From IMG/VR virus record IMGVR_UViG_3300031918_000015, positions 55,890 to 75,889 of that record: DNA of 20,000 nucleotides; one strand, 5' to 3'. A program made the position numbers and the translations under genes. Of the stretch, positions 1-20,000 are shown in pieces. Each line of letters starts with the position of its first letter. The stretch's first letter is position 1. This DNA comes from an uncultured virus (IMG/VR IMGVR_UViG_3300031918_000015) (taxonomy: Duplodnaviria > Heunggongvirae > Uroviricota > Caudoviricetes). The notes under the pieces are model-generated. The model was not told the origin of the DNA, ran no database searches, and saw only the letters and a program-made list of their open reading frames with translations.

Positions 1-76
1 ATTTGATTGTCACAAATATTTTAAGAGTAAATCACTATATTTTGCATTTAAAAATCTAGCTAATTAAAAGGAATTG

Positions 77-103
77 AGGATATAGAAATATATCCTTTTC
101 TTT
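77..103 (+). terminator. Intrinsic terminator-like hairpin
   Basis: AGGATATA-GAAA-TATATCCT followed by TTTCTTT. Confidence 0.6.
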
Positions 104-201
104 ATAATTGGAACTAATGTACCTATATTTAAATGTAAAAAATAACCATATAAAAACCACCTTTTAACAGAATATTATTATATTAATTTATTTAAAAGTT
201 C

Positions 202-229
202 TTGACTTAGGATAGAATAAGAGTATAAT
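202..229 (+). promoter_or_regulatory. Sigma-A promoter P1
   Basis: TTGACT (202-207), 16 nt spacer, TATAAT (224-229); flanked by the repeated motif at 178-192 and 261-271. Confidence 0.75.
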
Positions 230-292
230 AATAAGTATAGAAGGTAGTTAATACATAACGAAACAAATTAATATATAAAGGTGGTTGTTAAT

Positions 293-850
293 ATGAAAAT
301 AACATGTATGGAATTGGTAAAAGACTACATAATACAAGAAACTGAAAAAGCTTATGGATTAGATAATGGATATAATAGTAAAATAACAGTATATGGATCA
401 ATGCAAGACAATATTAAATGGATTCCAAAATCATTAGTTCAAAATATAGATAATAAATTATATGTTTCATATATCACTATTCAAAATAATGGATTATGGG
501 ATTGGGTAAATAAGAATAGTAAAATAACATTAGATAACGGCAAGAAAAGAGCTTCAGGAAACGAATTAGTATTAAAGAGGTTAAATGCAGAATTAAAAGA
601 TAACAATAACTTAACTTTAATAGTTTGGGATAACAAACAATTCAACAGCTATAGTATAGATAGATTTGAAAGCTATAAACAAGAAGGAAGTAAATTTAAT
701 AAAGAATTTAACAACTTTGAAGATAACGGAATGGTAGCAGTATTAAAAATTGAAAATAATCAAATAGTTGAAAGTTTAATACAAAATCAAAATATATTAA
801 ATGCAAAACAAATTGAATTATTAAACTTAGTAATTGAAACATTAGCATAA
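293..850 (+). CDS. Hypothetical phage protein (~185 aa)
   Basis: ORF 281-850; ATG at 293 preferred because AAGGTGG RBS lies at 278-284; no family recognised. Confidence 0.8.
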   Translation: MKITCMELVKDYIIQETEKAYGLDNGYNSKITVYGSMQDNIKWIPKSLVQNIDNKLYVSYITIQNNGLWDWVNKNSKITLDNGKKRASGNELVLKRLNAELKDNNNLTLIVWDNKQFNSYSIDRFESYKQEGSKFNKEFNNFEDNGMVAVLKIENNQIVESLIQNQNILNAKQIELLNLVIETLA

Positions 851-854
851 TTAC

Positions 855-874
855 AAGGTGGATTATTCCACCTT
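855..874 (+). terminator. Hairpin after gene (weak terminator or processing stem)
   Basis: AAGGTGGA-TTAT-TCCACCTT; poor U tract. Confidence 0.45.
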
Positions 875-898
875 ATTATAATATAATCAAGAAATGAG

Positions 899-1387
899 GT
901 GGTTAATATTAATATTAATGATTTAGAGTTATTCAAGATATATTTAAAGATAGACATACAAAGATTATATACAGATAGTGTTACAAATAAAGATCATGAA
1001 TTGATTGATAACTATATTGATACTTTATCTAAAGAAGAATCAGAAATATTCAGACAATTATATCATGATTGCAAATATAATCGTAAAAAGTGCAATATAA
1101 CTCATAATTCAATAAAACTAACGTTAAAATTATATAATGATACTGGCGAAAAGACTTTTCCTTTTATAAATAAAATAGCTTGTAAAGGATGGAGTATAGG
1201 AGAAGGGACATTTTCATTCTCATTATATTTACTTAATAATGAATTTAGTAAAGAAATTTTTAGTTGGCATAGAGTTAGTGATTGTTTATTAAAAAGATAT
1301 AAGATTAATACACAACCTGTATATGGATCAATAGGGCATATAGAAATAATTTTAACAGATGACAAGGAGGTGACAGAGGATGTGTAA
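899..1387 (+). CDS. Hypothetical protein (start uncertain)
   Basis: 162-aa ORF; the GTG at 899 lies inside the RBS-like GAGGTGG (896-902), so the true start may be in-frame ATT at 908 or 914. Confidence 0.7.
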   Translation: MVNININDLELFKIYLKIDIQRLYTDSVTNKDHELIDNYIDTLSKEESEIFRQLYHDCKYNRKKCNITHNSIKLTLKLYNDTGEKTFPFINKIACKGWSIGEGTFSFSLYLLNNEFSKEIFSWHRVSDCLLKRYKINTQPVYGSIGHIEIILTDDKEVTEDV

Positions 1388-1550
1388 AGCAGATGCAGAC
1401 AATTGTATATTAGCATTAAGAAACTGTATAGAAGAGTATGAGAGATTAGAACAAACAAGTAAAGAACAATATCAAAAGAATGAATTTAAAACTATGAGAA
1501 AATCAATGGAACAAACTCTTAAGAATTTAGAAAATGAATTTGGAGAATAA
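1380..1550 (+). CDS. Small hypothetical protein, 56 aa (MCKADADNCILALRNCIEEYERLEQ...ENEFGE), not in ORF track
   Basis: AAGGAGGTG RBS upstream, ATG 1380, TAA 1548-1550, overlaps upstream stop, followed by a terminator. Confidence 0.75.
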   Translation: MCKADADNCILALRNCIEEYERLEQTSKEQYQKNEFKTMRKSMEQTLKNLENEFGE

Positions 1551-1559
1551 TATAATTGT

Positions 1560-1587
1560 AGAACTCTATAAATTAGAGTTCTTTTTT
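1560..1587 (+). terminator. Intrinsic terminator
   Basis: AGAACTCTA-TAAAT-TAGAGTTCT-TTTTT. Confidence 0.8.
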
Positions 1588-1686
1588 ATAATCTAAATAT
1601 AATTGACAATAACAATCAATACCACTTAAAACAACTCTTTTAAGGTGAAAATTAATTAATATTTCTATTAATTTATTAACTTTTTC

Positions 1687-1715
1687 TTGAAATAGTACAA
1701 GCTATGTGATAATAT
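1687..1715 (+). promoter_or_regulatory. Sigma-A promoter P2 (extended -10)
   Basis: TTGAAA (1687-1692), 17 nt, TG-n-TAATAT (1710-1715); inverted motif pair at 1663-1677 and 1726-1740. Confidence 0.7.
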
Positions 1716-1756
1716 AAGGTTGTGAAACAAATTAATAGAAGAAAGAAGGATTTAAA

Positions 1757-2578
1757 ATGAAAAATGAAAAAATATCACAAATAGGGTTTTCAGATGAATT
1801 TACATACTGTAATATACCTATTAAATATGAGGTCACAGAAGATAAGAAACTGCAATTATATGTTGAAGATTGTGCAAAGTCTTTAGGAATTACACAAACT
1901 AAAAATACACAAAATGGTGATTCTATAACAATAAGATGGGAAAGAGTTTATAGTGATTTAGTAGGTATAGACAGAATCCCCAATAGTGGGGATTTTAAAA
2001 AACTTGATAATGACACCAAAAAAGAGATAAGAAATAAATTAAAACAAATGACTATTTCTGAATCTGAATTGTACTTGTGGAGTTTTAGAGTTGATGGAGA
2101 ACAAGGAAAGAAATTCAGAGAATGGTTGGCTACAGTTGTATTACCTTGTTTAAGAGAATATGGTATATACATAACTAACATGGAGAATATGTCAGCATCA
2201 GAAATTGAAATTGCAGTAAAGGAAAGAACCGAGGCGTATATATTAAGAAAGCATGGTATAAACATTAGAAAGTCATTAACAGATACTATTAAGAAGTATA
2301 TTAATCCAGCACCATATGAAAGCGATAGATACTATGGAGGGTTTACGAATATAGTCTATAATGTATTGTTTGGATTGGATTGTAAACCATATAAAATTTT
2401 AATTGGAGCAGAAGAAAAGGACAACCTTAGAGATTATTTAAAAGATAAAGATATGTCAACAGAACTTAACCATATATCCAAAGCAGAAGATTTTATGTGT
2501 AATTTAATTATGTCAGGTGTGAAGGATGAAAAGCAACTAAAAACATTTTTAACTAATTGGTATAGCAATGTAATATAA
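1757..2578 (+). CDS. Bro-N domain phage antirepressor-like DNA-binding protein
   Basis: N-terminal 'LYVEDCAKSLG' and 'ISESELYLW...GKKFREWLATVVLPCLREYGIY' match the Bro-N pattern; C-terminal 'RKSLTDTIK...FTNIVYNVLFG...LRDYL' resembles domains fused to KilA-N/Rha proteins. Confidence 0.75.
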   Translation: MKNEKISQIGFSDEFTYCNIPIKYEVTEDKKLQLYVEDCAKSLGITQTKNTQNGDSITIRWERVYSDLVGIDRIPNSGDFKKLDNDTKKEIRNKLKQMTISESELYLWSFRVDGEQGKKFREWLATVVLPCLREYGIYITNMENMSASEIEIAVKERTEAYILRKHGINIRKSLTDTIKKYINPAPYESDRYYGGFTNIVYNVLFGLDCKPYKILIGAEEKDNLRDYLKDKDMSTELNHISKAEDFMCNLIMSGVKDEKQLKTFLTNWYSNVI

Positions 2579-2584
2579 TAAATT

Positions 2585-2611
2585 AAGGACTCTAGAAATA
2601 GGGTTCTTTTT
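2585..2611 (+). terminator. Intrinsic terminator
   Basis: AAGGACTCTA-GAAA-TAGGGTTCTT-TTT. Confidence 0.75.
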
Positions 2612-2660
2612 ATGATTTAAAATATATTTACTATTTCTTTTAATTTATTTAGAAAAACGC

Positions 2661-2689
2661 TTGACTAAATCTAAGTCATGACTTATACT
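2661..2689 (+). promoter_or_regulatory. Sigma-A promoter P3 containing palindromic operator TAAGTCATGACTTA (2672-2685)
   Basis: TTGACT (2661-2666), 17 nt, TATACT (2684-2689); perfect 14-bp palindrome overlaps the spacer and -10. Confidence 0.8.
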
Positions 2690-2741
2690 AAATATAACAA
2701 GTAAAACAAATTAATAATAAATAAAAGGGCGGTTGATTTAA

Positions 2742-2861
2742 ATGGCAGTAGTGGTATACACGGACAGAACAGTTAAGGAAGTTAAGTCTGAGGAATTACA
2801 AAAGATGTTAAAAGACCAAGTTGCTAAAGCTAAAATATTCTCATGGTTATATGTTAAATAA
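2742..2861 (+). CDS. Small hypothetical protein, 39 aa (MAVVVYTDRTVKEVKSEELQKMLKDQVAKAKIFSWLYVK), not in ORF track
   Basis: First ORF after P3 with AAGGGCGG purine-rich RBS; ATG 2742, TAA 2859-2861. Confidence 0.6.
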   Translation: MAVVVYTDRTVKEVKSEELQKMLKDQVAKAKIFSWLYVK

Positions 2862-2915
2862 ACTTTAGTAACTTACATACATAATAGATTAATAAAATTA
2901 AAGGAGTCGATTAAA

Positions 2916-3500
2916 ATGAAAAATGTAAAAGAATTAAATTTAATAATAGGTGAAAAATATACAGTATTAAAAACAGATGAATTAGTTCCACTTAGAATAT
3001 GTGGCATCTTAAAAGGATATCATTTTGATAAATGGGCACAATATGAAAACTGTTTATATATCTACATACAAAGACCAAGAGTAAAAAGAGTTGACGAAAT
3101 AATAATATCAATAGAAAAGTGTTTTATATTTAAAGGTGATTTTAAAGAAATACACAGGAAAGAAGTTATAAAAGATACTAAAACAATTACTCATTCATTA
3201 CTTCATAGATGGACATATAATGATTTAAAGGATGATAAAACATTAGTATATTATCATGATTTTAAAGAAGAATTTAATGTTAATGATAATTTTGATTGTT
3301 TCATTGATGTTACAGCCGATTATTTAATCAATAACAATATCAAAGGTTATGAAGCTGGAATCAATGAAAACTATATAAGCTATATTAAATCATTGCTAGT
3401 AAAATACAATGTAAATACATTAAAAGAGTATGTAAAAAATGAGGGTTATGTATCATTGATAAATAACATTAATAAAGCGGTTGAATATAAATTGTATTAA
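2916..3500 (+). CDS. Hypothetical protein; N-terminal part resembles the C-terminal domain of the 3942-5786 protein
   Basis: AAGGAG RBS; motifs GEKYT, WAQY, FIFKGDF. Confidence 0.8.
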   Translation: MKNVKELNLIIGEKYTVLKTDELVPLRICGILKGYHFDKWAQYENCLYIYIQRPRVKRVDEIIISIEKCFIFKGDFKEIHRKEVIKDTKTITHSLLHRWTYNDLKDDKTLVYYHDFKEEFNVNDNFDCFIDVTADYLINNNIKGYEAGINENYISYIKSLLVKYNVNTLKEYVKNEGYVSLINNINKAVEYKLY

Positions 3501-3511
3501 TAAATAATAAT

Positions 3512-3532
3512 AGGGGCTGAAAAGCTCTTTTT
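3512..3532 (+). terminator. Intrinsic terminator
   Basis: AGGGGCT-GAAA-AGCTCTT-TTT. Confidence 0.75.
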
Positions 3533-3533
3533 A

Positions 3534-3562
3534 TTTACAATAATACTCAATACCATTATAAT
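3534..3562 (+). promoter_or_regulatory. Probable sigma-A promoter for the 65-aa gene
   Basis: TTTACA (3534-3539), 17 nt, TATAAT (3557-3562). Confidence 0.55.
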
Positions 3563-3612
3563 TATATTCAGCATATAGAAGCTATATAAGAACGTTTAAG
3601 GAGGGTTAAACA

Positions 3613-3810
3613 ATGGAAGGTATAAAAACATCTAAGGCACAATTACAAGCTGTTAAGACATGGGAAGACAAGAACAAAGATAAAGTTACTTATACTAAAA
3701 GTAAATCATCATGTAAAAGTTTTATTAAGAATAAAGCAACGTTTGAAGATATAGAAGATATCGAGAAATTAATAAAAGAAGTCAAAGCAAGTAAATATAA
3801 TAATCTTTAA
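3613..3810 (+). CDS. Small basic protein, candidate DNA-binding regulator
   Basis: GGAGGG RBS; 'TSKAQLQAVKTWEDKNKDK...KSSCKSFIKNKATFEDIEDIEKLI' resembles a small family I recall from Firmicutes mobile elements; function is inferred. Confidence 0.75.
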   Translation: MEGIKTSKAQLQAVKTWEDKNKDKVTYTKSKSSCKSFIKNKATFEDIEDIEKLIKEVKASKYNNL

Positions 3811-3857
3811 GTAATAAAAAATATATTAAATAATCCTATTAATTTATTAAAAAGTTA

Positions 3858-3887
3858 TTGACAGATATATAAGTCATGACTTATAAT
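3858..3887 (+). promoter_or_regulatory. Sigma-A promoter P4 containing palindrome TATAAGTCATGACTTATA (3868-3885)
   Basis: TTGACA (3858-3863), 18 nt, TATAAT (3882-3887); perfect 18-bp palindrome. Confidence 0.8.
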
Positions 3888-3941
3888 AGATACATAGAGA
3901 ACAAGTAAACAAATTAAATAAATGAAGCGAGGTAATGTAAA

Positions 3942-5786
3942 ATGTGTAAAGTAGTATTAAATAGTGAATTAAACGGTGTAGAAATGTATTTTGAAGGAAA
4001 GCCAGTACAAACAGTTATAGATAGTTTAAAAGATTTAAAATTCAGATGGAATAAAATTAAGAAATGTTGGTATGCTAAACAATCAATAGAAACAATTGCA
4101 GAAGCTCAAAAATATTCAGATAGTGAAATACATACAGAAGAAGTTAAAACAGTTAAACAAAATAAAACAAATAAAATTGATTTATGGAGCTTAACAACTT
4201 ATACAGAAGTTAAAAGAGAAAAGAGTTATAATGTAAAAGAAATAACTAAATCAATAAGAGCAGAATTAAAAGCTAGATTTTCATTTGTTAAATTTTCTAT
4301 AACAAATCCTTATAGTGATAGAATAAGTATTGATATAAAATCAGCACCATTTGAAAAAGAAAGTATTTATATAAAAGCTATTCAAGAGTATTGTAAAAAA
4401 GTTGTTGAAAGTCATAATTTTTGCACTTCTGATGATCCTTATGGTGATTACGGTTCAAGTTATAATTTATATTTCTTTGGTGCTGATTTATTGGACTATA
4501 CACAAACAGAAGCAAATGAAACAATTATTGAAGCTATGAAAGATTTTGACGTGAAAAAAGTTGAACAATTTGAAATTGACAAAGCTAAAGAAAAAGCAGA
4601 TTTTGAAGTTTCCCAAGCACAAAGAGATGAAGAACACAAACAATATTTAATCAGACAAGAAGAAGAAAAGAAAGAAATTAAAAATGTTAATAATAATATT
4701 GAAGTTGTAGAAATTGAAGAAGAAAAACAATATTTCGTTATTAACTCAAAATTTGCAAATTTAAATAAAAATTGTACACTATCACAATATGAAGAAGAAG
4801 TTTTAAAAGGGGCTTGTTATAACCAAACTGTTAAAATAACAAGAGAAGTACATTTTAACAATGCTGAATCATTAGAAAACTTTAATAACTTATTATTAGT
4901 TGACTTTGAATTTATTACTGGAACAAGTGGAAGTTATACAGACGATAACAGAATCAATTCTATGACTGACTATGATAATATGACAGAGTTAGAAAGAAAA
5001 ACAGTAAAATTTAATTCACAAGGAATAGCAGTATATTTAAATGATAAAATACAATTTGTAATTGATGCTCAAGGCTATTCATATGCTAGATATGTTGGAT
5101 TAATAGACGAGAATACAACTATTACAAAGAAAGTTGAGTATAAGCAACTATTAACACCTGAAGAAGTTCAAGAGCGTACAGAAGTAGCTGAGAAGGTTAT
5201 TGAATTAAATAATGTAGTAATAGAAAATAATAATATTGAAAAAGAAAAAATTTATTTAACTGATAACTGGAATGTATTCAGAAAAGAAATTTCTCAATCA
5301 ATAAGAGATAATAAAATAAAACTTAATAAAGATATTATTCAACAAATTAAGGATAATGAATATATTAAAACTTCAATGTATAGATTAATAAGAGAGTGCG
5401 AACCAACTCAAGAACAATTTATAAATGTAGATATACAAGAAGGCGAAAAGCTAACAATAATTAGACCATCAATGATAGGAGGAGCTTCAGCAACTCATAT
5501 AACATTTAAGGAATGGAAACAGGAAGAATATGCACAATATACTGATAATATAAAAGTTATATATGAAAGTAAAAATAAACTATATGGAACTAATTTAGAA
5601 AATACCAAACTATTAATATATAAAGGTTGGTTTGAGTTACCACAAGCTGTATTATTTGAAGCTACAGACGGTGGAAGTATAACAAAGTTTGGAAGCTATG
5701 ACGAAAAAGCATTAGAAGATATATTGACATACTTTGAAAAAAATAATATTCTACCAGTAATAAATACTTATAGACCAATATTCTAA
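3942..5786 (+). CDS. LPD29-domain (large polyvalent protein-associated) multidomain protein
   Basis: 'KEITKSIRAELKARFSFVKFSIT...RISIDIKSAP' fits the LPD29 pattern; N-terminal 'NGVEMYFEGKP...LKDLKFRWNKIKKCWYAK' is a module I associate with such proteins. Confidence 0.7.
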   Translation: MCKVVLNSELNGVEMYFEGKPVQTVIDSLKDLKFRWNKIKKCWYAKQSIETIAEAQKYSDSEIHTEEVKTVKQNKTNKIDLWSLTTYTEVKREKSYNVKEITKSIRAELKARFSFVKFSITNPYSDRISIDIKSAPFEKESIYIKAIQEYCKKVVESHNFCTSDDPYGDYGSSYNLYFFGADLLDYTQTEANETIIEAMKDFDVKKVEQFEIDKAKEKADFEVSQAQRDEEHKQYLIRQEEEKKEIKNVNNNIEVVEIEEEKQYFVINSKFANLNKNCTLSQYEEEVLKGACYNQTVKITREVHFNNAESLENFNNLLLVDFEFITGTSGSYTDDNRINSMTDYDNMTELERKTVKFNSQGIAVYLNDKIQFVIDAQGYSYARYVGLIDENTTITKKVEYKQLLTPEEVQERTEVAEKVIELNNVVIENNNIEKEKIYLTDNWNVFRKEISQSIRDNKIKLNKDIIQQIKDNEYIKTSMYRLIRECEPTQEQFINVDIQEGEKLTIIRPSMIGGASATHITFKEWKQEEYAQYTDNIKVIYESKNKLYGTNLENTKLLIYKGWFELPQAVLFEATDGGSITKFGSYDEKALEDILTYFEKNNILPVINTYRPIF

Positions 5787-5796
5787 ATTAAATAAC

Positions 5797-5835
5797 GGTT
5801 GTTAGTATTTAACTATTATTTACATACTAACAACC
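5797..5835. terminator. Inverted repeat after gene (probable terminator or processing stem)
   Basis: GGTTGTTAGTAT (5797-5808) / ATACTAACAACC (5824-5835); no U tract on + strand. Confidence 0.5.
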
Positions 5836-5878
5836 TAAAAAATAAATGGTAAAATTGATATTTCTTTATATTAATTTG

Positions 5879-5908
5879 TTGACATACCATAAAAATCTAT
5901 GTTATAAT
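5879..5908 (+). promoter_or_regulatory. Sigma-A promoter P5
   Basis: TTGACA (5879-5884), 18 nt, TG-n-TATAAT (5903-5908); repeated motif TTATATTAATTTGTT (5866-5880) overlaps the -35. Confidence 0.75.
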
Positions 5909-5925
5909 AAATTATACCAGTTAAG

Positions 5926-6018
5926 AGTTACAACTTAACAAAGTCTTTTGAATCTAACTGCTAGAATACATGGTAGGATAGTAAGAGTATAAAATTTAAA
6001 TAGTTTAAAGTTGTAACT
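5926..6018 (+). ncRNA. Putative structured 5' leader or sRNA
   Basis: AGTTACAACTT (5926-5936) pairs with AAGTTGTAACT (6008-6018), enclosing hairpin CTGCTA-GAATACA-TGGTAG. Confidence 0.4.
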
Positions 6019-6078
6019 TACATAAAACAAATTAATAGTAAATAGAAAGTCTTTAAGACTTAAAAGGAGTTGTATCTT

Positions 6079-6195
6079 ATGTTTAAATCAATATTCAGCA
6101 AAAAGAAAAAAGCAAGTGAAGTAAGTTTTGAGGATATAACAAATAGATTACTAGATAAAAATAGCAAATTAGCGGAGCAACTTAAAAAGAAATAG
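6079..6195 (+). CDS. Small lysine-rich protein, 38 aa (MFKSIFSKKKKASEVSFEDITNRLLDKNSKLAEQLKKK), not in ORF track
   Basis: AAAGGAG RBS, ATG 6079, TAG 6193-6195. Confidence 0.65.
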   Translation: MFKSIFSKKKKASEVSFEDITNRLLDKNSKLAEQLKKK

Positions 6196-6242
6196 TGCTA
6201 AATAATAATAAAATAATATAGAATGAAGGAGTTTGATTAATT

Positions 6243-6524
6243 ATGGAAAATATAAATACAAATATAGATTATTCAACATTAACTAATGATGAATAATCTA
6301 TACAATATCAAGAAGCTAGAAACAATTTTTTCAGAGCTGAATTAGGAACTGATGAAGAGACAGAAGCAGAAAATACATTTAGAAAAATATCAAGAGAAGT
6401 TTCAGAACGTAAAAATTTTGACTTAGCAATGTATAAAATGCAATCACAATTACAAATAGAATCTTTGACCGTAATACAAGAACAACAAAACCAAAATAAA
6501 ACAAATTTGAAAGGAAGTAATAAT
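6243..6524 (+). pseudogene. Interrupted hypothetical gene (in-frame TAA at 6294-6296)
   Basis: GAAGGAG RBS and ATG 6243; reads MENINTNIDYSTLTNDE*SIQYQEARNNFFRAELG... and stays open in frame into the 6525 gene. Confidence 0.6.
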
Positions 6525-7061
6525 ATGAGAACAATAAGAGGATTAATTAAAAGTGCAGTAATAACAGGAGTAATCACAATAATGACAGTTATACCAACTA
6601 TGGCAGATACAAACGATTCAAGTATATTAAATCATTATACTAACTCTAAAGGCGATGTAGTAACAGTATATAAAGATAAGACAACGTATATTAATAGTGA
6701 TGTAAATATTCAATCCTTAGATTATTTAGATAATTCTGTTACAATTGAAAAAGATAGCCATTTATATAAGTTTTATGTAGACGAGCCAAGAGAATATTAC
6801 TTGAATGAAGCTATTAACATTACTTTTAACAATAATAATAATAAAATAGTAGATTGTGTAGTTGATAATCAACCGACTATATATAATACCACTATAGACT
6901 CAATACAGGGCAATATAGCGACTTTAGATGTGAATGGTAATAAATACACGTTTGAAAATGAAGAAGGTTCTGACGGCTGGAATGTAGGTGAAAAATGCAA
7001 GGTTATTATTCAAGATGGTAAACTATTAGAAGTTAGACCGATTCCACTTGCTGAGAGATAA
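6525..7061 (+). CDS. Putative exported protein with signal peptide
   Basis: ATG 6525 with AAAGGAAG RBS preferred over 6429; MRTIRGLIKSAVITGVITIMTVIPTMA|DT is a basic, hydrophobic, TMA-ending Sec-type signal; beta-rich repeats follow. Confidence 0.7.
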   Translation: MRTIRGLIKSAVITGVITIMTVIPTMADTNDSSILNHYTNSKGDVVTVYKDKTTYINSDVNIQSLDYLDNSVTIEKDSHLYKFYVDEPREYYLNEAINITFNNNNNKIVDCVVDNQPTIYNTTIDSIQGNIATLDVNGNKYTFENEEGSDGWNVGEKCKVIIQDGKLLEVRPIPLAER

Positions 7062-7100
7062 ATATATTTTATTATTATATTAATTTATTTAAAATATATA

Positions 7101-7129
7101 TTGCAATATCATAAATTACTTGGTATACT
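7101..7129 (+). promoter_or_regulatory. Sigma-A promoter P6
   Basis: TTGCAA (7101-7106), 17 nt, TG-n-TATACT (7124-7129); motif pair at 7075-7089 and 7144-7154. Confidence 0.75.
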
Positions 7130-7178
7130 ATATATAAGAAGTAAAACAAATTAAAAAGAATAAAGGAGATTGATTTAT

Positions 7179-7829
7179 ATGAAAAGAGAATTTGATGGAA
7201 AAGTAAAATTAACTGGTGTAGGTTATGCAGATGGAATAAAAGCAGAAAAGTTAATTGTTGGTGATATATTAGCTTGTTCTTTTGGATATTCAGAAAAGAT
7301 AGTTAAAATTGAAGATATAAGTAAATCATATATATTAGTTACTCTTGAATATGAATCAATTTGTACACATAAAACAGAAGTTGCTGAGAAGAAAATTAAA
7401 AAAGATAGAATAGTTCCAGTATCTAAATTAGTTGAAGAAGTTAAAAAAGAAACTATAGAATCAATAGAAATTACTGAAACTTTTGAAAGTGTCGAAGCTG
7501 AAATAGAAATAATTGAAAAAGAATTATTAAAAGAAGTCAGATTAAATAAATTAATTGAAGGAACTGGATTCAATACAATTATATTAGAATGTATTACACC
7601 TTTTGATTGTGGACGATACAAAGTTAAACAAGGACATATAAAACGTATTGATTCTAAGAAATGGGAAGAATATAAAGACGATGATTGTTTTGAAAGTTGT
7701 GGAGCGGTTCATCCAAAATTATTTTATAAAGTTGTTCAAAATGGTATTATTAAAACTCAATATGGAGATGAGTTATATAATAAACTAATGGATTTGTATA
7801 AAAAATCTAATATGTTACTAGGAATTTAG
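7179..7829 (+). CDS. Hypothetical phage protein
   Basis: AAGGAG RBS at 7163-7168 favours ATG 7179 over TTG 7170. Confidence 0.8.
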   Translation: MKREFDGKVKLTGVGYADGIKAEKLIVGDILACSFGYSEKIVKIEDISKSYILVTLEYESICTHKTEVAEKKIKKDRIVPVSKLVEEVKKETIESIEITETFESVEAEIEIIEKELLKEVRLNKLIEGTGFNTIILECITPFDCGRYKVKQGHIKRIDSKKWEEYKDDDCFESCGAVHPKLFYKVVQNGIIKTQYGDELYNKLMDLYKKSNMLLGI

Positions 7830-7853
7830 AATAATATAAAAAGAAGGTGAAAA

Positions 7854-8036
7854 ATGATTACTCATAATTGCAATAATTTAAGATGTGGAGGTAATTTTAG
7901 TGGACAATGCAGACAAGTATATTTTACTTGTAGTTTACATATGATGATTGGAACAGATCAACAAAGAGCCTTAGAAGATATATTAAAAGAAAAAGGTAAA
8001 GACTTTTATAAAGAGTATAGAAAATATATCAAATAA
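7854..8036 (+). CDS. Small Cys-rich hypothetical protein (possible Zn-binding)
   Basis: GAAGGTG RBS; four Cys in the N-terminal 26 aa. Confidence 0.65.
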   Translation: MITHNCNNLRCGGNFSGQCRQVYFTCSLHMMIGTDQQRALEDILKEKGKDFYKEYRKYIK

Positions 8037-8181
8037 TGAATTGTTAAAATTAGTATTTTTATTTTGAAATTTAATAAATTAATCAAAGGAAAGTATGGAT
8101 AAAAATTATAAATAAATATTAAATATATAGAGAAATATTCAATAATGATATATAATATTATAATTAAGGAGTGATTTTCAA

Positions 8182-8979
8182 TTGAAGAAATTGCCAAAGA
8201 ATACAAATAATATTATTAAAAATAAGGTGGTAAAAATGGACATTTTGGGTGGAGAAGCGGATGGTAAGAAACTAATTTTATATTCAGACCATTATAAAGC
8301 AGAATCTATATTTAAAGATAATGAATTAGAAATAAAAGTTACTTCTAATAAAATGACTGAAAATAATAAATATACACAAATACCATTTATAAGAGGAATT
8401 TATATTTTCTTTATGCAAAAGGTAAGTAAAGGTGATAAGAAAAAGAGAAAAATAACAATAAATATATTTGATATTATGGCTTTGTTTTTATATCTTTTAG
8501 ATAATATTATTTTTAGAATATCTCTAATGGATTATGTATATATTTTATTTATGTTAATTCACGGGTTTTCAGTATTGTTTGATAAAAATATTGCAGAACT
8601 TCATGGAGCAGAACATATGATAAGTAATTATTATAATAAGTTTCATAAAATTAGTATAAATGATATAAATAAAATTAAAAAATCTAGTGTAGTGCATAGT
8701 AGATGTGGCAGTAATTTTTATGGAATGCAAATAATTATATTATTACTGTTAAAATTTCTTATTGATGATTATATGATTAGATATTTTATAATGACTTCAT
8801 TAGTTTATGAAATTAGTTCAAGTGATAGTAAGATTTTGTATTGTATAACATATCCATTATATATAATAGGAATGTTAATGCAAAGATTATTCTTTGTAAA
8901 ACAACCAAAAGATATAGATATAAAACAGGCAATTAAAACAGTACAAGAATTGGAAGAATATGATAATGAAAGAATATAA
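8182..8979 (+). CDS. DUF1385 family (YqhQ-like) membrane protein, putative metal-dependent enzyme
   Basis: Motifs GGEA, PFIRGI, HGAEH, HSRCGSNF and Q.LF..KQP plus hydrophobic segments; start TTG 8182 or ATG 8236. Confidence 0.85.
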   Translation: MKKLPKNTNNIIKNKVVKMDILGGEADGKKLILYSDHYKAESIFKDNELEIKVTSNKMTENNKYTQIPFIRGIYIFFMQKVSKGDKKKRKITINIFDIMALFLYLLDNIIFRISLMDYVYILFMLIHGFSVLFDKNIAELHGAEHMISNYYNKFHKISINDINKIKKSSVVHSRCGSNFYGMQIIILLLLKFLIDDYMIRYFIMTSLVYEISSSDSKILYCITYPLYIIGMLMQRLFFVKQPKDIDIKQAIKTVQELEEYDNERI

Positions 8980-9060
8980 TTTGAATTGTAAAATATTAGG
9001 GACTTACTTACAAAAACAAAAGTTACAATAAAATTACATATTAGATTGTGAAAGAAACAC

Positions 9061-9177
9061 AAAAAGAGTGCTTAATGATTTAGACATAACAAACACTCTT
9101 TTAAGAAACAAATCATCCAATAGCTATGATAGTATTCAAGTACCAATGAATAAAACTTAGTGTTCGTAGCACTAAGC
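9061..9177 (-). ncRNA. Putative ~117-nt small RNA
   Basis: Minus-strand TTGACT-17-TATAAT promoter; 5' hairpin CUUAGUG-CUACGAA-CACUAAG; 3' terminator AAAAGAGUG...CACUCUUUUU; no RBS-led ORF seen. Confidence 0.65.
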
Positions 9178-9183
9178 ATCTTA

Positions 9184-9212
9184 ATTATATATAGATATTA
9201 AATTAAAGTCAA
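9184..9212 (-). promoter_or_regulatory. Minus-strand sigma-A promoter for the sRNA
   Basis: + strand AGTCAA (9207-9212) = TTGACT; ATTATA (9184-9189) = TATAAT; 17 nt spacer. Confidence 0.7.
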
Positions 9213-9277
9213 ATAAATTTTTATATAAAACTTAAAATAAAACATAAGTTTTATCAAAATTTGTCGAATGGTTTCTA

Positions 9278-9306
9278 TTGATATTTCTATTAATTTATTA
9301 TATACT
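9278..9306 (+). promoter_or_regulatory. Sigma-A promoter P7 with the repeated motif filling the spacer
   Basis: TTGATA (9278-9283), 17 nt, TATACT (9301-9306); TTCTATTAATTTATT at 9285-9299. Confidence 0.75.
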
Positions 9307-9315
9307 TAATACATA

Positions 9316-9380
9316 GATAAGGAACAAACAATTCAAGCAATCAAGTTAAGACATAAAAATAAATCTAGTGCAACGCTAGA
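9316..9380 (+). repeat. Conserved leader element, copy 1 (homologous to 12242-12349)
   Basis: GATAAGGAAC..AAACAATTCAAG-CAATCAAGTTAAGACA...TCTAGTGCAACGCTAGA aligns with the sequence in and after the hammerhead. Confidence 0.65.
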
Positions 9381-9443
9381 CGAACTATAGTAGATAGTAA
9401 ATACATAATAAACAAATTAACAGAATAGAGGAAGCGTGATAAT

Positions 9444-9803
9444 ATGGCTACAGATAAAAATAAACAAAATATAAGATTTGCGAAAACAAGTGCATCTCAA
9501 AATAAAAAAGTAAGATATGACGGATTATTAAAAGATGAGGTAACATACATAAAGACAGTTAAGAAACAAGAGCAATCAAGTAAAGACTTAGATAATTTTT
9601 ATAAAACTGTTAAAAGAAATGAAGTTGGAGCTATTGATTGGGACGGTATGGATGAAACTCAATTAGATTACTTTGATTATATTTATAAAAGTAATGAAAA
9701 ACTATTAAAGAAAATTAATAAACTAGAAGATACTAAAATAAAAGATACTGACAAAGTATTAAATATATTCTTACAATTAAATACCAACAGTCAATCGTTT
9801 TAA
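9444..9803 (+). CDS. Hypothetical protein
   Basis: 119-aa ORF with GAGGAAG RBS. Confidence 0.8.
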   Translation: MATDKNKQNIRFAKTSASQNKKVRYDGLLKDEVTYIKTVKKQEQSSKDLDNFYKTVKRNEVGAIDWDGMDETQLDYFDYIYKSNEKLLKKINKLEDTKIKDTDKVLNIFLQLNTNSQSF

Positions 9804-9860
9804 AGTATGTAGATTCAAGGGAATTAAAATAAGTTCCTTTGTATAAGCATATTAAATGCT
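9804..9860 (+). other. Long intercistronic hairpin, copy 1 (similar to 14059-14123)
   Basis: AGTATGT...CAAGGGAATT/AGTTCCTTTG...GCATATT. Confidence 0.55.
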
Positions 9861-9891
9861 AATAAATTAATACATAAAGGGAGAGATTAAA

Positions 9892-10608
9892 ATGTTAAAA
9901 GAAAAATTAATTAAGTTTTATGATGATGAACTATTAGGAGTAAAGGATGAAAATGAAATTGTTTGGATGTCTGCAAATAAAACTATGCAAGACATAGGAC
10001 TTTCAGAAGATCAATGTAAGAAGCAAGCTAGAAATATTAAGAATGATATTGTATTATCACAAGGTTATAAAATGATGAGTGCCAAATATGGCACTATGCA
10101 AGCAACTAAAGAAATGTATTTTATTAGAGAAGATTTTGTTACACTTTGGCTTGCTAAGATTTCATTGACTCCAACTATGCAAAAAGAGAACCCAAAAACA
10201 GTTGAAAAATTAGTTAAGTATCAATTTCAATGCAAAGATGTATTGCATGAAGCCTTCTTTGGAACTGAGGAAAAAAGACAACAAACTTATAATGACTTAG
10301 GTTTAGAAGGTGAAATAAAAGATTTAAAAGTAAAAATAGAAGATATGGACAAAACTATGGGGACATTAATAAATTCAGCTACAATCAATTCATATCAAGC
10401 AAAACAAATAAATAAACACGCAAGAGAAAGAGTTAGTACGATGTTAGGTGGAGCACATTCTAAAAAGTATAAAGACAATTCAAGAACGTATTTTAAAAAT
10501 TTGTGGTTAGGGTTATGTGATACATTTAATGTTTCTGAATATCGTGATTTGAATCCATTGAATTATAGCAATGCTGTCACTTATGTTAGTAACTGGTCAT
10601 TTAGCTAA
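9892..10608 (+). CDS. Phage antirepressor, P22_AR_N N-terminal plus ORF6C C-terminal domain
   Basis: 'FYDDELLG...FVTLWLAKI...EKLVKYQFQCKDVLHEAF' (P22_AR_N pattern); 'YFKNLWLGLCDTFNVSEYRDL...YSNAVTYVSNW' (ORF6C pattern). Confidence 0.85.
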   Translation: MLKEKLIKFYDDELLGVKDENEIVWMSANKTMQDIGLSEDQCKKQARNIKNDIVLSQGYKMMSAKYGTMQATKEMYFIREDFVTLWLAKISLTPTMQKENPKTVEKLVKYQFQCKDVLHEAFFGTEEKRQQTYNDLGLEGEIKDLKVKIEDMDKTMGTLINSATINSYQAKQINKHARERVSTMLGGAHSKKYKDNSRTYFKNLWLGLCDTFNVSEYRDLNPLNYSNAVTYVSNWSFS

Positions 10609-10622
10609 TTAAAAAAATATTT

Positions 10623-10657
10623 AAGGAACTATAAGAAAAAATTTTATAGTTCCTTTT
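10623..10657 (+). terminator. Intrinsic terminator
   Basis: AAGGAACTATAAGA...TTTTATAGTTCCTT-TT. Confidence 0.8.
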
Positions 10658-10801
10658 GTTATATTTTCATAAGAAAAAATAATTTTACCACAATATTATA
10701 GCGTCAGAATGGATTCCAAGGCTATATTGAATCATAAGGAATACAATTGCACCTATAGAAATAAAATTCAGTTATGAGCCTATAAAGAGAATTTTTTCTT
10801 G

Positions 10802-10839
10802 TATTAAAAACAGGTGAACCGTAAACACTTGTTTTAATA
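10802..10839. other. Intergenic inverted repeat
   Basis: TATTAAAAACAGGTG-AACCGTAAA-CACTTGTTTTAATA. Confidence 0.5.
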
Positions 10840-11015
10840 ACCAATTAAAAAACTTATTTTAATAAAAAATTCTATTAATTTATTTTAAAATTTATATACA
10901 ACAATAAATTAAAAGAGTATAATTATATTTATCAGATGGGAATAAGTTGCAAAATAATTAAATTGTAATTGCTATAGAATCTGATATAATTATTATAAGA
11001 GAGGTGCTTTAAAGT

Positions 11016-11279
11016 ATGGATAATGAAACATTAAAAGCAATAAGGACAATGTTAAAAGAAGAACTAGAACCAATAAAGGCTGACATCAAAGAATTAAAAG
11101 CAGATGTAAAAATAATTAAAGAAGACGTTAAAAGCTTAAAAGATAGCATGTCAGACATTCCGACAGATACAAAAGACATTGTTAAGGAAGTATCAGCACT
11201 GAGAAAAGATATGAGCAAAGTAGAACTTATAACGGCAAGTAACTGGGAAGAAGTCACAAAACTAAAATTAATCAAATAA
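11016..11279 (+). CDS. Small coiled-coil hypothetical protein
   Basis: GAGGTG RBS; heptads 'IKADIKELKADVKIIKEDVKSLK'; extended -10 TG-n-TATAAT at 10982-10990 and its own terminator. Confidence 0.8.
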   Translation: MDNETLKAIRTMLKEELEPIKADIKELKADVKIIKEDVKSLKDSMSDIPTDTKDIVKEVSALRKDMSKVELITASNWEEVTKLKLIK

Positions 11280-11292
11280 AAAAACTATTATT

Positions 11293-11320
11293 GCTACTGT
11301 AGAAGGTAGCTTTCTTTTTT
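11293..11320 (+). terminator. Intrinsic terminator
   Basis: GCTACT-GTAGAA-GGTAGC-TTTCTTTTTT. Confidence 0.7.
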
Positions 11321-11598
11321 ATCCATATTTAATTGAAAACAATAATCAATATTAACTTAAAACTATAATTTTATCTACTGAGGTTTTAGAACCCATAAAC
11401 AATAAAACTTACTCACCACAATGCACCAGAATCAATTTTAAGACACATAGACATATACTAAGACCTATGAAATTTAAAACGCTTATATAGTCGATATGAG
11501 TTGTATTTGTATTAGATTCTATATAGTGTTGATAAATCCAGTATTTTCAGCAATAATAAAATAATTTTAAATATTTAAACAAATTAACAGAAATAGTA

Positions 11599-11627
11599 TT
11601 GTATTATTTTAGATGATATGTTATACT
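11599..11627 (+). promoter_or_regulatory. Sigma-A promoter P8
   Basis: TTGTAT (11599-11604), 17 nt, TG-n-TATACT (11622-11627); motif AAACAAATTAACAGAA at 11577-11592. Confidence 0.65.
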
Positions 11628-11678
11628 TATATCAGAAGTTAAGTAACAGATAAAAATAAATTTAAGGGGTTGGAAGTT

Positions 11679-11843
11679 ATGAAGAGAATAGTTACTAGAG
11701 ATAAATGTGCAAAGTACATAGCAAAAAATAGTTTTTGTACCTTTGAGAGAGCAAAAGATTATATAGATAATGGTGTTGAAAATTTACCAAATAATAATAT
11801 TAAATATTTAGGATATGGAAAGTTTGAAATAGAATATAAATAA
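11679..11843 (+). CDS. Small hypothetical protein, 54 aa (MKRIVTRDKCAKYIAKNSFCTFERAKDYID...GYGKFEIEYK), not in ORF track
   Basis: AAGGGG RBS, ATG 11679, TAA 11841-11843, first ORF after P8. Confidence 0.7.
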   Translation: MKRIVTRDKCAKYIAKNSFCTFERAKDYIDNGVENLPNNNIKYLGYGKFEIEYK

Positions 11844-11897
11844 AAATTAAAGCCACCTACCAGTTGGAGGTTAAGGCATAAAAGGAGATTGGGGATT

Positions 11898-12233
11898 ATG
11901 TTAAATGAAAAATTATTAAAAGCAGTTGCAAAGTTAAATAGTGAATATGTAAACATAGAATTAGGAAATACAAGGTTTATAGATGTTATGGAGATTGAAG
12001 GTATCGGAAAATTTTTTGGAATTGGTTTAAAAGATATAGATGAAAAATTTTAAGCATTAAAAGATACTAAATATGAATATGAAAAATTTTGTGATTTATG
12101 TGATGATGGAAAAGAAGATGATTCAAAATTATTATCTGAGGTATTCGATTATTTAGAAATACAAAAATTTGCTCAATCCATTGTTAATAAAATTGCTACA
12201 AGAATGCAAGAAAGAATTAATGAAGTATTATAA
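11898..12233 (+). pseudogene. Interrupted 111-codon hypothetical gene (in-frame TAA at 12051-12053)
   Basis: AAGGAG RBS; MLNEKLLKAVAKL...DIDEKF*ALKDTKYEYEKFCDLC...RINEVL*; frame stays open 59 more codons after the internal stop. Confidence 0.7.
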
Positions 12234-12291
12234 GTAAGTTTGATAAGGAACGTGAGAGTCGCCGAAACTAGCTGACAGGCTAGTCGCTTAC
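12234..12291 (+). ncRNA. Type I hammerhead ribozyme (U3:A8 core variant), predicted cleavage after C12285
   Basis: Stem I GUAAGU/GCUUAC; core UUGAUAA (12240-12246); stem II closed by G12247-C12263; GAAA (12264-12267); stem III ACUAGCU/GGCUAGU; GUC triplet 12283-12285. Confidence 0.85.
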
Positions 12292-12349
12292 AAAAACATT
12301 TCAAGACAATTAAGTAAGACAGAATTTAAAACACTAGTGCAATGCTAGT
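12292..12349 (+). repeat. Conserved leader element, copy 2
   Basis: AAAAACATTTCAAGACAATTAAGTAAGACA...ACTAGTGCAATGCTAGT, homologous to 9326-9380. Confidence 0.65.
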
Positions 12350-12398
12350 TACATAAATAGAGTATAAATAAGCAACATAAAAGGAGGATAGTTACATT

Positions 12399-12605
12399 AT
12401 GACAAATTTTAATAAAAATAATATTAATAAAAACACTAGAGGATTAGTAGTAGGAGGAATCAGTATAATTATTGCAGTATTGTATCATCAAAAAACAACA
12501 GATAATTTACAAAGTAAATTGGAGTATTGTAAAAGTAAGTTATCTGAAAGTGAAAGATATAAAAACAAATACTATGACGCTATTCAAAACTATGATTATG
12601 ACTAA
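12399..12605 (+). CDS. Small membrane-anchored protein (one TM segment plus coiled coil)
   Basis: AAGGAGG RBS; hydrophobic 'GLVVGGISIIIAVLY'. Confidence 0.75.
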   Translation: MTNFNKNNINKNTRGLVVGGISIIIAVLYHQKTTDNLQSKLEYCKSKLSESERYKNKYYDAIQNYDYD

Positions 12606-12620
12606 ATTGGAGATGATGAG

Positions 12621-12860
12621 ATGATTAAATTTAAAGATGTAAAGATAACTAAAGTAAAAATAGGTGGTACGATAAGTGCAAGTGACAGTGATTATGGAGC
12701 ATATTGCAATTATTATAAAGTGAAATTAAAACATAAACCAACCGGAATAAAAATAGAGTATAAAACTGACTCAGACGATGAAGAAGAATATATAGAATCA
12801 ATTAAAGCATTTGAAAAATTAAATAATTTAGTTGAAAATTTACTAAAAAATAAAGGGTAG
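12621..12860 (+). CDS. Hypothetical protein, weak resemblance to the RF-1 (release factor GGQ) domain
   Basis: GGAG RBS; 'VKLKHKPTGIKIE' resembles 'VRITHxPTGIxV'; no GGQ. Confidence 0.65.
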   Translation: MIKFKDVKITKVKIGGTISASDSDYGAYCNYYKVKLKHKPTGIKIEYKTDSDDEEEYIESIKAFEKLNNLVENLLKNKG

Positions 12861-12980
12861 ATAAAATATCTATTTTATGGTAAAGTTGGTTTTGAAAAAC
12901 AGAGTATAAACGAGTATTTAAGAGTATATGGAAGGTTAAAAATCCATTAAAACAAATTAAGATAAATATGAAAAGAATTA

Positions 12981-13009
12981 TTGACATGATTTAGGTGATA
13001 TGATAATAT
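12981..13009 (+). promoter_or_regulatory. Sigma-A promoter P9 (near copy of P2 in the -10/TSS region)
   Basis: TTGACA (12981-12986), 17 nt, TG-n-TAATAT (13004-13009); TGATAATATAAGGTTnnGAAAYAAATTAATA shared with P2. Confidence 0.8.
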
Positions 13010-13059
13010 AAGGTTAAGAAATAAATTAATAATAATTACATAGAAGGAGTTGTATTAAA

Positions 13060-13680
13060 ATGATAAATGTAGGAAAACAGAATCAAGAAATAATTGAAAA
13101 ATTTTATGAGGACAATAAGGATTCAGTTATTGAATTATCACCAAAAGAAATTGGTTTAAGAGATGATATACATATTAAAGGAGCAAGAACTACAAGATTT
13201 AACAAAGACCTTGGATATGCTTTAAGAGCATTTAGAGAAAAACAATTAGAACTTAATAAAACTATTATTGTTAGAAAACTTAGCAACAAAGGTTATGTGT
13301 TAGTTTCAGGTTTAAAATGGTATAGGCTAGCACAATTATTAAATGTAAATATTAAATGTATTGTTGTAGATAGTAAATTATCTCATTGTAATTTTGAAAA
13401 GAATATTGGAATAATTCAAAAGCATACAAAACAACCAAAAGATACTGAATATTTTTTGAATTATAAAGATTTAGTGATATTAGACATAATGAAAATAAGA
13501 CAACCTAAACGTGAAAAGAAATTAGCTAAGTTTGATATATTTGGGAATAACAAAGGTGTAGAAAGTGCTATAACTGTAAGACAAAGACCTGATGGGAAAT
13601 ATGCTCTAGTGGATGGATATATCAGTTATTTATGGCTTAAAGAACAAAAAGAGAAATGGATTCCAGTTAAAGTTGTTTAA
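13060..13680 (+). CDS. Protein with two ParB-N/sulfiredoxin-like domains
   Basis: 'TIIVRKLSNKGYVLVSGLKWYRLAQLL...IKCIV' and 'AITVRQRPDGKYALVDGYISYLWLKE...IPVKV'. Confidence 0.65.
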   Translation: MINVGKQNQEIIEKFYEDNKDSVIELSPKEIGLRDDIHIKGARTTRFNKDLGYALRAFREKQLELNKTIIVRKLSNKGYVLVSGLKWYRLAQLLNVNIKCIVVDSKLSHCNFEKNIGIIQKHTKQPKDTEYFLNYKDLVILDIMKIRQPKREKKLAKFDIFGNNKGVESAITVRQRPDGKYALVDGYISYLWLKEQKEKWIPVKVV

Positions 13681-13704
13681 TAAATTAAAGGAGTTTACGA
13701 TATT

Positions 13705-14055
13705 ATGGAAAAATATTATGATAATGAAGAATTTTTATTAAAAAGAAAAAGAGAATTACTACAGGAGTTAGATAAAATAAATAATCAATTAAAATTTACA
13801 AAAGATGATAAATTAAAAGAAAATAAAAAAATAATTAAAACTATTCCAATTACGGAAGAAGAATTTTCAAGTAAAATAGAAAGATTGAAAAATAAAGATA
13901 CAATAACAGTTGTAGCTACTGGTAATCTTGAATATCAAGGAAGTATTGGAGATAAAATTCTATACACTACTTGCAAATCTATAGAACAGGTAGCATGGTG
14001 TTTATACGGTTTTATAGTAAATGATGCTTATGAATCAGTATTAGATGTATATTAA
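13705..14055 (+). CDS. Hypothetical protein
   Basis: AAGGAG RBS, 116 aa. Confidence 0.8.
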   Translation: MEKYYDNEEFLLKRKRELLQELDKINNQLKFTKDDKLKENKKIIKTIPITEEEFSSKIERLKNKDTITVVATGNLEYQGSIGDKILYTTCKSIEQVAWCLYGFIVNDAYESVLDVY

Positions 14056-14058
14056 TGT

Positions 14059-14123
14059 AGTATGTGAATTTAAGGATATCTAATTAAGGTATCCTTATGT
14101 GGGCATATTAAAAAATAATATGT
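14059..14123 (+). other. Long intercistronic hairpin, copy 2 (similar to 9804-9860)
   Basis: AGTATGT...TAAGGATATCT/AGGTATCCTTA...GCATATT. Confidence 0.55.
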
Positions 14124-14153
14124 GAATAAATCAAAATAAAAGGAGAGAAGAGA

Positions 14154-15146
14154 ATGGAGAAAGAAAAAATTAAAAAACTGTTTGAAAAATCTATAGGAGA
14201 GAATCACTTTAAAGAAATGATTATAACACAATTGTATTCTTGGGAATTGGTTTTAGAAAGGAAGAAATTAGCTGAAAAGACTATTGAAAGAAAAATTAAA
14301 AATATTTTAGACTTCTATGTATATCTTGATAGATCAAGATTAGGAGATAAAAAGAAAAGAATCAGAGCCATAGACATAAATAAACTTTGTTTTGAGTTTG
14401 TATGCGATGGAATGTACAATAATGATAATATAGAAAATGAGGGAACTAAAAGTTATCGTGAAAATATTTATTTTAATGTCATGGGTGGTATGAACTACAT
14501 ATTTGAGAATTACTTTGATAATATTCCAGAAATAATTAAACCATTAACAGATGAACAAAAAGAAGTTTTACAGGAAGTATCTAAAAATAAATTTTATAAG
14601 TGTACAAGTTTTAAAGATGAAGATAAAGAAAGTTTTTATGATAGTTTACAAGTTAAAATAATTGAAGAACTAGGTATAAAAGTGTATTTTGATGAAGGCA
14701 ATTTACCATATGTTTTGAGTCATGAATTAGGACAACTTATAAACGTAGAACCCAAACATATTAGAGAAAAAATAAAGAAATTGAATGAGTTTTTGGAGTG
14801 TCGAAGTCTCGACCGTCCTTTAAAACATAGTAATTTCAACACTTTAGAAGATACATATATAAATTCTCAAAATAAAAAACAAGTTACAAGTAGAATATAT
14901 AAAGATATGTTATTTTTCTATTTAATGGATTTATCAGCACAAGGAAATAAGAAAAATGATTTGTTAGAATTTAAACTTAAATACATAGATGCTTTTAACT
15001 ATATAGAAAAAGAATACAATAGATTACTAATAGAAAATGCACAACTAAAAGAATCATTCTACAATATGTATAATGAAGTTAGAAAAAGAAATAGAGATTT
15101 ATTAGTAGCAGATAATAATAAAAGAGCCAAGAAGAAAGCTTGTTAA
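14154..15146 (+). CDS. Rha-family phage regulatory protein with an extra N-terminal domain
   Basis: C-terminal half 'VLSHELGQLINVEPKHIREKI...EDTYINSQNKK...EFKLKYIDAFNYIE' matches the Rha pattern. Confidence 0.75.
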   Translation: MEKEKIKKLFEKSIGENHFKEMIITQLYSWELVLERKKLAEKTIERKIKNILDFYVYLDRSRLGDKKKRIRAIDINKLCFEFVCDGMYNNDNIENEGTKSYRENIYFNVMGGMNYIFENYFDNIPEIIKPLTDEQKEVLQEVSKNKFYKCTSFKDEDKESFYDSLQVKIIEELGIKVYFDEGNLPYVLSHELGQLINVEPKHIREKIKKLNEFLECRSLDRPLKHSNFNTLEDTYINSQNKKQVTSRIYKDMLFFYLMDLSAQGNKKNDLLEFKLKYIDAFNYIEKEYNRLLIENAQLKESFYNMYNEVRKRNRDLLVADNNKRAKKKAC

Positions 15147-15187
15147 TACATAATAAATTAATATAATAAAAGAAAGGAACGAATAAA

Positions 15188-16807
15188 ATGAAATATAACT
15201 TTAAATTAAAAAGCTTAAAATATTGCAATGTAGAAAACACAATATCTAAAGATAGTGTTCTTGTATTTAAGGACATAGATGAAGTTGTGAATTATGTAAA
15301 AAATAGAAATTTATATTTTTCCGAGGATAGATTATATTATGGTGACTATTTTTTAGACATAGATTTTACAACAGATGAAAAAGACCTTATAAAATATATT
15401 AAATATTATATTGAAGATATTGAAAAATTTGAAGAATCAAAGGAGATTGATGTAAAAATGAAAAAAGAATTTAGATTATTTGAATGGCAAGCAGACATTG
15501 TGAGAGATGACTCAAAAATAATAATGGCTAATATAAGTCGACAAGGTAGCAAAACTTTCCTATTAGCTAATAAAGTAATGTATGAGAAACCAAAGACAGT
15601 CTTATACATAAATAGTAATATGGGGCAATTAAGAATCTTAAAAGACCATTTTGAAGAAATATTTGCTTTGGATGATACTATAAGAGAATCAATTAGGTAT
15701 TATAATTTCTCTAGAAAGAAATTGTTTATTGAATTTGATACAGGGGAAACGATAACTATATGTGATAAAGATGAAAGATTTGATGAAGATGAAATAATTG
15801 ACATGGTTTTGTTTGACGATGGATTACCTCAATTAGATATTAAGGCTAAAAAGTATGTATCAGTATTTACCATTAAACATCCTATAATGAATTTGTTCAA
15901 TTGCAGAAAAGATATTAGTTATCATGTAATAGGAATTAAGAAGCTTATAGAATCTGGTTATTTAACTAGAGAACAAATAGTAGATACTAAGAAACACATT
16001 GGAGATTTAATGTTTGACAAGGAATTCGACCTTTGTAATGAATATAAGGAGATGTTTGATGAAAAACCAATTAGAGGTCAAAGGAGAAATGCTAATTTAT
16101 ATGAAGAAAGTGCTGGTGATATAAATTTCACTAATACTATTGATTTTAAAGGTGCAATAATGCAAGAACAAAAAGTAAAAAATAAAAGGGTAAAAGAATA
16201 TAATGATATAATAAAAGAAAATTTACAAAATATTAAAGACTTATTTATATCTGAAGAGTTTAAAGTAACTACTCAAAGAAAAACCAATAGAAGTTTTAGC
16301 CTAATAGTAATTAAAGAAACTGAGACAATGAAGATAGAACGAAAATTTAATTGTTTCAATGAATTAGAAAAAATAATGACAATCAATAAAGGAGAAGTAG
16401 ATTTAAAATCATTTGTAGAAAACAAATTAAAGGATTTTATAGTAAGAAAAGCGTTAGAATACGATTTAAAATTAAAGTATAACAATGTTATATTAATAGT
16501 AACTAAAAATGATAATATAAAAGAAATATTTGAGGATATTTCATGTAGATGTCAATTTGATAAATCAACAATAGATGCTAGTAATTATAGTTATGCAACT
16601 GCTACATTAACTTATAGTGGAGCTAAGATAAAAATAAGGAAATTTGATGATAAATTTACAAGACGTAATTTAGGTTGTACAGGTAGAGTTGTTTTGTGTT
16701 ATGGTGATTTTACAGAAGATGAAATCAATACTATCTTAACACCTATGAGTATAGAGACTGGGAAAGTACAAAGATTTATCATAGGAATGGATATGTTTGA
16801 ATTATAA
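15188..16807 (+). CDS. Multidomain protein with a degenerate terminase large subunit-like P-loop ATPase region
   Basis: 'LFEWQ' (Q motif), 'ISRQGSKT' (Walker A-like), 'MVLFDD' (Walker B-like), 'MFDKEFDLC' (like terminase F.QEy.c); no recognisable nuclease domain. Confidence 0.55.
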   Translation: MKYNFKLKSLKYCNVENTISKDSVLVFKDIDEVVNYVKNRNLYFSEDRLYYGDYFLDIDFTTDEKDLIKYIKYYIEDIEKFEESKEIDVKMKKEFRLFEWQADIVRDDSKIIMANISRQGSKTFLLANKVMYEKPKTVLYINSNMGQLRILKDHFEEIFALDDTIRESIRYYNFSRKKLFIEFDTGETITICDKDERFDEDEIIDMVLFDDGLPQLDIKAKKYVSVFTIKHPIMNLFNCRKDISYHVIGIKKLIESGYLTREQIVDTKKHIGDLMFDKEFDLCNEYKEMFDEKPIRGQRRNANLYEESAGDINFTNTIDFKGAIMQEQKVKNKRVKEYNDIIKENLQNIKDLFISEEFKVTTQRKTNRSFSLIVIKETETMKIERKFNCFNELEKIMTINKGEVDLKSFVENKLKDFIVRKALEYDLKLKYNNVILIVTKNDNIKEIFEDISCRCQFDKSTIDASNYSYATATLTYSGAKIKIRKFDDKFTRRNLGCTGRVVLCYGDFTEDEINTILTPMSIETGKVQRFIIGMDMFEL

Positions 16808-16845
16808 AATAAATTAATATAACAAATATAAAGGAGATTAAAAGT

Positions 16846-17256
16846 ATGTTAGATAAAAAATTAAGAGAAAAATTATGGGTTTTAATTGAAGAATCAAAGA
16901 AGAATGCTAACTTTAAATCAGCTAAACAATGTGAAAACTTATGTAAATTACTAAATGAAAATTGTAAAATAAGAGATACTATGGATTGGCTTATGATGGA
17001 ATTTTCTGAAATAATGAATGAGTTTATAAGTGATAAAGAATTTAAATTATTATATAAAGAAAATATGGGATTTGTAAACAAAGATAAGGATTTAGATTTT
17101 ATTTCATGGGTAGTTTTACAAGGAAAAGAATTATATGATGATTACTTTACAAGAGGATTCATTGCTATACATTTATACATAAGTGATAATAAAATAGATG
17201 TGTCAGATTATGAATATGAATCTATGATGGATGCTTTTCATTGGATTGAGAAATAA
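16846..17256 (+). CDS. DUF4240-like hypothetical protein
   Basis: 'LWVLIEES' at the N-terminus, 'DFISWVVLQGKELYD' and 'YE' resemble DUF4240 motifs. Confidence 0.55.
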   Translation: MLDKKLREKLWVLIEESKKNANFKSAKQCENLCKLLNENCKIRDTMDWLMMEFSEIMNEFISDKEFKLLYKENMGFVNKDKDLDFISWVVLQGKELYDDYFTRGFIAIHLYISDNKIDVSDYEYESMMDAFHWIEK

Positions 17257-17274
17257 ATTAAATAATAAAAATTA

Positions 17275-17305
17275 AAAACGGGGGAACATTAGATTTCCCT
17301 GTTTT
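17275..17305 (+). terminator. Hairpin, possible terminator
   Basis: AAAACGGGGGAA...TTCCCTGTTTT. Confidence 0.55.
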
Positions 17306-17325
17306 AATAAGAAAGAAGGATTAAT

Positions 17326-17850
17326 ATGGAAGATAAACAATTATATTATATAAAAAGAATAAATGACTATATAAAAGAAAATAAAATTAATAAAACACAA
17401 TTTGCTAAATTAATAAATAAAAACCCTTCACAATTAAGTAATTTTTTAAATAATGATTATAGGTGTATGGAAAATTATAGAATATACCAAGATATTATGA
17501 GATTTGTTAGGGACTATGACTATAAAACTAATAGAAAAAATAATTTAGAAAAATACGGATTAGAGATATCTAATGGTACAATATATGATATAAAAATGCT
17601 ATGCGAGAATATCAATAAAAGTTTATCTGAGAATAGTAATAAAGTTCATATATTTATAGAAGATGAAAACTGGAGTGAAAATGATGACGCACTAAAATAT
17701 ATTGAGAAATATGATATCAATTTTAAAGTTAGTAATCGAAATAAAATGGGTATATGTACGGATTCCGATAGGAACGTAACCATTGATTTAGATTGGATTG
17801 ATAATGATAAGGTTAAGCAATTATTAGAGGATGTAAAAATATTTGATTAA
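17326..17850 (+). CDS. XRE/Cro-like HTH DNA-binding protein
   Basis: 'RINDYIKENKINKTQFAKLINKNPSQLSNFLNN' is a typical XRE HTH. Confidence 0.7.
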   Translation: MEDKQLYYIKRINDYIKENKINKTQFAKLINKNPSQLSNFLNNDYRCMENYRIYQDIMRFVRDYDYKTNRKNNLEKYGLEISNGTIYDIKMLCENINKSLSENSNKVHIFIEDENWSENDDALKYIEKYDINFKVSNRNKMGICTDSDRNVTIDLDWIDNDKVKQLLEDVKIFD

Positions 17851-17872
17851 AACTGAAAGGATATTATGAAGA

Positions 17873-18304
17873 ATGAATATAAAAGAATTATATGAAAGAG
17901 ATAAAGAATATTTTAATAAATTGGTTAAGTCATATTTAAACGAAGGATTAAGCTATAAAGATGCCTATGAAAGTGCTTGTTATAGTTGTGAAGGAGAATC
18001 CTATGATATAATTAAAGATAAAAACGCCAGTGTGGATTATTTGATTACTACAATAAAAGAAGAGTACAAAGATATTCAACGAGAAAAAGGATTATATGAA
18101 GAAGTTTATCCTTTTGTAAATATGAGTGTTTATAATAATAAAAATAAATTGATTAAGAAATATAAACATACTTATGAAGGATACATGAATTTTTTAATAG
18201 GTTTAAAATTACAAAAAATTAAACAAGTAAAATGCTTATATATAATGTATAAAACAGAATATTCTGGTTGCACTACTGAAAGATGGTATGAGATTTATTT
18301 ATAA
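17873..18304 (+). CDS. Hypothetical protein
   Basis: 143-aa ORF, AAAGGA RBS. Confidence 0.75.
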   Translation: MNIKELYERDKEYFNKLVKSYLNEGLSYKDAYESACYSCEGESYDIIKDKNASVDYLITTIKEEYKDIQREKGLYEEVYPFVNMSVYNNKNKLIKKYKHTYEGYMNFLIGLKLQKIKQVKCLYIMYKTEYSGCTTERWYEIYL

Positions 18305-18397
18305 AAATAAATTAATATAAAATACTTTTAATAATAGGTATATTCTTTCAAATTAATGGTATAATAGTAATATAATATTTTGAAAGGTGTGTTGAGA

Positions 18398-18877
18398 ATG
18401 TTAAAAATATTAAATGGTTATAGTTGGTTGGAAGAAGAAATAGGTGAAGAAACATTAGAAATAAAGAAATGCTTAGAAAAAGGTTTGTTAAAGTATACAG
18501 ATGATAAAGATAGACCTCAATTTATAGCATTAGAAAGTAACATTGATGCAGTCAAAGAGATTTTAGGTGAGGACTATAATAAACTAAAAGAAAAAGACTT
18601 TATAGAGTGGTTAAATTATGATTTTGGGGATGTTTATGAAAATCTAAAAATTGAAAATAATTGGAGAGATGAAATACTCATACCTATGAATAGAATTTTA
18701 ACAATGATTGAAGACGAAGAATCAGAATGGTTTTCTGATGATATAAAATTAGAGATATATAATTCAGAACAACCTAATAACAAAGTGTTTGAATATTTAA
18801 ATGATTTTGGTAGAGAACAGGCAAGAATGCAAATACAAGATTTGTTAGATAATATTGATGAACAAGAATTTAAATAA
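18398..18877 (+). CDS. Acidic hypothetical protein
   Basis: GAAAGGTG RBS favours ATG 18398; extended -10 TG-n-TATAAT at 18357-18365. Confidence 0.75.
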   Translation: MLKILNGYSWLEEEIGEETLEIKKCLEKGLLKYTDDKDRPQFIALESNIDAVKEILGEDYNKLKEKDFIEWLNYDFGDVYENLKIENNWRDEILIPMNRILTMIEDEESEWFSDDIKLEIYNSEQPNNKVFEYLNDFGREQARMQIQDLLDNIDEQEFK

Positions 18878-18893
18878 GCAATGAGGTATTAAT

Positions 18894-19625
18894 ATGAGTT
18901 GGGTTAAAGCTTTAAATGAAACTGATAAACAATTTTGTGATGAATGTGCTAATATAACAATAACTTCAACATATCTAATGGAAGAAACAATAAAGGAAAA
19001 TATAGGTATTTTCCAAGCATTATTAATAAGGTTTTCTAAGGATAGGAATATGACAGTAGACGATATAACTAAAGATTTTGATAAATGTTTTGATATTATG
19101 AAATATTTATATATAACAAGTTCAAAAAGATTTCATTTGCTATATGACTGTTATATGGAGGAACTTAGAAGAATATTAAAAAGTAGTAATATACAAAATT
19201 TTAATATAGCTGATAAAAGAATTAAGGTATCACAAATAAAAGCTACTAATATCTTTAAACAATCTATGTCAGAATTAAAAACATTAGGAGATAATCTTAT
19301 AAAAGATTGCATAGATTTTCAAAATGGATTTTTCAATGTTGATGAATTGGAAGAAAACAATGAGAATATGTCTAATGATATTATTGAAAATGTAAATAAA
19401 GATTTTGAGAAAGCTAAAAATAAGTATAATAAAATATTTAAGCAAAGAGATTTAATTAAATATTTAGAAGATAATGGTTATGAATATAAAAATACTGGAA
19501 GACATGCTAATTATACAGATGGAGTAAATACGATTCCTGTGCCAATACATGGCTCTAAGGATCTAGGATATGGATTGCAAAGAAAAATTCAAAAAGAAGT
19601 TGTAGCCCATAAAAATATGTTATAA
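18894..19625 (+). CDS. Protein with a C-terminal HicA-like mRNA interferase domain
   Basis: 'KQRDLIKYLEDNGYEYKNTGRHANYTDGVNTIPVPIHGSKDLGYGLQRKIQKEV' matches HicA (G-x-H, VP.H, DL..G). Confidence 0.8.
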   Translation: MSWVKALNETDKQFCDECANITITSTYLMEETIKENIGIFQALLIRFSKDRNMTVDDITKDFDKCFDIMKYLYITSSKRFHLLYDCYMEELRRILKSSNIQNFNIADKRIKVSQIKATNIFKQSMSELKTLGDNLIKDCIDFQNGFFNVDELEENNENMSNDIIENVNKDFEKAKNKYNKIFKQRDLIKYLEDNGYEYKNTGRHANYTDGVNTIPVPIHGSKDLGYGLQRKIQKEVVAHKNML

Positions 19626-19658
19626 TATTTAATATTAATTTGAAAGGTGTGTTATTTT

Positions 19659-19856
19659 ATGACTATAGAAGATATTTTATTCCGTATAGACAAATCAATA
19701 GAAGAACACGAAAGAGATATAGAAAAGAAGAAAAATGAATCTGGAGACAATTATGGAATGTCTATATTTATTAGAACATTGTCAATTGAACAATATAAAG
19801 GCATGATTTATGCGTATGAAAATTTAAAAAATGCAATATTAAAAGATAAGGATTAA
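19659..19856 (+). CDS. Small hypothetical protein
   Basis: GAAAGGTG RBS favours ATG 19659. Confidence 0.7.
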   Translation: MTIEDILFRIDKSIEEHERDIEKKKNESGDNYGMSIFIRTLSIEQYKGMIYAYENLKNAILKDKD

Positions 19857-19887
19857 TAGAAGAAGGTTAATTAACCTTCTTCTATTA
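19854..19887. repeat. Perfect 34-bp palindrome
   Basis: TAATAGAAGAAGGTTAA|TTAACCTTCTTCTATTA. Confidence 0.9.
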
Positions 19888-19933
19888 TAATGACAAATTA
19901 ATTCAATTAAAACTTATATTTTAAAAGGTCTTA

Positions 19934-19982
19934 AATCTATATATTGTGGTTTGCCTTATACTGGACATACTATATATAGTGG
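19934..19982. promoter_or_regulatory. Tandem NrdR boxes
   Basis: AATCTATATATTGTGG (19934-19949) and ATACTATATATAGTGG (19967-19982), 33 bp apart, match consensus acaCwAtATaTwGtg. Confidence 0.7.
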
Positions 19983-20000
19983 TTTTACAAATCATAATAA

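Follow-up and report, generated by a model that had tools for sequence, protein, structure and literature searches.

A Leader Shared by a Predicted Promoter and a Hammerhead-Like Element in an AT-Rich Peat Phage

Introduction

To our knowledge, what the numerous intergenic hammerheads of phages do biologically is still mostly guesswork. Those described in phages and prophages lie between same-strand genes and are believed to divide long transcripts into mRNAs of gene length (Perreault et al., 2011, PMC3088659). In several natural hammerheads the core pair C3-G8 covaries to U3-A8, a variant that is active in vitro (PMC3088659, PMC4209133) and that also occurs in Penelope-like elements (PMC4209133). 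For the haloviruses HF1 and HF2, the 5' end of the major transcript was mapped to within 3 bases of the cut site of the hammerhead HHphage (PMC3088659). Here we describe a locus from a small group of large, AT-rich phages from peat, in which the same leader stands behind a predicted promoter and behind a hammerhead-like element. The locus offers a paired natural comparison within one genome, and lets one ask whether ribozyme cutting gives an internal gene a promoter-like mRNA start.

The element shares with the described phage hammerheads a small three-stem motif between same-strand genes and a U3-A8 core; it differs in being a single copy of type I order, below the Rfam thresholds tried and of predicted activity, and its bulged stem II and lack of a clear contact between stems I and II are unusual (PMC3088659). 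Like HHphage, it sits in a viral genome shortly before a gene, in a position to make an mRNA start. HHphage, however, belongs to an archaeal virus, carries another core variant and lies 13 bases from the start codon, and its description in that study mentions no leader common to a promoter-driven gene (PMC3088659). A cut in such a position could insulate a gene from upstream sequence, leave a 5'-OH end that makes the RNA more stable, or free the gene's translation from coupling.

An engineered arrangement of this kind is RiboJ, whose original paper is reportedly that of Lou and colleagues from 2012. RiboJ joins the sTRSV hammerhead to a 23-base hairpin and serves as an insulator (Clifton et al., 2018, PMC6206723). 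There a hammerhead strips the upstream RNA and leaves a fixed, hairpin-bearing leader before the ribosome site, giving one mRNA start for any promoter, and the phage element would do likewise; RiboJ, however, is engineered, with its hairpin at the new 5' end and a measured effect, whereas the phage arrangement is natural, read from sequence, and has its hairpin 47 bases from the predicted cut (PMC6206723). An earlier, sequence-only reading of this DNA had not recognized a ribozyme-plus-leader module interchangeable with a promoter as described. The novelty is smaller than that reading assumed, as phage hammerheads that process polycistronic RNA or make an mRNA 5' end appear in PMC3088659, and RiboJ already combines a hammerhead with a hairpin. 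By analogy, we read the present arrangement as a possible natural counterpart of that synthetic insulator.

Firmicute mRNAs carry 5'-terminal stabilizer hairpins and STAB-SD leaders, in which only a few bases separate the hairpin from the end. The peat-phage leader resembles these in that it would govern mRNA lifetime from a 5'-proximal position, but its hairpin is about 50 bases from the end instead of a few. Lambda nut sites likewise combine a single-stranded block with a small hairpin near the start of a phage operon; they differ from the present leader in loop size and sequence, and for the latter the search for a cognate protein came up empty and a related phage has lost the hairpin.

Results and Discussion

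Leader Homology and Genomic Context

The window, by which we mean the whole 20,000-base stretch analyzed, comes from a phage genome of 75,889 bases with an overall GC of 0.25. Features of the locus are collected in Table 1. MAFFT paired 9316-9325 with 12242-12251 and 9326-9380 with 12294-12349, bearing out both the alignment, letters and coordinates included, and the identical 10-mer that the sequence-only reading had reported; the difference of some 40 nt that it had noted amounts to 42 bases (12252-12293) extra in copy 2. Within the leader alignment, 40 of 62 columns are identical. Copy 1 consists of an A-rich tract with the blocks AAACAATTCAAG and AAGTTAAGACA followed by a hairpin, and copy 2 has AAACATTTCAAG and AAGTAAGACA ahead of its hairpin. 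The two are mutual best non-self matches in the genome (local score 48, with 36 and 38 next), and their score lies above every best score (25-37) from 30 of 30 second-order Markov genomes. A covariance model of the leader (R2) recovered both copies in G000 and gave at most 17.5 bits elsewhere, and its best other match in the 141-kb record G001 reached only 15.7 bits. No additional copy in the genome was found by blastn-short, nor does the pair figure among the 20 repeat families listed. Model R2 likewise revealed no antisense partner on either strand of G000, G001 or G002, and Rfam returned no match for the leader at gathering score and only chance-level matches at E<=10. At the level of sequence, homology of the two leaders across the 42-base indel is well supported. 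A leader peptide was considered and rejected, as the ATT-start frames differ between the copies and are broken by indels.

Table 1. Coordinates of the features discussed, counted from the first base of the window.
Feature	Position	Strand	Basis or remark
Promoter, sigma-70-type, of copy 1	9278..9306	+	consensus scan, 10/12 matches
10-mer GATAAGGAAC	9316..9325	+	identical to G5 through 10.5 of the copy 2 hammerhead-like element
Leader copy 1	9326..9380	+	alignments; model R2 75.7 bits
Copy 1 operon	9444..10608	+	ORFs, Pfam/PHROG matches, terminator
119-aa protein gene, first in copy 1 operon	9444-9803	+	function not assigned
Anti-repressor-like protein gene	9892-10608	+	Pfam P22_AR_N and ORF6C; PHROG anti-repressor
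Strong terminator closing copy 1 operon	10623-10655		terminator scan
Reading frame upstream of hammerhead-like element	11889..12233	+	stops 1 base short of element
Hammerhead-like element, type I order	12234..12291	+	fold and descriptor
Leader copy 2	12294..12349	+	alignments; model R2 79.8 bits
Copy 2 genes	12399..12860	+	ORFs
68-aa protein gene, hydrophobic stretch	12399-12605	+	AGGAGG at 12382-12387
79-aa protein gene	12621-12860	+	

The promoter of copy 1 comprises a -35 TTGATA (9278-9283) and a -10 TATACT (9301-9306) separated by a 17-base spacer, which contains CTATTAATTTATT, a word recurring in the phage. Because the scan finds a sigma-70-type promoter here, the transcription start near 9313 that the sequence-only reading had assigned to its promoter P7 is plausible as a prediction. 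The same promoter is conserved in a related phage (G002, see below). The word AAYAAATTAA fits AACA-N6-TA, the AR9-type phage-polymerase promoter pattern (PMC7598289). No polymerase subunit was found in 45 of the 51 G002 ORFs of at least 330 aa; the remaining 6 span locus borders.

On the copy 2 side, an in-frame TAA (12051-12053) cuts the frame upstream of the hammerhead-like element into 54 and 59 codons, and the terminator scan found no terminator-like site between this frame and 12399. The 68-aa and 79-aa proteins had no family match in Pfam or PHROG.

The Hammerhead-Like Element

The 58-base element fits a hammerhead of type I whose core carries the U3-A8 variant known from the literature. 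Its elements follow in the type I strand order, namely 5' strand of stem I, core, hairpin II, GAA, hairpin III, cleavage site and 3' strand of stem I. Stem I pairs 12234-12239 with 12286-12291 (6 pairs), stem II (12247-12263) has 4-5 pairs, G10.1-C11.1 among them, and an AA bulge, and stem III (12267-12284) has 7 pairs; the core is formed by UUGAUAA at 12240-12246, GAA at 12264-12266 and C17 at 12285, and the predicted cut falls between 12285 and 12286. Stems I and III appear in the minimum-energy fold, together with stem II in a short form. The core positions U4, G5, A6, A9, G12, A13, A14, A15.1-U16.1 and C17 are present, with C3-G8 replaced by a compensated U3-A8, so that 11 of 11 invariant positions are right once U3-A8 is allowed. 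With a GC of 0.48, the element forms an island in the genome, lying between same-strand genes. A hammerhead descriptor, written after the candidate had been seen, matched once on both strands of the 75,889-base genome and in none of 300 Markov-2 genomes.

What the sequence-only reading called simply the ribozyme was not confirmed as such, the hammerhead assignment relying on a structure drawn by us and on the descriptor. The Rfam models miss it: no hammerhead was found at gathering score, none at E<=10 in the 271 bases of 12150-12420, and RF00163 and RF00008 gave nothing genome-wide at E<=10. An inactive element, whether a decayed hammerhead or another structured RNA such as a protein or RNase site, with the genes translated from uncut RNA, would accord with this failure at every threshold tried. 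It would also accord with the single copy and absence of visible covariation (record searches and model R3 found no second copy in G000, G001 or G002, and no diverged homologue could be read) and with the irregularities of the fold, in which stem II requires its AA bulge and stems I and II make no evident tertiary contact. The G.U at pair 1.1-2.1 also counts against the hammerhead reading. We nevertheless consider inactivity unlikely, given the intact invariant positions, the lack of any such arrangement in the shuffled genomes, and the conservation of a hammerhead-sized block in other contexts. This block, which matches 12230-12296 with 9 changes and no gaps, occurs on metagenome contigs with unlike flanks in 2 of 4 sequencing runs, X21 and X22. 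Among 24 sequencing runs listed, no RNA run was found to contain the sequence.

Scanning viral contigs for the core with fixed spacing returned 21 loci, of which only the element itself was convincing. Three loci scoring 16-17 bits (L100, L116 and L119) were rejected as hammerheads and taken as chance because they lie on contigs of GC 0.60 and have other folds. Two hand-drawn pairings were also set aside, each with chance odds estimated at about even: a pseudoknot between loop II and the 3' tail (UGAGA with UUUCA) and an alternative fold in which the new 5' end (CUUAC) pairs with GUAAG at 12314-12318.

The Leader Hairpin

The copy 1 hairpin (9364-9380) has 7 pairs and the loop CAA (-6.5 kcal/mol, z -2.95), while that of copy 2 (12333-12349), with a closing A-U and a G.U beside the loop, is predicted at -4.9 kcal/mol (z -0.88). 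The differences that the sequence-only reading took for covariation (closing U-A versus A-U, G-C versus G-U) are present as described, but the sole U-A to A-U switch is at the closing pair, beyond the six stem pairs. Across three copies, including one in G002, no pair of those six is altered in both arms of the stem; pairing holds in 17 of 18 cells, the exception being an uncompensated U.U in the G002 copy, where the hairpin is therefore predicted no longer to fold. The hairpin was thus not upheld as a conserved structure, and the compensatory pair changes expected of a conserved structured leader RNA were not found. What is conserved is CTAGTGCAAYGCT, comprising the 5' arm and loop, which is identical in 3 of 3 copies. 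A minus-strand terminator at the hairpin was rejected, the stems being weaker and containing A.C mismatches.

These observations bear on two further readings. The sequence-only reading had suggested a processive antitermination signal of the nut/boxB kind, and a conserved unstructured block with a short hairpin behind it, close to an operon's start, does recall boxA and boxB in outline. The 3-base loop CAA is unlike a purine-rich, GNRA-like pentaloop, though, no boxA-like word was seen by eye, nothing N-like or Q-like was identified among the annotated proteins, the terminator that closes the operon is the sole strong one downstream of copy 1, and the hairpin is lost in G002; such a signal is highly improbable.

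Phages usually hold anti-repressor operons under tight control. The imperfect palindrome TCTAGTGCAACGCTAGA, together with the preceding blocks, could accordingly be a DNA-level operator through which a phage regulator blocks or tunes the anti-repressor and 12399 operons. In favor of such a site, sequence is better conserved than pairing, and an anti-repressor operon follows copy 1 as well as the copy in G002. Yet the symmetry of the arms needs G.U pairs, the matches as DNA being 6 of 7 and 5 of 7 positions; folding is stronger for the plus-strand RNA (-6.5 and -4.9 kcal/mol) than for the minus-strand RNA (-4.5 and -3.4 kcal/mol); and the site would lie about 50 bases inside the transcript, with copy 2 far from any promoter. 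We regard an operator as very unlikely.

Copies in a Related Phage and in Metagenomes

Model R2 identified a third leader copy in G002, a related phage of 218 kb (53.3 bits, E 1.7e-7; 53.2 bits with filters off). There the promoter and leader are kept as a cassette, with the 10-mer variant GACAAGGAAC (T>C at 9318), a different first gene and again an anti-repressor homologue downstream, while the genes flanking the cassette cannot be aligned to those of the source phage. No hammerhead was found in G002 by record search or by model R3 on its loci L066-L068. The leader family so comprises three readable copies in two phages, and the covariance-model search proposed with the sequence-only reading yielded one further copy, behind a promoter, but no compensatory stem changes.

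In sequencing run X23, the G002-type leader variant is the commoner (depth 89.5 versus 15.2). One contig of this run apparently joins the promoter at 9302 to the copy 2 leader at 12312 through 36 other letters. Taken together, G002, this contig and the source loci indicate that promoter and hammerhead-like element both occur upstream of the same leader type.

Three scans of viral contigs added no copies beyond these three. The hairpin with TAAGACA gave 2 loci, both the source phage at 100% identity; AAACAWTTCAAG...TAAGACA gave 44, namely 2 self and 42 unrelated, mostly coding; and AAGACA...CTAGTGCAAYGCT gave 6, comprising the three true copies (copy 1, copy 2, G002) and 3 chance matches. Searches with single downstream proteins recovered only self. 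The 119-aa protein has relatives at 83-60% identity; its family (a 13-protein alignment) gave self in viral contigs and no plasmid or phage match, and the leader was present at none of its 4 distant loci (L053, L055-L057; 39-50% identity).

The distribution of copies is also what shared descent alone would produce, that is, a mobile promoter-plus-UTR cassette copied and cut by phage recombination, which need not lie near a 5' end and may lack a function of its own. Copy 2 would then be a piece of the cassette beside an unrelated hammerhead, or copy 1 a promoter fused into an older hammerhead-leader unit. The retention of the cassette in G002 between unalignable genes fits this explanation, as do several joints at promoter and leader borders in the metagenome contigs, the uncompensated stem break in G002, and the even spread of changes between copy 1 and the G002 type, 1 of 6 falling in the stem. 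It does less to explain why CTAGTGCAAYGCT is identical throughout when the likeness of copies 1 and 2 elsewhere is only about 70%, or why the leader survives in three different gene contexts. We rate descent alone as somewhat unlikely, while giving it serious weight.

A Shared 5'-Proximal Leader

We tentatively propose instead, as a possible though not yet probable explanation, that the leader of about 56 bases is a shared 5'-proximal UTR whose end is set either by a promoter or by a hammerhead cut. It would belong to accessory or early operons in the small peat phage group. In copy 1, host RNA polymerase would start RNA about 13 bases ahead of the leader, from the promoter at 9278-9306. In copy 2, the type I hammerhead would lie inside a polycistronic transcript and cut itself after C12285, so that the released downstream mRNA would begin with a 5'-OH, 8 bases ahead of the leader. 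Either route would give an mRNA that begins with the same A-rich tract and carries CUAGUGCAAYGCU 47-52 bases from its end. The leader may act as RNA and might need a nearby 5' end, as the sequence-only reading had put forward; it would then set downstream expression (translation, decay) regardless of upstream sequence. Measured from the predicted 5' ends, the hairpin starts at 51 bases in copy 1, at 47 in copy 2 and at about 52 in G002; this similarity is largely due to homology and is not independent evidence.

A bolder form of this proposal appears doubtful to us. In it, ribozyme- and promoter-made starts would be interchangeable in evolution, the arrangement would be a natural insulator, and copy 1 would have arisen when a promoter was fused into a hammerhead whose 3' two-thirds, 42 bases, then disappeared, so that the 10-mer would be its scar. 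If the shared-leader explanation is true, the RiboJ design had a natural forerunner, and the settings of other hammerheads could be interpreted anew. If it is false, the locus is one more variant-core phage hammerhead beside a recombining promoter cassette.

A further difference from the STAB-SD leaders is that the SD-like word AAGGA of the 10-mer would be part of the mature RNA only for copy 1, being absent from the copy 2 RNA after the predicted cut.

The leader pair and its setting

The sequence-only reading's letters and coordinates for both leaders and the 10-mer agree with the window sequence. In a MAFFT alignment, GATAAGGAAC at 9316-9325 lies on 12242-12251, a single 42-base gap in copy 1 follows opposite 12252-12293, and the leader of copy 1 then aligns with that of copy 2 (40 of 62 columns identical). 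Genome-wide, the two copies are reciprocal best non-self matches with a score of 48, where the next best reach 36 and 38 and the maxima across 30 second-order Markov genomes are 25-37. The chance of a collinear 10-mer across the gap, estimated from base frequencies, is about 4 in 100,000. Given this alignment, the scores, the 10-mer and the promoter scan, the sequence part of the leader observation is real and above chance. No terminator-like site was found by a scan between 12233 and 12399.

Features of the leader loci
Feature	Position	Strand	Description	Basis
Promoter of copy 1	9278-9306	+	TTGATA, 17 bases, TATACT	promoter scan
Leader, copy 1	9326-9380	+	hairpin 9364-9380	MAFFT
Leader, copy 2	12294-12349	+	hairpin 12333-12349	MAFFT
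Hammerhead-like element	12234-12291	+	type I order	hand reading
Stem I		+	GUAAGU with GCUUAC	hand reading
Core		+	UUGAUAA	hand reading
Stem II		+	opens with G10.1-C11.1; AA bulge	hand reading
GAA after stem II		+		hand reading
Stem III		+	7 pairs, first A15.1-U16.1	hand reading
C17	12285	+		hand reading

The window is the final 20 kb of the parent virus record G000 (75,889 bases, 25% GC, CheckV completeness 31%), and it recurs letter for letter within a 140,944-base IMG/VR contig, G001. The 119-aa protein behind copy 1 is also encoded, at 100% identity, on a 248,556-base metagenome contig. All genes surrounding the leaders lie on the plus strand and are of small accessory types (anti-repressor-like, Rha, ParB-like, HicA-domain). 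In the phage collection only Clostridium phage D-1873 matched, with 66% identity across a portion of the anti-repressor gene. All 24 sequencing runs listed for the stretch are peat metagenomes.

Several features of this setting were observed in passing. An otherwise open 114-codon frame at 11889-12233 is split by an in-frame TAA (12051-12053), at which long contigs from the metagenome runs show no difference; its latter half has no plausible start codon. The frame may be read through, be a pseudogene, or encode two separate peptides. On the minus strand, a strong promoter-like site (TTGACT, 17 bases, TATAAT; 11 of 12 matches) is aimed directly at a two-way terminator-like hairpin (9155-9177; whole span 9155-9212), and may yield a very short RNA or be due to chance. 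The 243-aa protein at 18894-19625 has a HicA toxin domain at its C-terminus (Pfam, 1.7e-8) and exceeds the usual HicA length. Within its locus L066 (74545-95888), G001 has a further copy of the 539-aa gene (84% identical, neighbours 35-49%), reflecting either a large diverged duplication or two related phages assembled together. G000 also contains a drum RNA (RF02958; L006 6062-6172, minus strand, about 25962-26072 of G000; 55.9 bits, exceeding the gathering score) and a tubulin/PhuZ-like protein (40123-41337, minus strand) with a GGAGG signature seen by eye.

A hammerhead-like element ahead of copy 2

The element preceding copy 2 had been called a ribozyme, a claim that held in part. Its sole departures from the hammerhead consensus are U3 and A8 replacing the C3-G8 pair. 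Several natural hammerheads covary to U3 and A8, and such variants are active in vitro, according to Perreault et al. (2011; PMC3088659); the variant also occurs in Penelope-like elements, as Cervera and de la Pena (2014; PMC4209133) report. A descriptor written after the candidate was seen (C3-G8 or U3-A8; minimum stem lengths of 5, 4 and 5 pairs) yielded this site alone in G000 and none in 300 shuffled genomes; relaxed to 4, 3 and 4 pairs and applied to G000, G001 and the related phage G002 (about 395 kb in all), it gave three further weak AT-rich matches only. The element's GC content is 0.48, against 0.25 for the genome, and its minimum-energy fold contains stems I and III with a short stem II. 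In Rfam searches, on the other hand, no family reached its gathering score anywhere in the window, no hammerhead turned up at E<=10 across 12150-12420, and neither RF00163 nor RF00008 matched at E<=10 anywhere in G000. The bulged stem II and the single copy count against a ribozyme, the rival being an inactive hammerhead relic, and no diverged homologue was readable. Weighing these features, we lean towards an element that really self-cuts.

A third leader copy in a related phage

The 539-aa protein (15188-16807) pointed to a relative, G002 (218,173 bases, 88% complete), at 63% identity. A model search for the leader in relatives, as the sequence-only reading had proposed, gave one clear match there (R2 model, 53 bits, E 1.7e-7; remainder at most 17 bits). 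This site corresponds to copy 1 together with its promoter (TTGATG, 17 bases, TATACT), which is followed by GACAAGGAAC and the leader. The first gene behind it differs (a 58-codon frame), an anti-repressor homologue (44-48% identity) lies further downstream, and few other genes of the region are common to the two phages. Since promoter, leader and downstream anti-repressor are all retained, promoter and leader form a conserved cassette heading an anti-repressor operon in two phages. G002 contains neither a hammerhead-like element nor homologues of the genes surrounding copy 2. When 2.9 million viral contigs were scanned with three patterns, only these three leader copies emerged.

G002 itself encodes an integrase, an anaerobic ribonucleotide reductase, its own DNA polymerase and a tubulin/PhuZ-like protein (PHROG tubulin PhuZ match, 2.8e-8; L083 7003-8088, minus strand), and carries a skipping-rope RNA (RF02924; L084 5791-5869, plus strand; 61.6 bits). 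Its 539-aa homologue is interrupted by about 1.8 kb, with residues 1-62 well upstream (L067 8008-8193; rest 10001-11744); the phage is rich in HNH and homing-endonuclease ORFs, and the split probably reflects an intron or an intein-type insertion.

The leader hairpin

Covariation of the hairpin, as proposed from the two window copies, survived only in its individual changes. The U-A to A-U switch is confined to an extra closing pair; over three copies, 17 of 18 stem cells are paired, with one G-C to G.U change, one broken pair (U.U, in G002) and no pair altered on both sides. The G002 copy is predicted to lack the hairpin, adopting a different fold at -0.7 kcal/mol, and in sequencing run X23 this variant is the commoner (depth 89.5 versus 15.2). 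What is invariant in the hairpin region is the sequence CTAGTGCAAYGCT. The case for a conserved structure is thin. The three copies of the leader make up a small family that is uncatalogued and has no structural support. If it acts as a DNA operator instead, duplex DNA would be the functional form; G.U pairs and better plus-strand folds tilt slightly towards RNA. A nut/boxB-like signal, also suggested earlier, resembles the leader in outline and nothing else: the loop is CAA, the annotated proteins include no cognate protein, and G002 has lost the hairpin.

Possible supply of the leader by promoter or ribozyme

Transcription of copy 1 is predicted to begin near 9313, while copy 2 RNA would be self-cut at 12285/12286, leaving a 5'-OH on the downstream RNA. 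Both RNAs would contain the same blocks, with the hairpin sequence beginning 51 (copy 1), 47 (copy 2) and 52 (G002) bases from the end. On the reading we favour, the internal cistron pair would get via the ribozyme the leader that the anti-repressor operon gets via a promoter. This reading draws on two precedents. RiboJ (Clifton et al. 2018; PMC6206723) places a hairpin-bearing leader behind a hammerhead, which gives every transcript an identical start regardless of upstream sequence, and our locus likewise pairs a hammerhead-like element with a hairpin-bearing leader. For HF1/HF2, a viral hammerhead is discussed as lying where the 5' end of an mRNA was mapped (PMC3088659). The 5'-end idea is attractive. 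Its weakest step is that the leader should need a nearby 5' end: the equal spacing arises mostly because the leaders are homologous. A rival reading is shared descent alone, in a promoter cassette that recombines and without any rule on the 5' end. As to direction, a 42-base deletion with promoter fusion would be more economical than an insertion happening to complete a hammerhead.

Metagenome contigs and recurrent words

Contigs from other organisms, at low depth and serving as hints only, bear on these borders. Contigs of 372 and 356 bases (two of four runs) carry a counterpart of 12230-12296, a span nearly coextensive with the hammerhead, with 9 changes and no gaps; their flanks do not match the window. 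In one X23 contig the promoter, joined at 9302, is linked through 36 other letters to the copy-2 leader, joined at 12312. This suggests a third phage with a promoter ahead of a copy-2-like leader, whose hairpin by our count would begin some 49 bases after the predicted start. Related-phage contigs also break and rejoin at promoter/leader borders (9281-9302, 10792-10835, 11373, 12312), as expected if short regulatory cassettes are recombination points.

Certain words recur in upstream regions. Many G000 genes, on both strands, have AAYAAATTAAWA directly before their Shine-Dalgarno site (for example 1726-1740, 9409-9423 and 9861-9873); the word is consistent with the AR9 late-promoter word AACA-N6-TA (PMC7598289). 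ACAAATTAA, with at most one mismatch, occurs within 80 bases upstream in 35 of 86 crudely called G000 genes (background 0.10 per 80 bases), mostly 24-44 bases ahead of the start. No phage RNA polymerase subunit was found among 45 of the 51 G002 ORFs of at least 330 aa, the other six spanning locus borders. CTATTAATTTATT (180, 1665, 2637, 3836, 7077, 9287, 10872) is nearly the reverse complement of the pre-Shine-Dalgarno word and sits just upstream of the -35 in sigma-70-like promoters, so that the two words bracket these promoters as an inverted repeat; the exception is the copy 1 promoter, where it lies within the spacer.

Follow-up and report, generated by a model that had tools for sequence, protein, structure and literature searches.

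A putative type I hammerhead ribozyme with a U3-A8 core pair between genes of an uncultured phage

A self-cleaving ribozyme of the hammerhead type is probably encoded on the plus strand at positions 12234-12291 of the window, the 20-kb stretch of DNA analysed here. We put at roughly 80% the probability that this element is a type I hammerhead carrying U3-A8 in place of C3-G8 and belonging to a large family that lies between phage genes. The window makes up the final 20 kb of a 75,889-nt IMG/VR record with an estimated completeness of 31%, and its G+C content is 25%. The ribozyme would be one more example of a class known in phages since 2011; the U3-A8 variant is not new, its natural occurrence and hammerheads between phage genes having been published in that year (PMC3088659). 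Type I hammerheads of phages and prophages (RF00163; PMC3088659) have the same three-helix layout as the window copy, a core that is alike save at positions 3 and 8, and likewise a position between same-strand phage genes. The predicted ribozyme has the following parts.

12234-12239, plus strand: 5' strand of stem I, GUAAGU, pairing with 12286-12291
12240-12246, plus strand: core strand UUGAUAA, read as U3 U4 G5 A6 U7 A8 A9
12247-12263, plus strand: stem II hairpin, GG-A-AC GUGAGA GU-CG-CC
12264-12266, plus strand: core nucleotides G12 A13 A14
12267-12284, plus strand: stem III hairpin, ACUAGCU GACA GGCUAGU, with A15.1-U16.1 at its base
12285-12286, plus strand: predicted scissile bond, from C17 to G12286, placed by hammerhead numbering
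12286-12291, plus strand: 3' strand of stem I, GCUUAC, from sequence reading and a script

A complete hammerhead had been proposed here from the letters of the sequence, and all the elements then claimed are found at these coordinates, their pairs verified by script. Stem I comprises 6 bp, running from G12234-C12291 through U-A, A-U, A-U and G-C to U12239-G12286, the pair adjoining the cut site, which is a wobble. The order of the helices is I-5', core, hairpin II, GAAA, hairpin III, H17 and I-3', with at least 2 bp in stem II; since loops cap stems II and III and leave only stem I open, the layout is that of type I. The hammerhead letters U4, G5, A6 and A9, G12, A13 and A14, the pair A15.1-U16.1 and an H17 that is not G are all present, C12285 being position 17 of hammerhead numbering. 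Every core position other than 3 and 8 fits the hammerhead consensus; these two are U and A, not the consensus C and G, and their pairing is retained. Stem II begins with the 10.1-11.1 closing pair, G12247-C12263, followed by G12248-C12262, an internal loop, A12250-U12259 and C12251-G12258, and is capped by the loop GUGAGA. Stem III consists of seven pairs, from A12267-U12284 to U12273-G12278, around the loop GACA.

A descriptor of the U3-A8 core, run over both strands of the whole 75,889-nt record, found this site alone, and a canonical-core descriptor found 0 sites over both strands of the same record. Such a motif might in principle arise as a chance look-alike in AT-rich intergenic DNA, and with loose stems (at least 4 bp in stem I, 2 in stem II and 3 in stem III) UUGANAA indeed occurs 0.35 times per random 75.9 kb. 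This origin is hardly credible at the stem lengths observed (at least 6, 2 and 7 bp in stems I, II and III), for which 300 first-order Markov sequences, each of record length (75.9 kb), yielded no match to UUGANAA. Even with any letters at N3 and N8, the same stem lengths gave 3 matches in the 300 random sequences, or about 0.003 per 20 kb. Moreover, a chance motif does not account for the compensatory changes seen in the related copies and family members described below.

Thermodynamics by itself does not single out the hammerhead site, the 83-nt fold being no more stable than its shuffles (z = -0.61). Stems I and III are both present in the minimum-energy fold, stem III with pair probabilities of 0.8-1.0. 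Stem II is weak and irregular, with an internal loop following two G-C pairs, and this counts against a hammerhead. The pairs G10.1-C11.1 and G10.2-C11.2 of the window copy are certain. The inner stem II pairs as originally drawn have a probability of only about 0.1, and an alternative register of stem II (G12252-C12262 etc.) occurs in the minimum-energy fold at -12.7 kcal/mol, versus -12.0 kcal/mol for the hammerhead drawing; in these folding models, the inner register of the window copy appears ambiguous, and one relative, L048, is identical there. We sought a tertiary contact between stem I and stem II in the window copy and identified none. By eye, a 4-nt complementarity between loop II and the 3' tail (UGAG with UUCA or CUCA) can be made out, and it is within chance.

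The low probability of the inner stem II pairs is compatible with a decayed hammerhead, a leftover made slow or inactive by its U3-A8 core, its irregular stem II and the U-G pair by the cut site; some core-deviant hammerhead-like RNAs were in fact inactive in the work of Perreault et al. (PMC3088659). We regard such decay as unlikely. According to the same paper, stem II often has two pairs only, and active hammerheads commonly have two-pair stems II. The relatives of the window copy and the frequency of its core change, considered next, also speak for a working type I hammerhead.

Relatives were sought by scanning IMG/VR with a core-letter pattern and metagenomes with a 22-nt stem II block. 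Besides copies identical to the window (L099, L250, L005/L006), these scans returned one differing version, L048 (the same as L251), in a 43.9-kb record; the 22-nt block occurred in only two records of the metagenome scan, one identical to the window copy and one to L048. Runs containing the stretch number 24; all are DNA contigs labelled as peat metagenome, with no RNA run among them, and may be the source of this DNA. The contigs of 4 of these runs showed no variant letters over 11500-13000. L048 agrees with the window over all of the 40 nt that run from the stop codon up to and including GAAAC, a stretch that covers the core and stem II. Its stem III reads CUGG/CCAG, versus CUAGCU/GGCUAG in the window, with the fourth pair changed from A-U to G-C, and a G-to-A change at position 1.1 turns the U-G pair into U-A. 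A blastn comparison of 600 nt on either side of the L048 element with the window found nothing outside the element. A core and stem II identical to the letter, a compensated stem III and diverged flanks fit purifying selection, and not the decay considered above.

A second relative, L450, was retrieved by searching with the module downstream of the ribozyme (see below) and sits in a 196-kb record. At the homologous place its core reads CUGAAGA, that is, C3-G8, and its G12 A13 A14 are also GAA. Stem II of L450 forms a regular helix of 5 bp, GUCUU/AAGAC, in which the 10.2-11.2 pair has changed from G-C to U-A, and its stem III matches that of the window save for the closing pair, U-A instead of U-G. 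The 5' strand of stem I is identical in the window, L048 and L450, and the pair 2.1-1.1 is U-A in both relatives. Thus, compensatory changes preserve the helices in related phages, the covariation that had been named in advance as a test of the original prediction. Within one locus, the 3-8 pair is thus U-A or C-G, the 10.2-11.2 pair G-C or U-A, and one pair of stem III A-U or G-C, with the other core letters fixed, a pattern that would be expected of a working hammerhead. The proteins flanking the three copies showed no similarity when compared with one another, and therefore the RNA is the conserved unit. An outer extension of stem I, proposed between UGAAGU (12221-26) and AUUUCA (12298-303), is indeed complementary in the window; it can be formed in 0 of the 2 relatives, and we rejected it as not conserved.

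C3 and G8 pair with each other and covary to U3/A8 in several natural hammerheads (Perreault et al. 2011, PMC3088659), and ribozymes covarying at these positions had, according to that paper, earlier been shown to be active in vitro. The description of U3-A8 as a known functional variant agrees with this work. The same core change occurs in the minimal hammerheads of Penelope-like retroelements, which are eukaryotic and unrelated to the window copy in context and helices (Cervera and De la Pena 2014, PMC4209133). We counted core variants in IMG/VR with one pattern and one filter, varying the letters at positions 3 and 8, and obtained the following full three-stem motifs.

C3-G8: at least 116 loci (116 of 126 among the matches listed)
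U3-A8: 16 of 115 loci
C3-A8: 1 of 21 loci
U3-G8: 2 of 44 loci

The 16 U3-A8 loci represent 14 distinct sequences, and the remaining loci that matched the U3-A8 pattern are mostly one coding sequence recurring in many contigs. In bacterial genomes, taken as a negative control, the U3-A8 pattern gave 1 marginal three-stem match among the 119 matches listed, with no hint of the host. The double change U3-A8 is far commoner than either single change, which supports joint selection of both positions and, with 14 distinct intact three-stem motifs carrying U3-A8, runs counter to decay. Selection on the paired change had been argued from the window alone; it is now borne out by these counts, by the compensated helices and by C3-G8 at the same locus in L450. 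The three related copies (U-A, U-A and C-G) and the numbers of double versus single changes constitute natural evidence of selection on positions 3 and 8 as a pair.

To place the window copy in the wider phage family, we used a covariance model, R1, made from 12 other U3-A8 phage hammerheads, with the window copy and L048 left out. Over 76.5 kb of the record, R1 returned 12232-12293 as the sole significant match, at 36.5 bits and an E value of 1.1e-6 (next E value, 0.25), a score that is partly by construction owing to the choice of pattern. An alignment of 87 R1 matches from 98 sources, A4, has 98.7% of its cells paired, versus 66.3% in shuffles, and a covariation score of 0.80, versus 0.16 in shuffles and at most 0.10 with the partners slid, with both-sided changes in 13 of 17 pairs; the patterns used to pick its members prescribe the core and the GG/CC closure, and the alignment is fitted to the model. 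Across the phage family, the 3-8 pair is C-G or U-A, a column of A4 that is likewise partly by construction, and the constancy of G12 A13 A14 in A4 is by construction as well, the search pattern being CCGAAAC. The flanks AAG...CAA are conserved in the window copy, as they are across the family.

One member of the family, the 95%-complete 56-kb phage G001, carries three copies spaced by about 500 nt, each lying between same-strand genes. These copies share stems I and II; two have the core UUGAUAA, and the middle one has CUGAAGA. In contrast to this cluster, the 75.9-kb record of the window and a 141-kb near-identical record hold one copy each: searches of 76.5 kb and of the 141-kb record with R1 and R2 found none beyond these, R2 detecting only stems II with a GG/CC closure and having missed the known L450 copy.

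Comparison with Rfam, which had been suggested as a check on the original prediction, did not go its way, as no hammerhead model reports the window copy. A search of the window at the gathering score gave 0 matches, and searches with 251 nt and 74 nt at E values of at most 10 returned no hammerhead family; the matches at that level (snoZ169, Lysine, mir-62 and a CRISPR repeat) were dismissed as noise. The site had been expected to escape a plain CUGANGA search, and it does; Rfam misses it too. The missing Rfam match could be taken as a sign of decay. Canonical relatives fare little better with the Hammerhead_1 model (RF00163): L450 matches it over its full length at 21.6 bits in an 81-nt search (E value, 0.0018), and the middle G001 copy, also over the full length, at 16.6 bits (E value, 0.071). 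Since both scores lie below the gathering threshold of 34, the Rfam model is insensitive to this phage group. The window copy, with its stem II of 2 G-C pairs, an internal loop, 2 further pairs and a 6-nt loop, is not matched by RF00163. The RAGATH-1 hammerhead (RF03152) resembles the canonical relatives in its flanks and stem I (AAA-ucuua ... uaaga), and these relatives align to positions 22-77 of the model with 18.1 and 20.5 bits, the latter for L450; the gathering score, 56.3, is far higher, positions 1-21 of the model are unmatched, and the window copy gives no match. Curated Rfam models pass over this phage group altogether, and surveys that rely on them therefore undercount phage hammerheads.

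The genes of the window lie nearly all on the plus strand, and the majority are of unknown function; family matches include anti-repressor-like proteins (Bro-N, P22_AR_N/ORF6C, Rha) and ParB-like proteins. The label of an "early operon" given to this region has no established basis; the neighbours of the ribozyme are mostly of unknown function. The surroundings of the ribozyme comprise the following features.

11529-11557 and 11743-11771, plus strand: candidate promoters, by consensus scan only
11898-12233, plus strand: upstream open frame, ending one base before stem I
12399-12860, plus strand: two downstream genes, read as ORFs, at 12399-12605 (68 aa) and 12621-12860 (79 aa)

The upstream frame had been described as a gene spanning 11898-12233. 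This does not hold, as the frame contains an in-frame TAA at 12051-12053, which is present in the identical contigs too. Past this TAA there are 59 open codons, with no in-frame ATG, GTG or TTG before an ATG at 12204, and no homologue of the frame was found with PHROGs, with Pfam or by tblastn (read through with X) against phage records. A ribosome-binding site, AAAGGAGG, precedes 12399, and the products of 12399-12605 and 12621-12860 have no family match in PHROGs or Pfam. Across the phage family, the ribozyme typically begins at, or a few bases from, the codon that ends the upstream frame; in several members this stop codon is a UAA within stem I. The next ribosome-binding site and start codon usually come 20-40 nt past the ribozyme. 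Searches for relatives of the region at large added little: blastn of 11600-12900 against named phage genomes gave no match, the ParB-like protein led only to the near-identical record, and the 79-aa protein occurs at 9 loci with 33% identity, of which 0 have a hammerhead-like motif by descriptor.

The ribozyme would be transcribed within a multi-gene message, probably from a promoter near 11.5-11.8 kb. A terminator-like site at 11293-11310 lies upstream of the candidate promoters; between 11771 and the ribozyme there is no strong plus-strand promoter-like site (the best, at 12107-12135, scores 9/12) and no terminator-like site, and another strong promoter-like site follows only at 12981-13009. 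The RNA would fold directly past the stop codon of the upstream frame, and the window hammerhead very probably cleaves itself. The cut would fall between C12285 and G12286 and would be co-transcriptional, as proposed for such elements in multi-gene messages (PMC3088659, PMC6765202). The upstream fragment, with its small frames, would end in a 2',3'-cyclic phosphate. The downstream RNA would start with a 5'-OH, 14 nt ahead of a conserved leader module, and would carry 12399-12605 and 12621-12860. Such a cut may influence the stability and translation of the two halves. Hammerheads are known to flank genes in prophages, and intergenic core variants from phages cleave (PMC3088659), the role of bacterial and phage hammerheads being still unsolved according to a review (PMC6765202).

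The conservation does not stop at the ribozyme. A module follows it, and the window holds a second copy of that module elsewhere.

12292-12348, plus strand: module made up of an A-rich spacer, UUCAAGACA (12300-12308) and the hairpin CUAGUGCAAUGCUAG (12334-12348)
9322-9379, plus strand: second copy of the module, without a hammerhead, directly behind a promoter-like site

L048 conserves this module of about 57 nt, and L450 has it in nearly identical form, even though the flanking genes are unrelated. The two variable positions of its hairpin show only changes between U-G/G-U and C-G/G-C on the plus strand; on the opposite strand, the same positions would be C-A mismatches. That conservation runs about 60 nt past the ribozyme, and that the downstream hairpin in L251 was flagged as terminator-like on the minus strand, might suggest a structure that does not cut, namely one that binds a protein or is processed, or that together with the downstream hairpin stops transcription, the hammerhead likeness being secondary. 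We find this very unlikely. On the plus strand, neither stem III nor the downstream hairpin is followed by a U-tract, the variable positions of the hairpin pair as G-U on the plus strand only, and the conservation obeys hammerhead rules, with fixed core letters, covarying helices and positions 3 and 8 switching as a pair. The downstream hairpin as a plus-strand terminator was likewise rejected, there being no U-tract after it. 

The second copy of the module follows a promoter-like site, TTGATA-17-TATACT, at 9278-9306. A 15-mer of the module matches the window twice, versus 0 expected, and the 15-nt hairpin occurs five times in the four records searched, in four distinct occurrences of which three follow a hammerhead. 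Counted from the predicted ribozyme-made 5' end, the hairpin begins at 48 nt (window), 53 nt (L048) and 50 nt (L450); in the promoter copy, with a start inferred to lie 6-9 nt beyond the -10 hexamer, the distance is about 50-53 nt. These distances, from copies that are few and related and from a consensus promoter match, suggest that the cut may do for the module what a promoter does elsewhere, namely provide its 5' end. If the cut mimics transcription initiation, a mid-operon gene would receive the same defined leader as a promoter-proximal gene. Tentatively, then, the hammerhead and the following ~57 nt may form one conserved cassette, in which the ribozyme would serve to define the 5' end at which a hairpin-bearing leader or small RNA begins, a possibility that we hold with much less confidence than the ribozyme itself. 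The occurrence of the same leader module behind either a promoter or a hammerhead offers a test case for a cut that defines a functional 5' end and does not merely split a message.

Synthetic insulators of the RiboJ type are engineered as a hammerhead followed by a hairpin and give a message a fixed 5' end whatever lies upstream. The analogy with the window is limited to the leader reading, in which a hammerhead is again followed by a hairpin; if that reading is true, the cassette would be a natural counterpart of these engineered ribozyme insulators. A link between drum RNA and ribozymes was also considered and rejected, being absent from PMC5737381, and no hammerhead was seen by eye beside drum RNA. 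A strong promoter-like site, TTGACA-17-TAAAAT, separates the module of L251 from the gene that follows; because this site intervenes, the module may be a separate small RNA and not the leader of that gene.

Downstream of the hammerhead candidate, a type I ribozyme with a U3-A8 core, lies a conserved module of about 57 nt, and this module is found a second time in the window phage:

9322-9379 (+): second copy of the ~57-nt module (UUCAAG..., hairpin CUAGUGCAACGCUAG), with conserved likeness to 12292-12348, 3' of the hammerhead

This copy carries no ribozyme; it is preceded by a promoter-like site (9278-9306) and followed by a gene at 9444-9803. The 10-mer GATAAGGAAC is common to 9317-9326 and to the ribozyme core and stem II (12242-12251). 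Promoter-like TTGAC sites also stand ahead of several genes of the window, where a recurring AT-rich element lies directly 5' of them or overlaps them:

174-206, 1648-1682, 2620-2654, 3819-3862 and 7060-7103: AT-rich element containing TATTAATTTATT (repeat families D1, D3 and D4)

This element is probably a promoter or UP-type element common to several genes of the phage.

Within the ribozyme, in one DNA metagenome run (X10), one contig terminates at window position 12259 and a 40-nt contig, at a depth of 202.5 versus 160.9, spans exactly 12230-12269. Since this higher-depth contig corresponds to the block that is identical between the window phage and L048, a related copy of the hammerhead and module in another phage record, we infer that both versions are present, as the data suggest, in the X10 sample.

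Multiple hammerheads occur within a single phage record of the wider hammerhead family (G001, 55,952 nt):

L258 956-2053: three type I hammerheads spaced by ~500 nt, flanking two small genes

Their stems I and II are identical, and the core is U3-A8 in two of the three and canonical C3-G8 in the remaining, middle one. A tandem heptamer run (GTAACAA, about seven times) lies directly upstream of the first.

Upstream of the window ribozyme, the frame 11898-12233 is interrupted by an in-frame TAA (12051-12053), which is also present in metagenome contigs identical to the window. Downstream of this TAA, 59 codons are open, with no ATG, GTG or TTG start before the ATG at 12204. The stop could represent a nonsense mutation, readthrough or a boundary between two peptides. 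No homologue of the frame was found by PHROGs, Pfam or tblastn against phage records, and no tRNA genes were found across the whole 75.9-kb record.

Two further features were recorded:

18894-19625 (+): 243-aa protein with a C-terminal match to the HicA toxin domain
L003 6163-6273 (-), 25962-26072 in record coordinates and not within the window: drum RNA match (Rfam RF02958)

The HicA match covers the final ~55 residues (Pfam PF07927, E 1.7e-8; PHROG 353), the long N-terminal part matching no Pfam or PHROGs family. Drum RNA was described in 2017 as a candidate structured RNA (PMC5737381). The match here scores 55.9 bits against a gathering score of 43 (E 8e-8).
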